A stretch of 64,000 nucleotides of DNA from Candidatus Woesearchaeota archaeon (lineage in GTDB: Archaea; Nanobdellota; Nanobdellia; Woesearchaeales; GW2011-AR9), in NCBI GenBank assembly GCA_945861715.1, contig CAMAVK010000004.1:784-64783 (forward strand). The letters are read 5' to 3'. Shown piece by piece: positions 1 to 64,000 of this stretch (positions are counted from its first letter, which is position 1; the number at the start of each line of letters is the position of its first letter). A program made the position numbers and the translations under genes. The notes below the pieces were generated by a model. That model saw only the letters and a list, made by a program, of their open reading frames with translations, was not told where the DNA came from and did no database searches.

Positions 1-1
1 A

Positions 2-532
2 AAGGATGAGAATAGTAAACTGAAGAAAGAGATTCGAAGTTTTGGTAGACATTTTTCAAAGGTTAAGGGGGAAGCGAACCTTCAAGCAAATGTTACTGCT
101 CGTAAGGATGTTAGTTTGAGTTTGTTTGCGCTTAATGAAAAAATTCTGAAGACATCGGATAGTTTGGTATTAGCTGAGGAGGCACATATCTCTAAGGTTG
201 AAGAGATGCTTAAGTCTGTACGAGAGAAACTCAAAAAGGTTGCACGTGTGAAGGGTATGGATGAACTTCGGATGTTTTTTACGGAGCTCGAAGTGTGGAT
301 GGTGGATGCGGAGAGAGTATATGTTCCTCAGACTGAAGCGTTGCTTGAACAAATTGAGAAGGGAGGAGCGATGCAACTTGCAGCTATTTCAAAGAAGAAA
401 TCTATGTTTGATAAAATTGACGCATTGCAACAGGAGTATCAACGTTTAGTTGCGCAGAAACAAGCAACAGATGCGAGGAAGAAAGCTGAAGAAAAAGCAG
501 CGGTTGAAGCGGCTGTGGCGGCTGCGAAGTAG
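2..532 (+). CDS. Hypothetical helical/coiled-coil protein, 5'-partial
   Basis: The frame is open from base 2 to TAG at 530-532. The product is E/K/A-rich and helical, with no family motif recognised. Confidence 0.7.
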   Translation, partial: KDENSKLKKEIRSFGRHFSKVKGEANLQANVTARKDVSLSLFALNEKILKTSDSLVLAEEAHISKVEEMLKSVREKLKKVARVKGMDELRMFFTELEVWMVDAERVYVPQTEALLEQIEKGGAMQLAAISKKKSMFDKIDALQQEYQRLVAQKQATDARKKAEEKAAVEAAVAAAK

Positions 533-579
533 TTTTTATTGGACTTGTTGTATTTTTTTAAAATGAAAGGTTGCTTTTT

Positions 580-1575
580 TTATGGTGTAGTTGTTGGTAT
601 GTCTTCTTTGTCTTCAATTGGTCCAACTGGGGATTCCATAAACACTTTTTCTATCTTTAGGGCGATGCCTTTTGGTTGGCTGTTGATTTGCACGGCACTT
701 ATTACGGCGCTTCCAATTGCGATAAGTTCGCCTTTTAATGTCATGATGGCAACTGCTTCGTCTTTGTGGAAGTTTTCTAGTTTGACAATTCCAGGTACTC
801 CTAGTGCTCGGCCGTTTGTGAGTGAGAGAATTGCTGAGTCGTGTACCCAACATTTTTTTATGTAGGTGAGGGCGTTTTCTATTGGTTGCAAGATGTGATT
901 AAGGTATGTTGAGTCTTGTTTTTCGTTGTAGTAGTAGAGTGCTTCTTGGATGTCGTTTAATGTGACAAGGTCATGTTTTTCAGTGAATGGTCCTGCTTGG
1001 GTACGTCTGAGGTGGGCCATGTGTGCGCCTACTTTCATAGCTTGACCCCAATCATGGCAGAGTTTTCGAATATAGGTTCCTGCTTCGCATTTAACTCGGA
1101 AGAGAATGTCTTTTTCTTTGACTTCAAGGATTTCTAGCTCATAGATTTCTCTGGTTCGTTCTTCGCGTTTAATTGCGCTTTTTATTGGTGGCATTTGGCG
1201 AATTTTGCCAGTGAATTTTTTTGCGGTTTCGCGCATGAGTGTTTCGGGGACAACTTGATGAATGTGCATGACACATACGTATTCTTTTGGTGCGGTTAGT
1301 AAGTATTCCGCTATTCGTGTGGCTCTTCCTATTGCTACTGGTTGGACACCTGTTACTTGCGGGTCTAGGGTTCCTGAATGTCCTGCTTTGGGAACGTTTA
1401 GAAGTTTTTTGATATATTCAGCTATTTGATGACTGGTTGGGCCTTTTGGTTTGTCGAGGTTGATAACTGCGTAATTTAGTTTTTCTTCGAAGGTGCGCTC
1501 ACTTGGGATTTTTCCATATGTTCCTTGGACGTCCTTTTTTTTGATGAAGAGTTGGGTGGAGAGTTTTGGTAGCAT
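580..1575 (-). CDS. truB: H/ACA RNP pseudouridine synthase Cbf5 / tRNA pseudouridine(55) synthase
   Basis: Motifs INLDKPKGPTSHQ, GHSGTLDPQVTG (catalytic Asp), KEYVC, CEAGTYIRKLCHD and HLRRTQAG, followed by a C-terminal PUA-like region. Confidence 0.97.
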   Translation of the reverse strand: MLPKLSTQLFIKKKDVQGTYGKIPSERTFEEKLNYAVINLDKPKGPTSHQIAEYIKKLLNVPKAGHSGTLDPQVTGVQPVAIGRATRIAEYLLTAPKEYVCVMHIHQVVPETLMRETAKKFTGKIRQMPPIKSAIKREERTREIYELEILEVKEKDILFRVKCEAGTYIRKLCHDWGQAMKVGAHMAHLRRTQAGPFTEKHDLVTLNDIQEALYYYNEKQDSTYLNHILQPIENALTYIKKCWVHDSAILSLTNGRALGVPGIVKLENFHKDEAVAIMTLKGELIAIGSAVISAVQINSQPKGIALKIEKVFMESPVGPIEDKEDIPTTTP

Positions 1576-1658
1576 GCGAAGTGGTTAGAATGGGGTTTGT
1601 TTTAATAGTTTGCGGGTGGAATTGAGATGATGGGGCTGGTTGGGAGTTTGATTTTGGA

Positions 1659-1913
1659 TTATTTTTGTTTCTTTAGCCACCATTTTTTGAATAGTGGAAG
1701 AGAGAGGGTTGATAAGAGGAATCCTATACTTGGTATTATTGAATTGATAAATGGGTTTGGTAGTTTGGCTGCGAGGAAGAAAAGAGTGATTGTTATATAG
1801 GTGAGAAGGGCAATGATTATTTTTCTTGTCGTGCTGGTTTCCCAGGCTTTATCTGCTTCGACTCGGATGTTGCGTTGTTCGATTGATTCGAGGCGTTTGA
1901 GTAGGTCTTGCAT
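1659..1913 (-). CDS. Small two-helix membrane protein
   Basis: ATG start, two hydrophobic stretches, basic C-terminus. Confidence 0.65.
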   Translation of the reverse strand: MQDLLKRLESIEQRNIRVEADKAWETSTTRKIIIALLTYITITLFFLAAKLPNPFINSIIPSIGFLLSTLSLPLFKKWWLKKQK

Positions 1914-1960
1914 GAGGAAGGATGTAATTGCGTCTTTTTTTGTTTATTACTTTTTCAAGT

Positions 1961-2431
1961 TTATTGTCGTTGAACTTCTTCTAATATTTCAAATAGTTCG
2001 TCGATTTGAGTTTTTGCGATGATTTGGTTTTGTGTTTCTAGTAGACGAAATGTTTGTTGGTCGTCTTCTGAGAGTGCGTGAATTAGAGAGGTGTTTTCCC
2101 ATGTTTTCTTTCTTGTGTTTGGTTCGACACTAATTAGGTCAGTTAAAATGTAGAATCTATTAGTATTAGCGTTTCGTCCTTTGAGATATGTATGTACTGA
2201 AAGTGAGGTGATTTGAGTCTCTGTTTCTGGTATTATATAGTGTGTTCCTACATTTAATGGTTCAACGAAATATGCATGGGGAAAATCAGACACTCTTTTA
2301 GTGCGAAGATAAAGTATGGTTTCGTCAGGGGTGGGTTGAATGTTGGGTTTAAACCCGCTTTCGTTTATGATGTTGCATATGATTTGTCTATAAGTTACAT
2401 TTGGTTCGATTAGAAGAATTGTTTTTGTCAT
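1961..2431 (-). CDS. Hypothetical protein with degenerate receiver (REC)-like N-terminus
   Basis: Starts KTILLIEPNVTYRQIICNII, resembling the CheY-like beta1-alpha1 'ILLIEDD...R..I..IL'. The later conserved Asp/Lys residues are not clearly present. Confidence 0.5.
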   Translation of the reverse strand: MTKTILLIEPNVTYRQIICNIINESGFKPNIQPTPDETILYLRTKRVSDFPHAYFVEPLNVGTHYIIPETETQITSLSVHTYLKGRNANTNRFYILTDLISVEPNTRKKTWENTSLIHALSEDDQQTFRLLETQNQIIAKTQIDELFEILEEVQRQ

Positions 2432-2487
2432 GGTAGTCTTAGATTGGATCGCTAAAATGACAATGTTAAAAAAAGGAAATTAATAGC

Positions 2488-2859
2488 TTATTGTGTTTTT
2501 GCTGCAGTTGGTTTTGCTTCTGTTGCTTTAGGAGCGACTTTTTTAGCAGCTGGTTTTTTTACTTTTACTGCTGCTTCGTCTTTTTCACCATACAGTTTTG
2601 CTCGAACAACGCCTTCTGCATCTTTGTTTACGGTAATTTTGATGTGATGAGGAGGGTTTTTAATTCCGTGTTCCCACAATTTTTCGTTTAGGGGTTTACT
2701 GAGCTTAACCTCTTTGGATTTCATGTGTCTTACTAGAAACTCTTTTACAGCAGTTACTGCTTTTTCAGTTCGTCTCCAGTTTGCTACTTTGAGGTATTCT
2801 TTTCGCAAAGGGACGTTGTATGTTCGTTCAGTATTTTTTGATTCTTTTGCAGCTGCCAT
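2488..2859 (-). CDS. rpl31e: 50S ribosomal protein L31e
   Basis: Motifs ERTYNVPLR, RTEKAVTAVKEFLVRHMK and LNEKLWEHGIKNPP. Confidence 0.97.
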   Translation of the reverse strand: MAAAKESKNTERTYNVPLRKEYLKVANWRRTEKAVTAVKEFLVRHMKSKEVKLSKPLNEKLWEHGIKNPPHHIKITVNKDAEGVVRAKLYGEKDEAAVKVKKPAAKKVAPKATEAKPTAAKTQ

Positions 2860-2907
2860 ATGAATTGTTACCTATTGTTTGTTTTTATTGAGTGTGTGAT
2901 GTTACAC

Positions 2908-3081
2908 TTATGCGTTTGTTGAGGTTCTTCGCCAACTTCTTTTTACTTCGGTATGTTCACTTGGATGGAATTTTCGTCCTTTTCCATGTACTTTGAATAC
3001 AGTCCAAAAAGGAGCCCATTTTGTTTGTTTTGATAGTTTGATTAAGCGGTTCTTTTTTCCGACTGGTTTGTTTCGTGCCAT
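2908..3081 (-). CDS. rpl39e: 50S ribosomal protein L39e (57 aa, not in the ORF track)
   Basis: Manual translation gives MARNKPVGKKNRLIKLSKQTKWAPFWTVFKVHGKGRKFHPSEHTEVKRSWRRTSTNA. It lies in the expected position between rps19e and rpl31e. Confidence 0.93.
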   Translation of the reverse strand: MARNKPVGKKNRLIKLSKQTKWAPFWTVFKVHGKGRKFHPSEHTEVKRSWRRTSTNA

Positions 3082-3110
3082 AGTGTGATCCTTTATTCGT
3101 TGATTTCTAT

Positions 3111-3560
3111 TTATTGCTTACTTTCTTTATGTTCTTCTTTTGCCATTTGTACAGCGAGTTTGTCAAGAAGGGACATTCCTTTTGGTGTTAAAATTCTTCC
3201 TTTATGTCCTTCTTTTTCAGTTTGTTTAATTAAACCGGATTTTTCAAGTTGTTGAAGAATTGATCGGATGTGTGAGCCAGATGCTTTGTAACCTTTTCCT
3301 GGCTTGTGTCCTCGGTTTTTCTTTCCACCATATTTGGTTCGAAGTTTTTCAGTTCCAATTGGACCAAGGCGCGCAACAGTTCGAAGAATTGCTGCTGCTC
3401 GGATAAACCACCAATCTTCTTGGTCTGGTAATCGGTCTTTGTGATGACCGGTTTTTACGAATTTTGCCCAGGTTTCAGGAGTTACTAACTTTTGCTTTTT
3501 GAGCTCATCAGCGGTCTTTGAAACAAGATCAGATGGATTTACAAGTAAGATATGTGTCAT
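3111..3560 (-). CDS. rps19e: 30S ribosomal protein S19e
   Basis: Motifs PETWAKFVKTG, DWWFIRAAAILR, LRTKYGGKKNRG and IRSILQQLEKSGLI. Confidence 0.98.
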   Translation of the reverse strand: MTHILLVNPSDLVSKTADELKKQKLVTPETWAKFVKTGHHKDRLPDQEDWWFIRAAAILRTVARLGPIGTEKLRTKYGGKKNRGHKPGKGYKASGSHIRSILQQLEKSGLIKQTEKEGHKGRILTPKGMSLLDKLAVQMAKEEHKESKQ

Positions 3561-3619
3561 GTCGAGGTTAGAATTTGGGTTATTTATAAAGTTTTTGGGC
3601 TTAGCCGCTCATTTTCTTG

Positions 3620-4855
3620 CTATTTTTGAAGTGATTTTATGGCGGCGCGATGAGTTGTTGGTATATTCTCCTCGAGATAGTCTGTTTCTTCGGCGCTGAG
3701 ACTTAGTTCTACACTGAGTTGGGGGTTCTTTTTGAGCATGAATGAGAGGTACGGTACTTGGGTGAAAGCTATGTGTTTACTCATGTGACATTTTTGCGCA
3801 AGTTTTAGTGCGATTTCTTTTCGTTTCCCGTTTTTTTGTTTCATCTGCCAAATTTTGAGGAGGCGCATGGTTTGTTTGTATTGCACAAATGCGGTGTTCC
3901 GTTCTCCTTTTGCGCTTGAGATTCCTGCTGTGAGAAGGTTTGTTACATAACTTAGGAATCGCCAATGTTGTCTTTTCATAATACGACCCTGGAAGATGTC
4001 AGCTCGAGATAGAGATTCGTACGCTCTGGCTAGACTTTCTGCATTTGTGTATTCAAATGGGAGGTTGTAGTCGAGCCAGAGGAATACTTCATTCATTTCA
4101 ACGTCCATGTCGTCGAGTGCTGGTAAGGCATTTTCTACTTTTGATGATTTGAAGATGAGTGTTAAAGCATTGAAAATGGTTTCAGTGCGTTTTCTTGGGG
4201 TGAGCGTTGAGAGACGGTCATAGGTTACTTGACCACTATCGCTGAGGATTTGAAGGTCGATAAGTGCGCTTCGAAGGTCACCACCTGATTGTCTTGCCAG
4301 GGAGTTGATGGTTTTTTCGTCCGTTTTTATTTTTTCTTGTTCACAGACCCATAACAAGGTGTGGGCAATTGCTTTGTAGTCTAATTCGTTGTATTGTATT
4401 TTGAGACACGCTTTTTGGAGCGGTTTGAATTTGCTATCACTTGTGTCGTTTGCGGTTAAGATGATGGGAAATTTTGATTTGGTTATTGAATCTACTATTG
4501 CACTTACAGCACCACGATCAAGAGTTCCCGATACGTTATCAACTTCGTCGAGAAGAATTATTTTTGGACGGAAAAATAGTGATTGTTGGTTTAAGGAGTT
4601 GTTTAGAAATGATCGTACTGCTTGTTCACTGCGGTCTTCAGAGCTGTTTAATTCGAGAAGATCATAATCTAATTCTTTTGCGAGTGCTACAATACTTGCT
4701 GTTTTTCCACAACCATTAGGTCCCTCAATTAATATTGCTCGATATTTCTGTGTTTTGTAGGTACTTATGAAATTCTTGACTTGAGCTAAAGAGAGATCTT
4801 GACCAAATATCTGCGATGTGTTTTTTGGTTGATAGGTGGTAGTGAAGAGTGGCAT
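3620..4855 (-). CDS. rfcL: Replication factor C large subunit
   Basis: Walker A GPNGCGKT, ELNSSEDR, Walker B ILLDEVD, GGDLRSALIDLQ, and the C-terminal SRADIFQGRIMKRQHWRFL. Confidence 0.96.
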   Translation of the reverse strand: MPLFTTTYQPKNTSQIFGQDLSLAQVKNFISTYKTQKYRAILIEGPNGCGKTASIVALAKELDYDLLELNSSEDRSEQAVRSFLNNSLNQQSLFFRPKIILLDEVDNVSGTLDRGAVSAIVDSITKSKFPIILTANDTSDSKFKPLQKACLKIQYNELDYKAIAHTLLWVCEQEKIKTDEKTINSLARQSGGDLRSALIDLQILSDSGQVTYDRLSTLTPRKRTETIFNALTLIFKSSKVENALPALDDMDVEMNEVFLWLDYNLPFEYTNAESLARAYESLSRADIFQGRIMKRQHWRFLSYVTNLLTAGISSAKGERNTAFVQYKQTMRLLKIWQMKQKNGKRKEIALKLAQKCHMSKHIAFTQVPYLSFMLKKNPQLSVELSLSAEETDYLEENIPTTHRAAIKSLQK

Positions 4856-4878
4856 TGGGTGTTTTTGGTTTTGGATTA

Positions 4879-5337
4879 TTAAAATACTTTGTATCCATCC
4901 AATATTTTCATGATGGGTTCGATGTGATTTGGAAGTAGTGTGGTATGATATTTATTTCTTAGTCGCATTGACATTGTTGGCCATTCTCCTTTTTGGTTTT
5001 TAGGTGGGTTGTGCACTCGATGTTCTGGGTGCCAGTTTCCATTTTGGTTGGCGGTATCATAAAATCCACTAGGTGGTGCTGGAAGTTTTAGAAAGTCTGC
5101 ACTATCTGGAGAAAATTCAATGTAGTTCTCTTTTCCAGTTAGGTGATAATAACAGGAGCGAAATACTTTATCTTGCTGGGCAGGGGATAATTTAAACTCA
5201 GTGTCGTTTAGGTGTTTATCTAGTCCGTCTTCCAATTTTTGGTTGGGGTAGAGGAATAGTATGCCTTGAGGCGAGGTGTGAATTTTAGTGGTTAGGAAAT
5301 ATAGTGTTTCACTAATTGCAAGAGATGGATTATTCAT
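4879..5337 (-). CDS. Hypothetical protein
   Basis: 152-aa ORF with an ATG start, co-oriented with its neighbours. No motif recognised. Confidence 0.6.
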   Translation of the reverse strand: MNNPSLAISETLYFLTTKIHTSPQGILFLYPNQKLEDGLDKHLNDTEFKLSPAQQDKVFRSCYYHLTGKENYIEFSPDSADFLKLPAPPSGFYDTANQNGNWHPEHRVHNPPKNQKGEWPTMSMRLRNKYHTTLLPNHIEPIMKILDGYKVF

Positions 5338-5368
5338 TTTGTATTCCTTTTCTGATTTGTTATAATAT

Positions 5369-5578
5369 TTATAATTTTTTCATGTCGTATAATATGAGAC
5401 AAATGCTTAAAAATGAAAAAAATGCTGTTATTTTGCTTTGTTGCGAGTTGCTTAGGCCGATGTTGATTAATTGAAAGGTGGGATTTACAATTGATACGAT
5501 GAATAGGGTGCAAAAGAGGAGTAGAAGGACGGTTAGGAGGATGAATATTTTGTGACGGTACTTTTGATAGTCTTTCAT
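5369..5578 (-). CDS. Small membrane protein (frame choice uncertain)
   Basis: Two hydrophobic segments. An overlapping alternative frame (5334..5696) exists. Confidence 0.4.
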   Translation of the reverse strand: MKDYQKYRHKIFILLTVLLLLFCTLFIVSIVNPTFQLINIGLSNSQQSKITAFFSFLSICLILYDMKKL

Positions 5579-5941
5579 AATTTGTGAAGAGGGACTTATG
5601 GTTTATAAGAAAAGTGTTTCTTGAGGCTATATCTTGCAATGTTTGTTGTGTTTTTGTAATTTGATTTATCTTTATAGAGAACTTTGCATAATTCATAAAA
5701 ATTAGGCAAAGTTATCAAAGAGCACTTTGCAACGGCGCAGTTTAAGCAAATTTTTGCACCTCGTGGTGCAATTAAAATGTGACAAACTGCTTCACAAGAA
5801 AGGATATTCATCCTTTCTGTGCACAAATAAAGTCGCTGCTTTATTTTGTGTTTGCAAAGTTCTCTATACTTTTTATGATGTATACTTTAGTAGTAGCATA
5901 AGGGTTAAATAGTTCTTTGTGCGTTTTGAGATATCGGTGAT

Positions 5942-7372
5942 GTGTATATGAGAATTGGGTTGACGTATGCCGATGTTCTTCTTGTTCCTAAGCGAACACC
6001 TCTAGCTTCTCGAAGCGAAGCGATTACAAAAACGATGTTTACTCGAAATATAACTTTATCTATTCCTCTTGTGTCAGCTAATATGGCAACTGTTACTGAG
6101 CATAAGATGGCAATTGCACTTGCGCGGCATGGGGGAATTGGAGTTATTCACCAATTTGGATCGATTGAAGATCAGGTCCGTGAGATACAACTTGTGAAGA
6201 GGTCAACTAGTTCAATTATTGAGCGCCCACTATGTGGGGATTATTCAATTACTATTCGTGAGGCGATTACTCGGATGCAAACTGAGGGTGTTACGAGTTT
6301 GTTGATTATGAAAGATGGTGAACTTGCAGGAATTTTTACGTCTCGTGATTATTTGTTTGAAAAAAATTGGGATCGAGGAGTTGCGGAAGTAATGACACCT
6401 CGCGGTCGTTTGGTTACGGCTCCGTTTGGGGTTTCGCTTGAAGAGGCAAAGCATATTTTGCATCAACATCGTATTGAGAAGTTGCCTTTACTCGATACTG
6501 CATCTGGGAAAGTTATGGGTTTGATTACTACTCAAGATATTAAAAAATTGGAACAATGGCCGCAAGCGAGTCGAGATACGAAGGGTAGGCTTCTTGTGGC
6601 TGCTGCTATTGGTGTTAAGGATGCACTTGAGCGTGGAGAGGCGTTGGTTAATGCGGGTGCGGATTGTTTAGTTCTGGATATTGCGCATGCACATTCTGAC
6701 TTAGTGATTACTCGCTTACGTGAGTTAAAGAGTCGGTTTTCTTGTGATGTGATGGTGGGAAATATTGCAACAGCTGAAGCGGCCCGGGATCTCATTGAAG
6801 CCGGTGCGGATGGGTTGAAAGTTGGTATTGGTCCGTCTCCGGTCTGTTCGACTCGTTTGATGGCGGGTGCGGGGGTTCCTCAACTTACGGCGATTATGGA
6901 TGTTGCAGCTGTTGCGCGCTCTTATGGAGTTCCTGTTACAGCAGATGGTGGAGCGAAACATCCTGGCGATGTTGGTAAAGCGATTGCAGCTGGTGCGTCT
7001 ACTCTGTATTCTGGCTCATTTTTTGCTGGGTGTGATGAGGCTCCAGGTATGATAATTATGAAGGAGGGGAAACGGTACAAGAAGTATCATGGCAGTGCGT
7101 CGTATGAGAGTTCACATAAGCGCAAGGAGTTGGAGAAAGGAGTGGTGATTAAAGAGCGGTTTGACACCTTTGTTGAAGGTGTGTCAGTGCTTGTTGATTA
7201 TAAGGGGCCAGTTGCTGATGTAATCTTTGGTCTTATTCGTGGGTTACAGTCGTCAATGAGTTATTGTGGCGCGCGAACAGTATTGGAGATGCATGAGAAT
7301 GCGGAGTTTATGCAAATCACGGCTGCGGGTTGGGAAGAATCGAAGACGCATGGAAATAAGACGGGGGATTAG
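5942..7372 (+). CDS. guaB: IMP dehydrogenase/GMP reductase family protein with CBS pair (may be a GMP reductase)
   Basis: Motifs [35 protein letters not shown] domains (HRIEKLPL), [31 protein letters not shown] and ADGG. The start is probably ATG at 5948. Confidence 0.9.
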
Positions 7373-7503
7373 GGGAAGTTACAAAGAGAAAGAAAAAGAA
7401 TAGAGCACTGTGGATAATTTATTTTTTATGCTAAATGTCTCTAAAATATATCAGTTAGATATTAATATTGGATAAAATAAAAAAATAATTATAATTTGTT
7501 TGA

Positions 7504-8307
7504 TTACTCGGATTCTTGTCGTTTACGTAATATCAGTAATCCAATTATTCCACCTATTACCAATACTATTGCAATGATCCAAGGAGTATTACTTCTGGTG
7601 CTTTCGTTTTTGTTTATAAGCGAAGTAATTGTTATGTCTGCTTCTTGATCTTGAAGGTTTACACTATTTAGTGTTATTTGTAAATCGTTTGTTTTGTCTA
7701 GATCAATATCAATATCTTTTGACTCTTTTATGTTTAATGTTATTGTTTGTGGATTACTGCGAACGGTTATGGTTGCACTTGTGGGGGTAACCACATCTAT
7801 TGTTACTTCGTGGAGTTCTTCTATATTGGAGTTTGAGGTTGGGATGTTAAAATCCGCTTTTTCTCCTTGTTTAATAGAAGCTGTGACTTCTATAGTGTTT
7901 TCTGCTGCGATTGCGTTTCCTGCGGCTGCACGATTGTTGTTTTGATTATTAAATTGCAAATGTTGAATTCTTGGTTCTGTTGTTGGGGCAATTGGTGCTG
8001 GCGTATTTCCTTGAGTTGGTACTGTAGGTTGTTCAACAGCGGGTGCAGGAGTTGTCTTTTCAGGTGCTGGTTCGCTACTTGGTGTGGTGGTTATGTCTGC
8101 AGTGTTATCGGTGGTTGGTGATGAACTTGAACTGCTTGATGATCCTCCGCCACCACTAGAACTGCTTGATGAACTTGAACTGCTGCTTGAGCTGCTCGAT
8201 GAACTGCCTGAACCAGGTGAAGCTGGTCCATATGCGGCAAATACTACTCCACCAACTAATAGTGTGAGGATTAGATATGCTGCAATTTGTTTTAGTCTTG
8301 ATTTCAT
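7504..8307 (-). CDS. Secreted cell-surface protein: signal peptide, Ser/Gly run, Pro/Thr linker, beta domain, C-terminal TM anchor
   Basis: N-terminal hydrophobic signal, poly-Ser, PAPEKTTPAPA linker, and WIIAIVLVIGGIIGLLIL followed by RKR. Confidence 0.85.
   Translation of the reverse strand: MKSRLKQIAAYLILTLLVGGVVFAAYGPASPGSGSSSSSSSSSSSSSSSSSGGGGSSSSSSSSPTTDNTADITTTPSSEPAPEKTTPAPAVEQPTVPTQGNTPAPIAPTTEPRIQHLQFNNQNNNRAAAGNAIAAENTIEVTASIKQGEKADFNIPTSNSNIEELHEVTIDVVTPTSATITVRSNPQTITLNIKESKDIDIDLDKTNDLQITLNSVNLQDQEADITITSLINKNESTRSNTPWIIAIVLVIGGIIGLLILRKRQESE
8120..8215 (-). repeat. Low-complexity Ser/Gly codon repeat inside the surface protein gene
   Basis: Repeated gaacttgaactgc / gatgaact units on the + strand encode SSSS...GGGG...SSSS. 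Confidence 0.8.
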
Positions 8308-8308
8308 T

Positions 8309-9955
8309 TTAACATCCCCACTCTGCTGGCACTTGCCATATAGTGGTGTTTAGTGTTGTGTTGTACAATAACCTCGTTGAACTGGAAGTTTTGTTGGTAC
8401 AGTTTCCAAGGCTTGCTGAACATTGCCATAATTCACTTACATTACCTGGAATTCCAATTTGTAATTTTGTTGGTCTAAATGAGTTTATTAGCTCTTGACA
8501 TTTCGATGTTCCTAGACCAATGAATTTCCCAGTTGATGTGGAGTTGAAGGCAATGTCGTTTCCTGCTGTAAAGTTTTGGGCTGAGCTGCTTACTTTACTT
8601 CCCAGGCTTGCGTTGACTAATACTATACGCCAATATTGACTACCTGTTGAATTTGGATTCTCAATTATCATGTTGAAACTTTTGGATTGGGTGTAGTTTA
8701 GTTGTATACCTGTTGAGGTATTGGCATTCATATCTTGTTTTGTTCCATCTGGCAGTTCAAATGTAAATTTCATATTTCCCATTGGATCAGATGCTATAGC
8801 ACCATTTTGTGTTTGGAAGGGAAATGTAAACGTACTTGAACAAGATTTACAACTGGCAAAACTGTTTTTGGTCGTAAAATTTAAACATCCACTTATCGCA
8901 CAGTTACTTGAGATGTCACATACTTTGGTTTTTAAGTAATAAGTTGTTGCATTTGTCAAAGTATAAGGGAGACGTTGCGGGTTGAAGCTGTAGCTATCAA
9001 TTGTTCCATCATGCCATGTGTTGTAGTCTATTTTTCCTGAGTCTAGTAATCCATTGTCTAGAATCGTTGCGTTTAGGGTAGTACATGAACTATCGTTATA
9101 ATAAAATTGGATAGTACCATTTGCAGGTTCACTGGTATCATAGGTAATGAAGGCACTATCGGGAAATGTATCAGATTTAAACCATGTTATTTTTGGTGCT
9201 GTTTTATCGTTTGGATCAATTGCAAGTGTTCCACCACAAAAGAAGGAATCAGTTTTACAACCGGAATCAGTACAATCGGTTAAGCCGTCTGCGTCGTTAT
9301 CAATATTATCACCACATTGGAATCCTACTTCATTAGGAGTGTAACCAAATTTAAGAAAATTTGAGCAATCAGGATCCATACTGGCTATTAATCCATCACC
9401 ATCTGCGTCTCCACCGGAGTTTTCACAATCTTCAAATTTAAAGTCAAATGATCCTTGGGTGTAATAATATGGTCCGTCATTATCTACAATTAAACTATCA
9501 TTTGAACTGTTCCCAGAGGTAATATAGAGGCGGAGGTCTTTTGATTTATTGAACAAGTTTCTAAATTTGAATAATTCTGTTTTTTCAATTCCTATTACTG
9601 GTCCGCTTACTTTGCCACACATTAATTGTGAGCTTACACCTAATGGAATTGGCACTGGTCCCCATGAACCATTCACACATTGATATGATGCTTTGGTTTC
9701 TTGTAAATTGGTTGTCCATTTTCCAGAGTATTTAAATGAGAATTCGTACCCTGTATTGTTTGGATTATCTCGACTTGCACAATGGTTTGTGCTGTTTCCG
9801 TCAGCGTCAAAATACCAGATGTACGTTGCGTTTCTATCACCTGTTCCAGGTTGGAACATGAAGTTTCCACCGTCTCCATCAGAACCGGAAGGGCGCACTG
9901 GAATATTTTTACATGTTGCTGCTAAACTAAAATTACTTACAGTCATTCCAATCAT
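8309..9955 (-). CDS. Cys/Asp-rich surface protein, C-terminal part (Ca-binding-like DxDxDG motifs, FN3-like domain)
   Basis: Motifs DADGDGLIASMDPDC and CGDNIDNDADGLTDCTDSGC, plus FN3-like DSAFITYDTSEPANGTIQFY...TTYYLKTKVCDISSN. It is in frame with the upstream ORF. Confidence 0.75.
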   Translation of the reverse strand: MIGMTVSNFSLAATCKNIPVRPSGSDGDGGNFMFQPGTGDRNATYIWYFDADGNSTNHCASRDNPNNTGYEFSFKYSGKWTTNLQETKASYQCVNGSWGPVPIPLGVSSQLMCGKVSGPVIGIEKTELFKFRNLFNKSKDLRLYITSGNSSNDSLIVDNDGPYYYTQGSFDFKFEDCENSGGDADGDGLIASMDPDCSNFLKFGYTPNEVGFQCGDNIDNDADGLTDCTDSGCKTDSFFCGGTLAIDPNDKTAPKITWFKSDTFPDSAFITYDTSEPANGTIQFYYNDSSCTTLNATILDNGLLDSGKIDYNTWHDGTIDSYSFNPQRLPYTLTNATTYYLKTKVCDISSNCAISGCLNFTTKNSFASCKSCSSTFTFPFQTQNGAIASDPMGNMKFTFELPDGTKQDMNANTSTGIQLNYTQSKSFNMIIENPNSTGSQYWRIVLVNASLGSKVSSSAQNFTAGNDIAFNSTSTGKFIGLGTSKCQELINSFRPTKLQIGIPGNVSELWQCSASLGNCTNKTSSSTRLLYNTTLNTTIWQVPAEWGC

Positions 9956-10864
9956 CTATCTGTCGAAGTCGTCCATTAATCCTACATCTAACACATCTAA
10001 ATGGGGATAAATAGTATTATTTGAGCTGTCTGTTCCCAAAATTGTTGGTTGTTTGTTTCCAAGTTGGTTTACGAAGTTAGCATCTGATTTTGATTGACAC
10101 CATCCGGGGAATTCAGATGAGCTTACGTTGTTTGAGGCTTTTTGATCTACAAAGTAGGTACATGTGGTATTCATTTGACCATTACATTTTGTTTGATTTC
10201 CATTGCCGTTAAAACATCCTCCACTAAATGCGGTTGCTTCACATGTGCCTGAAATTTGTTCACAGAGTCCTTTGGTAATGGTGGTGTTTGCACAGCTTGA
10301 TGAACTTAGGCTAAAACAGGATGGTTGACAGTTACCAGCTGGGTTAAATTGTGTATTCCATGAACAGATTTGTGTTGGTTGTCCTGCAATACTAAAGTTT
10401 GCTTCACAAGCAGCTTGACTATTTCGCCTGCTTGCGTTGCTGTTACATTGTGAGAAGACTACTGGTTCACACCATCCACTTTGTCCTCCTGGTCCTGAAA
10501 AACCACTGCTTCCACTATTCCAACCACATGCGGTATTTGTTGTACATGCTGATAGGTTCTGGGATTGAAAACAGGAACTAAAGAGTGTTTCATTTTGCAT
10601 ACATAATGGTGTACTTGCGGTTTGGAATGAACATCCTGCAGTTGCGTTACATCCTGCAGAATTTCGCCCTTGTGCTCCACATTGAGCTCCTGGGAAATCA
10701 CAGTGACCTGAACTTCCTGCTCCGAATTGTTGATCAAATCCATCACGGAGCCATTGACATCCATTGGTTGTGAATTTCTTAATGTCGGAAGAATTAAATA
10801 TGCAGTTGAGGTAGTTATGGTATGCGATATCTTTCAAAACTTGGTGTGCGTGAAGTTCGTGCAT
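8309..10864 (-). pseudogene. Probable single large Cys-rich surface protein gene interrupted by one in-frame TAG (9956-9958) and lacking its 5' end
   Basis: The junction reads GAC TTC GAC AGA TAG ATG ATT GGA in one frame. The upstream part has Cys-rich modules, no signal peptide, and runs into the pgk start. Confidence 0.55.
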
Positions 10865-11979
10865 TACAAGATAAAATAGTTCTTTTGCGATGTGATTTGA
10901 ATGTTCCTCTTGTAAACGGTAAGATTACGGATGATAGAAAAATTAGGGAGTCTGTTGCGACGATAAGGATGCTACTTTCTTTTGGTTGTCGGGTGATTAT
11001 TATAACTCATTTAGGTGAGCCAAAAGGGGTAGATTCTGCCTTGTCTTCAAAGGTTCTTCTTGGTTCTTTGTCTTTGCGGTTGAAGAAAAAGGTTATGTTT
11101 TCTACTCTTGCTGATTTGAAGAAAGGTTCCTTTGGTATTTCTTGTGGATTTGATGTCGTCTTACTTGAAAATATTCGCTTTGATTCGCGAGAGGTTGCAG
11201 GTGATATTGGTTTTGCTCGTGAGTTGGTATTGCTTGGTGATGTATATGTTAATGATGCATTTGCTGTGTCACATCGGGCGCATGCGTCGGTATCGCTGTT
11301 GCCTACACTTTTACCATCGTATGGTGGATTGCTTCTTGAGAAAGAGGTTACTGCGCTGTCACAAGGGTTGTCTTCAGGTCGAGGTGTTCAACGTGGTTCT
11401 GTTTGGGTGATTGGTGGAGCGAAGTTGAGTAAGATAGGGATTATTTTGAGTGCTTTGAAAAATGCAGAGCATGTGTTACTTGGTGGAGCTCTTTGTTTAC
11501 CACTTATTAATCCGTGGGGTGTTGATGTTGAGACGTTGGGGTTAGTTGCGAAGTTACGTGCTTCACGTGGGTTTTCTAAAGTTGTGTTGCCAGTGGATTT
11601 TAATTGTTTGGATAAGATGACTGGTAAAGTTCGGGTTGTTGAGGCTGATTTGATTGATGATTCCGTTTTTGCATATGATATTGGTCCTGCCACTGTTGCG
11701 TTGTTTTCTCAGTATGTACATGGGGCGAAGACGGTGGTTTGGAATGGGCCTCTTGGTTATTTTGAGAAGAAGCCATTTCATATTGGTACAAAGAAGGTTT
11801 TGGGGTCAATACGGAGTGGAACGGTTGCTATTTGCGGTGGTGGTGAGACTTCAGAAGCGGTTCGGGTGTTGCGCTTAGGCTCTAAGTTTACTCATATCTC
11901 GACGGGTGGTGGAGCGAGTTTGGCCTTTTTATCAGGGGAAAAGATGCCTGGGTTAGTTGGATTGGAGAAAAGTGGATGA
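10822..11979 (+). CDS. pgk: Phosphoglycerate kinase
   Basis: Motifs LLRCDLNVP, THLGEP, LLENIRF, YVNDAFAVSHRAHAS, VIGGAKLSKI, DIGP, WNGPLGYFE and HISTGGGASL. Confidence 0.97.
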   Translation: MRYLSKLGVREVRALQDKIVLLRCDLNVPLVNGKITDDRKIRESVATIRMLLSFGCRVIIITHLGEPKGVDSALSSKVLLGSLSLRLKKKVMFSTLADLKKGSFGISCGFDVVLLENIRFDSREVAGDIGFARELVLLGDVYVNDAFAVSHRAHASVSLLPTLLPSYGGLLLEKEVTALSQGLSSGRGVQRGSVWVIGGAKLSKIGIILSALKNAEHVLLGGALCLPLINPWGVDVETLGLVAKLRASRGFSKVVLPVDFNCLDKMTGKVRVVEADLIDDSVFAYDIGPATVALFSQYVHGAKTVVWNGPLGYFEKKPFHIGTKKVLGSIRSGTVAICGGGETSEAVRVLRLGSKFTHISTGGGASLAFLSGEKMPGLVGLEKSG

Positions 11980-12025
11980 AAAACGATGAAAAAAAAGTGA
12001 GATAAAAAAATATCAAATTAAAATT

Positions 12026-12574
12026 CTACGCTGCTGCAGTTACTGCTACTTTCTTTTTTTCAACGACAACTACTCTGCATGGGCATGGCATTTTACTTGC
12101 TGCTCGTTGTAATGCGGTTCGACCCAATTTGGAGTTTACAGCGTTGATTCGTAGTTCAAAGATAGTTTGACCAGTAAATAGTCTTGCAGCACATGATATT
12201 GCTTTACCATATGCCTTCTGCATACCTGTACTGACACGATCTGCTCCTGCTCCGGTTGCGGCTGCATTTTCACGTAGTACGTGGAAAGGGTATAGTTTTA
12301 AGCGTAGATGGTAGTCTTTTCCTATTGCTTTTTCTAGAACTCGGTTGCAAACCATACGGCCTGACTCTAGAGCATTGTGCCGGATGTTTAGGTCTCTTGT
12401 GGTTACAAGTCGAATTGTTTGATCATATTCTTTTTGGGGGCTACCCATGTCGAATTTAATAATTTTAATGTGCGGGAATCCACCACGTACAAAGTTAAGC
12501 TTGTTGAACTTACTGATACGGGTGTACGGTCGTTTTAAATTTTGATATGCGCTGAATTTTCGAATACGTGCCAT
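12026..12574 (-). CDS. rpl10e: 50S ribosomal protein L10e (uL16)
   Basis: Motifs KRPYTR, QIRHN-like NIRHNALESGR, LYPFHVLREN, ATGAGADRVSTGMQKAYGK and ALQRAASKMP. Confidence 0.97.
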   Translation of the reverse strand: MARIRKFSAYQNLKRPYTRISKFNKLNFVRGGFPHIKIIKFDMGSPQKEYDQTIRLVTTRDLNIRHNALESGRMVCNRVLEKAIGKDYHLRLKLYPFHVLRENAAATGAGADRVSTGMQKAYGKAISCAARLFTGQTIFELRINAVNSKLGRTALQRAASKMPCPCRVVVVEKKKVAVTAAA

Positions 12575-12695
12575 AGCTCACAAAAAATGGGGGCCCTTTA
12601 TAAAGATTTCTAGTCATCGTTGATAGGGCAGCCAAAACTCATATAAATGCAAGTTGTGGTATTGCTTCAGCGTACGTAAGATTAGGTGTTTATTG

Positions 12696-13094
12696 ATGGT
12701 CCATACTCGATTTGTGCAGGCATACAGTAGTATAGCTATTGGTACGGGCGTGTTGAGTGTTCTTCATGACGTAATGCTTGTGTTTGTTTTCCAGAATAAG
12801 TACTTTGATTTGACGGTTAATTTTTTGTTCATTCTGTTGTTTTTTCTTTCAATACTTGCCATTGGGGTGTATCATTTTTGGCATGAGGAGAAGAAATTAT
12901 TTTATTTGCCACGGTTCTTTTTAGGGATGTTTTTTGTTGGGTTGATTGGTTCTATCTTGCTTCTTTCGTTCTCGGTTACAGTAGGGCTAGGTTATATTCT
13001 TACATTAAGTAGTATACTTTTTGCAGTTGGACTTGTTAGTTTAGGTGTATATAGTTTGAAATTTTCTAAAGAGAACTTTGCACACAAGAAATGA
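12696..13094 (+). CDS. Four-helix membrane protein
   Basis: Four hydrophobic segments. ATG at 12696 is preferred over the ORF-track start. Confidence 0.7.
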   Translation: MVHTRFVQAYSSIAIGTGVLSVLHDVMLVFVFQNKYFDLTVNFLFILLFFLSILAIGVYHFWHEEKKLFYLPRFFLGMFFVGLIGSILLLSFSVTVGLGYILTLSSILFAVGLVSLGVYSLKFSKENFAHKK

Positions 13095-13218
13095 ATTGTA
13101 GTTTATTATTTAAAAAAATCATAGATTTTCTGACCCAAAATAATCTGTTTTCCTTTTTTCTTGTTTTCGTACAGAAATAAACAAGTTCGAAGGAAGGTTA
13201 TTCTTCCCTCCTGCGTAT

Positions 13219-13238
13219 CAAAAGAGGACTCTCTTTTG
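13219..13238. terminator. Perfect 8-bp hairpin between convergent genes (possible terminator)
   Basis: caaaagag-gact-ctcttttg in the convergent intergenic gap 13095-13323. Confidence 0.35.
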
Positions 13239-13323
13239 TGCATGTTTATTTCTGGCAATTCATATTTTCATGGTAAAGTGCTCTAAAAAAGGCAAGTAAA
13301 AAAAAGATGATAAAAATAGAAGT

Positions 13324-14094
13324 TTATACTTGGGTTGTGAGCCACTTTATGTACGCATAGAGAACCACTGCAAGATTAATCATGCGAAAGTTAACTTGTT
13401 GCGCTCGGTCGACTCCTCGTTTGATGATGAGCATGTTTGCTCTAATCTTTTCTGCTTCTTCGAGGTGTTGTGCTGGGAGTCGCCGTTTAATGTCGGTATA
13501 TGATGATTTTTTGATTTCTTCTTCTAGGCTGTAGTGAAAGAGGAATCCTCGGTCCAGTGATTCGATTAAACCATCAACTGCCGCTATTTCTCCTTCATTT
13601 ACGAGATCGGGGTATTTGAAGACAAACTCGTCATTGCGAAGAATTTTTTTGAACATGTCTTTTAATCGGCTGTTAGCAAGGTTTTTTTGTTCTGGTGTTC
13701 GTAATTTGCTTAAGCTGTTTAAAAGAGGTGTTATTTCTTGGGTGAATTGTTTTTGCCAGTTGTGTACTTCATATACATACATGAGGCTGTTTTGGATGGG
13801 AACGGGTAATTCTCGTAAAATTTGAGCTGTTCTGATACAATTAGCGCTTTCGTGAATTTCGTTTTTCTCTTCGACTAACTTGTTTACAAGTTCGAGAGTT
13901 GGTTCAATGATTGGTAGTGCTTGTTCAATATGTGCTTTGTCTGTGTCGGATACTAAGAAGTCTGAGAGAAGTTCTTGTATTTGTGCGTCCTGAAATGGGT
14001 AAGGAGTTTTTTGTTTTAGTTCGCGGATAAGGTACACACTTTCTAAATCGGATGCTTTTTGATTGAACTGACTTAGTTTATGGATATATAGCAT
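13324..14094 (-). CDS. Hypothetical helical protein
   Basis: Long ORF with an SD-like gagggtga before ATG at 14094. No motif recognised. Confidence 0.75.
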   Translation of the reverse strand: MLYIHKLSQFNQKASDLESVYLIRELKQKTPYPFQDAQIQELLSDFLVSDTDKAHIEQALPIIEPTLELVNKLVEEKNEIHESANCIRTAQILRELPVPIQNSLMYVYEVHNWQKQFTQEITPLLNSLSKLRTPEQKNLANSRLKDMFKKILRNDEFVFKYPDLVNEGEIAAVDGLIESLDRGFLFHYSLEEEIKKSSYTDIKRRLPAQHLEEAEKIRANMLIIKRGVDRAQQVNFRMINLAVVLYAYIKWLTTQV

Positions 14095-14162
14095 TTTTTC
14101 ACCCTCTTTTTGCAACTAGTGGCTGAACGCACTGGTATTTTCTTTAGGAGTTGTGGTTCCTT

Positions 14163-14471
14163 TTAAATTCTTGCGATTTTATCTGATTTTCCACAATATG
14201 GGCAAACAAGGTTGTAGGTGATGTTCGCTTTGTTTTCGTCTACTTTGAATTCGTATTTGCAGCGTCTGCAATCGTATTTGAAGTAGTCCGAAGAAGGCAG
14301 TCTTGGTGCTCTGCTTGGAATGTCAGGATGAGTTTTTGTTCGTTTCGTTTTTTCAAGGCATGCTTCACAGAGAACCAAATTTCCACCCATCGGTTTTGGA
14401 TATAATCGTACCATTTCAAGAGGTACGTTTGCTTTACATTTATCACATGTTTTTGTTTTGCGGATGTCCAT
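14163..14471 (-). CDS. Small protein with two zinc-ribbon modules
   Basis: CDKC...CEAC and CRRC...CPYC, with an SD-like aggtga upstream. Confidence 0.8.
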   Translation of the reverse strand: MDIRKTKTCDKCKANVPLEMVRLYPKPMGGNLVLCEACLEKTKRTKTHPDIPSRAPRLPSSDYFKYDCRRCKYEFKVDENKANITYNLVCPYCGKSDKIARI

Positions 14472-14632
14472 ACTTTCACCTTTTTTTGCTATTGTCTCTT
14501 TTAGTTTGAGATATATTAAGTTTATTTCTGTTTTTTGTGTTTGGATATATTTAAAGATACCTTGACAAAGGAGGTGCTATTGTAGTGTGTATTCTGGAGA
14601 AGTTTGGTTGCTGTTATGAAGTGCAACATGAA

Positions 14633-15061
14633 CTATGGCATGTTATTTGTTGTTAATGTGCAATATCGGCTGATGACGGAATTGCTATATTGGGTTATTT
14701 CAGATTTGCTTAGAAAATAATTTTTATTTTGATCTATTTTTGGGAGACTGTTTTGGAGTACTTCCTCAATTTGTTTTGTATTGTATGGGTTTTTTATGAG
14801 TCTGAGACGACCAACACCTTGTACATCTCCTGTTATACATGTTGTGTTGAAGACGCCTTGGTCGATTGCACTTAAAACAATTATTTCTGCAAGTGATTCT
14901 TTAAGAGTTGTGTATTGTGCATTTACTCGTCCTATTTCCGGCATTTTTTGATATGTTAGGTTTGCATTTGGGTGTGGATTTACGTTTGATTGTGGATTTG
15001 TGATTATCGGAGTTTGGCTTGCACATGCTGATAGTATGAGGGGAAGGAAATATTGTTTCAT
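14633..15061 (-). CDS. Putative lipoprotein with an EF-hand-like loop
   Basis: Lipobox-like LILSAC and an EF-hand-like IDQNKNYFLSKSEI. Confidence 0.55.
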   Translation of the reverse strand: MKQYFLPLILSACASQTPIITNPQSNVNPHPNANLTYQKMPEIGRVNAQYTTLKESLAEIIVLSAIDQGVFNTTCITGDVQGVGRLRLIKNPYNTKQIEEVLQNSLPKIDQNKNYFLSKSEITQYSNSVISRYCTLTTNNMP

Positions 15062-15200
15062 TTGATTTAGTTGTTATTTGGGGTATTTAGAGTGTTGCTC
15101 TAGAGTTTTTTCAGGGTATTCACTGAGTATATGTTATTATGTGGTTGAATGTGTATTATTTCCGGAATCTTTTTGAATAGGTGTTTTAGTTTTGGTAATT

Positions 15201-15641
15201 ATGGATATTTCACGTCAATATGAAGAATTAGTTATTTCTGGATATGTTTGTGTTGTTATTGTGGATGAGCAGAGAGTTAAAACACTTGTTCGAGTGGCAA
15301 AGGATAGCGCTGAATTGGCTACCACACATATTGCTTCTTTGAAGAGCAAGGATAATTACTTTCCTATTCTGGTTCAAGTTAATGGGGTGTTGCAAGATTA
15401 TGCGCGCGCGTTGTTGTATTCTATTGGAGTTGAGGTTGATGATTCGCATTTGTATTTGGCACTTTGTGTGCGCTTTCCTGGGTTAGAGTTAGATTATACT
15501 TTACTTGAGAGTATTCGCGGTAAATGTGAGATGGGTGATGGAGTATTTTTGAAACAATTGGATTGGAAAAAAGTAGAGTTGTATGTTCGGATGTTTTTGG
15601 GTGTGATGTCTGAGTATTGCGATGAGAGGGGTTGGAAGTGA
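15201..15641 (+). CDS. Hypothetical helical protein, possibly a degenerate HEPN-like domain
   Basis: All-helical pattern ARALLYSIG..DSHLYLAL....ELDYTLLESIRGK. The assignment is by recollection only. Confidence 0.5.
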   Translation: MDISRQYEELVISGYVCVVIVDEQRVKTLVRVAKDSAELATTHIASLKSKDNYFPILVQVNGVLQDYARALLYSIGVEVDDSHLYLALCVRFPGLELDYTLLESIRGKCEMGDGVFLKQLDWKKVELYVRMFLGVMSEYCDERGWK

Positions 15642-16057
15642 AACAATTACTAGGTCATATTTCTGAGGGTACGGGACGATATTCTTTTTTAGTTGATTGT
15701 CTTGATGATGGTCATTTGTATGCACGTTTGGAGAGACGTTTAGGTAGTGATGCATATATTGAACGAGTTTCTTTTTGTCGGTTGCATGATTCGTTGTATG
15801 TGGACCTGGTTACGGATGATTTTCCAGCTCTGACTGAGTTTCGGTATCATGTTCGAGTTCCATGCATTGGATTGAGTTCTTTGGATGTTCTTCTTGCGGT
15901 TTCTGAGGATCCAGATTATCCATTTGAAGATTTGTTTGAAATAAAGAATTTTTGTGAAAAATATAGTTTTGAGCTTTCAGTGATTCGGGCGTTTGGGTAT
16001 GAGAATGAAGTGGAGAGACGATTTGGGAATGGCATGCGGTTATTGAAGAAGGAATAG
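15638..16057 (+). CDS. Hypothetical protein, translationally coupled to the previous ORF
   Basis: GTGA start/stop overlap at 15638-15641. The product is acidic. Confidence 0.55.
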   Translation: MKQLLGHISEGTGRYSFLVDCLDDGHLYARLERRLGSDAYIERVSFCRLHDSLYVDLVTDDFPALTEFRYHVRVPCIGLSSLDVLLAVSEDPDYPFEDLFEIKNFCEKYSFELSVIRAFGYENEVERRFGNGMRLLKKE

Positions 16058-16106
16058 TATGTTTGGATATTCGAAGGAAAAAAATAAAATTTCTATCATA
16101 GTTGGT

Positions 16107-17291
16107 TTAATCTAAAAATTCTTTGTTTTTAATCTTTTCAGGGAGGTATTTCTCTGAGATGAAGGAAATTCCTTTGGATGAGAGAGCTTGGATTTCTACT
16201 TTGTTGCCGAATTCTTTCATCATTTTGAATTGGCGTTGCCATTCTTTGTTTTTTTCAAACCATTCGTAGTTTTGCATTTGTTTTAGTCTGGCGGTATCTT
16301 GATCTGTTAGTTTGATGAAGTGGCGTTTAAGGTCGTAGTTGATTACGTCATCGCAGGTAATCCCAATGAATTTTACACCAGGGATGGCCATTTCTGAGGC
16401 CATATGAGCTAATGAGATTGATCCATATTTAATTACACTGTAGATGTACCATCCCCATGGGTCGTTATCAGCCAAGACAAAAATGGGTAATTTGTGTTCG
16501 TTACTTAGTCGTTGGAGAAGTCGTCTAATACCTCTTGTGGTTTGTCCTTGGGATGACATGATTAAACAACTTTGTTTTTCCCAGAATCGGTCTTCATGCA
16601 AACGTTCCCATACGGCAGCCTTTTCCATATACAAAATGTATTTGGCGTCTACTTTTTTGAATTTTATATTTTCTACGTTACTTGGGATTGACCATCCACC
16701 TGAACCTAATCTGGACCAATCAATGGTATCTCCTGAATCTTCAATGATTACTTTTCCTGCAACGGAGCCCATTTTGTTTGCGTTGACGTGCAGTTGTTCA
16801 CGACTGAAATTGGTGATTATTTCAAGGTCTTCAATTGCTTTATCAGATTCGGTTTGTTCGTCTACTACGTTTAATTTGGTATTTGGGATGGTACGCTTCG
16901 CCATATAAAATACGTCTCGCAGACTAGCATGTTTTTTTACATCAAGAAGATTTTTACAGATAGATGCCACTTCTATTGTTTGCAAGAATTTTTTTGTGTG
17001 GGATGCGTTAAAGAAGAATCGTTGTGCTTTTTTGTCCCCGAGGGTGAGGGTTTTATTTTCCTTGTCATAGATGACGTTGCTTAAGCCTCTTACTGATAAT
17101 TCAATTTTGGGATTATTTCCTAATTGAATATCTTTTACAATTTCTTTTCCAATATTGACGAGTTCTTTTGTGACGGGAGTGTTAGCTGGGATGTATGGGA
17201 CGTGATGAGAATCATCGCCCGTTTGGTTAGATGATGCTTTGGCTGGATCTAGTTTTTGTTGTCCATTTTCTTGCGTTTTTTTTGCTGCCAT
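16107..17291 (-). CDS. top6A: DNA topoisomerase VI subunit A
   Basis: Motifs SLRDVFY (catalytic Tyr), EQTESDKAIEDLE, TOPRIM YMEKAAV and LADNDPWG, and KVEIQAL. Confidence 0.98.
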   Translation of the reverse strand: MAAKKTQENGQQKLDPAKASSNQTGDDSHHVPYIPANTPVTKELVNIGKEIVKDIQLGNNPKIELSVRGLSNVIYDKENKTLTLGDKKAQRFFFNASHTKKFLQTIEVASICKNLLDVKKHASLRDVFYMAKRTIPNTKLNVVDEQTESDKAIEDLEIITNFSREQLHVNANKMGSVAGKVIIEDSGDTIDWSRLGSGGWSIPSNVENIKFKKVDAKYILYMEKAAVWERLHEDRFWEKQSCLIMSSQGQTTRGIRRLLQRLSNEHKLPIFVLADNDPWGWYIYSVIKYGSISLAHMASEMAIPGVKFIGITCDDVINYDLKRHFIKLTDQDTARLKQMQNYEWFEKNKEWQRQFKMMKEFGNKVEIQALSSKGISFISEKYLPEKIKNKEFLD

Positions 17292-17356
17292 GTTATTGTG
17301 TTAATTGTTTTTTTATTGTGTTAGGGTGAATAATTGACTTGTTACATATAACTCAT

Positions 17357-19033
17357 TTACATGTAATCTTCTTCTTCGCTGTTATGTTCTTTGTCATCTA
17401 GGGGTGTTTTTGGTTTACGTGTGAATTTGACCGCTTCTTGACTTTCATCGACTTCTCCTTTGAGTGATTCCATTTGGGCCATCTTTTCTACTATTGTTTC
17501 TTTTGCTGTCATTTCTTCTAGTTTGTCAATAAGCTCATTTTTATTTGCGCCAGTTAATCTTGCGAGGGCGTCTGCTACTTCTGGGATATATTTTTCAAAC
17601 ATATTTGCTCGTTCAAGGAGGGCTGCGGTTTTTTGCTTTTTATGGACATATGTTTGTAATTTTCGTCCTCCATCTTGGAGTGCAAGTTTGATTTCTTTTA
17701 TAATCTCAGGGTATGATGCGAGTGCTTCTTTGGATTCAGAGGTGAATGGAACCCATACTGATGCGATGTGGAGTAAGACAGTTAATGGACCAGTTGGAAG
17801 AGCTCCGTTGCTTTGTTGAAGGCCATATGGTTTCCAATTTGTGGTCACAACGGCTTTACTTAGTGCACATGCTCCTTGTTGGTAGAGTAGGGGTACTTTG
17901 TTTGCAAATCTAAATAGTGTTGCAAGTTCGTCTTTTGGTTGATTTCCACCATAGGCCATTCCCACTTCTATTTGAAATGGATTTCCTCGATAAACAAAAA
18001 CTGGTCTTGTGACGGCACAATAAAATTCCGCATTTATTTCTTTTTTGAGACTTTTTTCAAGTAATTCGTGTCCAATAGGGCTTAAACATTCTGTTGGAGG
18101 GGCTTGAATTTTACTTTTTTGAATTCCTTTGTATAATTGTTCAGCTTGTTCTCTGGACATTTTTTCGGGATTATTTGATGGTAATAGGGCTGAATTTTCA
18201 CAAATCTCTTTGGCAGTTCCGTCTGTTACTTTGGAGAATTCGATAATGAGAAATTCTTTGAGCGTTTTTGCTTTTGTTAAACTTAACATTTTGATTAAAC
18301 GACCAAGTTCTACTCCGTACGGGTGTGGTTTAATCTCTTTTGCTTCAGTTGGAAGGATGTCGGTTGCTCTGGAATAAATAGTTTGGGTTGCTTCTGGATT
18401 TGTATAAATAATTGTTAAGTGCGGATTGACAATTGCGGTTTGTTTGAGGTATTCATCTACTGATTGTCGTCCTTTTTGATAGGCGGAATCCATGTCTAAT
18501 TCTATTCTTATACCATGTGTTTTTCCGGGCCAATCAATGTCTCGTTCTTCGAGGATGATAGGATCATTTGTTTGGGTGTCTATTTTAAGTTTGATTAAGA
18601 ACGCTTCATTTGTACTTGCAATTTTTGATCGGATGGTTGCAGGTTTTCCACTGGTTAGTTGAGCGTAAAGAACGGCTGCTGAGATTCCAATACCTTGCTG
18701 ACCTCTTGTTTGGGAGAGTTTGTGAAATTTTGAACCGTATAATAATTTTGCAAATATTTTTGGAAGTTGTTTTTTGATAATTCCTGGACCATTATCTTCG
18801 ACGATGATTCGAAATCTTGTTTCTTCAAGTTGAATGAGCTCTACGTTTATTTCGGGTAGAATGCGCGCTTCTTCACATGCGTCCAGCGCGTTATCAACAG
18901 CTTCTTTGATGGTTGTTAATAGAGCTTTACGTGGGTTGTCAAAACCTAAGAGATGTCGGTTTTTTTCGAAGAACTCGGCTATGGAAATATCTCGTTGTTT
19001 TGTTGCTAATTCTTCAGCGCTCTTTTGAACCAT
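17357..19033 (-). CDS. top6B: DNA topoisomerase VI subunit B
   Basis: GHKL motifs [22 protein letters not shown] and [16 protein letters not shown], plus [15 protein letters not shown]. Confidence 0.98.
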
Positions 19034-19251
19034 GTGTTGGGTGGGATTGCGAGGGGTTTATAAAATTTTGTTTCGAGTAGTGGGTGAATATTTTTGGCGA
19101 ATTGAGCTTACTGAATGATTTGTCATGTTTTGTATTTAGAGTGAAATGTGGCGGTGATAGCGTCAATAAAAATGGCATTTGATTGGGTAATATTGAATGG
19201 ATATTGTTATTGATTAAGGTAATTTGATATCTCATTAGTTGTTAATTTGAT

Positions 19252-19791
19252 TCAACTTCCTTCAAACAGATTATCTTTACGGCGTTTTTCTAAGAATTGG
19301 TATACTGTTTTATGCATTGCACCGTTTACTAGCATAGCCATGGCTTCCCTTGCAGTTGATACGTTCATGGTGTCACCAATGATGGAAATTGTTTTTCCAT
19401 AAATTGAGATGTGGGTGTCAGTTAGGCGTTCTACTTCTTCACGTGCTTTTCCACCGGTTCCTATCACTCGTGATTTGAGACGTTCCATAACGTTTTTGTT
19501 TTTTCCTGCGGCGTCTTTTAGATTAATAATTTCTAATGTGTATTCAGTGTTGGTTAAGAGAAGAGCTGATTTTGGATTGAATCCTCTACCAATTGCTTGG
19601 ACCACTTCTCTAGCCGTGAAAAGGTTCATTCCGTCGTCACCAAGAATATTTACTTCACCTTCGGTTGTGATTTGAAGTTGAACTTTGAGTGCTTCTTCGA
19701 TTTCTTTTTTGGTTTCGCCTTTTGGGCCAATAAGTACTCCTACTCGTTCTTGTGGTATTTTTATGTCGTAGGAAAATTCGTCTGAAGCCAT
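19252..19791 (-). CDS. KH-domain rRNA processing protein (Dim2/Pno1/Krr1 family)
   Basis: Two KH GxxG motifs (LIGPKGETKK, VIGTGGKARE), AIGRGF and GAMHKTVY. It sits in the conserved rio1-KH-top6B order. Confidence 0.95.
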   Translation of the reverse strand: MASDEFSYDIKIPQERVGVLIGPKGETKKEIEEALKVQLQITTEGEVNILGDDGMNLFTAREVVQAIGRGFNPKSALLLTNTEYTLEIINLKDAAGKNKNVMERLKSRVIGTGGKAREEVERLTDTHISIYGKTISIIGDTMNVSTAREAMAMLVNGAMHKTVYQFLEKRRKDNLFEGS

Positions 19792-19871
19792 CTGTTCTTA
19801 CTTCTTTGCGATGACTTTTAAAGGTTTGGGTGGAGTTTTTGATAATTATTAAAAGTGTATTTAGAATAATC

Positions 19872-20651
19872 TCATACTAAATCTACTGGTCTGGATTTAT
19901 TTCGTTTTAGTTTTCGTGTTTCGGTGTCTTTTTGACGTGTGGCTCTGTCAGTCATCATTTGGTCGTAGATTTCTTGCGGGTCATTTTTTAGACCAAGTTT
20001 TTTGAAATGGTTACATACATTTTCAAGGTCACGTCTTAGAAGTTCTCGACAATTAGGTGTTTTTGTAAGAGTTGATTGTGAGAAGTCAATAAGAATTGGT
20101 TTTTCTTCATCGTTTAAGATGTTGAATGCTGAGAGGTCACCGTGCACGAGTCCTGCGATGTATAGTTTTTTAATTTGTACTATAGTTTGGTCAAAAAAAT
20201 CTTTGGGATTTTTTGGATCTTGATCTTTGAGAGTATTTGCAGGTTCGCCTTTTCCTACCATTTCTTCAATGAGAATATTTTGCATGAAATTGAGTGGTTT
20301 TGGTACGTTGATTTTTGCTGCGTAGGCTTTGTGGAGATTTTTGAATTCTCGTTGTGTCCATGCAAAAATGATTTGTCGTTTGTGACTTTTTAGATAATCA
20401 TACCGTGGATCTTTTCTAATATAATCATACATTCTGTTGAAGTCACAGTTTTGTAATCGGTAGATTTTAATGATGATATTTTTTCTTCCTTTTCTGGCTA
20501 CAAACACATTGGATTCCTTACCTACTTTGATGGGGATTAATGGTTCTTCAAAAACATCGCGTGACTGGAGTTCGAAGAGGTTTCGTTTGGTAAATTCGTC
20601 AAATACTCCTTTGTCTGTTTTGAATCGTTCCTGATATTTGAGAGTGACCAT
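19872..20651 (-). CDS. rio1: RIO1-type serine kinase/ATPase
   Basis: Motifs GKESNVF, IKIYR, WTQREFKNL, LVHGDLSAFNIL and IDFSQS. Confidence 0.96.
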   Translation of the reverse strand: MVTLKYQERFKTDKGVFDEFTKRNLFELQSRDVFEEPLIPIKVGKESNVFVARKGRKNIIIKIYRLQNCDFNRMYDYIRKDPRYDYLKSHKRQIIFAWTQREFKNLHKAYAAKINVPKPLNFMQNILIEEMVGKGEPANTLKDQDPKNPKDFFDQTIVQIKKLYIAGLVHGDLSAFNILNDEEKPILIDFSQSTLTKTPNCRELLRRDLENVCNHFKKLGLKNDPQEIYDQMMTDRATRQKDTETRKLKRNKSRPVDLV

Positions 20652-20833
20652 TTTTTTGTTTGATTCGTTGTTTGTGATGAATTGTTTGTATTGATTTGGT
20701 GGTGGTATGTGTATTGATATATGTATTGATATAGATGTTAGTATGGTGACTTCTTTTTAAAGTGATTGTTCTAGATATTTTTGTAGAGATTTCTTCTAGA
20801 TTTTCTTTTGGAATATTTTTTGAGAGTATAGGA

Positions 20834-23335
20834 TTATATCAGATTTAATTGTTGGTTTTGGGCCAATATTCTTTTGATGTCTGCAAATGTTCGTTCTGCT
20901 TTGGTTTGATATATATCTAAAGCAGGTGGATGTCCTTCATTTATTGGCCTTAGTATGGCACGGACTCCGGTTGTTGATTTGGTTGTGTGTATATGTTGTG
21001 TTCCAGCGGCGTAGGTTACGTACATGCTGGGGGGGTAGGGGTTGATTATTTTGTCATGCAGTTCTATGAGGTAGGCGTGTGCATAGATGTCTTTTGTTTG
21101 ACTTAGTATGACTTCGAGTTCTTTTTTTGCATCCGGTGAGAAATGGTCATGAATTCGATGTTTCATTTGTTGGAATGCTATTTTTGTTTCCGATGAGGCA
21201 GTGGAGGTGTTTAGGATTTGGTTGAATTCTTCTTTATAGAAACTTCGTGTTTTTTGAGTGATATAGTATGCTGCAATTGGGAGTTGTCCTGTATAATATT
21301 GTTCGAGTTGTTCGTTTAAGTTGTGGAGTATTTTTGGGTGTGACTCATGGTTGAAGAATTGGTCAATGATGGCTTGAAGTGTAACTTTTTCAAAATCTGT
21401 GCGGGTGTGAAAGGTTGCGTTTATTCCTTGATATATTCTTGGATATGGTGTTTGTGCTGCTAAGTTTATGGGGTGTGGATCCGTTACGAATCGGCCCGGT
21501 GAGAGGGATAGTACTGGGCCTGAACCCAGGTATACTCCCATTCCATTTTTTTCTAATGTACTGGCGTCAATTTCTTTTTCTAGCAGGTAGAGAAGAGGAC
21601 TTGAATTGATGTAGCCTTGTTGCTGAATTCTTGCATGCACACGTTGAATGTTGGTTGTGAGGTTAGTCATGAAGTTTTGTATTTGTTGAGGTTTGAGGCC
21701 GTAACGTTTGCTTAGATTTCGTAGCGCGTTGGTGATTTCGTCAGTTGGGACTTTGGTTTTGAGTCTGGTTGCTTGTTCAAATAATGGTCTTGTGATTTCT
21801 TGAAGGCTGTTGAAATAATCCATTTTTATTATTGGGTCGTTGGTTTCTTGCGCTGCGCGGTATAGGGTGGTGTTTTGCAGAAATTCTTGTGCTGCGTGGA
21901 GCGCGGGCGTTAGTGATATCACATATGCCGTTTCTATGAAACCTTGTTTGAATTTGAGTGCTTGTGTTGTTGTTGTTTTTTGGGTATGCGGGTGTGTTGT
22001 TTTTTCTTGGTTTGGTGTTGTCGTTGTTTTTTGTTCAATAGTTTTTTGTGTGTGGGTTAAGATTGCATTATGGATATATTCTTTCGCGGGGATATTTCGA
22101 ATTCCTGTGTGAATATTTTTTCTAGAAGGGTATCCTTTGGTGTAGAAATGTTGGCGTTCAAGAAAATCGTTTACAATGGTAGGATGTGATGTTGCACTGA
22201 TTGTATCGGGGTCTCGGCCGAAAAAATGAGCGAGGTTAGCCACGATTGGACGTATTTCAAGGGCGAGGTTTTGTGCGTGAATGCCATCCATGATACAATA
22301 TGTTGCGAGGGTTTCGAAAACCTGCTGGTTCCCTGCTTTTGCTTGAGCTAGAAGAATTTCTTGTTCGTCATAGTCTATGGTTTTTTCGAACCCTACTAAT
22401 GTTTCTAGTTTTGTGTTTTGAAATAAGGATCGGTGATTTTTTGCAAATTTGTGTGTGTCAAGGGTGAAGCGTCCTTGTGTTATTACTTTTCCTAAGCCTT
22501 GCACTGATTTGATAAGGGGGCGTTTTCCTTGCGTTCCTGGAGTGTAAGTTTTTGTGATGTTTCTTATTTTGATTTGGTCAAAAGACATGATGTTGTGGCC
22601 AAAGATCCATAAGGGGTCGTCAGTGTGTATCAGTTCGGTTAGAATTTCTCCGAGGTCCTGCTGCGTGCGATATCGGAGGAGGGTTATGTTTTCTAGATCA
22701 GGGCTCTTGTTTGCTTGTTGAATGGTTCTTAATTGTGTTTGGTTGAAGGGGAGATTGTGGAGGAGAATGTGGTGATTTTGTGAGAGGTAGATGGCCATGA
22801 AAATTTGGTCTTTTCCTTGTTTCCATCCATCGAGCTCGATGTCTAATGTGACATGTGTGTCGTTGATTATGGATTCTATTGGTGGGTGGAGGTTGTATTG
22901 GGGTGGGGTGATTATTGTGGGTGGAAGATGCGAGGGGTTTTCTATGGTGGTACAGGGTGGGTAGAGGTAGCGAAGATAGGTACTTGGGGGATATTGTAGA
23001 TGTCGGGTGTGGTATGATGGGTTTTTCGTTACGAATGGTGCGTCAAGAAGGGTTTTTGTGTCCTTTGCTGTATCTAAGGTAAGAATGCGATTTGGATAAT
23101 ATGGGATTTCATTGGTTGTGTATGGAGTGCCTTTGAGGAATTCTTGAAGTGATGTTTTGAGTTTGGTTGCTTCTATATCTGAAATTGGACTTGTGAAAAA
23201 ACGATGAGGGATGTTGGCAAGGAGGTGATACGTTGCACCAATCATTGTTTTAGGATTGAATTCTCGAATGGTGATTATTGTTTGGTCGCCTTTGATTGGG
23301 TGGGTTGGACGAATATTTGTAATGTACCAATGCAT
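20834..23335 (-). CDS. Family-B DNA polymerase homolog: intact 3'-5' exonuclease motifs, apparently inactivated polymerase
   Basis: ExoI LDIELD, ExoII GHNIMSFD, ExoIII YCIMD, and thumb-like RTDFEK and YVTY...LDIY. No DFxSLYP, KxxxNSxYG or YGDTDS is present. Confidence 0.8.
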   Translation of the reverse strand: MHWYITNIRPTHPIKGDQTIITIREFNPKTMIGATYHLLANIPHRFFTSPISDIEATKLKTSLQEFLKGTPYTTNEIPYYPNRILTLDTAKDTKTLLDAPFVTKNPSYHTRHLQYPPSTYLRYLYPPCTTIENPSHLPPTIITPPQYNLHPPIESIINDTHVTLDIELDGWKQGKDQIFMAIYLSQNHHILLHNLPFNQTQLRTIQQANKSPDLENITLLRYRTQQDLGEILTELIHTDDPLWIFGHNIMSFDQIKIRNITKTYTPGTQGKRPLIKSVQGLGKVITQGRFTLDTHKFAKNHRSLFQNTKLETLVGFEKTIDYDEQEILLAQAKAGNQQVFETLATYCIMDGIHAQNLALEIRPIVANLAHFFGRDPDTISATSHPTIVNDFLERQHFYTKGYPSRKNIHTGIRNIPAKEYIHNAILTHTQKTIEQKTTTTPNQEKTTHPHTQKTTTTQALKFKQGFIETAYVISLTPALHAAQEFLQNTTLYRAAQETNDPIIKMDYFNSLQEITRPLFEQATRLKTKVPTDEITNALRNLSKRYGLKPQQIQNFMTNLTTNIQRVHARIQQQGYINSSPLLYLLEKEIDASTLEKNGMGVYLGSGPVLSLSPGRFVTDPHPINLAAQTPYPRIYQGINATFHTRTDFEKVTLQAIIDQFFNHESHPKILHNLNEQLEQYYTGQLPIAAYYITQKTRSFYKEEFNQILNTSTASSETKIAFQQMKHRIHDHFSPDAKKELEVILSQTKDIYAHAYLIELHDKIINPYPPSMYVTYAAGTQHIHTTKSTTGVRAILRPINEGHPPALDIYQTKAERTFADIKRILAQNQQLNLI

Positions 23336-23679
23336 GTTATGTATAATGATTTCATTTTAAACTGGATTTGTGGTTTTGGAAAGATATTTCATAGCAAGCA
23401 TGTTTTAAGCAAATGAGGATTAGTTAGTACTTGAAAGTGACATATTTAGCAAAAGATTTATATAGTCGTTGTCTTTTGATAGTAGTTAACACCTAAAAAC
23501 CACCTCTTTTCCTCGGCGAACTGATTTATTAGTTTGCTGGGGTTTTTCCTATTTTTCTTGCTTTGTGATTTATTGTCAATCACTTCATTTTTACCTTTGA
23601 TTCACCAAATAAAGTTATATTTTGGTTTTTTCTATTTTGTACCGACACATTTATATAATAGGCTTTATTATACTCGTTT

Positions 23680-23757
23680 GCCCGGCACAGAGAGTACCTG
23701 TGGGAGCCTACGGCATGGTCCAAGTCATGAACGCAGGGGTTAGTGGTGCGGGCGTCA
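23680..23757 (+). ncRNA. Putative small structured RNA (long hairpin, H/ACA-guide-like architecture)
   Basis: GC-rich island in an AT-rich spacer. Pairings gcccg-gcac/gtgcgggc and cctgtg/cgcagg. TATA-like TTTATATA at 23650-23657. Confidence 0.5.
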
Positions 23758-24128
23758 TTTACCAAATATCCATAGTTACATTGTATAATTAGATTGACAT
23801 TTTTCAGTTTGGTTATACGATAATAAAAATAACAAATTTGTTTCGATTACGATATGTTGTTGTCATTGCTTGCAAAAAAAATAAATCCTTATCACATTCA
23901 TCATATATCATTGTAGTTCGTTTAGGTTAGTGTCAAGACGGTTAGAATTGGTATAGCTAGGTTTATTTTTTCTGGAAGTACTTTGTGGATTGTTTGGTTT
24001 ATGAAGGTATGGTTAGAACTATACCTATTAAACCGATTACACATGAGTATAATTTTGATTCATTTCCGTTAAGAGATGTTTTCATATTGTTTCATTAAAA
24101 TTTCGAGCAAGAGCTCGTGGAGGACTTT

Positions 24129-25610
24129 ATGGCAAAGATTAGCCCAGTTGCGGCAAAATATATTGTACATTCAACTATCACTATTGATGGTATTGTAGAT
24201 CGACCAGATGTTATTGGTGCGATTTTTGGACAAACTGAGGGATTGCTTGGTGCAGACTTAGAATTACGTGAGTTGCAGCGAAGTGGTCGAATTGGACGTA
24301 TTGAAGTTAATATGAATACGGTTTCTGGTAAGACAACTGGTGAGATTATTATACCAAGTAGTTTAGATAAGACTGAGACAGCAATTGTTGCGGCTGCTCT
24401 TGAGATTATTCAACGTATTGGTCCGTGTAACGCGAAAATTGAAGTTCATAAGATTGAAGATGTTCGTACATCGAAGCGACAATTCGTTATTGAAAGAGCT
24501 AAGGAACTTCTTCGTGAGCTTACTGAGGAAACTCTTCCAGATTCGCAAGAAATTGCAGATGAAGTTGCTCAATCAGTTCGTATGATGGAAGTAGGCGAAT
24601 ATGGTAAGGAACGACTTGCGTGTGGCCCGGCTATTGAAGAAAGCGATGAGGTTATTCTTGTTGAAGGTCGAGCAGATGTATTGAATCTATTAAAACATGG
24701 TTTCAAGAACGTTATTGCAATGAATGGAACGTCTGCTCCACAGACGATTCGTGAACTTAGTCGACGAAAGACGATTACCGTGTTTGTTGATGGGGATCGT
24801 GGCGGAGATTTAATTGTTCGTGAATTGCTTGCGAATGCAGAAATTGATTTCGTTACCAAAGCACCAGATGGGAAAGAAGTTGAAGAACTGGCGAAAAAGG
24901 AAATTCATAAAGCGATTCGTTCACGGATTACCGCTGAACAAGCTAAGATGGATTTGGGTATTGATGAGCATGGTCAACTTAAAGATCAAGAGGAAACTCT
25001 TCGACATCAACCTTTTAGAACGCAAAAGAATGTTGGGTCAGTTCAAATTAACCCGAATTACCACGCTCAAGCTGGTTCTGCTCCATCGCATTCACCAGTT
25101 GGTCAAATGGGATATGCTGCTCATTCTGCGCAGGGTATGGTTGCTGCAGTAAAGAAAACTGAGAAAGTTGATTCTACTCCAATGGTTGCTCCTGTAAAGC
25201 CGCAATCGAGTGTTGCTGTGAATTCTTCTCGAAGCGTTGGTGGGCCAGTTGTTCCTAATGGTGCTTCTCGACCCCGTGAGATGATTAAGGAAGTTGTTGT
25301 TCCTAAGAAGGCGGGTTTGTCTGATGAGGAAAAGAAGTTGTTTAAAGCAACACTTGAAGATATGTTTGGAACTCGAGGAGCTTGCATATTTGATCATAAA
25401 CTTGCAATTCTTGGAAAAGTTCCTTTGTCTGAACTTCCATCTACTATTAAGAGTTTGAATGGCGGTGTGTATGCTATTGCTCTTGATGGCGCGGTTGAAA
25501 CTGAACTTGTTAAGTTAGCTGAGAAGATTAACGTAACTTATCTTGTGTGTTCAAGTTCAAAGAATAAGGATCCAACGAAGATTCAGATTTTAACAGAAGA
25601 TAAGTTGTAG
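24129..25610 (+). CDS. dnaG: Archaeal DnaG (bacterial-type primase, exosome-associated)
   Basis: Motifs GIVDRPDVIGAIFGQTEGLLG, LRELQRSGRIGRI, TOPRIM ILVEGRADVLNL and FVDGDRGG, and APDGKEVEEL. Confidence 0.97.
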   Translation: MAKISPVAAKYIVHSTITIDGIVDRPDVIGAIFGQTEGLLGADLELRELQRSGRIGRIEVNMNTVSGKTTGEIIIPSSLDKTETAIVAAALEIIQRIGPCNAKIEVHKIEDVRTSKRQFVIERAKELLRELTEETLPDSQEIADEVAQSVRMMEVGEYGKERLACGPAIEESDEVILVEGRADVLNLLKHGFKNVIAMNGTSAPQTIRELSRRKTITVFVDGDRGGDLIVRELLANAEIDFVTKAPDGKEVEELAKKEIHKAIRSRITAEQAKMDLGIDEHGQLKDQEETLRHQPFRTQKNVGSVQINPNYHAQAGSAPSHSPVGQMGYAAHSAQGMVAAVKKTEKVDSTPMVAPVKPQSSVAVNSSRSVGGPVVPNGASRPREMIKEVVVPKKAGLSDEEKKLFKATLEDMFGTRGACIFDHKLAILGKVPLSELPSTIKSLNGGVYAIALDGAVETELVKLAEKINVTYLVCSSSKNKDPTKIQILTEDKL

Positions 25611-25721
25611 GAGTTTGATTGTTTTTTTTTAATTTTTTCTTTGATTTTTTTGTTAAAGTTTTCTTAAGAATTAATTTTATTTTCCTTGTTTTTGTACAAA
25701 AATTAAAAAGAAAAAAAATGA

Positions 25722-26429
25722 TTAGTTAAATCGACTCTTGCAGAGGATATCAAAGTTTATTACGTACATCCCGCCTGCAAAATTTTGTTGTACGATATTT
25801 CGGAAGATAATTTTTGTTCCATCTGCTAATGTGTGACTTTCTCCAATAGCTAAATTGAATTGTTCTCCATCCATCCAAAATTGCCATTGATTCTGTAATG
25901 TTATCGGATCAAAATTGCTGGGTGCTAGGTCGGTTGCTTTGATTAGATATCCTTTAGCACATGCTTTCTCTAATGTGAACTGAAATCTTCTGATTCCGCC
26001 CGCATAGGCTTGATATAAACCATCTTGGAGGGTGACTTGAAATCCTGAGGGTGATACATATCGATATCCAGTTGGGAGAGATAACGTATCTTGTTCATTA
26101 TTGATGGAGAGACTCATTTGAAAATCATTTCCTGCTTGTGGTGTTGGTTCAAATGCTGCGGTGATTTCATAATATTTTAATTCAGCAGGACAGGTTGGGC
26201 ATTTTGTCTTTTGGAGATTTAATTGTTGTCCTGCTTTGATTGCTTGACCTGCGAATGCGGTATCGTCTGTATTTGCTGATACTTCTAAGGATGCTTGTTG
26301 TGGTCTAGTATTGACAAATACGATTGCGATTATTGCTACGACTGCGACTATTCCGATTATCCAAACAATGTGACTCGTGCTTGTTGTTTTTGGTTGCTCT
26401 TTTTTGGATTTAACTTTTGATTTTGGCAT
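25722..26429 (-). CDS. Membrane-anchored extracellular protein
   Basis: Basic N-terminus, one TM helix (IVWIIGIVAVVAIIAIVFV), beta-rich remainder containing CPTC. SD-like gaggtg upstream. Confidence 0.7.
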   Translation of the reverse strand: MPKSKVKSKKEQPKTTSTSHIVWIIGIVAVVAIIAIVFVNTRPQQASLEVSANTDDTAFAGQAIKAGQQLNLQKTKCPTCPAELKYYEITAAFEPTPQAGNDFQMSLSINNEQDTLSLPTGYRYVSPSGFQVTLQDGLYQAYAGGIRRFQFTLEKACAKGYLIKATDLAPSNFDPITLQNQWQFWMDGEQFNLAIGESHTLADGTKIIFRNIVQQNFAGGMYVINFDILCKSRFN

Positions 26430-26616
26430 TAGTATGCACCTCTTTTTGGGAGAAGTAGGGGAAGTTTCGTTATAAAGATTTTTTACCCCCCCCAGGATTA
26501 AAAATTGATTTGGAGGGTGGTTTTTGATATAATTTGATCTTTTAGTTGTTACTTTTTTTGTATTTTTTCAAATATTTAGGGTAAGATTTATATGTTTAAT
26601 ATATTTTAAGTAATAT

Positions 26617-27273
26617 ATGATTATTTATAATCCTCGTAGTCAGCGATTGTTGGAAAAGCGTGTGAAGGTCGTGGAAGACATGTTTTCTCAAACGGGGGTT
26701 CCCCATTGTTTTGTCTCTGGATCATTTTTGTATAAAGAAAAATATGGCGATATTGATATTTTTGTTGTGAGTCGCACAAAGAAAAAAATTACATTCGATA
26801 ATTCAAAGGTTAATTTGACCGTTATTGATTTTAATGATCTTTCCTCTTTGTTTTATTATTCTGTTTCTAAGAGTTGTATCGCAAAAAATATTCTTCCAAA
26901 ACATACTTTGAAAGTGACACTTTCTGATTATTGGCATGTAATTAATGAAGCAATTCCTACTATTTTTAATCAGAAGGATATGTATCATAAAGATATTCGT
27001 TTTCTTATTCTTTATACTGAATATTTTAAGACGGGAAACGTGTTGGATACGTTCGAGTTGACACAGAAAATTGATTCTTTTCAAGGTTATGTTGATGTTT
27101 TGAATTATGTTCGTTGTGAGGTTCCTTTTATTTTTGCCAAGGGGGCTAAAATTTCCTATTTGAAACGTTTTTTTTATACCCAGGCTGGTTTCTATAAGGA
27201 TATGCGAGATTATAAGGCACAGGATTTCTTATATACTTTAACACATGAAATTGTTCTTGGTCGGGAGGTGTAG
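26617..27273 (+). CDS. Nucleotidyltransferase (Pol beta superfamily, MNT-like) with helical C-terminal domain
   Basis: FVSGSFLYKEKYGDIDIFVV matches the GS...DxD signature. Confidence 0.8.
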   Translation: MIIYNPRSQRLLEKRVKVVEDMFSQTGVPHCFVSGSFLYKEKYGDIDIFVVSRTKKKITFDNSKVNLTVIDFNDLSSLFYYSVSKSCIAKNILPKHTLKVTLSDYWHVINEAIPTIFNQKDMYHKDIRFLILYTEYFKTGNVLDTFELTQKIDSFQGYVDVLNYVRCEVPFIFAKGAKISYLKRFFYTQAGFYKDMRDYKAQDFLYTLTHEIVLGREV

Positions 27274-27276
27274 TGT

Positions 27277-27669
27277 GTGGTAGATTCTGCTGAATTTAAG
27301 AAAAATATTGAGTTGCTTCTTTCACAAGATTATAATGTAGAATTCTTAGGTGGTAATTTTGATCAGATTGTTCTATCATTAAGTGACGTTAAGGCAGAAA
27401 AAATGTATATTTGGATCCGAAGTGTTATTGAACGTGAGGTTCAGCCGATTCTGGTTGGTTCAACGAAACCGTATAAAGGTTGGAAGGTTAATGAGTTGCT
27501 TACGTTTCGTTATCCATTTAGCATTGAGAACACTGAATATCGAATTTTGTTTGTTAAGGTTAAAAATTCTATTTATGTAGAATTCCATCTTGGGGATCAT
27601 AAATATTATGATAAAGTGCGAAAAGATCTGAATTTGAAGGAAGATGATAGTTGTGCGGATTATGATTGA
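27277..27669 (+). CDS. RelE/ParE-like toxin candidate
   Basis: C-terminal EYRILFVKVKNSIYVEFHLGDHKYYD resembles the RelE-family 'YRI.Y.....v....G.H...Y' pattern. It starts 3 nt after the NTase stop and has an SD ggaggtg. Confidence 0.55.
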   Translation: MVDSAEFKKNIELLLSQDYNVEFLGGNFDQIVLSLSDVKAEKMYIWIRSVIEREVQPILVGSTKPYKGWKVNELLTFRYPFSIENTEYRILFVKVKNSIYVEFHLGDHKYYDKVRKDLNLKEDDSCADYD

Positions 27670-27698
27670 TTGTTAGCGAGGCAATTAAGAATGGGTAT

Positions 27699-28172
27699 TC
27701 ACATATCGTCTTCATCAGGTTTGCCGATAAGTTCGTCTCTTGCGTGTTCATAGAAGGCGTGTAAGAATTTTTCACAATTAGTTAAGGTGTCAATGGAGAT
27801 CTCTGCTGTTGAACTTTCAAGAGGAACAATTAAAGTCACGTGCCGTCTATATTCTTCGCGTTTGCCTTGGGGACTTTTTAAGACGGTTTTGAGAAATGTG
27901 TAGAAAGTGAGATATCGCAGCATGTTTTCGTCGTGTTCATACATTTCGGCTAATTTGGTTGAACGTAATGCAGGACTTTTTGGAAGGTTTTCGATTTTTC
28001 CTTCCAATTTTGCTTTTTCGAGGTATGCTTCGATGATTAAATCATATGTTGATGTCATACGATTGAGTGCGTTTAGAATGACGTCGACGGTTCTTGTATA
28101 CTTGAGGGATACATAAATTATGTGTTCGATGCGTTTTAATTCTTCTTTAGCTTCGAAAAGATATTCCTCCAT
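27699..28172 (-). CDS. Hypothetical helical-bundle protein (HEPN-like fold possible)
   Basis: Amphipathic helices EAKEELKRIEHIIYVSLKYTRTVDVILNAL. Confidence 0.75.
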   Translation of the reverse strand: MEEYLFEAKEELKRIEHIIYVSLKYTRTVDVILNALNRMTSTYDLIIEAYLEKAKLEGKIENLPKSPALRSTKLAEMYEHDENMLRYLTFYTFLKTVLKSPQGKREEYRRHVTLIVPLESSTAEISIDTLTNCEKFLHAFYEHARDELIGKPDEDDM

Positions 28173-28405
28173 TAATTTGACTACCCCCGTTAAGTAAGTA
28201 CTGTATATATGGTATTGCCTATTTATGCTTTTCTATTGAGAAGTTTGCATATTTTCTCAAAAATTAGGCAAACTGAAGAAAGATTGTTATCTTTCTGCAT
28301 AGAAAATGAGTCGCTGCTCATTTTCATATTATCAAAGAGAATTTTGCAATGGTTCCATTTGAGCTTATTCTTGCAAAGTTCTCTGTTATTTTGGATTATT
28401 TTGCC

Positions 28406-28816
28406 TTATTTTTGTTGGTTGTTTACGTTTTGGATGATTTGTTTTATTTGGATTATGATGTTTTGAATGTCATTTTTGTTGATGGTTGTTTTTTGTTGAA
28501 ATTCGTTGGTATACATAATTATATGATCTTTTGTGTTTATTTCAGTTGGACATGAGTGGTGTGTTGAGAGAAGGTTTTGAATATGACTTTGGATGGTTTT
28601 TAATTGGTTCAATAAAGTAGACTGATAGTTGTTATTTGTATTTTGGGGGGTGAGGGTGTGTTGTTGGATTATCTGGATTAATTCTTCAGTTATGTTTTGT
28701 AAGAGGGATAAGATGCTTAGAAATATTCGTGGATCTTCTGTATGTGGAAATATTTCAAGAAGAAGTTGCTCTGCACGTTCTAATTTGAATTGGATTTGCT
28801 GATATGTTGAATTCAT
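28406..28816 (-). CDS. Hypothetical helical protein, distantly similar to 27699..28172
   Basis: KLERAEQLLLEIFPHTEDPRIFLSIL parallels ELKRIEHIIYVSLKYTRTVDVILNAL. Confidence 0.65.
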   Translation of the reverse strand: MNSTYQQIQFKLERAEQLLLEIFPHTEDPRIFLSILSLLQNITEELIQIIQQHTLTPQNTNNNYQSTLLNQLKTIQSHIQNLLSTHHSCPTEINTKDHIIMYTNEFQQKTTINKNDIQNIIIQIKQIIQNVNNQQK

Positions 28817-28836
28817 TGCGAAGTAAATGGGTCTAA

Positions 28837-29178
28837 TTATTTTTTGAGGTTCATTATTGCTAGAGCCAAATCACCTTCGCTTTCTTCAAGCGCTGCTAAT
28901 GCTTTGTCTTGGTTCGCTCCGGTTTGTTCCATGACAGTATCGATGTCGTCTTGGGTAATTTCAATTGCTGCTACGATGTCATCTGAACTTCTTTCTTGCG
29001 CGTTTCCTACTACTTGGTATGTGACTTGTCCCATTGCATTTACTTTTGATACTTGGGGGTTGTCAATAACGAGTTCTTTATTTCCTTCAAGTTTGATGAT
29101 GACTTGTGTTGCTTTGACTTCCACTTGTTGGATGCCAAGTTGTTTCATCATTTGTTGCATTTGTTTTGGATTCATCAT
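28837..29178 (-). CDS. nac: Nascent polypeptide-associated complex protein (aeNAC)
   Basis: Motifs MNPKQMQQMMKQLGI, VIDNPQVSKV, YQVVG, and a UBA-like DIDTVMEQTG...ALEESEGDLALAIM. Confidence 0.97.
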   Translation of the reverse strand: MMNPKQMQQMMKQLGIQQVEVKATQVIIKLEGNKELVIDNPQVSKVNAMGQVTYQVVGNAQERSSDDIVAAIEITQDDIDTVMEQTGANQDKALAALEESEGDLALAIMNLKK

Positions 29179-29232
29179 GGGAATATCAATTTTTGAGGTT
29201 TATTTTTTATTTTAAAGGCTGATCTATTTTTC

Positions 29233-29409
29233 TTATTGTCCTATAAAATTATTTCCAAAGAAATGGAGTAGAATAATTATAGTCATGATCATAAGACAAA
29301 GGATGAATACAACGCCAGGTGAGAGCCTGAATTTTGAGACATTTTCGTTTGAGAAACGTGTTAATCCTCCTTGACCGGAGGGCATTTGGATTTGATTATT
29401 TTGAGCCAT
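29233..29409 (-). CDS. secG: Preprotein translocase subunit Sec61beta/SecG
   Basis: MPSGQGGLTRFSNE...LSPGVV followed by a single TM helix. ATG at 29409. Confidence 0.92.
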   Translation of the reverse strand: MAQNNQIQMPSGQGGLTRFSNENVSKFRLSPGVVFILCLMIMTIIILLHFFGNNFIGQ

Positions 29410-29584
29410 TTCGATATGACGAGACGGCACTTTTATATAGTTTTTGGAAAGTTTCTTCTTTTTTTGGCGGTTAGGTTCTTATTTGGAGTTTTTTGTTTAT
29501 GAAATCATCGTCTCTTCATATTCCGCTCGTTATTGGATATCATGTGGCTGTACCTGTTTTATCTCTTCAAGATTTAAAAAAAAT

Positions 29585-29952
29585 GGTAGGGTGGCGTAAG
29601 CCGCCTTTTGTTAGGCCCAAAGAAAAACCGTCATATATGTTTTTCCGATAGCCATTGAAAGCATTCTACTTAGCGTCGAATCGACTTGCACCAGGGGGGT
29701 TTCACCGTTTCATCGTTCCCACAAAAGACGTCGATGGGTTATCTCATGTATGTTGCCATACACTTCGCCAGGTCATTCCATTTTTGTGGACGTGTCGTGT
29801 CTGAGCCAGAGCCACGGAATTTCTCCGTCTGACATTGTATTCAGTCCCTTTTTTTAGGTGGGCGGACTTTCCTCACAGGCTAAATCATTTTACTGATCTA
29901 TGGGACTTATTGCATTCCCTAAAGCTTGCGTAAGCTTTCTGCCACTACTACC
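29585..29952 (-). ncRNA. rnpB: RNase P RNA
   Basis: The minus strand has GAGGAAAGUCCG (P4 5' side), GAAACGGUGAAAC and AACAAAAGGCGGCUUAC (P4 3' side). The termini ggtagtagtggc/gccaccctacc pair as P1. TATA-like CTTAAATA lies just upstream. Confidence 0.93.
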
Positions 29953-30089
29953 AATATGCTATTTTGGGGTGTTTTATTTAAGGATTTGTGCGGAAATTTA
30001 AAAAAATGTTATTAGTTCGTTTTATTGTTGTGTGGCAGGAGTGTTTTTTTATTAAACAGAAAAAAGTAAAAAAAAGTGTGCGGTTTTCT

Positions 30090-30869
30090 TTATTGAGATT
30101 TTATATACTCACTTATCATCTCCATTCTTTCATTAAAATAGGTGGTATTTTGTGAGCGCCATAACGGATTTTTTGCGGAGTTGGCTGCTATTCTAACTTC
30201 GTGATCTAACTCTTTGAGAGTACAGTCTAATTTTCTGGTTAGTTTTGGTGGGGTGTTTACCATGAAATCTTTTGCTTGATGAAAGGCTTGTACAATATCG
30301 TCAATTTGGTGAACTTCTGGGATTATATAGATTCCTTGTGAGGTTAATACTGGTTCGGTCAGATTATTTCTTGGCGCTAAAAGTGAGTAAAGACTGATTA
30401 TTACGGGTGATCTAATATTATCTCGTTCATCTACATTTCGATATTTCTCTAGGGTACTATCATGAATTCCAAGAGCTAGGATTCGGGTATCTGATCCTTG
30501 TGTTTCAGGATTTGGATATATTCTGATATTTGGGGTGAGTAGGTCTTTACGGCTGTCTCCTTCTAAATATGCAGGAATTAATCTTACGGTGTTTTTTGAG
30601 GGGTTGTCACCTGTGCTTATATTGACTGAGTATGTTGATGATGGGTTTTCTTGCACTATTTGAAATCTTACATAATCAGGAAGTAATTCCAACCATGCAG
30701 TCGAAAATTGTTCAAATGCTTTTGTTTTTATTGGTGGATTGTCACAAGGATATCGAGATAATCCTGAAATTTTATATCTTTCTGTAGAACTAAGTATGTC
30801 GATATTTTGTGCTTCTGTTGGTGTACATTTGAAAAGTCCTTGTCCGTTTCTTATTTCTTGTAATTCCAT
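30090..30869 (-). CDS. Hypothetical protein
   Basis: 259-aa ORF with an ATG start. No motif recognised. Confidence 0.7.
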   Translation of the reverse strand: MELQEIRNGQGLFKCTPTEAQNIDILSSTERYKISGLSRYPCDNPPIKTKAFEQFSTAWLELLPDYVRFQIVQENPSSTYSVNISTGDNPSKNTVRLIPAYLEGDSRKDLLTPNIRIYPNPETQGSDTRILALGIHDSTLEKYRNVDERDNIRSPVIISLYSLLAPRNNLTEPVLTSQGIYIIPEVHQIDDIVQAFHQAKDFMVNTPPKLTRKLDCTLKELDHEVRIAANSAKNPLWRSQNTTYFNERMEMISEYIKSQ

Positions 30870-30959
30870 TTTATTTCTCCGATTTGTATGATTTTTCTTA
30901 TTAGTATAATTAGAAAAAATGCGTTTTGGGTTTTAAGTATTTGTATTTGATGGTGTGTA

Positions 30960-31649
30960 TTAAATCACGACTTCGACTTTTAGTAATAATTCTTTCATGC
31001 CTTTGAGATGGCCTGCACCAACAATTACCATGATTTTTTTTTCGGGGTTTTTGCGCATTATTTGAATGAGTTTTTTGACCATGTATTTGTTTCGGTCTTC
31101 GATAATGGCCTTGTGGAGCGATGGATAGCGTTTTTCCATGTAGGTCATCATTTTTTCGATGAGTTCGTCTTCTGGGACTTTTTTGAGATCGAAATCAATC
31201 CCCATGAGTTCTGCTTGTTTTTTGGGTCGTACGAGGCCTTTTATGATGTCGGATGCGAATCTTCCTTTTTCTTTCCATCCAAATCCCCTTGATATGTTTT
31301 TGAGGGTGATTTCTATTGGTTGGTCGATTAATGCGATTTCTTTTTTGTTCTTGGCTGCGAGGTCTAGGCCCGCTTTCATATCATCACCTGCGTTTACCCC
31401 AACAGCTTTTCCTAGTTTTTGTTGGGCGCTTTGGCCAAGAAGAGCAAATAGATAGCCTGTGAGACCTAACTCAAAGATTGCTTTTGGTGAAAGGGTGGTT
31501 TTGTCTTGTTTTGGGTTTAAAAGTGCGTGAGCTCGTTTGATGTCTAACTCAATAGCTATGATGTCTGGAGCGAAGCTTTTGAATGCGCTTTCTATCTCGT
31601 CAATACTTTGTTTTGCAATATGGGATGTACCTATTATGTGGAGTTGCAT
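30960..31649 (-). CDS. TraB/PrgY (pheromone shutdown) family protein
   Basis: Motifs IIGTSHIAKQS, PDIIAIELD, GDDMK, LIDQPIEITL, EDRNKYM and VIVGAGHLKGM. Confidence 0.93.
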   Translation of the reverse strand: MQLHIIGTSHIAKQSIDEIESAFKSFAPDIIAIELDIKRAHALLNPKQDKTTLSPKAIFELGLTGYLFALLGQSAQQKLGKAVGVNAGDDMKAGLDLAAKNKKEIALIDQPIEITLKNISRGFGWKEKGRFASDIIKGLVRPKKQAELMGIDFDLKKVPEDELIEKMMTYMEKRYPSLHKAIIEDRNKYMVKKLIQIMRKNPEKKIMVIVGAGHLKGMKELLLKVEVVI

Positions 31650-31724
31650 AGCGTTAATAGAGCATAGAAAAGTATATAAATGTAGGGAATGGCTATTTCT
31701 CGATTAAAGTCGAGGTGAATTATC

Positions 31725-31997
31725 ATGTTAAAGATGAAGAAAGTTTCTGAAGTGTACGATTTAAGAGTATTTACTGATTCAGGTGACTATTTTGGCGATG
31801 TCGATGACTGCCTTGTTGCTGGTAATAAGATTTCTGGTTGGAAGATTCGAGCTACAAAGACTTCGTATTTGGCTCGTGTTTTAGGTTCGGCTAAAGGAGT
31901 AATAGTACCTCATCAGTTGGTTAAAGCAATTGGGGATGTATTGGTTATTTCTCGAAGTGCTGTTCCTTCTGGAAATCCTGAGGATTCATCAGAATGA
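31725..31997 (+). CDS. PRC-barrel domain protein
   Basis: Motifs VFTDSGDYFGDVDD and VPHQLVKAIGDVLVI. SD gaggtga upstream. Confidence 0.92.
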   Translation: MLKMKKVSEVYDLRVFTDSGDYFGDVDDCLVAGNKISGWKIRATKTSYLARVLGSAKGVIVPHQLVKAIGDVLVISRSAVPSGNPEDSSE

Positions 31998-32013
31998 GCT
32001 ATCACAAGTATGC

Positions 32014-32055
32014 TCAAGACCTCCTGAATTATCAATATGTTCAGGGGGATCTTGA
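32014..32055. terminator. 15-bp imperfect intergenic stem-loop
   Basis: tcaagacctcctgaa ... ttcagggggatcttga, with one G-U pair and one bulge. Confidence 0.4.
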
Positions 32056-32175
32056 CGAACTTGATTTTTCTTTTCATATTGCGGGATAGATGTTAGTGAC
32101 CAACGCGGGGGTGTTGTGTTAGCGAAGCTCTATTTTGCGATACTACTCTTCTTTTTCATAGTTTTTTTAAAGTGA

Positions 32176-33318
32176 TTGCTCTTTTTGCTTGTTATGGCTC
32201 TTTTACTTGATATGTTGCTTGGTTTTTGTCAGAATTATTTTGGTTTTACCTTTCTTGCTAATCAGTATTATGCTGCACTTTTCATTGTTGGCATGTTTGT
32301 TATTTTGGCACAAGTAATTTTGTTAGGTTTTAATATTTATTTACGACATCTCGCGAAGCGCACGACAACTCAATTTGATGATCTTATTTTTGATCAGACA
32401 AAACAACCGTTATTTGTGTTTATTTTAATTTTTGGAGTACGTCTGGCTCTTGAGCATGTTGGTGTCATTGGTTCTTTTACTAATTTGATTGATTCGGCTC
32501 TTGCCATGATTTTTTTGTATTTAGTTGTTCGTGTTACAGATGTTGCGATTCAAACGTGGGGTGATGTTGTTGCAAAGAAAACTGATACTCCAATTGATGA
32601 AATTTTATTGCCTTTCCTGCATAAGATTGTGAAGGCGGTTTTTGTCATTATTGGTATTATTTGGTTACTTCATATCTGGGGCGTTGATATTACCCCGTAT
32701 TTAGCTGGAGCGGGTATTGCGGGTATTATTTTAGGTCTTGCACTTCAAGATTCACTGAAGAATATTCTTGGTGGCATTAGTTTGCTTCTTGATAAGACGT
32801 ATCAAGTTGGTGATAAGGTAGCGCTTGAGAATGGTGAGATTGGTCAGATTTCTGATATTGGACTTCGTAGTACAAAGATGGTGACGTATGATAATGAAGT
32901 GTTGTATGTTCCAAATGGGTATATGGCAAACTCTCGAGTTCGTAATTATACCCGACCTGATCCGTCTGTTCGGGTCAAGGTTGATTTTGGGGTTGAGTAT
33001 GGGTCTGATGTAGGGCATGTTCAAAAAGTGGTACTCAAGGTGATTGATTCTATTGAAGGGGTTAAGAAAGAACCTGTTCCTGCGGTTAATTTTTTGTCGA
33101 TGGGAGATTTTGCCCTTAAATTTAGGGCTACTTTTTGGGTTGAGACGTGGGGGCTTGAGTTTCCTCGGAAAGTGGAAGCTACGGAGAAAATTTATAACGC
33201 ATTGAATAAGGCAAAGATTGGAATACCATTTCCGACACAGACGGTACTTTTGTCTAAAGCGGGTAGAGTTTCGCGTTCATCAAGAAAGTCTGTTCAAATT
33301 TTTAAGGTTAAAGAGTGA
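32176..33318 (+). CDS. mscS: Small-conductance mechanosensitive channel MscS family
   Basis: Motifs LAGAGIAGIILGLALQDSLKNILGGI, YQVGDKV, DIGLRST, VPNGYMAN, VDFGVEYGSD and GIPFPTQT. Confidence 0.96.
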   Translation: MLFLLVMALLLDMLLGFCQNYFGFTFLANQYYAALFIVGMFVILAQVILLGFNIYLRHLAKRTTTQFDDLIFDQTKQPLFVFILIFGVRLALEHVGVIGSFTNLIDSALAMIFLYLVVRVTDVAIQTWGDVVAKKTDTPIDEILLPFLHKIVKAVFVIIGIIWLLHIWGVDITPYLAGAGIAGIILGLALQDSLKNILGGISLLLDKTYQVGDKVALENGEIGQISDIGLRSTKMVTYDNEVLYVPNGYMANSRVRNYTRPDPSVRVKVDFGVEYGSDVGHVQKVVLKVIDSIEGVKKEPVPAVNFLSMGDFALKFRATFWVETWGLEFPRKVEATEKIYNALNKAKIGIPFPTQTVLLSKAGRVSRSSRKSVQIFKVKE

Positions 33319-33374
33319 TTTTTTCTATTTTTGAGTGATAATCTTTAAAAGTGGGCATCTTTTTTATTCCTAGT

Positions 33375-34118
33375 ATGGCACAATTAAAAGTATCTCTACC
33401 TAAATTTGGATTTAATTTGTTGCAACAGTTTGTTGCGGATCGAGGAAGTGGAAATTTAACCGATGACGCGGCAAGACGGGCGGTGTTATATTTAGAGTCT
33501 AATTTATGTTTATTTAAAGGAATGCCTGAAGAAGTTTATGTTCGTGCGCTTGCAGAACATTATCGAGTGGGTGAAATACGTGCAATTCAGTGCGAGTTAA
33601 CTGAAATTTATCATTTGCCCACTAGTCAATTGCCTGTGCCAAGTCGGGTTCGTACGTTTTTTGAAGATCATAAATTAAATCGGATTGGTTATGTTGTTCA
33701 GTTCTCTCGAAAAGATTTCGTTATGTCTAAAAATTTTGGGTTGGGAAGTTTTGCACAGATGATGGATGTGTTACATGGAATTGATTCTCGTATAGAAGTT
33801 GGTTCACCTATTACATATGTTCATGATTCGGATGCTTTTCAGGTAAGGACTTGTCTTGAGCAACCGGTCATTGATGTTATTATAAATCCTGAGACACGTC
33901 TTTTTCGTTTTTTTGAGCGGCAACGGGAGATGATTGAGAAAATAGAAAGGAATGTTCGAGTCGCTGATTTTGTGATTTTTCCTGAATCGGTTATTTCTAT
34001 GTCTGATTATCAACGACGCAACGCTTTAGATTCACTGAGGCATCTTCATCCAAGCATTCATTTTGGGATGGATAAACAGTATTTGAATGAGAAGTTGGGT
34101 ATTGAGTTTGCTCAATAG
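33375..34118 (+). CDS. Hypothetical protein with an RNA polymerase alpha-CTD-like (HhH) domain
   Basis: SQLPVPSRVRTFFEDHKLNRIGYVVQFSRKDFVMSKNFGLGSFAQMMDVL parallels the alpha-CTD 'L.LSVR..N.L....I..IGDLV......L....NFG.KSL.EI'. Confidence 0.65.
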   Translation: MAQLKVSLPKFGFNLLQQFVADRGSGNLTDDAARRAVLYLESNLCLFKGMPEEVYVRALAEHYRVGEIRAIQCELTEIYHLPTSQLPVPSRVRTFFEDHKLNRIGYVVQFSRKDFVMSKNFGLGSFAQMMDVLHGIDSRIEVGSPITYVHDSDAFQVRTCLEQPVIDVIINPETRLFRFFERQREMIEKIERNVRVADFVIFPESVISMSDYQRRNALDSLRHLHPSIHFGMDKQYLNEKLGIEFAQ

Positions 34119-34185
34119 TAATGAATATCTGCTGTAAGACTATTTCTCCATAATGTTTATATTATTTTGATGATTCTTTTAATTT

Positions 34186-34371
34186 ATGGATCCGTTTTTT
34201 ATTGTTACAATACTTATTGGGGTTATACTACTTGGCGTTATCGTTAAGATTATGCCTTTTTTGTTGAAGGCGCTTTTTTGGGTTCTTATTGTGGTTTTGT
34301 TGCTTGTTCTGATTTTTAGTATTTCTTGGAATGATGTTATGGGTTGGGCTAGCGGAATTAGTTTGTGGTGA
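34186..34371 (+). CDS. Small membrane protein
   Basis: Two hydrophobic helices, ATG start. Confidence 0.7.
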   Translation: MDPFFIVTILIGVILLGVIVKIMPFLLKALFWVLIVVLLLVLIFSISWNDVMGWASGISLW

Positions 34372-34452
34372 TACAGATGTACTTTATTTATATTTTTGTT
34401 TGTGGGATTTGATTCCCATAATCTATTTAAAGACCACAAGATGTGTAGTAGC

Positions 34453-35409
34453 ATGGAGTCAACTATTTGGACAGAGAAGTATAGGCCAAAACAATTTTCT
34501 GAGATTGTAGGTCAAAAAGATATTATTGCAAAGATTTCGGCGTTTGTGAAGTCAGGTAATATGCCTCATCTTATGTTTTCTGGTCCAGCTGGAGTTGGAA
34601 AGACTACTCTATCTCTTGTTATTGCACGTGAGTTGTTCGGCGAGAATTGGCAACAAAATACTCTTGAACTTAATGCGTCGGATGAGCGTGGTATTGATGT
34701 TGTTCGTGTGAAAGTGAAAGATTTTGCTCGTACACGGGCAATTGGTGATGTTCCATTTAAGTTAATTTATCTCGATGAGAGTGATGCGCTCACACGCGAA
34801 GCGCAGCAAGCTCTTCGTCGTACGATGGAAAATTTTACGAAAACGTGTCGATTTATTTTGTCATGTAATTATTCTTCAAAAATTATTGATCCTATACAAT
34901 CTCGATGCGCAGTGTTTCGGTTTAAGCCACTTGAAGTGGCTGATGTGAAGGTAGTTATTGATCGTATTGTTGTTCAGGAGGGATTGGTTATTACTGATGA
35001 TGCTCGTGCGGCTCTTTTTGAAGTATGTGATGGGGATTGTAGGCGACTTGAGAATATTATGCAGAGTTGTTCTGCCTTGTCTTCCACTATTACCGCTGAA
35101 GTGGTGTATTCCATGGCGTCGGTTGCAAAACCTAAGGAAGTTTTAGAGTTGCTATCTTTTGCAGTTCGTGGAAATTTTCTTGAATCTCGCAAGAAGTTGC
35201 TTGAAGTGATGCTTGAATATGGTCTATCTGGTCTTGATATTATTCGGCAGATTCAGAAGGAGATTTGGAATTTAGATCTAAGCGATCGCAAGAAAGTGGA
35301 GTTAGTTGATAAGTGCGGCGAAGTGGAATTTCGAATGGTTGAAGGGAGTGACGAGTATATTCAACTAGAAAGTTTTTTGGCGTTTGTGATGCTGGTTGGT
35401 AGTCGGTAA
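34453..35409 (+). CDS. rfcS: Replication factor C small subunit (no intein)
   Basis: Motifs IWTEKYRP, GPAGVGKT, ELNASDERGIDVVR, LDESDALT, QQALRRTME and IQSRC. Confidence 0.98.
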   Translation: MESTIWTEKYRPKQFSEIVGQKDIIAKISAFVKSGNMPHLMFSGPAGVGKTTLSLVIARELFGENWQQNTLELNASDERGIDVVRVKVKDFARTRAIGDVPFKLIYLDESDALTREAQQALRRTMENFTKTCRFILSCNYSSKIIDPIQSRCAVFRFKPLEVADVKVVIDRIVVQEGLVITDDARAALFEVCDGDCRRLENIMQSCSALSSTITAEVVYSMASVAKPKEVLELLSFAVRGNFLESRKKLLEVMLEYGLSGLDIIRQIQKEIWNLDLSDRKKVELVDKCGEVEFRMVEGSDEYIQLESFLAFVMLVGSR

Positions 35410-35486
35410 ATTGGTCTAATTTTTTTTGTATTTATCTTTGAAGTGAACGATAGGTTTATTATTGGATTTAGTGTCTGAGGGGTTAC

Positions 35487-36311
35487 ATGATTATTCGTAA
35501 AGCGTTTTTTGAATTTGAAGGTAAGAAGATTGGTGGATATTTCTATGTACCAGGTGAAGGTAAATACCCTCTTGCAATTGTTGTACATGGGTTTGGGGGA
35601 GGGACGTTTGAGAGAGGTAAGTCTGCGTTGTGCGTGGATTTGGCTAGGCGGGGGATTGCGTCGTTCTTTTTTGATTTTTATTCTCATCATTATGGACTAA
35701 CTGAATTTTCTATAGAAGACATGACTGTTTCTTTTCAAGTTAAGGTACTTGCTGCGGTGCATGATTTTGTGTGTTCGCAAGAATTTGTAAAGACGAAAAA
35801 GATTGCTATTGTTGGCCATTCCCTAGGTGGGTTAACCGGATACTTGTATTGTGCGTCTAGTGATCGTATAGCTGCGCTTTGTGTGTTAGCTGCAGTGAGT
35901 GATTTGAATTGGGATTTGGAACATTGTTTTGGGCCGCTTGATGATTGGCATGTTAATGGGATTAAACAGTTTGGAGATGAATGGGGGGGGATGAGTGTGA
36001 AGTGGGATTTTGTTATTGATGCTCGCAGTCATGATGTTATGTCAGTATTACCCACGATTACTTGTCCTACTTGTATTGTGCATGGGGATGCGGATTCTGT
36101 TGTTCCACTTGAGCAGGCGAAGGCGCAACATGCTGCGATTATAGGGTCTACTCTAAATGTGTTGCGTGGTGTTGATAATGATTTTAATGGGGAAGGATAT
36201 AATTTGATGCGGGAAGTGGTTTGTGATTTTTTATGTGATGTTTTAATTCTCGAAAAGAAGGTTACTATCTCTAAGTATGCTGATGATGAGCAATCTAAAG
36301 AGGAAGAATAG
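35487..36311 (+). CDS. Alpha/beta hydrolase
   Basis: Motifs VVHGFGG, nucleophile elbow GHSLGG and VHGDADSVVP. The catalytic His position reads GVDND, so the His is unclear. Confidence 0.88.
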   Translation: MIIRKAFFEFEGKKIGGYFYVPGEGKYPLAIVVHGFGGGTFERGKSALCVDLARRGIASFFFDFYSHHYGLTEFSIEDMTVSFQVKVLAAVHDFVCSQEFVKTKKIAIVGHSLGGLTGYLYCASSDRIAALCVLAAVSDLNWDLEHCFGPLDDWHVNGIKQFGDEWGGMSVKWDFVIDARSHDVMSVLPTITCPTCIVHGDADSVVPLEQAKAQHAAIIGSTLNVLRGVDNDFNGEGYNLMREVVCDFLCDVLILEKKVTISKYADDEQSKEEE

Positions 36312-36324
36312 GGGTTATTGAAGT

Positions 36325-36885
36325 TTATTTTCTTTGGACTTTGACATTCTTTTTTTCTTGGTCTGACGCTACAAAGAGTAATTCTTCTTGGTATTTGAAC
36401 ATTTTTGCGATGAGGGTGTCAGGAAAGATGGTAATTCTGGTGTTATAATTTGTGACGCTGTCGTTATAAAACTCTCGTCGGTCGGCGATTTGGTCTTCTA
36501 ATTCAGATAATCTTTTTTGAAGGCTGAGAAAATTTTCATTTGCTTGGAGTTTGGGATAGTTTTCAGCAACGGCAAATATTGTTTTGAGGGTTGAACTCAT
36601 TTCACCGCTTAATTGTGCTTTTTTGTTTATGGTTTGTGAGGTGGTGAGTTGTGTTCTTATTTTAGTTAAATCAAGGAGTGTTTGTTTTTCATGTTTCATG
36701 TATCCTTTGACAATTTCTACCAAGTTTGGTACTTCGTCGGAACGTTGTTTTAGAAGTACGTCAATGTTGGCGGAAGATTTTTTGATGTTGTTTTTGAGTT
36801 GTATGAGGCGATTAAAGATGCTTATGATGTACCCTATTACAATTATGCTGATGATAATAATGAGGTATGTTAGGTATGTGTTCAT
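36325..36885 (-). CDS. lemA: LemA family protein
   Basis: N-terminal TM, IDVLLKQRSDEVPNLV, AVAENYPKLQANENF and RREFYNDSVTNYN. Confidence 0.96.
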   Translation of the reverse strand: MNTYLTYLIIIISIIVIGYIISIFNRLIQLKNNIKKSSANIDVLLKQRSDEVPNLVEIVKGYMKHEKQTLLDLTKIRTQLTTSQTINKKAQLSGEMSSTLKTIFAVAENYPKLQANENFLSLQKRLSELEDQIADRREFYNDSVTNYNTRITIFPDTLIAKMFKYQEELLFVASDQEKKNVKVQRK

Positions 36886-36954
36886 AGTGAGTCACCGGTT
36901 TAGTCTTCTTTTTGTTTTAATTGTTCAGTGTTTTTTTGGGAGGTTATTCGATCT

Positions 36955-37797
36955 CTATTGAAAGAGGAAATATAGGGCGCCTGCGAAAAGGAGGACTGCA
37001 ATGGTCATAAAGATTGCTGTTTCAATGCTGTATTTTTTGGTCATGTTTTCTTCTTTTTTATTGCTGATAATAAAGGGAGTTCCTTTTTGAAATTGAAGTT
37101 GGAGTTTTTGTGTTGCTTTTGTTGGGGTGGTTTGTTTTGGAGAATTTTGGGTAAGGGGGGTTTGTGGCGGCGAAGTTTGTGCTGTGGTTGGTATACAGGC
37201 TTGTCCAAGAATATATACTTCAGTGTTTGGTTTTATGAGGTATTCTGTGTATCGCATAGTTTTGTTGATACCAAAGAGTCCTTCAAAGGATAGTTTGAAT
37301 ATGTTGTTTACGAAACCAGCAACTATCCCAGTTGTTGCTGTTGTTAATTCTGTTGTTTGTTTGTTGTGATTTTTGATAAATTCCTGGATTTCTTTTGGTG
37401 GGTCTTTACCTAGACCTGATTTATATTGAACGTTTTGTGGGATGTCAATTTCTGCATTTTTTGGGTTTACTTGCATGGTTCCTGAATCATCTTGTACGAG
37501 GAAGGGGGTAGTTGATTTTTCTTGTAGTATGATAACCCATTTTTTGGTTTTTCCTTGTTGTTTGAATTCTTCAATAGTGTAATGATAATGCACACAGTCT
37601 TGTTTTGTGAATGGGCTCTTTAGAATTGTGGTTAGAGGTGTGGTTTTTCCTTTTATTTCTGAGATGCCTACAGCTACACTGCGAATTTTAGATGTGGGGA
37701 GGTCTTGGATAAGTTTTTTGGTGTTGTATGCTCGGATGCCAATGTAACTCGATACTGCTCCCATAGTACCTAAAATGAATGTAAGTAAGATGTTCAT
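36955..37797 (-). CDS. GIDE-domain membrane protein (MUL1/MAPL-type intermembrane domain, no RING)
   Basis: TM, then IQDLPTSKIRSVAVGISEIKG, SPFTKQDCVHY, PFLVQDDSG, RYTEYLI and VYILG, then a C-terminal TM. Confidence 0.8.
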   Translation of the reverse strand: MNILLTFILGTMGAVSSYIGIRAYNTKKLIQDLPTSKIRSVAVGISEIKGKTTPLTTILKSPFTKQDCVHYHYTIEEFKQQGKTKKWVIILQEKSTTPFLVQDDSGTMQVNPKNAEIDIPQNVQYKSGLGKDPPKEIQEFIKNHNKQTTELTTATTGIVAGFVNNIFKLSFEGLFGINKTMRYTEYLIKPNTEVYILGQACIPTTAQTSPPQTPLTQNSPKQTTPTKATQKLQLQFQKGTPFIISNKKEENMTKKYSIETAIFMTIAVLLFAGALYFLFQ

Positions 37798-37962
37798 GGT
37801 TAGAACGGTTATTGTGTGGCTTTTTGAATGTTTTTGTTGATTTGCTTTTGGCGTTATTGGTTGGATCTGTGATATTTTATGTGATGTTCATGTGTGAGAT
37901 TATTTGTAGGATAGATTGGCTGCGTCGATAGGTTTATATTTGTAGTTTGTGTTGTCTAGATT

Positions 37963-38571
37963 GTGGTAGTGGTTAAAAAAACGGTGAAACGGACTATGCG
38001 TCGAGGTAGTCGGGCTGATGTTGATGGAGTTCTTCTTCATGAAGTTCGTGAGGTTAAGCGACGGCTTGGTAAGTTGGAAAAGGTTGATTCTCGCGTTGTT
38101 GCTGAAGAGAAGAAGATAGAATCCAAGGAAGATGTAATTGCAGCTAAGCAGAAGAAACTTGAGCAAGCGATGTTTCAATTAGGTAAATTCACATTTCGAC
38201 GTAAGCATATGCTTGAAGTTATTCGAGGTGTTGCGGGTTCATTTCTAGGGGTTGGTTTAGGTCGACAACTGCTGAATATGGAAGGGCTTGCTAATAGTCT
38301 TGCGTGGTGGAATATTTTTGGGATTTTAGTGTTTGTTCTTGCAATTTCGGCTTTGCTTTTGTATAAGAATGAGAAGGATTTTATTGCTCGAGATGGTCTT
38401 GGAGTGGTGTGGCGTAAACTTGCTTTTTTGTACGTGGTGGCACTTGCGATGGAAGTTCTTGCGCTGTTTTTATTTGGCGGGTTGCCTGCGTCAGGATTAC
38501 TTTTGTTTAAGGTTGTTGTCATTGGGTCATATAGTGCGATGGCGGGTGCGGTTAGTTTTAGTTTGATTTAG
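37963..38571 (+). CDS. Membrane protein with N-terminal coiled coil (DUF2391-like)
   Basis: Charged coiled-coil region followed by four TM helices. Confidence 0.7.
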   Translation: MVVVKKTVKRTMRRGSRADVDGVLLHEVREVKRRLGKLEKVDSRVVAEEKKIESKEDVIAAKQKKLEQAMFQLGKFTFRRKHMLEVIRGVAGSFLGVGLGRQLLNMEGLANSLAWWNIFGILVFVLAISALLLYKNEKDFIARDGLGVVWRKLAFLYVVALAMEVLALFLFGGLPASGLLLFKVVVIGSYSAMAGAVSFSLI

Positions 38572-38619
38572 AAGTTTTGTGTATTTTCTTGATATTTTGA
38601 TTTTATTTTTGTTTATTTT

Positions 38620-39084
38620 TTATTTAATGGGTGTATCTTTTTCTTGTAATTCTTGTAGGTATGTTCTTGATGTTGCTGCGAAGATGTTCGCGGCAAAGCT
38701 TGCGAAGAGTAATGGAGTGGTGTATGTCCATGCAGGGAGAAGGTCTGAGTTGTCAAGTATTATTTTTTCGAGAATGACTGCGGAAATGATGGCGATGCTG
38801 CTTGCGGCTAATAGTGCTGGGCGAAATGGTTTGTATAGAAGTGGATTTTGGGTGTTACTATCTTTTTCTTTTGATTTGAATAGTAAGTAGGTTCCATATC
38901 CAGCATAGAGGGTGCCAATACAGCCAAGAAGGGTGTTTGGCTCTTCTAAACCTATCATTATACTTGTTAACCCGACAGCTGTTGATGTTGTGCCTTCAAC
39001 TAGAACTAGTTTGTTTGAAATAGAGTTGTAATTTGGTTTAGAAGCTGTTTTGTATAATTCTAAGATGGTGCTGTCTAAGGTCAT
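38620..39084 (-). CDS. Membrane protein
   Basis: Four hydrophobic segments. Confidence 0.65.
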   Translation of the reverse strand: MTLDSTILELYKTASKPNYNSISNKLVLVEGTTSTAVGLTSIMIGLEEPNTLLGCIGTLYAGYGTYLLFKSKEKDSNTQNPLLYKPFRPALLAASSIAIISAVILEKIILDNSDLLPAWTYTTPLLFASFAANIFAATSRTYLQELQEKDTPIK

Positions 39085-39272
39085 ATTCTTTGGAAGCTTT
39101 GATTTTCTTTAAAAGTTTAGTTAGTATTTTTTTGGGAATTCTATATTTTTTTGGTATGACTTGTTGATTTCAAGATATTGTAAGTGTGGAACCATATTCT
39201 TTTAGAGTGAGGAAGGTTTAGTGGGGAAAAATCGAAGAATGAAAAAAATAAAAGAAAAAAAGTTTTACTTGC

Positions 39273-40187
39273 TTATTGTACCGTTTCTCTGATTCGTAAT
39301 TTTTCTTGAATTAATTCTTTGTATGTATATTCAAGGTTTAGTTTTACGGATCTTGTGTAGAGATCAGCTTCAGCGAGTGATTGTTTTAAGCGGCATTGAA
39401 CTTCTGCGGTTCCGTCTTCAGCTAATCGTGCTTCGTTTTCTCTTCCGCCTGATTTACATTCCCATTTTTCTGGTTCGTCAATGGTGAATCCAATTTGATT
39501 GAATCTGGTATCAAACTCTGCACCGGGTGTGGTTGATTTTCCAGTTCCTGCATTTTTAATTGCGATTCGAAGTACGATCACTCCTTTACCTGCTGATTCT
39601 TGGGTTACGGAGGTTACAGTTATTGGAGCGCCTGAGACACTAAATGTTTTTGCACCTTTTACTTCACATACGTTCTTGTCGGTTATGTCCCCTTTGAAAC
39701 ATGCATCGTCTACAATGAGATAGGTGTGATAATCATAGGCATATTCAAGATTCCAATTTACATCAGATATACCCGTTACTTTGTTTTTGTATTTTGCTCT
39801 TGATGATGTTGTAAAGGTAACTGTTTCTTCTCCTCCTGTTGGGTTGAATTCAGAAATTTTTTCGATGTTCTCTTTGTTTGGAATTGTCCAGCTTGGTATT
39901 CCATCATAATCTTGTGGGGCTGGTCCAAGGAGTCGTAGTGATACTTTACCCGGAGCTAGTGTGTCTTCACCTTTGTTTTTTAATAATACGTCAATTGGAA
40001 AATCTTCGCTGTCAAAGATGGTGAATACTCCGTCTTCTTTGATGCTAAATGGTTCAAATGATGCTTGTAAACCTTCTGTGCCACCTATGAACGCGTTACC
40101 GCCTTTTGGAGCAGGAGCTTGATTTGAACATCCTACTACAAAAAGACTGATTATTACTAGAAATGTAATTATTGCTTTTTTCATCAT
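39273..40187 (-). CDS. Secreted lipoprotein-like protein, Ig-like/beta-rich
   Basis: Lipobox FVVGC, AFIGGTEGL and conserved Cys residues. Confidence 0.85.
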   Translation of the reverse strand: MMKKAIITFLVIISLFVVGCSNQAPAPKGGNAFIGGTEGLQASFEPFSIKEDGVFTIFDSEDFPIDVLLKNKGEDTLAPGKVSLRLLGPAPQDYDGIPSWTIPNKENIEKISEFNPTGGEETVTFTTSSRAKYKNKVTGISDVNWNLEYAYDYHTYLIVDDACFKGDITDKNVCEVKGAKTFSVSGAPITVTSVTQESAGKGVIVLRIAIKNAGTGKSTTPGAEFDTRFNQIGFTIDEPEKWECKSGGRENEARLAEDGTAEVQCRLKQSLAEADLYTRSVKLNLEYTYKELIQEKLRIRETVQ

Positions 40188-40366
40188 ATCCCTCTTTTTT
40201 GATTATTTTGGCTATTTTCATTTAGCATGAATGCGATGCTGATTTTCTTGCTACTTGATATCTATTGAGGTAATGAGAAATCGCTATTTAAAGTTTTGGG
40301 CTTGGTGTCGGTGAGATTTGGTTGTTTTATCTAATTTTGAAGTAATTAAGAGAAATTAAACCTGGT

Positions 40367-41329
40367 CTATTCTGGTGTTCGGACAATTCTTACACTTTGT
40401 GTTGTTGATGTTTTGTAACCGTAACTTAGATCTATTATAAGGGGTGTTTCGTATGCTGCTCCACTTGGAACTTCAGCACTACAAATAATTTTTCCGTTGT
40501 TTCCAGCAAGTCGTACGAGTCCGTCTCGTGGTTTACAATCCAATGGTTGGCCATTTCCGAATCTCACGCTGTAGATCACTCGGTTTAAATCTTCAAAGTT
40601 CCAATTGTTAAATCCACAATTTTGAATTTCAGCTGAATTTGAGAGAACTGTACCGCCACCAAAGGATTGCACGTTGATATCAAATGTCGCTCGATGACCA
40701 GCCATGGTGACACCTACATATGATATCCCCACTGGTCCTCCTTGTCCGCCACCTAGACTTACTGCTCCGGGTGTACAGGCTTGTTGAGAGGTTTCGAAGT
40801 TGTAATTTTGTGGGTCAATACATACAGTTGCAGTTGCGGTTGAAGTGTAGCGGTAACAGGTATCAACTACTAAGTTTGGTGAGTATTCATTTACACCTAT
40901 TGGAAGGTTTATAGTTGAACTTTCCATTACTAGTTGGTTAAATGATCCATCTAGGTTGTAAATGTTTTTTCCATCGAGTGTTCCGTAGTTGTCTCCACAG
41001 GATCTTGGTACGTCAAGACCACCAGGGATGATATTGTGATCGAAGCCAGTTACGTGGATAAAACAGTCTTGAGGTTCTACGTTGGTTGAGCCTTTATTTT
41101 TTACTTCCATCATTAAGGATAGTTGTTGTCCGTCGAAGATAACTGATGGAAGATAATTTGGTACTGTTCGTGTTACAATTCCCTCGGTGCCACTTTGTGC
41201 TTCTTTCATTGCGCTTAGGGCATCTTGAGGAGTTGAGCCACTTCCTCCGGAACAACTTGTTAGTATTAGGAGTGTGAGTGTTAGGGTGATAAGAAGTATG
41301 GTGTTTTGACATCTAGACCTCTGTGACAT
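40367..41329 (-). CDS. Secreted lipoprotein-like protein, paralog of 39273..40187
   Basis: Lipobox ILTSC, SGTEGI, CYRYTSTA...VCID and GPVGIS. ATG at 41329 avoids overlap with the EamA gene. Confidence 0.85.
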   Translation of the reverse strand: MSQRSRCQNTILLITLTLTLLILTSCSGGSGSTPQDALSAMKEAQSGTEGIVTRTVPNYLPSVIFDGQQLSLMMEVKNKGSTNVEPQDCFIHVTGFDHNIIPGGLDVPRSCGDNYGTLDGKNIYNLDGSFNQLVMESSTINLPIGVNEYSPNLVVDTCYRYTSTATATVCIDPQNYNFETSQQACTPGAVSLGGGQGGPVGISYVGVTMAGHRATFDINVQSFGGGTVLSNSAEIQNCGFNNWNFEDLNRVIYSVRFGNGQPLDCKPRDGLVRLAGNNGKIICSAEVPSGAAYETPLIIDLSYGYKTSTTQSVRIVRTPE

Positions 41330-41424
41330 AGGGGTTAGGGAGAATGTAGGGATTATAAGATTTGTGGTTAGGGTGTGTGGATTTTGTGCGGTTTGGTTTG
41401 TTTGTTGTTTTACTTGTTTAAGGG

Positions 41425-42315
41425 TTAGCCTTTGAGAGTTAGGTAGCCTGCGAGTATCATGATTAGAAAAATCGTGCTTTTGTATGCTATTTGCTTTAGA
41501 TTTAGTTGTTCTTTGAAGTGGGGTATCCATCTGTGTAGGAGGATTGCATAGAACAGAGGGAAAAATACGCTAAATGATCCGACAGTTTCAATTAAGGTTA
41601 ATGGTGCAAGCCCAAGGCTGTACGTGTAGAGGGCCATGGCGATAAATGCGGCGAGTTCTAGGGTGATGAATATGTGAATTTTTTGTTTGAATTTTTTGTA
41701 ATTTGAGGTAATGTCTTTGCGGTGTTTTTTGATTAGCAATATTGGGAGAACGAGAAGTGTTGCGATGAATCCGCTGATGATAAATGCAGTTGCCCAGTTA
41801 AGATATTGATATGATATTTTGTAGAGGGTAATTTCGGCTGTGATGGCTAGACAACATAATATCATGTAGATGTATGACTTGTTGAATTGCATTTTTCGGA
41901 TGTCTTTTATCGTCAAAAGAGAGCTAGCTATGACAATAATTATGAAGCCGACGTATTGTGTTTTTGTTAGTGTTTCATCTAAAAATAGAAATGCGACAAT
42001 GGGAACGAATATTTTTCCTAAGGAAAATAATGCAACTACCGTTGATGTGTCGTCTAATTGGAGTGCACGATAATAGGGATAGAGAAAGAGAAGATTTGTG
42101 ATAGCTAGCCCTATTAAGATTGGCCAAGAATATAATGGAGGCCAAGTTGGCATTTGTATTAAAAGGATGAGGGGGGTAAATAGTAAGTTTAGAAGTGATG
42201 AGTAGAAAATGAGGGTTGGGATTCTTTTGAAGTGATGATTGGTTAGATAGTTGTCAAGGATGTTTGCGATACCAAAGAATGCGCCGCTTGTGAGGACTAG
42301 TATTATCCAATTCAT
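41425..42315 (-). CDS. DMT/EamA family transporter
   Basis: About 10 TM helices in two repeats, with YYRALQLDDTSTVVAL. Confidence 0.88.
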   Translation of the reverse strand: MNWIILVLTSGAFFGIANILDNYLTNHHFKRIPTLIFYSSLLNLLFTPLILLIQMPTWPPLYSWPILIGLAITNLLFLYPYYRALQLDDTSTVVALFSLGKIFVPIVAFLFLDETLTKTQYVGFIIIVIASSLLTIKDIRKMQFNKSYIYMILCCLAITAEITLYKISYQYLNWATAFIISGFIATLLVLPILLIKKHRKDITSNYKKFKQKIHIFITLELAAFIAMALYTYSLGLAPLTLIETVGSFSVFFPLFYAILLHRWIPHFKEQLNLKQIAYKSTIFLIMILAGYLTLKG

Positions 42316-42412
42316 GGATTTTGGTTGATTGAGTTGACTTATAGATTTTTGGGTTTAGGTGTTTTTAAAAATGGGGTTAGTTTCTTAAATATGGATTGTT
42401 TTTGGTGTACTA

Positions 42413-42649
42413 ATGGATAAGTATGTTGTAAAACATTTTCGGGACCAGTGTATTTCATGCGGAGCGTGTGCTGCACTTAGTCCTACGTTTTGGAAGATGG
42501 ATGAAGAAGGCATGGCTGAGTTGATTGGGAGTGTTAAAGTGAAGGATCATTTCGAGCTTGTGATTGTTACTGAAAGTGATAGGGTGGAAAATCAAGAGGC
42601 TGCTGATTGTTGTCCGGTGAATATTATTCATGTTGAGAAGAAAAAGTAA
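42413..42649 (+). CDS. Single-cluster ferredoxin
   Basis: CISCGAC ... AADCCPVNII. Confidence 0.93.
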   Translation: MDKYVVKHFRDQCISCGACAALSPTFWKMDEEGMAELIGSVKVKDHFELVIVTESDRVENQEAADCCPVNIIHVEKKK

Positions 42650-42675
42650 GGTCAATACGAGTTATTGTGATAGAC

Positions 42676-43257
42676 ATGGAACAACTTGATTTATTTAGTG
42701 GAGAAGTCAGTTCTGCTCTTTCTCGTGGATTAACTCATTATTCTCCAGAAACGTTGTATACTTTTCTGTCAACGCTCGATATGGTTGAGGTATGTCTTGA
42801 TGTTCTTGGAGACCGGCTTCAGAGAAGACCAATTAGCAAAAATTATGTTGGGGTATGCCCGTTTCATTCTGAACGAACTCCTTCTTTTTTTGTTCGACCA
42901 AAATATAATACCTGCCGATGTTTTGGGTGTGGCATAGAAATGGGACCATTACGGTTTAGTCTTGGGGTGGCGACTGAGGGTATTAGAGTGTATGGTGCAA
43001 CGCAGCAAAGTATCTATTTTGACTATCCTCTTTCAACTCCTCTTGAGATTTTATTTACAAATCCAAGTTTTCATCGCCAAAGAATTGTGGTTCCTTTTTT
43101 GGATGATATTGTGGCTTTGAGTGGATTACACTCAGTGATGGATTTAGATTATGATATTTCTGGGAGATCGATGAAAGAAACTTCTAACCCCTATCTTGGG
43201 GTGGTTAAACAATGTCTTATTGAAGAAGATGAATTACGTCAACGCGAAAGTATGTGA
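42676..43257 (+). CDS. CHC2 zinc-finger protein (bacterial primase-type zinc-binding domain, no TOPRIM)
   Basis: YVGVCPFHSERTPSFFVRPKYNTCRCFGCG. Confidence 0.85.
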   Translation: MEQLDLFSGEVSSALSRGLTHYSPETLYTFLSTLDMVEVCLDVLGDRLQRRPISKNYVGVCPFHSERTPSFFVRPKYNTCRCFGCGIEMGPLRFSLGVATEGIRVYGATQQSIYFDYPLSTPLEILFTNPSFHRQRIVVPFLDDIVALSGLHSVMDLDYDISGRSMKETSNPYLGVVKQCLIEEDELRQRESM

Positions 43258-43286
43258 GAATGGTTATTTCAATTATTTGATTTCAT

Positions 43287-43574
43287 TTATTTTGGAGCGT
43301 TATGTTCTACTCGTAGAAAATGTTCAAAGTTGAGATGGTGGTGTCTTAATTTGATTAGAATTTCGTTATGTTCTGCTGAGAGTTCATGAAGATGTTTTGT
43401 TGCTTTTTCGTATTCTTTATGACGTTTTAATTTGTCATAGGGGTCTGTTGTTCGCATGACTTTAGCCTGAAGTAAGTGCACATCAACTGACGCTTTCTTT
43501 ATTTTTTCATTTAGTTTGAGAAGTTTTCGTGCGTCGAGGTACATATAGGCTGCTTCTCGTTTAATGTTTGACAT
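43287..43574 (-). CDS. Small coiled-coil protein
   Basis: Heptad-like K/E/H-rich helices. Confidence 0.7.
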   Translation of the reverse strand: MSNIKREAAYMYLDARKLLKLNEKIKKASVDVHLLQAKVMRTTDPYDKLKRHKEYEKATKHLHELSAEHNEILIKLRHHHLNFEHFLRVEHNAPK

Positions 43575-43717
43575 AGTATGATTTTGATTTTTTGAGTGAT
43601 GTAGTGATGAGTGTTGTAGTGGTGTTAGGGTTTATTATGGTTTTGATTTGATAATAGTTTTAATACTACTTTTTGAGTGAAGGAATGTTTATATAGATTT
43701 GAGGCTGGTTTTCAATT

Positions 43718-44608
43718 ATGATTATTCCTGCTAAACCAGTTCCATTTGATGGTTCAATTCTCGTTACGGGGGCTACTGGGACAGTTGGTCGTCATGTAGT
43801 AGCTGAGTTGCTTAAGAGAGGAGTTCGAGTGCGAGCGGGTGTTCGGTCCGTTTCAAAGGCGGCGTTTCTTCGTAATTTGGGCGCTGAGGTGGTTGAGTTG
43901 GATTATGCTCGGCCAACTTGTGTTCGCTCAGCGTTTAAAGGTGTAGACCGGTTGTGTATCATTACTCCTGTTGATTCGCGTATGGTTCAGTTTACTGATC
44001 AACTTATTGTTGAGGCGCAACGTGTTGGTGTTCGTCATATTGTGAAGTTGTCAAGTGTTGGTGCGTCTCGAAATTCACTTCTTACTCTTGCAAAATTGCA
44101 TGGTGAAGCAGAGGAGATTGTATCAAACTCGGGAATTCCGTTTGCAATTGTTCGACCTACAATGTTTATGCAAAATCTTGTTACGATGTTTGGTGCGTCT
44201 ATAAAGAATGATAATGCGATTCATGCGCCGGCTGGTGAGGGTAAAATTCCGTGGATTGATGCGCGTGATGTTGCTCGAATTCTGGCTGAGATGATTGTAA
44301 AGAAACATACTGATCGAATTTATACTCTTACAGGGTCGGATGCGGTAAGTATGAATATTGTGGTGTCTCTTCTTTCAAAGCAACTTAAAAGAGAGATTGA
44401 ATATGTTCCAATCTCTCAAGAAGGAGCACGTTCTGGTATGGAAGGAGCAGGTATGTCTAAGTGGCATGTTGACGCTATGCTGGAGTTGTGGAGTGCAGTT
44501 CGTGCTGGAAATTTATCGGTTGTTTCACGCGATTATAAGACGGTGATGGGTGTTAATTCTGTTTCTTTGGTTGAGTTTACGCGCGACCATGAGAGTTATT
44601 GGAAATAA
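43718..44608 (+). CDS. NmrA-like NAD(P)H-binding atypical SDR
   Basis: Motifs LVTGATGTVGR, AFKGVDRL, HIVKLSSVG, IVRPTMFMQN and WIDARDVA. Confidence 0.93.
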   Translation: MIIPAKPVPFDGSILVTGATGTVGRHVVAELLKRGVRVRAGVRSVSKAAFLRNLGAEVVELDYARPTCVRSAFKGVDRLCIITPVDSRMVQFTDQLIVEAQRVGVRHIVKLSSVGASRNSLLTLAKLHGEAEEIVSNSGIPFAIVRPTMFMQNLVTMFGASIKNDNAIHAPAGEGKIPWIDARDVARILAEMIVKKHTDRIYTLTGSDAVSMNIVVSLLSKQLKREIEYVPISQEGARSGMEGAGMSKWHVDAMLELWSAVRAGNLSVVSRDYKTVMGVNSVSLVEFTRDHESYWK

Positions 44609-44749
44609 TTTTTTTCTGATTTAGATCTTTAAAAAAAGTAGATGCTCATTTTTTTTGGTTATATATCAAAAATGTTGAGTTAAAAAAATAGAATAAAATA
44701 AAATGGCTTGAAATAAAAATAATTATCATGCCCCATATGCTACTTGGGT

Positions 44750-46429
44750 TTATCTTCGTCTTGGTTTTCCTAAAGTTCGGTTTTCAAATGGTTTTTGTTT
44801 GAATCCTGCGCGACCAGCTGGTCGTCTTGAACGTCCACCACGTGCGTCTTGTGCTGCATTCCAATCTTTGAATGAGCTTCCACCTGTTTTGCCACTGGAT
44901 TCATTGTTTGTGGAATTTGTTCTCGGTTGCGCGGTGTTGTTGGAATGTGCTTGTGGCGGTGATGTAAATCGCTCTTTGGGTCTTGAATCCGATTGATGAG
45001 GGGCCCTTTGTTCAAAACGTGATGGTGTATTTGAAGCAAATCTTTGGGGTGGTCTTGATTCAAATCTTTGGGGTGCTCGTTCGTTAAATCTGGAGGGTGG
45101 TGCAGCATTTCTTGGTTCAAATTTGTTATCTCTTACCTCTGGTTTTGAGTTGAATGAGTTACTTTGAGCGTTTTCTCTCCTAGGGGAATTGTTTTCTTGA
45201 GGTCGTTTGGAGAATTGAGGACTTTCTCGACTGTTTGCGTGTTCACGATGTCCGCGTTCTTCGTTAAATGATGGTCGGTCCCGTCCGGGTGCGTATGGAG
45301 TTGGTCTTGATGAGTATGAGCGAATTTGTACAAATTCAGTATCTTGGGCTTGTCTTCGTTTTGACTTTCTATCTTCCAATTCACTTCTTTTTGAATCGTT
45401 AGGTCTTGCGTTTTGAGTTGATGGTTGTGGTTTTACAAATTGTGCTGGTACAACGTTATCACGTGGTTGGTATACATTCTCTTGTTCTGGTTTCTTTTTT
45501 TCAACTTTAAATTTTGGTTTTGATGGGTCTTTTGCTTGTATCTCGACAGGAGCGTTTTGAACGCGTTCTGCGTTGAAATATTTACTACTTTTTTCTTTTT
45601 GTTCGTTTGCCATTTGTTTTGCTTCTCTTTTTTTGATTGATAGTTTTTGTTCGCGGGGTTGGGTTTCTGTAGGGATAGATTTTGTTTCTGTTGCTCTGTT
45701 GTGGTTTGTTGTAATTGGACTTGTGTGTGTATGTTTTTCTTGGTTCATTGCTTTTGCACTCCCCGGTGCTTCGTTTTTAATGATGATCATGCAGTGGTCT
45801 TTTTCGTACGGATCTAAGTTTCGAAAATCTATTACCGTTAGTTTTTCTTCAATTTGTTTTCTGACTTCTTCAAATATTTGTTTGGATGGTTTTTTAGCGT
45901 CAATTGATCTGGCTTTTACTGCGAGTAAGCCGTAACCACCTTTTTTTAAGAGTGCACAGTTTTTGAGAAATATTTCTGCTTGGTTACGTTGGGCAACGTC
46001 TTGAATAATTATGTCTGGTTCACAGATTCTATTTTGATATTCTTCTGGGTGATTTGCGTCACAAAGAAGTGGGACAATGTTTTTTCTGTCGTGTGAGAGG
46101 AATATTAAGTCTCGAACAACGCGTGGAGCTGGGTCTACACCAAAAATAATTCCTTCGGAGCCAATCATGTCTGAGATGAATGACGCAGTGTATCCATGTG
46201 ATACTCCAAGATACAGTACAATATCACCTTTACGAAGACCAATGTTTGTGACTCCTTTTGCGATACATGCAGCGACTTTTGACCTTGTTGGGTCCCATTC
46301 GCGGAAGTCTATTGAACCCTCTTTGAAATGTTTTTCGTCAAAAGGATATTTTCCAGGAACTAGATTTTTGGTAAATAGTCGTCTTGAATCTGAGAATAGT
46401 TCAAATATTTTATGAGGTAAGATTGCCAT
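44750..46429 (-). CDS. flpA: Fibrillarin-like rRNA 2'-O-methyltransferase with ~340-aa disordered C-terminal extension
   Basis: Motifs FREWDPTRSK, VLYLG.SHGYT, DVAQRNQAEIF, VKARSID and LDPYEKDH within aa 1-218. The rest is low-complexity R/S/P/E/Q/N. Confidence 0.93.
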   Translation of the reverse strand: MAILPHKIFELFSDSRRLFTKNLVPGKYPFDEKHFKEGSIDFREWDPTRSKVAACIAKGVTNIGLRKGDIVLYLGVSHGYTASFISDMIGSEGIIFGVDPAPRVVRDLIFLSHDRKNIVPLLCDANHPEEYQNRICEPDIIIQDVAQRNQAEIFLKNCALLKKGGYGLLAVKARSIDAKKPSKQIFEEVRKQIEEKLTVIDFRNLDPYEKDHCMIIIKNEAPGSAKAMNQEKHTHTSPITTNHNRATETKSIPTETQPREQKLSIKKREAKQMANEQKEKSSKYFNAERVQNAPVEIQAKDPSKPKFKVEKKKPEQENVYQPRDNVVPAQFVKPQPSTQNARPNDSKRSELEDRKSKRRQAQDTEFVQIRSYSSRPTPYAPGRDRPSFNEERGHREHANSRESPQFSKRPQENNSPRRENAQSNSFNSKPEVRDNKFEPRNAAPPSRFNERAPQRFESRPPQRFASNTPSRFEQRAPHQSDSRPKERFTSPPQAHSNNTAQPRTNSTNNESSGKTGGSSFKDWNAAQDARGGRSRRPAGRAGFKQKPFENRTLGKPRRR

Positions 46430-46513
46430 GATTAGGGGGTTCGGGTTGTTTTCTGTTTTTTTTTGATGCTTGGGTGTTGATAGTTATTGTATTTTATGGA
46501 TGGGGTTAATGCT

Positions 46514-47458
46514 TTAGTTAGCAAGTCTCTTTTCAATATCTGCGCGATATTCAACTGCTTTGAATTCTCCTTTGAAATAATCCAAGCGTGCACAGAGGGA
46601 TAATTTGTCAGCTAAGAGTCGCGCTGCTTTTCCTTTGTTATCTTTTGAGGCGTTGGCAACAATTGGATGGTTTATTATGATTCCATATTTTGGTGAACGT
46701 GCTCCTGTTTTTATGTGACGGAATAATGCTTTTTCGGCGCCAAAGAGTTGAATTGTTGAAGCGGGTAGCATGGCTAAATGTTTTAATGATCTTGCAAACA
46801 TCAATAATTTTGCGGCTATATTTGGTCCAGCTAATTCGGTGAAATTTGGTGCGTATTTTACCATTACCTGTTGGATGTAGTTTTCAGTTTCTTTTCGTAG
46901 TTCGAAAAGATCCATTACCTGTTTTGAGAGGAGTCTAATCGGTGCTCGGTCAACTTCACTTAATTCATGGCCCAATAGATTTGGCAAATTTAATTCCTTT
47001 TCTATCTCTTGGTTTGTCTTGGTGTAAATAAGTCTTGCATAGAAGAAGTGATCTTGGGTTTTATCTTCTAGTTCGGGGTATGATAATGCGTGCCATTCTC
47101 GTAATCGTTTAGCTAAGATGTTTACTGCTTTGTCAATTTCGTCCATTAGACCTACTGCTTGGATAATGAGGAAATCTTCGTTAACAGTTGCTTTGATTGC
47201 CGTTGTTGTGGTTTGCTCATTTGCTACTTGATAGAGTGAGATGTATTTTCTTTCTTTTAGAGAGATTAGGATTTTTGAGATTATTTCAGCTGGTGCTGCC
47301 GGAGTTTTAGGGTGTTTTTTTTGCATAACGGCTGCGCATTGTGTTGTAGTTTGGGTTGAAGTTATGAGAACTTCTTCTGTTATAACTCCCGATTCTTCAA
47401 CGAGAAAGGAGCCGATGATGTGGTTGAAAATGTACATATAGTTGTTATTCTGCCACAA
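46514..47458 (-). CDS. nop5: C/D box RNP protein Nop5/Nop56
   Basis: Motifs RLREWHALSYPEL, YAPNFTELAG, PASTIQLFGAEKALFRH, SPKYGII and GKAARLLA. Confidence 0.96.
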   Translation of the reverse strand: MWQNNNYMYIFNHIIGSFLVEESGVITEEVLITSTQTTTQCAAVMQKKHPKTPAAPAEIISKILISLKERKYISLYQVANEQTTTTAIKATVNEDFLIIQAVGLMDEIDKAVNILAKRLREWHALSYPELEDKTQDHFFYARLIYTKTNQEIEKELNLPNLLGHELSEVDRAPIRLLSKQVMDLFELRKETENYIQQVMVKYAPNFTELAGPNIAAKLLMFARSLKHLAMLPASTIQLFGAEKALFRHIKTGARSPKYGIIINHPIVANASKDNKGKAARLLADKLSLCARLDYFKGEFKAVEYRADIEKRLAN

Positions 47459-47558
47459 TATATTTAAAGGTTGTTTTTGAATTGTTGTTTTGAATTAATA
47501 TGGTCTTAAGTTTTTTTATTGGTTTGGTTGTTAGGTTGTTGTCAGGTTGTGATCTTTG

Positions 47559-47804
47559 ATGGACCTTGGAAGAAAGCAATTTTGGGATGAGAAGTGTGCG
47601 TATTGCTCTATTGTATTAGATAGGGGTTCATGGAAATCTAGTTGGGAGAGAGATTATTTACATTATAAAGTGTGTAAATGTGGGTCATGCGGAAAAGCAA
47701 ATTCATTTCGGGTTACTTTTTTTGGTTCTGGACATGATTCTACTTTTATTTCTTCTAAATCAATTGATTCATTGGTGAAACGAGTGTGTGAAAGAGAAAG
47801 ATAG
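47559..47804 (+). CDS. Small zinc-ribbon protein
   Basis: CAYC ... CKCGSCGK. Confidence 0.7.
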   Translation: MDLGRKQFWDEKCAYCSIVLDRGSWKSSWERDYLHYKVCKCGSCGKANSFRVTFFGSGHDSTFISSKSIDSLVKRVCERER

Positions 47805-47847
47805 GAATTTGTTTTATTCTCTTTTTTTCAGGAATGTTTAATATGAA

Positions 47848-48510
47848 ATGGCTTTTTATATACCTATGACACAAAATACTATACTCCCTAGTTTGGGTGT
47901 GGCTGTTGGTACTTCTTCACACATTCCTATTCATACAATTGATTCTAGCTGTCATACTCAACGAGGTTTTGATTCTCGAGGATGTTTTGGAACGAATTGT
48001 CATGATGCGTGTTGTCAATATGGTGCGGATGTTGATTTAGCTAGTTATGCTCTTATTAAACAACATGCATCTTCTATTGGTGAGATTGTTCATTCTTCTT
48101 TTGACGCATGGTTTGAGTCTAGTCCCGTTGCGTTGTCGTCTGATTTTTTAGGTGGTGGTTCTGTTCGCTCCCGAGTTGGAAATGATGGATATTGTGTATT
48201 TCATATCCCAGATGGTAAGGGGTGTGCGTTGTATCAACTTGCATTTTCGGGTATTGATAAAGAGATAGTTCCATCTATTTGCCGGTTGTATCCTTTGAGT
48301 TGGGATGATGGTGTACTTCGTGCGGCTACTCATTTAGAGTCAACATGTAATTGTGTTGCTGATCCTGGTACTTTGAATAGTGATGAGTTTGGGCCTAGGA
48401 GAAGTATTTTAGAGACTCAAATAGAAGATGTGAAGGCTATCTTTCAGTTTGATAAGTTGTATACTATTGTTGAGCCTCGACGTAAAGAGAAAGTAGTTGG
48501 TGTAGTTTAA
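47848..48510 (+). CDS. Cys-cluster protein (YkgJ/FliB/DUF3109-like)
   Basis: CFGTNCHDACC, YCVF, GCALY and PSICRLYPL. Confidence 0.8.
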   Translation: MAFYIPMTQNTILPSLGVAVGTSSHIPIHTIDSSCHTQRGFDSRGCFGTNCHDACCQYGADVDLASYALIKQHASSIGEIVHSSFDAWFESSPVALSSDFLGGGSVRSRVGNDGYCVFHIPDGKGCALYQLAFSGIDKEIVPSICRLYPLSWDDGVLRAATHLESTCNCVADPGTLNSDEFGPRRSILETQIEDVKAIFQFDKLYTIVEPRRKEKVVGVV

Positions 48511-48611
48511 GATTATATTTTAATTTTGTGATTGTGTTTTAGGTAGGTGGTTGTGTTCCAATTCTTCGGTGGTCGCAAAAGGTTCTTATACCATGGTGGT
48601 ATGTTTATTGT

Positions 48612-49085
48612 ATGGTTGATTTAATTGTTGGTGATAATGCTCCTGAGTTTTCGTTGTTAGATCATAATTCTAATTTGCACACGCTTCGTGAAGTTAAAGG
48701 AAAGTGGATTGTTTTGTATTTCTATCCCAAGGACAACACACCTGGGTGTACAGTTGAAGGTATTGATTTTTCTCGTCTTAAAGTTGAGTTTGATTCGTTG
48801 GGGGTGGTGATTTGGGGTGTTAGTCCGGATAGTCCAAAGAGTCATTGTTCATTTATGGATAAACAAAATTTGAGTATTGTTTTACTTTCTGATGAATCAA
48901 AATCGATGCTGGAATTATATGGGGTGTGGGCTAAGAAGAAGTTTATGGGAAAGGAGTATATGGGAGTTCTTAGAACTACTTTTTTAATTGATCCTAAGGG
49001 GAGGATAGCATTTATTTGGCGAGATGTTGCAGTTAAAGGTCATGCTTTGGATGTTTTGGAGACGTTGAAAAGGTTGAAGAAGTAA
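48612..49085 (+). CDS. bcp: Peroxiredoxin Bcp
   Basis: Motifs APEFSL, VLYFYPKDNTPGCTVE, GVSPDS..SHC and RTTFLIDPKG. Confidence 0.96.
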   Translation: MVDLIVGDNAPEFSLLDHNSNLHTLREVKGKWIVLYFYPKDNTPGCTVEGIDFSRLKVEFDSLGVVIWGVSPDSPKSHCSFMDKQNLSIVLLSDESKSMLELYGVWAKKKFMGKEYMGVLRTTFLIDPKGRIAFIWRDVAVKGHALDVLETLKRLKK

Positions 49086-49235
49086 GTTACTTTTGTTTAT
49101 TTTGCTTGCTTTTGTTTACATTTTTTGTTCTTAATTCTCTTATTTCTTGTGCATAGGATGTTAACTTAGCTGGATGATTGATTATATTCTTCCTCTATTT
49201 TTTATTGGGGAAGGTTATGTTCCTATTGCGATAGA

Positions 49236-49243
49236 TTTATAAA
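49236..49243 (+). promoter_or_regulatory. TATA box candidate for the ribosomal superoperon
   Basis: TTTATAAA about 25 nt before the GC-rich leader begins. Confidence 0.5.
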
Positions 49244-49264
49244 TAAAACCCATTTTTGCAGGGT

Positions 49265-49482
49265 TACATAGGTTCGTTTCGACGAATTAGGTTCGAGCAT
49301 CAAGGATCTGACGCCTAGTGCGTCTTAGCGCGTCAATCACACTGCGTCTTTGGAAAATCCGGACGGAAATGGTTGAAAGCGATTGGCCTGAAAAAGTGAC
49401 CATCGAGGTTTATTCTTTGATGGGATCTCGAAATAGGCTGTTACACACGTAATGAGGAAGGGAAATATCCCTATATTTTACA
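49265..49482 (+). promoter_or_regulatory. Long structured 5' leader of the rpl3 operon (candidate r-protein autoregulatory leader)
   Basis: GC-rich non-coding stretch with hairpins ttcgt-ttcg-acgaa, gacgc/gcgtc, catcgagg/ctttgatg and aggga/tccct. Confidence 0.55.
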
Positions 49483-50445
49483 ATGCCAAAAGTAAGTCAT
49501 CCACGTAGAGGAAGTATGCAGTACTGGCCACGGGCTCGCGCAAAATATTTACTTGCACGTATTCGAACATGGGCTAAAGAGTCTAAGGTAAAACCTCTTG
49601 GGTTTATTGGGTTTAAAGCTGGAATGACTCACGTTATGGCTCAAGATAATCATCCTAAGTCAATGACTAAGGGAGAACAAATTGCGTTACCTGCAACGAT
49701 GATTGAATGTCCTCCAATGACAGTTATTGGTGTATCATATTATAAAAAGACTGAAAATGGTCTTCGTAAAGTTGGTAGTATTCTTGCTCCGACTCTTGCT
49801 AAATCTGTTTCTCGTTTGTTTCCTGTCCCTAAAGTTGCAGGGAAGGGAGTAGATAGTGTTACTGATTTTGATGATTTAAGAATCATTGTTGCTTCGGGGT
49901 CTGACAAGGTTCCAAGTATTCAAACTAAGAAACCAAAAGTAATTGAGATTGCTCTTGGTGGTTCTAAAGCAGATAAGATTGGTTATGCTAAGGAGAAACT
50001 TGGAAAGGAACTTACTATCAATGATGTGTTTGATCGTGGTGTAGCAGTTGATATTCACGGAATTGGTAAGGGTAAGGGATTTCAAGGTACTGTTAAGCGG
50101 TTTGGTGTTCCTATTCGTCAACATAAAGCTGAAAAGACAAAGAGAGGTATTGCAACTCTTGGTTCTTGGACTCCTAAACGAGTTGAGTTTACGGTTGCTC
50201 AATCAGGAAAGATGGGATTTCATCTTCGTACTGAATACAATAAGCGTATTTTGAAGATTGCGACTGGAGAAGAAGTAAATCCAACTGGTGGAATTATTCG
50301 ATACGGGGTTGTTCGAAATCCTTGTGTATTGCTTAAAGGATCAGTTGTTGGTGCACAACGAAGAGCAGTTATGCTTACTTCCACTATTCGACAAAATAAA
50401 CCAATTTTGAAAGATGGTTATGATGTTGTAAAGGTGATTAAATAA
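49483..50445 (+). CDS. rpl3: 50S ribosomal protein L3
   Basis: Motifs PRRGSMQYWPR, GFKAGMTH, GKGFQGTVKRFG and GFHLRTEYNK. Confidence 0.98.
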   Translation: MPKVSHPRRGSMQYWPRARAKYLLARIRTWAKESKVKPLGFIGFKAGMTHVMAQDNHPKSMTKGEQIALPATMIECPPMTVIGVSYYKKTENGLRKVGSILAPTLAKSVSRLFPVPKVAGKGVDSVTDFDDLRIIVASGSDKVPSIQTKKPKVIEIALGGSKADKIGYAKEKLGKELTINDVFDRGVAVDIHGIGKGKGFQGTVKRFGVPIRQHKAEKTKRGIATLGSWTPKRVEFTVAQSGKMGFHLRTEYNKRILKIATGEEVNPTGGIIRYGVVRNPCVLLKGSVVGAQRRAVMLTSTIRQNKPILKDGYDVVKVIK

Positions 50446-50528
50446 GTTTCGAGTGATGTGGAAATTACCTATTAAATACTGATAAAACACACTTAATATG
50501 TGTTAAGAAAATAATGAATGAGGATATC

Positions 50529-51335
50529 ATGAAAGTCGCAATTTTTGATACGCAAAAAAAGAAATCGGGGGACGCTGAATTACCTGCTCAGTTTAGTGAG
50601 GCATTTAGACCTGATCTTATTAAACGTGCTGTGCTTGCTCTTGCTAGTTCAGGGCGTCAAGCTTATGGTTCACATGTTGGTGCGGGTAAGCGTTATTCAT
50701 CGTCGGTAAGTAAGCGTCGACGTGATTGGAGAGGATCTTATGGTTTTGGTATCTCTCGTGTAAACAGAAAAGTATTGTCACATCGTGGTACTCGTATGTT
50801 TTGGGTTGGTGCAACAAGTCCACATACTCGAGGTGGTTTTAGAGCTCATCCTCCTAAGAGTGAGAAAGTATGGGAACAAAAAATCAATACCAAAGAGAAT
50901 CGAAAAGCAATTCGGTCGGCAATTGCTGCTACAGCTGTTGCAAAGATTGTAACTGCACGTGGTCATCATGTTCCTGTTGAATATCCATTTGTTATTGCTT
51001 CCTCATTTGAAGCATTGACAAAGACTCAAGATGTTCGTAAGGTTCTTGAAGGACTTGGTTTTACTGAAGAGTTGGCAAGAACAAGTGTTATTAAAGTACG
51101 AGCAGGACGAGGTAAGATTCGAGGTCGACGATATGTGACGAAGAAAGGTTTACTTATTGTTGTTGGTGAAATTTGTCCTTTAGTTAAATCAGCAGTTAAT
51201 ATTCCTGGTATTGATGTTGTTGCTGTGTCTGCGCTTAACGCGGCAGTACTTGCTCCGGGTGCTCTTGCAGGAAGAGTTACACTTTGGACACAAAAAGCGG
51301 TGGAGGCATTAGGGAAAAATAATCTCTATATGTAA
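50529..51335 (+). CDS. rpl4: 50S ribosomal protein L4
   Basis: Motifs FRPDLIKRAV, TRGGFRAHPP, KINTKENRKA and RAGRGKIRGRRY. Confidence 0.98.
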   Translation: MKVAIFDTQKKKSGDAELPAQFSEAFRPDLIKRAVLALASSGRQAYGSHVGAGKRYSSSVSKRRRDWRGSYGFGISRVNRKVLSHRGTRMFWVGATSPHTRGGFRAHPPKSEKVWEQKINTKENRKAIRSAIAATAVAKIVTARGHHVPVEYPFVIASSFEALTKTQDVRKVLEGLGFTEELARTSVIKVRAGRGKIRGRRYVTKKGLLIVVGEICPLVKSAVNIPGIDVVAVSALNAAVLAPGALAGRVTLWTQKAVEALGKNNLYM

Positions 51336-51340
51336 ATAAC

Positions 51341-51619
51341 ATGGCTACTGCAACTACATTTGATCCGTATTCAATAATCATTCGACCAGTCTCTTCAGAA
51401 AAAAGTATTCGACAAATTGAGTTTGAAAATAAACTTGTTTTTGTTGTTAATACTAAATGCTGTAAAGCAGATGTGAAGAAGGCAGTTGAGCAACTTTTTA
51501 AAGTACGAGTTGCAAAAATAAATATTCAAAATACAATACTCGGGGAAAAGCGGGCATACGTTAAACTTGCACCAGGAAATCTGGCAAGTGATGTTAGCGC
51601 TGATCTCGGTTTAATTTAG
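51341..51619 (+). CDS. rpl23: 50S ribosomal protein L23
   Basis: Motifs IIIRPVSSEK, NKLVFVV and KRAYVKL. Confidence 0.97.
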   Translation: MATATTFDPYSIIIRPVSSEKSIRQIEFENKLVFVVNTKCCKADVKKAVEQLFKVRVAKINIQNTILGEKRAYVKLAPGNLASDVSADLGLI

Positions 51620-51627
51620 GTGAACGC

Positions 51628-52344
51628 ATGGGTAAGAATCTTATTCAACAACGCCGTGGACGCGGCACAAAAACATATACTTCGCCTAGCTTTCGCTTTA
51701 AAGGCGAGGTTAAACATTATCCTGTAGATGCTGCAGGAACAGTGGTGGATATCCTTCATTGTGCAGGTCATAGTGCACCTCTTATGGCTGTGTCTTATGA
51801 TACTGGTGATGTTGGTTTACATTTTGCTCCAGAAGGAATTAAAGTGGGCGATGAATTGTCAGTCGGTGGGGTAGTTGATGTATCAATTAAACCTCGACTT
51901 GGGGATGTTCGTATGCTTCGTGATATTCCTGAAGGAACTCTTATTAATAATCTTGAATTACGACCAGGAGATGGTGGAAAACTTGTTCGAAGTTCAGGTG
52001 TGTTTGCTAAGCTTGTTTCAAAATCTGAGAAAGAAGTTAGAGTTTTACTTCCTTCACGAAAGGAGAAGATATTTACTCCTGATTGTCGGGCATCGATTGG
52101 GTTATTGTCCGGGGCTGGTAGAACGGAGAAACCATTCCTTAAGGCAGGTACTCGATTCTTCAGGATGAAGGCTAAGAATAAACTTTATCCAAGAGTTTGT
52201 GGGATTTCAATGAACGCAGTAGACCATCCGTTTGGTGGAAAGTGTTCACATATTAAGGGTCGCCCTACACAATCTCCGCGAAGTGCTCCGCCTGGACGTA
52301 AGGTTGGAAAGATTGCTCCTAAGAGGACGGGTAGACGACGATAA
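51628..52344 (+). CDS. rpl2: 50S ribosomal protein L2
   Basis: Motifs MGKNLIQQRRGRG, GDGGKLVRSSG and MNAVDHPFGG. Confidence 0.98.
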   Translation: MGKNLIQQRRGRGTKTYTSPSFRFKGEVKHYPVDAAGTVVDILHCAGHSAPLMAVSYDTGDVGLHFAPEGIKVGDELSVGGVVDVSIKPRLGDVRMLRDIPEGTLINNLELRPGDGGKLVRSSGVFAKLVSKSEKEVRVLLPSRKEKIFTPDCRASIGLLSGAGRTEKPFLKAGTRFFRMKAKNKLYPRVCGISMNAVDHPFGGKCSHIKGRPTQSPRSAPPGRKVGKIAPKRTGRRR

Positions 52345-52369
52345 ATTAATACTAACTGGTGAAAACTGA

Positions 52370-52750
52370 ATGGCAAAAGAAATAATTTGGCATGGGAAAA
52401 GTGAACAAGAAGTCCTTAAGATGGATATGAAGCAATTCATGCAACTTGTTCCTTCAAGAGCTCGAAGATCCCTTACTCGTGGATACACTCCTGCACAAAA
52501 GAGTCTTATGGCTCGTTTGGAAGCAGGTGATAAGGAGATTAAAACTCATGTTCGTGATATTATTATAACCCCAATTATGATTGGAAAGACTCTTAAGGTG
52601 TATAGTGGAAAGGATTTTTTCCCGGTTAATGTTACACTTGAGATGCTTGGTCATACATTAGGTGAGTTTTCACACTCTCGTAAAGTTGTGTCACATAGTG
52701 CAGCTGGAGTTGGTGCAACAAGGTCAAGTAAGGCGGTATCAGCTCGATAA
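52370..52750 (+). CDS. rps19: 30S ribosomal protein S19
   Basis: Motifs IKTHVRDIII, MLGHTLGEF and GVGATRSS. Confidence 0.98.
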   Translation: MAKEIIWHGKSEQEVLKMDMKQFMQLVPSRARRSLTRGYTPAQKSLMARLEAGDKEIKTHVRDIIITPIMIGKTLKVYSGKDFFPVNVTLEMLGHTLGEFSHSRKVVSHSAAGVGATRSSKAVSAR

Positions 52751-52765
52751 ATTAGTGGGGAACTT

Positions 52766-53272
52766 ATGGCTCAAATTCAAACAACAAAAAAAGTGGTACG
52801 AGCGTGCATGCTCGATTTGCCTATTTCACCTAAACATAGTGTTGAGATTAGCAAGGCTTTGCGATTTAGAACAATTACTTATGCAAAGAAAGTGCTTGAA
52901 GGTCTTGTTACACTTGAGAAACCAATTAAGTTTACTCGTTATGATCAAGATCTTGGTCATAAACCAGGTATTGGTGCTGGTCGCTTTCCTCAGAAAGCAG
53001 CTACTCATTTCATGAAGTTAGTAAACTCTGTTGAAGCTAATGCTCTTCATCTTGGGCTTAATACATCAAATTTGAAAATTATTAAATTAGTATCTAACAA
53101 GGGTGCTTGTCCTGCGCGTGCTGGTCGAATTCGAGGCACTCGAAAGCGAACAAACCTGGAAATTGAGGTTTGTGAAGTTGCTCCAAAGGCGAAGAGTGCT
53201 CCTCGAGCTGCTGGCGTTGCTGGTGCAGCAAAATCGAAATCAGCTCCTAAGGCTGAGAGTACCAAAAAATAA
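52766..53272 (+). CDS. rpl22: 50S ribosomal protein L22
   Basis: Motifs ISPKHSVEI, GRFPQKAA and RAGR. Ala/Lys-rich tail. Confidence 0.97.
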   Translation: MAQIQTTKKVVRACMLDLPISPKHSVEISKALRFRTITYAKKVLEGLVTLEKPIKFTRYDQDLGHKPGIGAGRFPQKAATHFMKLVNSVEANALHLGLNTSNLKIIKLVSNKGACPARAGRIRGTRKRTNLEIEVCEVAPKAKSAPRAAGVAGAAKSKSAPKAESTKK

Positions 53273-53290
53273 TATTAAGACGTGATACCT

Positions 53291-54151
53291 ATGATTGAGC
53301 GCGATTTCATTGTGCAGAAAACAAAGGAATACTATATTAAACAATACATTGAGCGTAAACTCAAGGGTGTTGGTATTTCCCAAATTAAGCTGAAAAAAAT
53401 TCCTCTTGGGGAAAAAATTATCTTGTACACGAGTAGACCTAGTTTACTAGTAGGTTCGCGTGGAGCAAATATTAAAGATTTAACTAAAGTACTCAAAAAA
53501 GAGTTTAAATTAGAAAATCCGCAACTTGAAATTAATGAAGTTAAGGACGTCTTTTTAGATGCTAAAATTGTCGCTGAACGTATCGCAAGTTCGCTTGAAC
53601 GCTTTGGATCTGCTCGGTTTAAGAGTATTGGTCATAAGATTATGGAGAACGTGCTTAATAGTGGGGCTCTTGGTGTAGAAGTAAAGATGTCCGGAAAAAT
53701 TCCGGGTGCTCGTGCTAAAAGCTGGCGATTTTATCAAGGATATTTAAAGAAATGTGGTGATATTGCTGTTGTTGGAGTTCGAAAAGCAAAAACTACAGCG
53801 GTATTAAAGACTGGTGTTATTGGTGTACAAGTTTCAATTATGCCTCCTGATTTAGTCCTTCCGGATTATGTAGGAGTGTTGGATCCAAGTACTCAAGCTC
53901 CGATTCATGAAGTTCATGTAGAAGATTTACCTGAGTCTGTTGATGATATGCCTAAAAAAGTAGTTCGTAAAGCAGCAAATCCGAAAACAGGATCTGAGAA
54001 AGTCGGGTCTGAAAAGGCGCCTGCTAAGAAGTCTGTAGCTAAGAAAACTGCTGTGCCTAAAACAGGAACGGATAAGGTAGAATCAGAAAAGATGTCAGCG
54101 AAAGCTGAACATGCTCCGCCTGTTGTTGTTAAGGAAGCATCACAAGAATAA
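53291..54151 (+). CDS. rps3: 30S ribosomal protein S3
   Basis: KH domain, SGKIPGARAK, GYLKKCG, GVIGVQVSIM, and a long K/A/E tail. Confidence 0.98.
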   Translation: MIERDFIVQKTKEYYIKQYIERKLKGVGISQIKLKKIPLGEKIILYTSRPSLLVGSRGANIKDLTKVLKKEFKLENPQLEINEVKDVFLDAKIVAERIASSLERFGSARFKSIGHKIMENVLNSGALGVEVKMSGKIPGARAKSWRFYQGYLKKCGDIAVVGVRKAKTTAVLKTGVIGVQVSIMPPDLVLPDYVGVLDPSTQAPIHEVHVEDLPESVDDMPKKVVRKAANPKTGSEKVGSEKAPAKKSVAKKTAVPKTGTDKVESEKMSAKAEHAPPVVVKEASQE

Positions 54152-54169
54152 GTATATGGGTTGATAATA

Positions 54170-54373
54170 ATGAAAGTTACAAAAACGCTTAGGGATTTGA
54201 GTGTACCAGAGTTGCAAACTCGTATGGCTGAAATGAGAAAAGAACTTATGAAGCTTCGAGTAAAGAGTGCTACTGGTGCTCTTGGTACTGAATCAGGTAA
54301 GGTTCGACAAACTCGGAAAAATATTGCACGGGCTTTGACTATACTTGGACAAAAAGGAGTTGGCAACCAATAA
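54170..54373 (+). CDS. rpl29: 50S ribosomal protein L29
   Basis: Motifs LRDLS, ELMKLR and RKNIARALT. Confidence 0.95.
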   Translation: MKVTKTLRDLSVPELQTRMAEMRKELMKLRVKSATGALGTESGKVRQTRKNIARALTILGQKGVGNQ

Positions 54374-54374
54374 G

Positions 54375-54683
54375 ATGGTGGGTGTTTGCAAAGAGTGTGG
54401 ATTGCCAGAAGATTTGTGTGTTTGTGAAACGATTGCTCGTGAACAACAGAAGATTACGGTCGGTGTTGAGAAACGAAAATTTGGTAAGAAATATACTATT
54501 GTTTCAGGTATCAAGAAAGAAGTTAATGTTGATGATATTTTGCGTCGGCTAAAAGCAAAGTTTGCTTGCGGTGGAACGGCAAAGACAGGTGAGATTGAAC
54601 TTCAAGGTGATCATAAGTCGCGTATGAAAGCGGTCCTTGTGGATATGGGTTTTCCCGAAGAAACAATTGATATTAAAGGTTAA
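54375..54683 (+). CDS. Translation initiation factor SUI1/aIF1
   Basis: Motifs CKECGLPEDLCVCE, LKAKFACGGT and IELQGDH. Confidence 0.97.
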   Translation: MVGVCKECGLPEDLCVCETIAREQQKITVGVEKRKFGKKYTIVSGIKKEVNVDDILRRLKAKFACGGTAKTGEIELQGDHKSRMKAVLVDMGFPEETIDIKG

Positions 54684-54719
54684 ACACGAGTTCAATGTGT
54701 TTTGAAAGTGAGTTATAAA

Positions 54720-54998
54720 ATGTTGAAGGTCCATCAAAAGAAAGATGTTTTGGTGGGGGGACGAACGCTTAAAGATGAACTTATTGGTTGCGCAATTGTT
54801 GTTGTGGAATCAGGAGTTTCATCTCTTGTTCATTTGCAGGGTATCGTGGTTGATGAGACGAGGGAGAGTTTGTCAATTCAAACAAATAATGGAATTAAAA
54901 TTATCCTTAAACACGATGTTGTGTTGCGGTTTAAAGACGGTTCATTGGTTTCGGGGTTGTCCTTGATTGGACGGAGCTCGGAGAGATTGAAGTATTAA
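54720..54998 (+). CDS. rnp1: RNase P protein component Rpp29 (Rnp1)
   Basis: Motifs ELIG, GIVVDETR and LIGRSSERLK. It lies in the expected position between SUI1 and S17. Confidence 0.88.
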   Translation: MLKVHQKKDVLVGGRTLKDELIGCAIVVVESGVSSLVHLQGIVVDETRESLSIQTNNGIKIILKHDVVLRFKDGSLVSGLSLIGRSSERLKY

Positions 54999-55093
54999 AT
55001 TAATTGTCTTTGATGATGATAATTTAAGTTAAGTTTAAATCAAACTTAAAAAACAAGATTTAAAAACAAAATAAAAAAAATAAAGGTATTCAC

Positions 55094-55498
55094 ATGAGAT
55101 CAGAAATCCTTGGCTTTAAAGCACCACAAAAGGAATGTACGGATAAAAAATGTCCGTTTCACGGTACTATTGTTCCTAAAGAAGAATTGTTTACTGGCGT
55201 GGTTGTACGTAAAGATGTTAATCATTCCGCAACTATTGAGTGGGCTCGTCGTAAATATGTTCCAAAGTATGAACGTTATGAACCAAGACGGTCTCGGATG
55301 AGAGTGCATAATCCTGCTTGTTTGAACGCAGAAATTGGTCAAGAAGTTGTTGCTGCTCGAACTCGACCGTTAAGTAAGACTAAAACTCACGTTATTATCA
55401 GTGTGGGTCATACGGTTGAAGTAGCTGAAGCAAAGGTTGCTGCAGCTAAGAATAAGTCTGATAAAGCGGAACAAAAGGATGTTAAAAAGAAAAATTAA
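55094..55498 (+). CDS. rps17: 30S ribosomal protein S17
   Basis: Motifs CTDKKCPFHG, VPKYERYE and RPLSKTK. Confidence 0.98.
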   Translation: MRSEILGFKAPQKECTDKKCPFHGTIVPKEELFTGVVVRKDVNHSATIEWARRKYVPKYERYEPRRSRMRVHNPACLNAEIGQEVVAARTRPLSKTKTHVIISVGHTVEVAEAKVAAAKNKSDKAEQKDVKKKN

Positions 55499-55581
55499 TG
55501 GGTTTTGATACCTATACGAAGATTATTAAAATTAATATTTAAAATCAAAATAAAAAAATAAAATTGCGAGCTGTTGATACC

Positions 55582-55983
55582 ATGAAAGCACTTAAAAGTC
55601 GGGTTACACGAGGATTGCCTTCCCAGGCGTATGTTCCTACGTGTGATAATTCAGGAGCTAAACTCCTTAAAATTATTTCAGTTAAGGGTTCAAAAACTAG
55701 TCGTGGTCGAATTCCGGCTGCAGGTGTTGGTGATCTTGTGCTTTGCTCTGTTAAAAAGGGAAAAATTGAAATGAGAAAAACAGTAGTTCCTGCAATCATA
55801 GTTCGACAAAGAATGGAGTATCGCCGTCCTGATGGAATGCGTGTTACATTTGAAGAGAATGCAGCAATTGTGTTGAAGGATGAGAAAGGAAATCCTAAAG
55901 GCACAATTTTCAAAGGACCAATTGCTAAAGAAGTAGCAGAGAGATGGCCTGCTGTTGCTAAAGTTGCTCGTATGATTGTATGA
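55582..55983 (+). CDS. rpl14: 50S ribosomal protein L14
   Basis: Motifs CDNSGAK, AGVGD and YRRPDGMRVTFEENA. Confidence 0.98.
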   Translation: MKALKSRVTRGLPSQAYVPTCDNSGAKLLKIISVKGSKTSRGRIPAAGVGDLVLCSVKKGKIEMRKTVVPAIIVRQRMEYRRPDGMRVTFEENAAIVLKDEKGNPKGTIFKGPIAKEVAERWPAVAKVARMIV

Positions 55984-56035
55984 GCATATTGGAATATAAA
56001 TTAAAAATATCATATTAAATATTAATGAGGAAAAA

Positions 56036-56539
56036 ATGGTAAAGTTTTCAACACATTGGAAGAGTAGCTCAAAACCTGGTAAGCAGCGAAAGTATAGGTA
56101 TAATGCTCCTCTTCACATTAGACAAAAACTAGTTCATGTTCATTTGAGTAAAGCACTTCATGAAAAATTTGGAGTGCGTTCTGCTCAGATTAAAGTTGGT
56201 GATAAGGTTAAAGTTATGCGGGGTTCATTTGCTCCACGTGAAGCGAAGGTTGAACGTGTTGATCTTCATCGAACACGGGTTTATGTTGTTGGGTGTGAGC
56301 GTGCTAAGAAAGATGGTAATAAAGTGAAGGTTCCAATTCATCCGAGTAATTTACTTGCTGTAGATTTAGATATGAGTGATAAGAGACGTGTTGCTTCGGT
56401 TACTAAAGCAAAGTCAGAGTCGACAAAGGTTGGTGCTAAGGGTGTCGTTGTTAAGTCTGCTGTATCTAAATCATCAACGTCAGTTGAATCCAAATCTACT
56501 GAATCTAAGACAACAAAAGTACGTGGGTCTACAAAATGA
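56036..56539 (+). CDS. rpl24: 50S ribosomal protein L24
   Basis: Motifs PGKQRKYRYNAPLH, GDKVKVMRG and IHPSNL. Confidence 0.98.
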   Translation: MVKFSTHWKSSSKPGKQRKYRYNAPLHIRQKLVHVHLSKALHEKFGVRSAQIKVGDKVKVMRGSFAPREAKVERVDLHRTRVYVVGCERAKKDGNKVKVPIHPSNLLAVDLDMSDKRRVASVTKAKSESTKVGAKGVVVKSAVSKSSTSVESKSTESKTTKVRGSTK

Positions 56540-57261
56540 AAAATCATCTAAAACGATTGGCCGCACCTAAAAATTGGGTGCTTGACAGACGAGTTACTAA
56601 ATATATTATCAAACCAAATGCTGGTGCTCATTGTCTTGAAAAAGGATTGGCTCTTGGATTTATTCTTCGGGATATTTTACATGTTGCTGAACGAATGGAT
56701 GAGATTAAGAAAATTCTTGCTACTACAGAGATTCTAGTTGATGGTGTTGTTCGACGAGAACATCGATTTATGGTTGGTCTATTTGATGTTTTATCCATCC
56801 CTGCTTTACAGAAACATTATAGAGTAGTATTGGACTCAAAGGGTAGAATTACTATTGTGGAAATTCCTGCTGCTGAATCCACAGTAAAGGTCTCTAAAGT
56901 TGTTGGTAAAAGTATTGTTGTTGGTGGTAAAGTGCAACTTCATCTTCATGATGGTCGAAATGTCTTATCTGATGTTAAAGTATCTGTAGGGGATTCGGTT
57001 GTTGTTAGTGTTCCTAAACTTGTTGTTAAAGAGGTATTGTCCGCTAAAAAGGGTATGTCTGTTTTCTTACATCAAGGAAAACATGCGGGTGATGTAGGCG
57101 TTCTTGAGGAACTTAAAGATGGATTAGCAGTGTATACTTCAGCTAACAAAACTCATGGAGCAGCTCACGCTAAAGTTAAAGGTAAAGTTATCACATCAGG
57201 ATCATATATTTTCGTCGTTGGTGCACAGGGTAAGCCTGTATGCACGGTGGTTCCTAAGTAA
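56536..57261 (+). CDS. rps4e: 30S ribosomal protein S4e
   Basis: Motifs HLKRLAAPKNW, GLFDVLSIP, LHDGRN and GKHAG. Confidence 0.97.
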   Translation: MKNHLKRLAAPKNWVLDRRVTKYIIKPNAGAHCLEKGLALGFILRDILHVAERMDEIKKILATTEILVDGVVRREHRFMVGLFDVLSIPALQKHYRVVLDSKGRITIVEIPAAESTVKVSKVVGKSIVVGGKVQLHLHDGRNVLSDVKVSVGDSVVVSVPKLVVKEVLSAKKGMSVFLHQGKHAGDVGVLEELKDGLAVYTSANKTHGAAHAKVKGKVITSGSYIFVVGAQGKPVCTVVPK

Positions 57262-57263
57262 AA

Positions 57264-57875
57264 ATGGCAAATACACAATCAATTACGTCTGAACAAAAGA
57301 CAACGGGGCAAAAGGCTGTTTCTACTGGGGCTAAAGCAGTTGGTACTAAGGCAAGTAGTGGAGTTGCAAATAGTATGCGACAAATTCGAATTGCGAAAGT
57401 AACTTTGAATATTGGTGCTGGTAAGAGTGAAGAACATCTTAAGAAAGGTGTAAAATTACTTGAGACTCTTGGGGCTCCTATTAAACCTGTTAAGACCGTT
57501 ACACAAAAGAGAATTCCTGGTTGGGGATTACGTCCTGGGTTAGCAATTGGATGCATGGTCACTGTTCGTCGTGAAATGGCGGAAAAATTACTTAAAAGAT
57601 TACTTTTTGCGAAAGGTAATCGGTTACCTGCGTCTTGCTTTGATACACAAGGAAGTTTTTCGTTTGGTATTCCAGAATATATTGAAATTGAAGGGATGGA
57701 ATACGATCCTGAATTGAAAATTATGGGTCTTGAAGTGGCTGTGACTTTAGATCGGCCAGGATATCGAGTTAAAGTTCGTAAAATTCGACCTACGCCAGTT
57801 GGTTTAGGACACCGAGTTACTAAAGAGGAAGCGGCTGTATTTATTGCGGATCGCTTTCATGTGGAGGTGTTCTGA
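57264..57875 (+). CDS. rpl5: 50S ribosomal protein L5
   Basis: Motifs KVTLNIGAG, GCMVTVR, SFGIPEYI and IMGLEVAV. Confidence 0.98.
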   Translation: MANTQSITSEQKTTGQKAVSTGAKAVGTKASSGVANSMRQIRIAKVTLNIGAGKSEEHLKKGVKLLETLGAPIKPVKTVTQKRIPGWGLRPGLAIGCMVTVRREMAEKLLKRLLFAKGNRLPASCFDTQGSFSFGIPEYIEIEGMEYDPELKIMGLEVAVTLDRPGYRVKVRKIRPTPVGLGHRVTKEEAAVFIADRFHVEVF

Positions 57876-57877
57876 AA

Positions 57878-58108
57878 ATGACGACAAGCGATTGGAAGAA
57901 GATGTTTACACAGTTGGACTTTAAGCCAATTAAGAAAGCAAAATATATCAAATTTAATTCACCTGCAGCACGATCATGTGGTCGGGCGCTTCGGAAATGT
58001 CAAAATTGTGGTCGTCTTGGCGCTCACATTAACAAGTATGGTCTTCATATTTGTCGTCAATGTTTTCGTGAGATGGCAGTTGGTCTTGGATTTAAGAAAT
58101 TTAGCTAG
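57878..58108 (+). CDS. rps14: 30S ribosomal protein S14 (Zn type)
   Basis: CQNCG...KYGLHICRQCFRE. Confidence 0.97.
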   Translation: MTTSDWKKMFTQLDFKPIKKAKYIKFNSPAARSCGRALRKCQNCGRLGAHINKYGLHICRQCFREMAVGLGFKKFS

Positions 58109-58196
58109 GACCTGAGGTATACGGATTCCGGGGACGGAATACCCGTACAAAACCAAAATAAAATAAAATAATGATGCAAAATCATGAGGATTCAAA

Positions 58197-58586
58197 ATGT
58201 TAAATGACCCGCTCGCAGCAGCAATGGCAAAGATAATGAACGCGGAAAAAGTAGGAAAGCGCGAAGTTGTTATTAGACCTACTTCGTCACTCCTTAAACG
58301 AGTTTTCGGTTTACTCCAAGAGCACAATTATATTGGTTCTTTTGAGGAAGTTGTTGATGGTAATGTAGCTGTCCTTCGTGTTAATCTCCTTGGTAATATC
58401 AATAAGTGCGGTGTTATTAAACCTCGATTTTCCACAAAAAGATTAGAGTATGAAAAGTGGGAAAAAAGATACCTTCCTGCTCGGGATTTTGGTGTGATTG
58501 TTGTTTCAACTCCCCATGGAGTTATGACTCATATTCAAGCTAAAGAAAAAAATACAGGTGGTAAATTACTTGCATTCTGTTATTAG
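58197..58586 (+). CDS. rps8: 30S ribosomal protein S8
   Basis: Motifs DPLAAA, INKCGVIKPRF, STPHGVMTH and GGKLLAF. Confidence 0.98.
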   Translation: MLNDPLAAAMAKIMNAEKVGKREVVIRPTSSLLKRVFGLLQEHNYIGSFEEVVDGNVAVLRVNLLGNINKCGVIKPRFSTKRLEYEKWEKRYLPARDFGVIVVSTPHGVMTHIQAKEKNTGGKLLAFCY

Positions 58587-58648
58587 ATGCGAATTCCTTT
58601 AGATTTCAATACAATAGATTAAAAAAATATACACATAGGTTACTGACA

Positions 58649-59194
58649 ATGAAAGAAGATATCATTCGAGAAATTCCTCTTATTAAGGGTGTTACTGCTG
58701 CATTTGTAAAGAATGTTTTAACGGTTAAAGGTCCAAAGGGAGAAGTTTCACGTGAGTTTGTTCATCCGCGTGTTCAAATTATGGTTGATGCGGAGAAGAT
58801 TGTTGTCTCTTCCTTAAAAGGGACAAAAAGAGAGAAGACTCAAGTTGGATCTTTTGAATCACATATCGTTAATATCCTTCAAGGGGTACAGGAACCACAT
58901 TTGTATAAAATGAAAATTTGCTCAGGTCATTTCCCAATGACAGTTACTACAGCTGGTCAAGAATTAATTGTTAAAAATTTTCTTGGTGAGGCTGTTCCTC
59001 GCAAAGTGACTTTTGCTAAAGGTGTTGATGTTAAAGTAACGGGAGCTGATATCGTTATTATTAGTTGCGATCGGGAATTAGCTGGTCAAACGGCCGGTAA
59101 ATTTGAACAACTGTGCCGTATCACAAATCGTGATCGACGTATTTTCCAAGATGGAATTTATATCACGCTTAAGGCGCACAAAAATACTGCTTAA
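58649..59194 (+). CDS. rpl6: 50S ribosomal protein L6
   Basis: Motifs VKGPKG, HFPM, NFLGE, GQTAG and DRRIFQDGIYI. Confidence 0.98.
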   Translation: MKEDIIREIPLIKGVTAAFVKNVLTVKGPKGEVSREFVHPRVQIMVDAEKIVVSSLKGTKREKTQVGSFESHIVNILQGVQEPHLYKMKICSGHFPMTVTTAGQELIVKNFLGEAVPRKVTFAKGVDVKVTGADIVIISCDRELAGQTAGKFEQLCRITNRDRRIFQDGIYITLKAHKNTA

Positions 59195-59204
59195 TGGTGT
59201 TATC

Positions 59205-59834
59205 ATGACAATAAAACAATTACTTTCACAACGAAATAAGGCGAAGAAACGAAAGCCTCCATTTGTTGATCGAGCATCGAATTATACTCGACGTATTAAG
59301 AAGCGGTGGAGATTACCTCGAGGTTTACACAGTGGAACAAGACAATGTCACAAAGGGAAACCTATTATGCCAAGTCCCGGTTTTGGATCACCTAGGGCAG
59401 TATATGGTTTAACTCGAAGTGGTGTGAAACCAATTTTGATTCGAACTGAGAAGGAACTTCTTGCAGTGGATGTTAAGACGGAAGCAGCAGTTTTAATGTC
59501 TGGTCTTGGTGGACGTAGTCGTGTTCGATTACTCACTCTTGCAACGGAGAAAAAAATTCCGGTACTATATGTTAAGGATGTTAGTGCTAAGATTACAGAG
59601 CTTAAAAATGCTGTTGCTTATCGCTCAAAGTCATCCAAAGATTTACGAAAGAAGAAGCAAGATCGTGAAAGTGAGCAAAAGCTTAAGAGTGAGAAGAGTA
59701 AGGAAGAGAAACAAGCTAAGGCAGCCGCTAGTTCGGATGCTGCTAAAAAGAAAGCTGCAGGTGCTGCTAAAACAGGCGCTGTTAAAGTTGAGACTGAAAA
59801 AGTTCAACCTGTTACAGGAGAAGAAAAGCAGTAG
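59205..59834 (+). CDS. rpl32e: 50S ribosomal protein L32e
   Basis: Motifs RWRLPRGLHS and PSPGFGSP...GLTRSG. Long charged tail. Confidence 0.95.
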   Translation: MTIKQLLSQRNKAKKRKPPFVDRASNYTRRIKKRWRLPRGLHSGTRQCHKGKPIMPSPGFGSPRAVYGLTRSGVKPILIRTEKELLAVDVKTEAAVLMSGLGGRSRVRLLTLATEKKIPVLYVKDVSAKITELKNAVAYRSKSSKDLRKKKQDRESEQKLKSEKSKEEKQAKAAASSDAAKKKAAGAAKTGAVKVETEKVQPVTGEEKQ

Positions 59835-59871
59835 GCGCTAAACGTTTATACTATACTATGAGTGATTAACC

Positions 59872-60402
59872 ATGAAACAAAAGAAAACCCTCGCAGCAAA
59901 GATCCTGAAAACTTCACCAGGAAAAATTCGTATTCAGTCAGGTGCTGAAAGCGATGTTGTTAAAGCTATTACCCGATCCGATATGCGTGGATTAATTGCT
60001 GTTGGAAAAATTTACGAAGTTGCACATTCACAACAATCTCGAGGCAGAGCTCGACATATTATGGAGCAGAAGAAGAAGGGTCGTCGAGCTGGTCGTGGTA
60101 CTAAGAAAGGTAAAAAATACGCTATTGTGCCTCGAAAGGAACAATGGATGGCGAGAATTCGAGTTCAACGAAAGTTTCTTGCTGAAATTAAGGAGAAGAG
60201 TCTTGTTTCGAAAGAGAGTTATAAGAACTTGTATGCTAAATCAAAAGGTGGCTATTTTCGTAATAGACGTCACATTAAATTGTATATTACTGAACACGAT
60301 TTGTTTTTAACTCCAGAGGGTAAGAAAGTATCTGTTGGTGACGATGGAGCTAAGGCTCGAGTGAAGTCGCTTGCTAAGGGTACTAAAAAAGTTACTAAGT
60401 AA
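59872..60402 (+). CDS. rpl19e: 50S ribosomal protein L19e
   Basis: Motifs AITRSDMRGLI, GRRAGRGTKKG, WMARIRVQR and KSKGGYF. Confidence 0.98.
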   Translation: MKQKKTLAAKILKTSPGKIRIQSGAESDVVKAITRSDMRGLIAVGKIYEVAHSQQSRGRARHIMEQKKKGRRAGRGTKKGKKYAIVPRKEQWMARIRVQRKFLAEIKEKSLVSKESYKNLYAKSKGGYFRNRRHIKLYITEHDLFLTPEGKKVSVGDDGAKARVKSLAKGTKKVTK

Positions 60403-60465
60403 ATAGTGGATAGTTATATTCACCACGAATAATCATAAAATCATAAAATAATGAGTGTGTAAACA

Positions 60466-61029
60466 ATGAAATCACTTAAACCAAGAACAGTTTATTATCG
60501 ACGAAAACGAGAACAGAAGACAAATTATCTTCGAAGACGACGACAGTTAGTAGGGGGTAAGCCTCGATTTGTTGTTCGATTTACTAATACTCGTGTTATT
60601 GCACAAGTAATTGCATTTACTGTTACTGGTGACACTGTTATAGCTGCAGTTGATTCCACACAGCTTGCCAAACAAGGTTGGAGTTATTCATTGAAAAATA
60701 CTCCTGCTGCTTATTTAACAGGTATTTTGCTTGCACGAAAAGCACAAAAAGCTGGTTGCACCGAAGCAATTTTAGATTTGGGATTCAAAACTCCGCTTAC
60801 TGGTTCCAAAATTTATGCAGTGCTTAAGGGCGCGCTTGATGGTGGTTTACAAGTTCCAAGTGGATCTGAAATTGCACCAAGTGAAGCTCGTCTTAACGGG
60901 GCTCATATTTCCTCGTATGTCGGAAAAGCTAAAGGAACACAGTTTTCACAATATTTAAAAAACAAGGTTCAAAGTGAACAAATGGCAAGTCAAGTTAAGA
61001 CACTTGCAGCGAAGTTAATTAAGGCTTAG
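60466..61029 (+). CDS. rpl18: 50S ribosomal protein L18
   Basis: Motifs RRKREQKTNY, RFVVRFTN, NTPAAYLTG and ALDGGL. Confidence 0.98.
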   Translation: MKSLKPRTVYYRRKREQKTNYLRRRRQLVGGKPRFVVRFTNTRVIAQVIAFTVTGDTVIAAVDSTQLAKQGWSYSLKNTPAAYLTGILLARKAQKAGCTEAILDLGFKTPLTGSKIYAVLKGALDGGLQVPSGSEIAPSEARLNGAHISSYVGKAKGTQFSQYLKNKVQSEQMASQVKTLAAKLIKA

Positions 61030-61165
61030 GTGTTGGTTGGTACATAAGTACTGATTGTGAATCATACATCTCAAGGTTTAAGAGTAAAATGAAATGTAAA
61101 AATTGAATTGAGTACTAAAAATAGAAAAAAATCAGATACAAAAATAAAATTAATTGGTCAAAAGA

Positions 61166-61942
61166 ATGGCAAAGATAATACAAAGAAAGGGAGCACATAC
61201 TGGCGAGCCAGAAGTTGGAATTGAAAAAGTTCCAGAGATGGCCAAAGAGTGGAAGCCAGTTACCGATCTTGGACGACAAGTAAAAGACGGAAAAATTACT
61301 GACATCGATCAAGTGTTTGATCTTGGATCGCCTATTATGGAGGCTCAGATTGTTGATAGCCTTGTTCCTGGATTAGAAGAAGATTTGTTGTTAATTGGTC
61401 AAGCTAAAGGTAAGTTTGGTGGTGGTCAACGACGAATTTTTAGACAAACACAAAAGAAGACAAAAGAAGGTAATAAAATCAAATTTACTACTCTTGCTGT
61501 TGTTGGGAATCGAAATGGGTATGTTGGTATCGGTATTGGAAAGAGTAAAGAAACTGTTCCAAGCCGTGATAAAGCTAAACGAAATGCTCGATTGGCTCTT
61601 ATTCGAATTCGAAGAGGATGTGGGTCTTGGGCAACCGATGCGCGGGAAGCTAATTCTATTCCGTTTGCTGTAACTGGTAAATGTGGCTCATGTAGAGTAC
61701 ATCTTATGCCTGCTCCTCCAGGAAAGGGTCTCGTTATTGAGCGAGAATGTGCAAAGGTTTTGGCTCTTGCTGGTATTAAAGATATCTGGAGTAGAACAGA
61801 TGGGCAAGCAAAAACAAAGTTGAATCAAGTTTATGCTCTTATCGATGCTCTTAAACAATTGTCCAAAGTTAAAATTCAACCGGGCGATGTGGCAAAACTT
61901 GGAGTTATTGAAGGTCGTTTGAGAGAAAATAAATTAAATTAA
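61166..61942 (+). CDS. rps5: 30S ribosomal protein S5
   Basis: Motifs WKPVTDLGR, VGNRNGYVG, IRRGCGSW, GKCGS and PAPPGKGL. Confidence 0.98.
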   Translation: MAKIIQRKGAHTGEPEVGIEKVPEMAKEWKPVTDLGRQVKDGKITDIDQVFDLGSPIMEAQIVDSLVPGLEEDLLLIGQAKGKFGGGQRRIFRQTQKKTKEGNKIKFTTLAVVGNRNGYVGIGIGKSKETVPSRDKAKRNARLALIRIRRGCGSWATDAREANSIPFAVTGKCGSCRVHLMPAPPGKGLVIERECAKVLALAGIKDIWSRTDGQAKTKLNQVYALIDALKQLSKVKIQPGDVAKLGVIEGRLRENKLN

Positions 61943-61998
61943 ATTTGTTAAGTAATTCAATATTCACAAAGGAAAATATCGGAGATGTATGATTTCAA

Positions 61999-62487
61999 AT
62001 GGCAGCAACAAAAACTAAAGAGCAGGTAAAGAGCGCAACAAGTTCAGTAGATGCTAGCGCAGCACCACGTGTTGCAGTAGTACTTGTTCGAAGTTGGTGT
62101 GGGGCTAATCCTGATTCGGTTAAGACTCTTGATTTGCTTCGATTACGGCGGAAGAATTATTGTGTTGTTGTTAAAGCAACTCCTCAATATATGGGTATGA
62201 TTAGGCTTGTTAAAGATTTGGTCACATATGGCGAGATTAATGACACTACTTTTGCTAGTCTTGTTGAAAAGAGAGGCGAAGATTATAAGGCGCCTCTTCA
62301 AGATAAGAAAGGAACAGTTAAATCGAAGGTTCTTGATTTTAATGGACGGAAACTTAAGCCATATTTTCGATTAAATCCTCCTCGGAAGGGTTTTGGGCGT
62401 AAAGGAGTTAAGATACCTTTTGGTGTTGGTGGCGCTCTTGGTTACCGTGGCGAGAAAATGAATGATCTTGTACTTCGTATGCTCTAG
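61999..62487 (+). CDS. rpl30: 50S ribosomal protein L30 (archaeal)
   Basis: Motifs TLDLLRL, VTYGEI, FRLNPPRKG and GALGYRG. Confidence 0.97.
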   Translation: MAATKTKEQVKSATSSVDASAAPRVAVVLVRSWCGANPDSVKTLDLLRLRRKNYCVVVKATPQYMGMIRLVKDLVTYGEINDTTFASLVEKRGEDYKAPLQDKKGTVKSKVLDFNGRKLKPYFRLNPPRKGFGRKGVKIPFGVGGALGYRGEKMNDLVLRML

Positions 62488-62564
62488 ATACGTTAGTGTA
62501 AGTATGTTACTTGCTGGATAGCATTTAAATTAAAAAAAAATTAAAATATTAAAAGGTTGAAATC

Positions 62565-63011
62565 ATGGTTGTTAATCGACAAAGGAAAGTAGCCAAATAT
62601 CGGGGACATAGTAACCACGGTGGTGGTATGAGAAAGAAGCGACGTGGTGCTGGTTCTCGTGGTGGTCGTGGTATGGCTGGTACTGGTAAGCGTGCAGGTC
62701 AAAAGAAGGCAGGTATGGCTCCAATGTTAGGTCGACTTGGTAGCAAGGGTTTTCTTCCTCGACGAGCAGTTATGAAAATTACCCCTATTAATGTTGCTTA
62801 TTTCACTCCAATATGTATTACTCGGTTGGTTGCTAAGGGTAAGGCAACCCAAGTTGGTGCGGTTGTTGAGATTAATTTGGGAGTGCTTGGGTATGGTGCT
62901 CTTTTAGGTACTGGGTCGGTTAAAGCGAAGTTGAAACTTCATGTTGCTCGGGCTAGTCCAAAAGCAATTGAAAAAATTAAAGCTGCAGGTGGCGAAGTAA
63001 TTGTTGAGTAA
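62565..63011 (+). CDS. rpl15: 50S ribosomal protein L15
   Basis: Motifs RGHSNHGGG, RGAGSRGGRGMAG, LLGTG and AIEKIKAAGG. Confidence 0.97.
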   Translation: MVVNRQRKVAKYRGHSNHGGGMRKKRRGAGSRGGRGMAGTGKRAGQKKAGMAPMLGRLGSKGFLPRRAVMKITPINVAYFTPICITRLVAKGKATQVGAVVEINLGVLGYGALLGTGSVKAKLKLHVARASPKAIEKIKAAGGEVIVE

Positions 63012-63129
63012 ATGATAATGAGGTATGCAGGGTTTTGCATATCTTTTTATATTAGTTTCATTTTTCTTTCTTATCATAATGGTTTATGTTCATACTGATT
63101 TATGTTCATAATAGTTAATCATCAGAACG

Positions 63130-63181
63130 AAACATAATAACTAAACATAATAACTAAACATAACAACTAAACATAACAATT
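63130..63181 (+). repeat. Four tandem 13-bp repeats aaacataa(t/c)aa(c/t)t upstream of secY
   Basis: Units at 63130, 63143, 63156 and 63169. Two inverted copies of the core (tttatgttcata) lie at 63083 and 63099. Confidence 0.9.
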
Positions 63182-63209
63182 AATAAAATCACATATAGGT
63201 GAATGAATC

Positions 63210-64000
63210 ATGGGATTACTTGATCGAATTGCAGTATTACTTCCGGAAGTTAAGGCTCCAACAGGACGTCTTGGATTTTCGGAAAAATTAAAATGGACAC
63301 TTCTTACATTAACGTTATTTTTTGTACTTGGTCGGATTCCTTTGTTTGGTCTAGGTGAGAACGCTCTTCAACAGTTTGAGTTTTTGTCGATTATTCTTGG
63401 TGCATCATTTGGGTCAATTATTAGTTTAGGTATAGGTCCACTTGTAACTTCATCGATTGTTTTGCAATTACTTGCTGGTACAGGTATGTTAAAGATTGAT
63501 ACGCATACACCTGAGGGTAGGCGAAGGTTTGCTGGCTTACAAAAGATTTTATCGCTTGTGTTTATTGTCTTAGAAGCAGGTATTTATGTTTTGATGGGTG
63601 GACTTGCACCTTCTTCTACTCTGATTGGAACGCCTGCTTTCGTTCAATTTGAGATGATTTTGATTTTTCAATTGATCCTTGGCGGATTGATGATTATGTT
63701 TATGGATGAGGTCATTTCTAAATGGGGTTTTGGCTCTGGTATTAGTTTGTTTATTGCGGCTGGAGTTGCGCAAGAAATTTTTATTCGAGCATTTAACTTT
63801 TTACCTTCACCAAATCAGCCTGATATTGCAGCTGGTGCAGTTCCGGCGTTATTTCAATCCTTATCTAATGGGGATGCAACGACTGCCGCACTTATGCTTG
63901 CTGCATTAGTTTCGACAGTGTTAGTGTTTGCTGTTTCGGTTTTTGCACAAGCAATGAAGGTGGAAATTCCACTTTCTTTTGGACGAGTTCGAGGGTATAG
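63210..64000 (+). CDS. secY: Preprotein translocase subunit SecY, 3'-partial
   Basis: Manual translation gives MGLLDRIAVLLPEV...EKLKWT...LGIGPLVTSSIVLQLL...SKWGFGSGISLFIAAG. SD aggtga upstream. The frame is open to the window end. Confidence 0.97.
   Translation, partial: MGLLDRIAVLLPEVKAPTGRLGFSEKLKWTLLTLTLFFVLGRIPLFGLGENALQQFEFLSIILGASFGSIISLGIGPLVTSSIVLQLLAGTGMLKIDTHTPEGRRRFAGLQKILSLVFIVLEAGIYVLMGGLAPSSTLIGTPAFVQFEMILIFQLILGGLMIMFMDEVISKWGFGSGISLFIAAGVAQEIFIRAFNFLPSPNQPDIAAGAVPALFQSLSNGDATTAALMLAALVSTVLVFAVSVFAQAMKVEIPLSFGRVRGY

Follow-up and report, generated by a model that had tools for sequence, protein, structure and literature searches.

A diverged bacterial alpha-CTD module in an intact protein of a rare archaeal family

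Residues 76-140 of P0001, a 247-residue protein encoded in a Woesearchaeota genome, form a diverged domain that is truly homologous to the C-terminal domain (alpha-CTD) found in the alpha subunit of bacterial RNA polymerase. The protein is an intact member of a rare family that carries this bacterial module, and its sequence suggests, at a level that we would call moderately probable, a free-standing DNA-binding factor. Judged from sequence comparison, the alpha-CTD homology is a solid claim; the function proposed here is putative, and the family has very few members. The gene lies at 33375..34118 on the plus strand of the window, i.e. the whole 64,000-nucleotide stretch of DNA that was analyzed, as taken from the list of open reading frames and their translations. 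The source assembly (1.3 Mb in 8 contigs, 98% complete) is archaeal, as the initial annotation had assumed: an archaeal RNase P RNA is present at 29587-29950, and the gene for the small subunit of replication factor C (RFC) lies nearby. To our knowledge, archaeal RNA polymerases do not contain an alpha-CTD; it is TBP, TFB and TFE that recognize the promoters of archaea.

The reading frame of P0001 is intact over 247 codons; the open reading frame extends from 33351 or 33375 to 34118 on the plus strand and ends with a TAG stop codon at 34116-34118. Direct reading of the sequence revealed a TATA-box-like element, TTTAAAAG, at 33344..33351 on the plus strand, which overlaps a GTG at 33351 and has its centre about 27 nt before the ATG at 33375. 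The spacing between TATA box and start follows an established rule in archaeal promoters. Because of the position of this element, ATG 33375 is the likely start codon rather than GTG 33351, and the archaeal transcript would be leaderless or near-leaderless. P0001 is a real gene, since in addition to the TATA-like box at this distance it has a relative, P0003, that is conserved over the whole length of the protein (49% identity, E 1.9e-63).

The sequence motifs from which an alpha-CTD-like domain had originally been proposed, between 33612 and 33783 (residues 80-136), are all present: L86-P-V-P-S-R91, R103-I-G-Y-V-V-Q109 and K119-N-F-G-L-G-S125. The search with the RNA_pol_A_CTD profile (PF03118) that the initial annotation had suggested as a check came back negative for P0001 itself, with no direct match even at E<=10 in the Pfam search and none at the P0001 locus in a six-frame search of the genome. 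The gathering score of this profile is 23.8 bits. P0003 stays below it with 18.6 bits (E 0.0016), more distant family members clear it with 37.3 and 71.3 bits, and P0001 is linked transitively to these relatives. The Pfam and NCBIfam searches returned only sub-threshold hints for P0001, namely AdfA (E 0.11) and the CTD part of RpoA (E 0.13), and among the PDB sequences phmmer picked out an alpha-CTD of cyanobacterial origin (E 0.22). When phmmer was run exhaustively over 1.84 billion representative sequences, only three true relatives of P0001 emerged; one of them, a 1030-residue protein made up of seven PF03118 repeats, matched residues 79-140 with an E-value of 1.1e-8. From the ESM Atlas only low-scoring leads (0.81-0.82) were obtained, two of them PF03118 clusters, and none for the N-terminal part.

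The homology became evident when profiles of the family were used. A profile of three sequences (P0001, P0003 and P0005), built without any canonical alpha-CTD member, was compared to the PDB, and all 42 of its 42 matches were RNA polymerase alpha subunits or alpha-CTDs, with a best E-value of 2.7e-6 and E 1.5e-5 for the E. coli structure 1coo; RuvA, XPF, ERCC1, Pol beta and RAD51 do not occur in this list. With a profile of seven family members the alpha-CTD match improved to E 1.5e-19. In hhalign, the region from P0001 and P0003 only aligned with 16 bona fide PF03118 segments at 97% probability and E 5e-11. The hydrophobic core I/V-G-x-V/L-V of P0001 aligns in register with that of the RpoA alpha-CTD. 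Thus, the specific identification as an alpha-CTD, and not as a generic helix-hairpin-helix (HhH) domain, is borne out.

For structural comparison, a model of P0001 was calculated with AlphaFold. An alignment of 3 sequences gave a poor model (pLDDT 41.8), and an alignment of 16 rows, made up of family members and archaeal alpha-CTD segments, gave one with a mean pLDDT of 81.5 and a pTM of 0.69, in which residues 81-140 reached 91-97. In this model the domain is predicted to adopt a compact double helix-hairpin-helix fold that can be superposed on solved alpha-CTDs. In the Foldseek comparison, which the initial annotation had suggested along with AlphaFold, the leading PDB matches of the model are all alpha subunits from bacteria or plastids. 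Chains of alpha-CTD alone superposed on it over 55-73 residues with an rmsd of 0.9-1.8 Å and a target TM score of 0.8-0.9, and other HhH and SAM folds trailed the alpha-CTDs by 4-5 Z units. Since genuine alpha-CTDs were among the sequences from which the model was calculated, the structural match supports the sequence evidence but cannot count as an independent line.

These data also bear on the possibility that the region is a generic HhH or SAM-like domain which resembles alpha-CTDs by chance or convergence. The missing PF03118 match to P0001 would fit such an explanation, and so would the weak Foldseek E-values (0.02-0.9), which are due to the shortness of the domain. It is contradicted by the uniform PDB profile matches, the transitive links to relatives above the Pfam cut-off (37 and 71 bits), the hhalign result and the ranking of the structural matches. 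Furthermore, generic HhH proteins are absent from all of the lists of sequence matches described above, and those that these archaea do possess (XPF/Hef) show another pattern, in that their similarity to PF03118 is confined to the second hairpin and HHH_5 gives them the higher score. The P0001 domain in turn is not closer to generic HhH profiles or structures (HHH_5 and HHH_2; XPF/Hef, RuvA and RAD51) than to alpha-CTDs. A chance resemblance is therefore extremely improbable and can be regarded as effectively refuted.

The alpha-CTD-like (HhH)2 domain, encoded at 33600..33794 on the plus strand, is one of three parts of the protein. It is preceded by a helical domain (residues 1-74; 33375..33596, plus strand) with the family-defining motif P51-E-x-x-Y55-x-x-A-L59-x-x-x-Y63 and followed by a helical extension (residues 151-247; 33825..34115, plus strand) that was delimited from the family alignment. 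The motif L224-H-P-x-x-x-x-G-M232 of this extension is found only in the long forms of the family, i.e. P0001, P0003, P0005 and the 218-residue G247 protein, and the extension was modelled as helices with a pLDDT of 39-89. Comparison of the extension with the protein's own alpha-CTD region gave a weak in-register likeness (hhalign E 0.008, probability 5%); a second alpha-CTD repeat is unsupported, with E 0.1 against reference alpha-CTDs in hhalign. The alpha N-terminal domain (PF01193 and PF01000) is absent from P0001 according to the Pfam and NCBIfam searches. For this reason P0001 belongs to no RNA polymerase, and its assignment as RpoA or another polymerase subunit was rejected. The idea that the N-terminal part is what remains of the last portion of the alpha N-terminal domain was likewise rejected, as hhalign of this family domain with CTD-less RpoA gave E 0.3 over about 10 columns around 'Y-x-L-G-E'. 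A weak similarity of the N-terminal region to an integrase SAM-like domain, seen in one genome (E 8.8e-4), found no backing in the structure search.

Compared to the alpha-CTD of RpoA (PF03118; 1COO, 1LB2, 3N97, 3K4G), the domain of P0001 has the same (HhH)2 fold and the same order of helices, and after the last helix the tail motif D-S-R-I-x-V-G is in register with G-L-S-L-G-M. The two differ in that P0001 is only about 20-25% identical, below the Pfam threshold, and in that its domain is not joined to an alpha N-terminal domain and is bordered by two unrelated helical domains, in an archaeon. Residue equivalences were derived from an alignment to 1coo, the numbering of which was checked on the known positions N268, C269, N294, G296, K298 and S299. 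In E. coli alpha, R265 is the arginine that inserts into the minor groove of DNA, and the '265 determinant' as a whole we take to be R265, N268, N294, G296, K298, S299 and E302. P0001 keeps four of these seven residues. The DNA-contacting arginine of the initial annotation is R91 (codon at 33645..33647, plus strand), the equivalent of R265, and its NFG hairpin is N120-F-G; N120, G122 and S125 correspond to N294, G296 and S299. This second hairpin, N120-F-G-L-G-S125, is encoded at 33732..33749 on the plus strand and was placed by the alignments to E. coli and within the family. The other three positions differ, with T94 for N268, G124 for K298 and Q128 for E302. P0003 retains five of the seven, having N at position 268. 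An arginine equivalent to R265 is found in six of the seven aligned family members, and F121, G122 and S125 are invariant across the family alignment. Canonical HhH motifs bind phosphate through a G-h-G hairpin, and the G-L-G of the P0001 hairpin resembles it.

As P0001 has retained residues equivalent to R265, N294, G296 and S299 and carries this HhH-like G-L-G hairpin, we infer that it may bind DNA. In the mechanism that we propose, P0001 would act as a free-standing DNA-binding factor whose alpha-CTD-like domain sits on the minor groove and backbone via R91 and the N120-F-G-x-G-S125 hairpin, and the N- and C-terminal helical domains could supply oligomerization or partner contacts. Its role might be that of a regulator or of a nucleoid-associated accessory protein, for example. 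Two observations speak against DNA binding. Three of the seven '265 determinant' residues differ and P0001 is not basic, with a pI of 6.5 for the whole protein and 8.4 for the alpha-CTD-like part. Moreover, alpha-CTDs are protein-contact modules as well, and an adaptor role fits the fold equally.

For this adaptor role the sigma factors of these archaea have to be considered. PF03118 scored above its cut-off in 17 of the 401 sampled genomes of the phylum, several of these hits being cross-matches to XPF/Hef; this tally and that for Sigma70_r2 include genomes flagged as unpublished (G346; G357 and G272), on which no individual claim depends and the omission of which shifts the counts by at most 2. 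A survey of the taxonomic distribution had been proposed in the initial annotation, and it showed full-length alpha-CTD domains in about 11 genomes, or about 3% of the phylum sample. In about half of these, namely five (G020, G175, G293, G362 and G399), it occurs as a fusion to sigma-70 region 4, with two alpha-CTDs in one of the five. In G020, which belongs to the same family as the source genome, the fusion shares a contig with the archaeal MscS-RFC block. Like P0001, these fusions bring bacterial promoter-recognition modules into this archaeal phylum; they consist of the helix-turn-helix of sigma region 4 and a canonical alpha-CTD and do not contain the N-terminal domain of the P0001 family. 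The source genome has no such fusion in a six-frame search and encodes two sigma-70-like proteins, one with regions 2, 3 and 4 and one with regions 2 and 4. The pair of loci concerned are found on contig 3 at about 67.7-68.4 kb and on contig 2 at about 296.6-297.3 kb. Sigma70_r2 scored above cut-off in 155 of the 401 phylum genomes, in 32 of 41 genomes of the taxonomic family and in none of four control archaea. These counts agree with Castelle et al. 2021 (PMC8204110), where sigma-70 genes in Woesearchaeota are reported with no known role.

Instead of contacting DNA, the P0001 domain could bind the sigma-70-like proteins, an archaeal transcription factor or RNA polymerase, and in the case of sigma it would copy the contact between bacterial alpha-CTD and sigma region 4. 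Bacterial alpha-CTDs contact many proteins, with CAP, sigma region 4, Spx and NusA among them, and such complexes occur in the structural matches of the model; the two sigma-70-like proteins of the source genome, the repeated fusion of alpha-CTD to sigma region 4 in related archaea and the near-neutral pI of P0001 are all in line with such an adaptor. The contact residues argue in the opposite direction: the acidic sigma-contact '261 determinant' is lost in P0001, where Q85 and P87 take the place of D259 and E261, although the short-form relative P0008 retains D-x-D, and the CAP-contact surface ('287 determinant') is not kept either, positions 285-289 reading S-R-K-D-F. In addition, sigma-70 region 2 occurs in 8 of 13 genomes with a full alpha-CTD as compared to a background of 39%; this difference lacks statistical significance and comes from genomes that are related to one another. 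We regard a purely protein-binding adaptor as rather unlikely. A further scenario, which we consider improbable, combines both activities: P0001 and the sigma-70-like proteins would form a bacterial-style 'UP element / -35' promoter-reading device in an archaeon, acting on promoters of mobile elements or of the host, where it would recruit or block the archaeal transcription machinery. The fusions of sigma region 4 and alpha-CTD in related genomes would then be a covalent version of this partnership.

Whichever of these activities it has, P0001 presents a second bacterial promoter-contact module besides sigma-70 in Woesearchaeota genomes, free-standing and combined with two new domains, as compared to the fusion to sigma region 4 in relatives. 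If the proteins turn out to bind DNA or each other, they would provide a concrete, testable entry point to the use of borrowed bacterial transcription parts by DPANN archaea or their mobile elements; otherwise, P0001 would be a clean case in which a captured domain has diverged so fast that standard annotation no longer recognizes it. Given so small a family with a putative function, P0001 is at present of value as a well-documented lead.

Searches covering 5.8 billion proteins, the 401 phylum genomes and 60 close relatives identified about eight members of the P0001 family, which is present in 3 of the 401 genomes. The description of P0001 as an orphan was therefore nearly right, apart from this tiny family and its shared new N-terminal domain. 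Among the long forms, P0005, which next to P0003 is the closest relative of P0001, is 25-27% identical. The short forms P0008 (from G361), P0010, P0012 and P0128 have 156-183 residues and lack the C-terminal extension; P0008 is MBI2499592.1, annotated as 'hypothetical protein HYV88_05100, Candidatus Woesearchaeota archaeon'. In all members the N-terminal helical domain, with P51, Y55, L59 and Y63 invariant, precedes the alpha-CTD, so that the short archaeal forms share with P0001 the PExxYxxALxxxY domain followed by the alpha-CTD. The N-terminal helical domain of about 70 residues is new, and its combination with an alpha-CTD is a new architecture. Pattern-based scanning of contig collections from genomes, viruses and metagenomes gave no further relatives, and literature searches, which covered open-access papers, found no account of alpha-CTD-like proteins in archaea.

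The short forms differ from P0001 in their nearly bacterial alpha-CTDs. These clear the PF03118 cut-off easily (71 bits), share the ending L-G-M-R-L-E/D-N/H-Y/F-V with the E. coli domain and reach 50-70% identity to the C-termini of RpoA proteins, some of which carry the names Phycisphaerae or Tepidisphaeraceae. In a tree of the domain, P0008 groups with bacterial RpoA tails (SH-aLRT 94) in an otherwise poorly resolved topology; the 61 columns of this tree resolve too little to date or place the transfer of the long-form clade. Because of the 50-70% identity of the short-form domains to RpoA of the Planctomycetota type, the evidence at the level of the family places the source of the module in bacteria, and the copy in P0001, strongly diverged relative to the short forms, is a descendant of it.

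In the source genome the P0001 gene is located between two genes of a conserved order. Upstream lies a gene for an MscS-type mechanosensitive channel (32176..33318, plus strand; Pfam MS_channel domains), and downstream follow a gene for a micro-protein of 61 residues with two transmembrane segments (34186..34371, plus strand) and the gene for the RFC small subunit (34441..35409, plus strand; Pfam Rep_fac_C and AAA). The RFC small subunit was detected in 44 of 46 genomes of the same taxonomic family. Homologues of the micro-protein are encoded upstream of RFC in 25 of 31 family loci, and MscS is found upstream of RFC in 23 of 29 loci from other genomes of this family, in 18 of which the micro-protein gene alone separates the two. 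The P0001 gene was present at the MscS / RFC site in none of the other genomes examined. Thus, it is a single-gene insertion into the conserved order of MscS, micro-protein and RFC. No direct or inverted repeats were found to flank the insertion. A few genomes carry unrelated small genes at this site.

The insertion is lineage-specific and not recent, since the GC content (0.378) and GC3 (0.27) of the gene match those of its neighbours (0.38-0.41 and 0.30-0.32, respectively). The horizontal acquisition assumed in the initial annotation holds for the bacterial origin of the module in the family; the transfer into this genome is not recent. The G247 family member is flanked by an integrase, a divergent TrmB-type regulator and a D5-type primase-helicase, which is the context of an integrated element. 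Mobile elements are probably the means by which members of the family spread.

A rival explanation is that the P0001 gene is a decaying passenger, i.e. a drifting relic of a mobile element that is of no use to the cell. Apart from the context of the G247 copy, this explanation could draw on the extremely patchy distribution, with about eight sequences among billions, on the strong divergence of the P0001 alpha-CTD and on the finding that the gene was not detected in two genomes of the same genus. The latter genomes, however, are 80-85% complete, and in one of them a contig breaks exactly at the insertion point. Moreover, the intact frame with its promoter-like TATA box, the fully host-adapted composition of the gene and a fold that is predicted with confidence are not what would be expected of a relic, and P0003, at 49% identity, keeps the motifs in all three parts of the protein including the invariant core residues. 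We accordingly give little credence to a decaying passenger.

The suggestion in the initial annotation that the domain might mimic a host transcription contact found no support. According to PMC8204110, DPANN archaea are thought to be symbionts, and a protein with a module of bacterial origin could in principle be delivered to a host, imitate bacterial alpha-CTD and hijack activators or promoters there. The same source names other archaea as the known hosts of cultured DPANN, and these have no partners for an alpha-CTD. No signal peptide was seen in P0001 and no secretion-related genes among its neighbours, the surfaces through which alpha-CTD contacts activators are not conserved, and the surroundings of the G247 copy are those of a replicating or integrating element and not of a secretion system. 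An effector of this kind is therefore very unlikely.

With respect to its overall make-up, P0001 falls among stand-alone proteins with an alpha-CTD domain. To this group also belong small proteins of tailed phages and bacteria (such as A0A6J5QDR9, A0A6J5L490 and, from Rhodococcus phage Finch, A0A2P1JY10), in which the alpha-CTD is the sole recognizable domain and all of which are uncharacterized. They share with the G247 copy the association with mobile elements and differ in that the viruses are bacterial and the accompanying regions unlike those of P0001. No sequence match to P0001 was found in PHROGs and phage genomes; at the level of structure, such small alpha-CTD proteins of tailed phages are its best matches among viral proteins.

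In related archaeal genomes, proteins of about 395-410 aa were found in which sigma-70 region 4 is fused to the alpha-CTD. A single alpha-CTD is carried by the proteins encoded at L006:1474-2661 and L007:1492-2682 (both minus strand) and at L008:517-1698 and L018:475-1707 (both plus strand), and two alpha-CTDs are present in the protein encoded at L016:490-1716 (plus strand). In bacteria, the alpha-CTD and sigma region 4 touch neighbouring DNA, the UP element and the -35 element, respectively. The archaeal fusions are a covalent pairing of the bacterial UP- and -35-contacting modules. In one of the relatives, G020, such a fusion and an archaeal RFC gene are located on the same contig. A different architecture is seen in P0004 (1030 aa; NCBI/ENA, 8.7-kb contig), a protein matched by the window member P0001 over its alpha-CTD part, which contains seven tandem alpha-CTD repeats with low-complexity linkers between them; to our knowledge, this arrangement has not been described.

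The source genome itself encodes two sigma-70-family proteins, both outside the window, on contig 3 at about 67.7-68.4 kb (locus L042) and on contig 2 at about 296.6-297.3 kb (L043:922-1656). One of them comprises regions 2, 3 and 4 in a frame of 735 aa, the other, of 244 aa, regions 2 and 4. Within the phylum, Sigma70_r2 was found in 155 of 401 genomes.

In the relative G247, an alpha-CTD family member (L077, contig 20, 5475-6131) lies within an island resembling an integrated element (170-10309), together with an integrase (170-976), a TrmB-family regulator (4650-5405, minus strand) and a D5-type primase-helicase of 1017 aa (7256-10309, minus strand).

At the MscS / RFC junction of other genomes of the family, unrelated ORFs of 190-209 aa are present in the spacer (L055:436-1062; L062:2713-3282, minus strand; L068:633-1202); their products contain several Cys residues and start like a lipoprotein. 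Small genes seem to have been inserted at this junction repeatedly. In the window, an ORF at 34186-34371 (plus strand) encodes a two-transmembrane micro-protein of 61 aa (N-terminus MDPFFIV...). Since 25 of 31 loci in the same archaeal family have this conserved micro-protein directly 5' of the gene for the RFC small subunit, the ORF is a real gene, and probably one that has so far escaped annotation.

RFC small-subunit matches in three relatives (G025:C47, G026:C1 and G427:C1) lie in frames of 767-1028 aa and begin only at query residue 48-75. Such long frames and the late onset of the match suggest that these RFC genes contain inteins. In G361, a relative with an alpha-CTD family member, an intein with a LAGLIDADG domain is located inside a thioredoxin-reductase-like gene (L078:2688-4829).

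Across the whole window (1-64000), the plus strand is richer in G than in C, with a GC skew between +0.04 and +0.37 in all 2-kb bins. It also has more T than A as far as about 50 kb; beyond this point, the AT skew becomes near zero or positive.

Follow-up and report, generated by a model that had tools for sequence, protein, structure and literature searches.

A long, predicted disordered basic tail on the fibrillarin of a Woesearchaeota-type archaeon and recurrent fibrillarin extensions among its relatives

We analyzed the fibrillarin locus in a stretch of 64,000 nucleotides (referred to as the window here) from a Woesearchaeota-type DPANN archaeon (GTDB Nanoarchaeota), whose relatives come from lake-water metagenomes. 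Fibrillarin is encoded on the minus strand by a single ORF, in which the codons of the methyltransferase core are followed in frame by those of a tail of 339 residues (aa 221-559). The Nop5 gene lies upstream on the same strand, and a convergent gene for an NmrA-like protein marks the downstream boundary of the locus. This neighbor is also present in the syntenic Nop5-fibrillarin/NmrA locus (L028) of an orthologue, P0002, from another genome. The features of the locus are the following:

44750..46429, minus strand: complete fibrillarin gene, a single ORF of 559 codons plus stop (TAA at 44750-44752)
45770..46429, minus strand: methyltransferase core, aa 1-220 (Pfam Fibrillarin at aa 13-218, corresponding to 45776-46393)
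45503..45769, minus strand: proximal Lys-rich part of the tail, aa 221-309, defined by segment composition (pLDDT 42-62)
44753..45502, minus strand: distal Arg-rich part of the tail, aa 310-559, defined by composition (pLDDT 39-53, omega 0.16-0.33)
45329..45379, minus strand: block LEDRKSKRRQAQDTEFV, aa 351-367, unchanged in P0002 at 17 of 17 positions, with a helix at 352-361 in the AF2 model
44999..45097, minus strand: four imperfect 8-residue P-x-R-F repeats, aa 445-477, from the sequence and TRF, partly conserved in P0002
44837..44881, minus strand: conserved block GSSFKDWNAAQDARG, aa 517-531, 15 of 15 residues identical in P0002, containing SFKDW at aa 519-523
44753..44806, minus strand: aromatic-basic C terminus GFKQKPFENRTLGKPRRR, aa 542-559, conserved in P0002
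46514..47437, minus strand: Nop5 (aNOP56) gene, 307 aa from the ATG (Pfam Nop), 84 nt upstream of fibrillarin
43718..44608, plus strand: NmrA-like NAD(P)-binding gene (Pfam NmrA)

The core matches the Pfam Fibrillarin model PF01269 with 227.9 bits (cut-off, 27; E value, 1e-67) from aa 13 to 218 (model positions 17-224 of 227), which agrees with the end of the core near aa 218 given in a preliminary description of this DNA, and it scores 230.4 bits against the NCBIfam equivalog for archaeal fibrillarin, NF003276 (cut-off, 113). Among proteins of known structure in the PDB, 2NNW_B was matched as well as 1G8A, with residues 14-218 of the query corresponding to residues 20-225 of the 227 of 1G8A with no gaps of note (E value, 5e-60). 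Since this alignment reaches residue 225 of 227, solved archaeal fibrillarins stop about where the tail starts. AF2 models the core with a pLDDT above 90 and with the alternating strands and helices of a Rossmann-type methyltransferase fold. Residues K51, D144, K172, and H212 are invariant in an alignment of 22 homologues, and the SAM-binding motif I reads SHGYTASF, a lineage-wide variant of the ASGTTASH of canonical archaeal fibrillarin. Compared with P0002, the core is 92% identical, with an omega of 0.034. The canonical archaeal fibrillarins (P. horikoshii 1G8A, P. furiosus 2NNW/3NMU, M. jannaschii 1FBN, and S. solfataricus 3ID5) have the same core and the same operon partner, Nop5, and L7Ae is present here; however, they end 2 residues past the point where the query runs on for 339 residues.

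Three box C/D partners of fibrillarin were sought. Nop5 is adjacent, L7Ae is encoded in the genome (C7:14126-14398), and guide sRNAs were covered by crude scans only. Strict and relaxed C/D/C'/D' pattern scans of the genome gave no match to a canonical double-guide C/D sRNA, while a scan for C...D combined with a terminal stem gave 6 matches, of which 1 is intergenic, against 0 in the reversed genome. Rfam returned RNase P alone, and no C/D sRNA, from the 64-kb window. The RNA-seq runs that we searched for the fibrillarin gene sequence did not contain it. Judging from the K/D/K/H columns, the family-model scores, the adjacent Nop5, and the presence of L7Ae, the enzyme looks functional.

The tail is rich in R (12.1%), P (10.6%), S (10.6%), K (8.8%), E (8.6%), N (8.3%), A (8.0%), and Q (7.7%), with 11.5% acidic residues (D+E) and 3.2% Gly. 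It carries a net charge of +32 (pI 10.75; FCR, 0.32; NCPR, +0.09). Phe (4.7%) is its main hydrophobic residue (L, 0.9%; I, 1.5%), and aliphatic residues together with Cys and Trp make up 5.9%. The preliminary description called the tail Arg-rich, which is true of its distal two-thirds (aa 310-559; about 15% R, 6% K, and 5.6% F), whereas the proximal third (aa 221-309) is Lys-rich (about 15% K and 4% R). The distal part is the longest low-hydrophobicity segment of the whole 1.30-Mb genome. The charges of the tail are more evenly mixed than random rather than blocky, given that its kappa is 0.107 compared with 0.16 ± 0.02 in shuffled sequences. No Pfam domain was found in the tail, and across the region, only the fibrillarin frame is open. 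With a pLDDT of 39-62, against values above 90 in the core, AF2 predicts three short helices and no fold, as expected from the disorder proposed earlier. The imperfect repeats that had been noted are present at aa 445-477 (PSRFNERA, PQRFESRP, PQRFASNT, and PSRFEQRA), and TRF reports them with a period of 24 nt and 2.2 copies at 45024-45091 (82 to 84% matches). The C-terminal sequence quoted in that description corresponds to RGGRSRRPAGRAGF at aa 530-543, but the true end of the protein is ...GKPRRR. The single RGG of the tail lies at aa 530-532, and there is no RGG array. We also considered an Arg-Phe "sticker" pattern and rejected it: the adjacency of RF and [RK][FY] is marginal in the tail (P = 0.03, due to the four PxRF repeats), and pooling 22 extensions gave P values of 0.6 to 0.7.

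Taken together, the single ORF, the Pfam core, and the AF2 disorder agree with the earlier proposal that this Woesearchaeota-type DPANN archaeon has a fibrillarin core fused in frame to a long, basic, disordered region. Given that the source is a metagenome-assembled genome, such a fusion could also be an artefact of assembly or annotation, in which a lost stop, a frameshift, or a chimeric contig joined fibrillarin to unrelated sequence. Logan contigs from two runs are identical to the window over 44600-46600, although these two full-length contigs may derive from the samples behind the assembly. However, a third sample and a separate study yielded fragments that match with substitutions only (A442V, T377N, one synonymous, and one intergenic), and one of these crosses the junction between core and tail (45694-46159). 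No stop or indel was found in the ORF in the Logan contigs of the four runs, junction included, so that the frame and the lack of a stop after about aa 220 are borne out by these contigs. The orthologue P0002 has 573 aa and the same architecture and was also recovered in an independent Logan assembly, which adds two further assemblies. Moreover, the junction sequence ...MIIIKNE[AP]P... is common to 7 of 7 members of the clade of tail-bearing proteins described below, two of which were recovered independently from genomes of the same genus. These observations effectively refute the artefact, which we regard as barely credible. As to how the tail arose, the loss of a stop codon in a poly-A run was considered and set aside, as the junction DNA of 10 relatives shows no clear path.

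To place the tail among its relatives, we used the core in an unfiltered HMMER search of 1.84 billion cluster representatives and surveyed the 150 nearest clusters, which contained about 21 basic, low-hydrophobicity N-terminal extensions (41 to 228 aa) and about 5 such C-terminal tails. The 150 clusters also include eukaryotic GAR proteins and some miscalled frames. Three archaeal-type proteins (P0036, from a Thermoplasmatota MAG, P0100, and P0169) have C-terminal tails that are truly Gly/Arg-rich. Among the best 150 of the 363 species-level fibrillarins of the order, we found 5 basic N-terminal extensions (about 45 to 80 aa) and no C-terminal tail. All three sampled species of the genus have C-terminal tails, which extend 120, 226, and 341 aa beyond the core. 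Of 22 other genera sampled in the family, 2 have short tails (63 and 95 aa), and the rest end in ...KDHCMIIIKK. A maximum-likelihood tree of the cores joins seven tail-bearing proteins in one clade (SH-aLRT, 98), to which this tail is specific and within which it lengthened from about 117 to 355 aa; the sister of this clade consists of core-only proteins and two N-extended proteins. At least eight state changes are needed on the whole tree, a count that is not a rate, since long proteins are overrepresented in the sample.

What the tails of the clade have in common is the junction ...KNE[AP]P, the composition, and an aromatic-basic C terminus, but their sequences show no significant similarity; other, independent C-terminal tails likewise end in an aromatic residue and a K/R cluster. 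In Smith-Waterman comparisons against shuffled sequences, the tail gave no significant match to the N-terminal extensions of the sister clade (P0007 and P0008) or to other tails (z < 2.3). The exception is P0001 versus P0003 (z = 4.1), which is not reproduced by P0002, and a "QFVKP" shared in the extension comparisons is probably due to chance. From these comparisons, the tail appears to evolve too fast to be aligned across the clade, save for a distal aromatic motif discussed below. The other extended Woesearchaeota-type fibrillarins (P0003-P0024 and P0039-P0138) have the same core with basic, low-hydrophobicity extensions of 40 to 265 aa, some of them with the distal motif. They are mostly extended at the N terminus, whereas the query and P0002, with the longest basic extensions retrieved, are extended at the C terminus. 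Basic extensions of fibrillarin, predicted to be disordered, are thus recurrent in Woesearchaeota-type archaea, at either terminus and more often at the N terminus.

A search of 5.8 billion proteins with the tail alone, which might have revealed a donor, returned only the query protein itself and P0002. This narrow distribution would suit a tolerated, near-neutral tail without function that arose from read-through or from expansion of low-complexity DNA, as would the fast sequence turnover inside the clade, the viability of tail-less relatives, and the internal 24-nt repeats, which suggest growth by slippage. However, the comparison with P0002 (66% identity over 333 aligned tail positions) gives a dN of 0.27, a dS of 0.88, and an omega of 0.30, which ranges from 0.49 at aa 221-300, the least constrained segment, down to 0.16 at aa 381-460; these omega values are approximate, since dS is near saturation. 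All of the seven nucleotide indels relative to P0002 are multiples of three, for which the chance is about (1/3)^7 = 5e-4. Several blocks are perfectly conserved (LEDRKSKRRQAQDTEFV, SRFNERAPQRFES, GSSFKDWNAAQDARG, and GFKQKPFENR), those of 13 to 17 residues also counting against a functionless tail. The nonrandom mixing of charges argues in the same direction, as does the fact that 7 of 7 clade members keep a tail, all three sampled species of the genus among them. A functionless tail is therefore improbable in our view, and one that is neutral or untranslated is very unlikely on these substitution and indel patterns, which indicate that the tail is made as protein and maintained by selection.

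We then compared the tail with known disordered regions on proteins that handle RNA. Eukaryotic fibrillarin (Nop1/FBL) resembles the query in its core (35 to 40% identity; PDB 2IPX and 7SE6) and in having a long, disordered, net-positive region with Arg and Phe outside the fold. The eukaryotic GAR domain, however, is N-terminal, with about 50% Gly and RGG repeats, whereas the query tail is C-terminal, P/S/N/Q-rich, and 11.5% acidic, with 3% Gly; the fungal GAR domains retrieved by the same search contain 51 to 53% G and 18 to 19% R. The tail is thus like a GAR/RGG domain in being disordered and net positive but has none of its Gly/Arg-rich RGG arrays, so that the likeness to the GAR domain suggested in the preliminary description does not hold. 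An acquisition independent of the eukaryotic domain, which was also suggested there, agrees with the other terminus, the other composition, and the nesting of the clade among core-only relatives. To our knowledge, archaea do not use arginine methylation or nucleolar targeting in fibrillarin.

A second parallel is provided by the KKE/D domains of eukaryotic Nop56, Nop58, and Cbf5 (PMC11528048), which are likewise charged, disordered terminal extensions on proteins of the box C/D particle, and whose proposed role, holding the particle close to nascent rRNA, is the model that we adopt for the tail. These domains are strong, blocky polyampholytes of K and E/D on scaffold proteins, whereas the tail is well mixed, dominated by Arg in its distal part, and carried by the enzyme. 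With 8.8% K, 11.5% D+E, an FCR of 0.32, and a kappa of 0.107, it is not a Lys-rich strong polyampholyte with alternating blocks. Disordered basic tails on RNA-handling enzymes are also known from DEAD-box RNA helicases, two of which are encoded here and whose RGG or basic C-terminal extensions are usually taken to provide auxiliary RNA binding. Those of the present helicases are true RGG tracts, which the fibrillarin tail is not.

In the literature, GAR and lysine-rich disordered domains have been stated to be absent from archaeal fibrillarin and snoRNP proteins, and their origin has been tied to the nucleus and nucleolus (PMC7608942, PMC7194090, and PMC11528048). The preliminary description regarded archaeal fibrillarins as core-only, which is how they are described, but the present case is not unique, as basic extensions are found repeatedly on fibrillarins of this order, with the N terminus as the more frequent site. 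The query gene and its relatives qualify the published statements of absence. We found no paper describing such archaeal fibrillarin extensions in the literature searched. The tail is thus part of a recurrent, apparently undescribed pattern of fibrillarin extension in DPANN archaea and not a GAR domain, and we infer its mechanism as follows.

Given a functional-looking enzyme with an expanded, weakly positive, and evenly charged polyampholyte tail, we favor the reading that the gene encodes a working fibrillarin whose tail would act as a flexible, nonspecific RNA-binding arm that keeps the C/D methylation particle near the rRNA; we give this reading about an even chance of being right. In such a protein, the last β-strand of the core would lead straight into the 339-residue disordered, net-positive tail, whose evenly spread Lys and Arg charges could raise the affinity and dwell time of the particle on nascent or folding rRNA. 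This could occur by electrostatic capture or fly-casting, possibly with RNA chaperoning, and the distal aromatic peptide SFKDW may contribute a specific contact. In yeast, the charged disordered domains of snoRNPs have been shown to gather these particles around nascent rRNA and to promote modification (PMC11528048), and transient, nonspecific RNA binding by Nop1 needs its GAR domain and is independent of phase separation (PMC12862394). We also counted in favor of an RNA-binding arm that the same genome encodes, besides the two DEAD-box helicases with RGG tails, several ribosomal proteins with Lys-rich tails. Counted against it were the core-only state of most relatives from the same family, which means that the tail is dispensable for basic function, and its 11.5% acidic residues and weakly positive charge per residue, which would make its RNA binding weaker than that of a GAR domain or a poly-Lys tract. 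The outcome of the crude genome scans for canonical C/D sRNAs was entered on the same side.

Alternatively, the tail could be a condensate scaffold that, by itself or together with RNA, causes phase separation and forms a nucleolus-like compartment for ribosome assembly. In favor of this are the condensation of eukaryotic fibrillarin via its disordered GAR domain, the length, disorder, and multivalency of the tail, with its net charge of +32 and Phe as its main hydrophobic residue, and the RGG-tailed RNA-processing proteins of the same genome, which could co-condense with it. However, its composition is unlike that of GAR (3% G and no RGG array), its share of aromatic residues is modest, the extensions show no enrichment of Arg-Phe adjacency (pooled P = 0.7), and most close relatives are without any tail. 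Moreover, self-driven condensation is not favored by charges that are mixed more evenly than random (kappa of 0.107, below the shuffle mean of 0.16). We therefore consider a scaffold of this kind unlikely. Whatever their mode of action, these regions appear to have been put on fibrillarin repeatedly, and kept by selection, in archaea that have no nucleolus. They would thus amount to a natural experiment on long basic disordered regions in RNA-guided modification without a nucleolus, be it through RNA capture, chaperoning, condensation, or partner docking. The core-only, N-extended, and C-extended proteins from sister lineages provide a simple comparison set for work in vitro.

Partner docking is suggested by the motif in the distal part of the extensions. 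SFKDW lies 37 residues from the C terminus of the query, within the GSSFKDWNAAQDARG block that is 100% conserved in P0002, and its position is the sole distal element that can be aligned across the C-tail clade, where it reads GFSEY, SFQRF, SFQHY, or SIPRY. N-extended fibrillarins often start with MSFKDY, MSFKEY, MSFKEF, MTSFEDY, or MSFESY, and such N-terminal cases (e.g., MSFKDY, MSFKEY, and MTSFEDY) occur in at least three other GTDB families. The strict motif [ST]F[KE][DE][YFW] is found in 8 of 56 extensions, compared with 0.11 expected from shuffled sequences (maximum of 2 in 2,000), and a looser version is found in 15 against 1.1 expected. In the proteome of 380,227 residues, there are only 4 strict motifs, and the SFKDW of the tail is the sole one in a disordered context. 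For the N-extended P0017, AF2 models the motif as part of a short helix (residues 3-11) whose pLDDT is 72, compared with 44 to 54 in the rest of the extension.

The placement of the motif at or near the free end of the extension, whichever terminus is extended, fits a tethered docking peptide, in which the tail would be a flexible leash whose distal motif docks on a partner protein or RNP. Such a role is compatible with RNA binding. However, the definition of the motif came after inspection of the sequences, several of its carriers are related, so that the counts overstate their independence, P0004 of the same clade lacks it, and AF2 confidence is low for the GSSFKDWNAAQDARG block in the query. 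The idea for its partner, replacement of a lost N-terminal domain of Nop5, does not fit either. On balance, we treat a docking peptide as a rather doubtful reading. It is tentatively conceivable that Woesearchaeota-type archaea have repeatedly given fibrillarin a disordered leash with one distal aromatic-acidic peptide, which would mark a new conserved docking interaction, e.g., with pre-ribosomes or an assembly factor. If so, disordered regions on snoRNPs, thought to be eukaryotic and tied to the nucleolus, would have arisen convergently in archaea without one.

As had been noted before, the adjacent Nop5 is short and without a C-terminal tail. Its Pfam Nop domain spans aa 104-313 of the 314-aa frame that starts at a TTG. 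Residues 58-305 correspond to residues 107-371 of S. solfataricus Nop5, and from this offset, the N-terminal fibrillarin-binding domain has about 57 aa compared with about 106, about half the size. The possibility that an extension of fibrillarin offsets the loss of this domain was rejected, given that across the order, the N-terminal domains of Nop5 vary in length between about 0 and about 110 aa and are unrelated to the extensions. At two loci (L019 and L020), a Nop5 without the N-terminal domain is paired with a core-only fibrillarin, and in four cases (G282, G287, G178, and G268), an N-extended fibrillarin is paired with a Nop5 of 304 to 371 aa, some with a long N-terminal region.

Tails rich in glycine and arginine occur both in the source genome and on archaeal-type fibrillarins found elsewhere. 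Two DEAD-box RNA helicases, encoded outside the window on contigs C3 and C2 of the source genome, carry them:

C3:126531-128375, minus strand, DEAD-box RNA helicase with an RGG/GAR-type C-terminal tail
C2:187818-189305, plus strand, DEAD-box RNA helicase with an RGG/GAR-type C-terminal tail

Because these tails are of the genuine RGG/GAR type (∼120 to 137 amino acids, RGGSRGGSRGG...), the organism does use eukaryote-style RGG tracts, its fibrillarin excepted. Among the archaeal-type fibrillarins retrieved by our searches, P0036 (from a Thermoplasmatota MAG), P0100, and P0169 have C-terminal tails that are truly Gly/Arg-rich (G, 23 to 31%; R, 22 to 30%). These tails contradict the blanket claim that GAR-like regions are absent from all archaeal fibrillarins.

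Two proteins in the window, named here by sequence appearance, end in disordered, Lys-rich C-terminal tails (66 to 83 amino acids), and such tails are likewise found on one L11-like and one TFE-like protein elsewhere in the source genome.

Window 53282-54151, plus strand, S3-like ribosomal protein, Lys-rich tail
Window 59103-59834, plus strand, L32e-like ribosomal protein, Lys-rich tail

Within the fibrillarin core, an alignment of homologues (A1) places the SAM-binding motif I as follows:

Window 46193-46216, minus strand, motif I, amino acids 72 to 79, LYLGVSHGYTASF

Solved fibrillarins, in contrast, have the canonical LYLGxASGTTxSH; in most Woesearchaeales relatives in the alignment, the motif reads SHG[YF]T. 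Among the fibrillarin-adjacent genes for the partner protein Nop5 compared within this order (loci L019, L020, L025, and L045 to L052), the fibrillarin-binding N-terminal domain ranges from absent (proteins of 249 to 269 amino acids) to full length, and its size does not depend on the presence of fibrillarin extensions.

Crude pattern scans of the source genome found no canonical double-guide C/D sRNA and a sole intergenic C/D-type candidate. RNase P RNA was the only gathering-level Rfam match in the window.

C1:243976-244045 (contig outside the window), minus strand, C/D-type candidate (C box GTGATGA, D box CTGA, 5-bp terminal stem)
Window 29587-29950, minus strand, archaeal RNase P RNA (RF00373, 124 bits)

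Other retrieved fibrillarins are extended differently. The N-terminal 129 amino acids of P0016 (353 amino acids) are hydrophobic (42% I/L/V/M/W/C) and look like several transmembrane helices, odd on an RNA methyltransferase; alternatively, P0016 may be the product of a gene-call fusion. P0025 (729 amino acids; ENA, 1.44-Mb contig) is a natural Nop5-fibrillarin fusion, whose linker comprises a repeated GGDRRRGDRRE/RGG-like tract and, after it, an acidic run of EKVE. P0026 to P0028 and P0095 carry a C-terminal NUDIX hydrolase domain (PF00293), and in P0095 the sequence GGKVEKDETSADAAIRECREESG resembles a Nudix box; one of the clusters comprises 39 member sequences.

Follow-up and report, generated by a model that had tools for sequence, protein, structure and literature searches.

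A conserved two-domain RNA upstream of rpl3 in Woesearchaeota, a candidate ribosomal-protein leader

The intergenic region upstream of rpl3 in a lake archaeon of the Candidatus Woesearchaeota encodes a conserved, covarying RNA that probably acts as a cis-acting autoregulatory ribosomal-protein leader of the rpl3-rpl4-rpl23-rpl2 operon. The DNA analyzed, called the window here, is a 64,000-nucleotide stretch from a 98%-complete genome. Comparison with related genomes establishes the structure of the element, its conservation, and its fixed position. It is a real conserved RNA motif that is absent from Rfam 15 and from the literature searched, and its functional class is a familiar one: a structure that is conserved and covaries, placed in the 5' UTR of an operon for ribosomal proteins, is one mark of ribosomal-protein leaders and was found here. 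An earlier note on the same DNA had described a structured, lineage-specific leader of ~215 nt upstream of rpl3 that could adopt alternative folds. Its reading as a structured, lineage-specific leader upstream of rpl3 holds, the alternative folds do not, and the functional unit is narrower than had been drawn, being a two-domain RNA of ~125 nt at 49324-49451 (Table 1).

The gene that follows the leader, rpl3, is the first of an L3-L4-L23-L2-S19 cluster, with L4, L23, L2, and S19 downstream on the same strand. The G+C content rises from ~0.28-0.30 in 49050-49250 to 0.49 in 49250-49400. Over 49265-49482 (218 nt), the plus strand has a predicted fold of -64.4 kcal/mol (z = -2.44; 5 of 200 shuffles as good), and the fold of the minus strand is unremarkable (z = -1.41). 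The comparative evidence for the leader structure is far stronger than this fold-versus-shuffle score. Elsewhere in the window, an archaeal RNase P RNA (RF00373, 124 bits) lies at 29587-29950 on the minus strand, and ARAGORN found no tRNA genes in the whole 64 kb.

Table 1. Features of the rpl3 leader and its surroundings, in window coordinates.
Feature	Coordinates	Strand	Remarks
AhpC/TSA peroxiredoxin gene	48612-49085		5' neighbor of the leader's intergenic region
Intergenic region with leader	49086-49482		Between peroxiredoxin gene and rpl3
TATA box TTTATAAATAAA	49236-49247	+	Promoter of leader and rpl3; same box conserved in relatives
5' extension, three short hairpins	49265-49323	+	59 nt; contains catcaagg; other genera without it
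Hairpin A, UUCG loop	49271-49288	+	Kept in related strain
Hairpin B	49289-49309	+	Rewritten in related strain
Hairpin C, gacgc/gcgtc	49310-49324	+	Kept in related strain
Leader core, both domains with short flanks	49324-49451	+	R1 match 90.9 bits, E = 6e-20
Domain 1	49329-49381	+	P1, internal loop, P2; covariation in 38 sequences
P1	49329-49339 with 49370-49381	+	10/10 pairs change on both sides (38 sequences)
Domain 1 internal loop	CAC 49340-49342 opposite AA 49368-49369	+	
P2 hairpin	49343-49367	+	7/7 pairs change on both sides (38 sequences)
Domain 2	49385-49439	+	R2 match 74 bits; 55-nt hairpin
P3a	GGCCU 49385-49389 with AGGCU 49435-49439	+	GCCU/AGGC nearly invariant
A-rich loop	GAAAA(A) 49390-49394 opposite CGAAAU 49429-49434	+	
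P3b	AG 49395-49396 with CU 49427-49428	+	Covaries in 50 sequences
Purine loop	between P3b and P4	+	UGA / GAU
P4	49400-49408 with 49415-49423	+	Loop UUUAUU; covaries in 50 sequences, many families
Spacer to start codon	49440-49482	+	GUUA; out-of-frame uAUG at 49452; hairpin AGGGA-AAUA-UCCCU at 49459-49472
rpl3 (uL3)	49483-50445	+	Pfam Ribosomal_L3 at 1e-66; ATG at 49483

A blastn comparison with 40 relatives showed that seven other genera share a leader piece of ~60 nt (about 49383-49443) at 73-84% identity, and it lies upstream of rpl3 in all six genera whose loci were fetched. Set side by side, the upstream regions share a common plan, which runs from the TATA box through the 5' strand of P1, (N)ACUG, the P2 hairpin, UAAA, and UG with the 3' strand of P1 to a linker, GGCCUGAAAAGG, a purine loop, the P4 hairpin, CC-NNN-AAUAGGCUGUUA, a spacer, and the ATG. 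Domain 1 can be written as P1-[CAC]-P2-[AA]-P1', and domain 2 as GGCCU-GAAAA-GG...CC-NNN-AAU-AGGCU around hairpin P4. The two hairpin domains are independent and stand side by side, with no helix closing the element.

A covariance model of the full element, R1 (123 positions, 34 pairs), was built from seven sequences, six from other genera and the window itself. In a 38-sequence alignment, whose fitting to R1 somewhat inflates the pairing and covariation figures, standard pairs occupy 90.6% of cells as against 29-43% with partners slid by 1-3 columns, both sides change in 30 of the 34 pairs, and none of 500 column shuffles reached the observed pairing values. Compensatory changes in P1 and P2 are already visible in the raw sequences and in RNAalifold run on a plain MAFFT alignment. 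For domain 2 alone (model R2, 65 positions), 92% of cells pair across 50 sequences from the whole order; GCCU/AGGC and the loop GAAAA are essentially invariant in these, and P3b and P4 covary. Within this extended hairpin, the conserved nucleotides are thus mostly those of the internal loops and of a single short helix, and the stems covary. The covariation test that the earlier note had called for is therefore strongly positive in both the 38-sequence and the 50-sequence alignments, from all of which one locus of an unpublished genome (L077, G244) was excluded. An open frame runs across the element in only 8 of 69 copies, so the element is not coding; a small ORF at 49318-49452 (44 aa) was likewise rejected as a coding gene, its frame not being conserved.

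Within the window's family, R1 matches 106 of 114 genomes, representing 56 of 58 genera, with a single match per genome in 104 of the 106. Two genomes of the same genus without the element (G001 and G002) are 80-85% complete assemblies from which rpl3 itself is missing. For 35 R1 matches, the sequence reaches far enough downstream to show the next gene, and all 35 immediately precede rpl3 in the same orientation; in an independent set of loci fetched by the uL3 protein, the element precedes rpl3 in 68 of 68; this set carries the titles Candidatus Woesearchaeota, Nanoarchaeota, or Nanoarchaeia archaeon, and in some cases "uncultured Methanosarcinales" or "archaeon". Across the order (Woesearchaeota-type DPANN), R2 was run on 151 sampled genomes and matches 70 of them, belonging to more than 50 families; the count of 70 includes two unpublished genomes (G233, G244) on which no other claim rests. 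Every one of the 28 R2 loci checked in other families lies before rpl3, with a gap of 2-385 nt, as do two weak extra matches. About half of the 151 sampled genomes have no R2 match, either because they can do without the element or because theirs has diverged beyond what the model detects. Beyond the order, ~130 genomes of its class yielded one weak match. Other families carry a different 5' hairpin, e.g., GUGUUUAAA...UUUAAACAC, which indicates that domain 2 is the ancestral core and domain 1 a family-level form; P4 is also extended there by an AGUAC/UUCU internal loop and an apical hairpin.

A few matches and loci deserve separate mention. Those in G020 contig 2 and in G206 contigs 7 and 16 overlap or adjoin unrelated ORFs and are spurious. 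In one family genome (G086), the leader occurs twice with high scores (81 and 74 bits), on contigs C105 and C65, most likely because two strains were binned together. Another locus (L148) has tandem R1 matches at 262-352 and 380-483 upstream of one rpl3; the first scores 23.8 bits and probably reflects an insertion between domains 1 and 2 rather than a true duplication. The spacer between element and rpl3 in one locus of another family (L053, G219:C28) is 385 nt long and unusually rich in G+C.

All strings quoted in the earlier note were found in place by direct sequence check. These include the TATA sequence TTTATAAA (49236-43), the UUCG-loop hairpin UUCGU-UUCG-ACGAA (49273-86), the segments ctttgatg (49415-22), catcgagg (49401-08), catcaagg (49298-305), ttcgag (49292-97), and ctcgaa (49427-32), and the aggga/tccct hairpin before the ATG (49459-63 and 49468-72). 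The note's three gcgtc copies (49320, 49330, and 49344) also exist, but they are not alternative partners of a single gacgc (49310-14), as each has a partner of its own, in hairpin C, the base of P1, and P2, respectively.

Judging by comparison between genomes, the initial 59 nt (49265-49323) form a fast-evolving addition specific to the lineage. The distance from TATA box to element is 88 nt in the window versus a median of 38 nt in relatives. A related strain is represented by a 414-nt contig (depth 2.2) from another lake-water study, covering 49228-49437, and its identity to the window is 70% in the extension versus 95% in the core. The public runs listed for this DNA were lake-water DNA metagenomes, with no RNA data set among them; of the others examined, X7 gave sequence for 49570-49620 only, and X3 and X8 gave none. 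Three of its core substitutions fall at paired positions and all keep pairing (U-G to C-G, A-U to G-U, and C-G to U-G); the remaining core differences are in the unpaired 5' flank.

This extension holds one strand of the RNA switch suggested in the earlier note, in which catcaagg/ttcgag would compete with catcgagg for ctttgatg/ctcgaa and so toggle P4 with or without ligand. The long-range complementarity is real, with 14 interrupted bp and a duplex of -20.9 kcal/mol, but it is only marginally better than chance: dinucleotide shuffles average -15.3 +/- 2.8 kcal/mol and 4.3% of them are as good. Forcing the alternative fold costs 6.2 kcal/mol (-58.2 versus -64.4 kcal/mol), and the ensemble probability of the long-range pairs is 0.0003 versus 0.99 for P4. 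Other genera lack the competing strand along with the rest of the extension, and in the related strain catcaagg has been replaced by taattcga while its supposed partner ctttgatg is unchanged. The two strands of P4 are only 6 nt apart, and such a local hairpin should form first during transcription. Mutually exclusive conserved helices, as in a two-state riboswitch-like leader, were not found. Given the shuffle rate, energy cost, ensemble probability, and changes in the related strain, the switch is neither conserved nor predicted to form, and we give it very little credence; the local pairing of catcgagg with ctttgatg, which the earlier note had set against it, is the conserved helix P4.

The promoter arrangement places the element in the rpl3 mRNA. 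A TTTATAAA(T/C)AA box is present upstream of the element in 66 of 69 relatives' matches, and the near-identical box TTTATAAATAAC starts a median of 38 nt, mostly 23-40 nt, before the R1 match, which includes 6 flanking nucleotides. Given this conserved spacing and the usual archaeal TATA-to-start distance, the RNA of relatives is predicted to begin at the foot of P1. By the same archaeal promoter geometry, transcription in the window would start ~25-30 nt after the TATA box at 49236, at ~49262-49268. The rpl3 ATG follows P3a within ~16 nt (10-16 nt) in about 20 of 68 family loci. A gap of this size is too short to hold a second promoter, which makes the element part of the rpl3 mRNA, and in such genomes its standing as a 5' UTR element of the rpl3 transcript can be read from the gene layout.

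In the window, the ATG stands 43 nt after P3a, behind a further small hairpin (49459-72), and a sequence-variable hairpin just before the ATG is found in many relatives' spacers. No Shine-Dalgarno-like motif is present within 15 nt of the window's rpl3 ATG, though the 16S rRNA ends in CCUCCU, and no such motif is sequestered by the conserved helices. An out-of-frame uAUG ORF at 49452-49511 (~19 codons, by eye) overlaps the rpl3 start codon; it bears no likeness to the uL3 N-terminus. The window also has no U-run after P3a, as is the case for all 23 loci examined in its family. In other families (L055-L080), a run of at least 4 U (4-11) directly follows the 3' strand of P3a in 17 of 27 loci, and a run of at least 5 in 11 of 27, which suggests an attenuator-like arrangement there.

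No family of Rfam 15 matched the locus (48900-49700) at E <= 10. The SRP RNA is encoded on contig 2, the 5S rRNA on contig 1, and the 23S and 16S rRNAs on contig 2. With these RNAs and RNase P RNA encoded elsewhere and no Rfam match at the locus, the leader is not SRP RNA, 5S rRNA, or RNase P RNA, which disposes of the earlier note's caveat that the region might be a known ncRNA such as SRP RNA. A Woesearchaeota rpl3 leader was not found described in the full-text literature searched. Guide RNAs were also considered and rejected: an ACA is not conserved after P3a as it would be in an H/ACA RNA, and strings resembling the C and D boxes of a C/D RNA occur in the wrong order. The strand registers of the two internal loops do not fit a K-turn, sarcin-ricin, or UAA/GAN motif (by eye, against the motif consensus).

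Likeness to the regulator's rRNA site is common among ribosomal-protein leaders, and it is not obligatory. R1 matched the organism's own 23S rRNA only at E > 1, and motif and two-strand searches of its 23S, 16S, and 5S rRNAs gave only non-specific matches and nothing interpretable. By inspection, the element resembles neither the loop of helix 2 in 23S domain I (5'-UGGAU / UGAAA-3') nor helices 18-20. Individual candidate mimics were rejected. The linear order of GACUGAAAAGUUACUCCGGGGAUAACAGGCUGAU in the peptidyl-transferase region is similar, but the leader's GGCU-G part shows the covariation of a helix; the rRNA segment presumably pairs elsewhere, going by the E. coli secondary structure. 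A similar-looking segment of E. coli 23S domain I, GGGGGACCAUCC...AAGGCUAAAUAC, reads GGGGAGCAUUAAUCUCUAAAACUAAAUAC in the organism's own rRNA. Similarly, the archaeal-consensus AGCCUGAAAC is AUCUGAAAUC in this organism, facing the UGGAU loop.

Invariant internal loops on a covarying extended hairpin are the usual look of a protein site in ribosomal-protein leaders. Together with the single copy per genome and a position only before the main ribosomal-protein operon, they lead us to read the element as a leader of this kind. What this leader would bind, and with what effect on the operon, can be pictured as follows. After the 59-nt extension, the RNA would fold into its two independent hairpin domains, and a ribosomal protein made from the same operon would likely dock at the A-rich internal loops and GCCU/AGGC helix of domain 2. 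By precedent, this protein could be uL4 or uL3, uL4 being favored as candidate ligand by bacterial precedent only. Protein in excess of free rRNA would bind, clamp P3a and P4, and lower expression of the operon. In relatives with the ATG 10-16 nt after P3a, which is inside the expected ribosome footprint, the likely route would be a block to ribosome loading, and in other families with a U-run after P3a, it would likely be premature termination. A stronger form of this last idea, which we consider unlikely, is that domain 2 is a protein-dependent transcription attenuator, in which clamping of P3a before the U-run leads to termination, and that it has been re-used for translational control in the window's family. 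If true, it would be an archaeal, independently arisen counterpart of the E. coli L4/S10 attenuator; we know of no earlier ribosomal-protein-controlled attenuator in Archaea, so it would be the first.

Two readings dispense with a ribosomal protein. That the element is a cis element sensing no ribosomal protein, such as a 5'-terminal stabilizer protecting against 5'-end-dependent decay, a signal for processing, or a small-molecule, ion, or temperature sensor, has a minor but appreciable chance of being correct. P1 begins a few nucleotides from the predicted transcript start, like protective 5' stem-loops, yet loop nucleotides (GCCUGAAAAGG and AAUAGGC) that stay invariant in more than 50 families would be unnecessary in a simple stabilizer. 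A sensor would have to do without the multi-helix junction or pseudoknot that could form a ligand pocket, as the element has neither. The failure to find an rRNA likeness speaks for such a cis element, and its occurrence before rpl3 only, and not before other genes, speaks against it. We consider it quite improbable that the element is instead an independent small ncRNA gene that merely neighbors rpl3 and has a promoter, and in some lineages a U-run terminator, to itself. Every credible match lies next to rpl3 in the same orientation, and in the about 20 family loci with the ATG within ~16 nt, rpl3 must be transcribed through the element. A separate gene would be served by the TATA box directly in front of the element, and the U-runs of at least 4 in 17 of 27 other-family loci could end a discrete RNA of ~100-130 nt. 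Against a separate gene, relatives' spacers have no consistent second TATA box, and the window has none 27-34 nt before its ATG.

The autoregulatory leader thus remains the reading we favor. Feedback control by ribosomal proteins has been worked out in detail in bacteria, and to our knowledge archaea offer hardly any documented case, and the DPANN, with their small genomes and dependence on hosts, none. An order-wide RNA with strong covariation and a compact 55-nt hairpin with invariant loops provides a concrete, cheap target for binding assays with uL3, uL4, uL23, and uL2. Two possible read-outs can be compared as they occur in nature, since a U-run follows the hairpin in many families and a close start codon does so in others, and addition of the element to RNA family databases could improve the annotation of Woesearchaeota genomes.

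The leader of the E. coli S10 operon is controlled by L4 and has a hairpin next to a U-run for L4-dependent attenuation, and translation is also controlled. Like it, the Woesearchaeota element leads an operon carrying L3-L4-L23-L2, although the first gene is rpl3 rather than rpsJ. The combination of hairpin and U-run is also shared, but by other Woesearchaeota families (17 of 27 loci), and the counterpart of the translational control would be the close hairpin-to-ATG spacing in part of the window's family. Unlike the S10 leader, the element belongs to another domain of life with another transcription machinery, and there is no detectable homology between the two. Ribosomal leaders are widespread, and one candidate has been described before archaeal rplC-rplD-rplW-rplB, with the E. 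coli S10/L4 leader cited as precedent (PMC7247131). This L4-Archaeoglobi leader candidate (RF03135; Eckert & Weinberg 2020, PMC7247131) lies before the same genes and is the nearest described entity. Both are conserved structured RNAs with a proposed autoregulatory role, and in both the putative ligand comes from precedent only. The RF03135 model (gathering score 34.5 bits) finds 0 matches in the whole genome at E <= 10. In its published alignment, L4-Archaeoglobi has several stems, with a terminal CUGAU/AUCAG helix joining its two ends, and about one copy in two overlaps a methyltransferase gene (PMC7247131). In contrast to this closed architecture, the Woesearchaeota element has two hairpin domains that stand open next to each other, and the 5' UTR in which it lies is truly intergenic.
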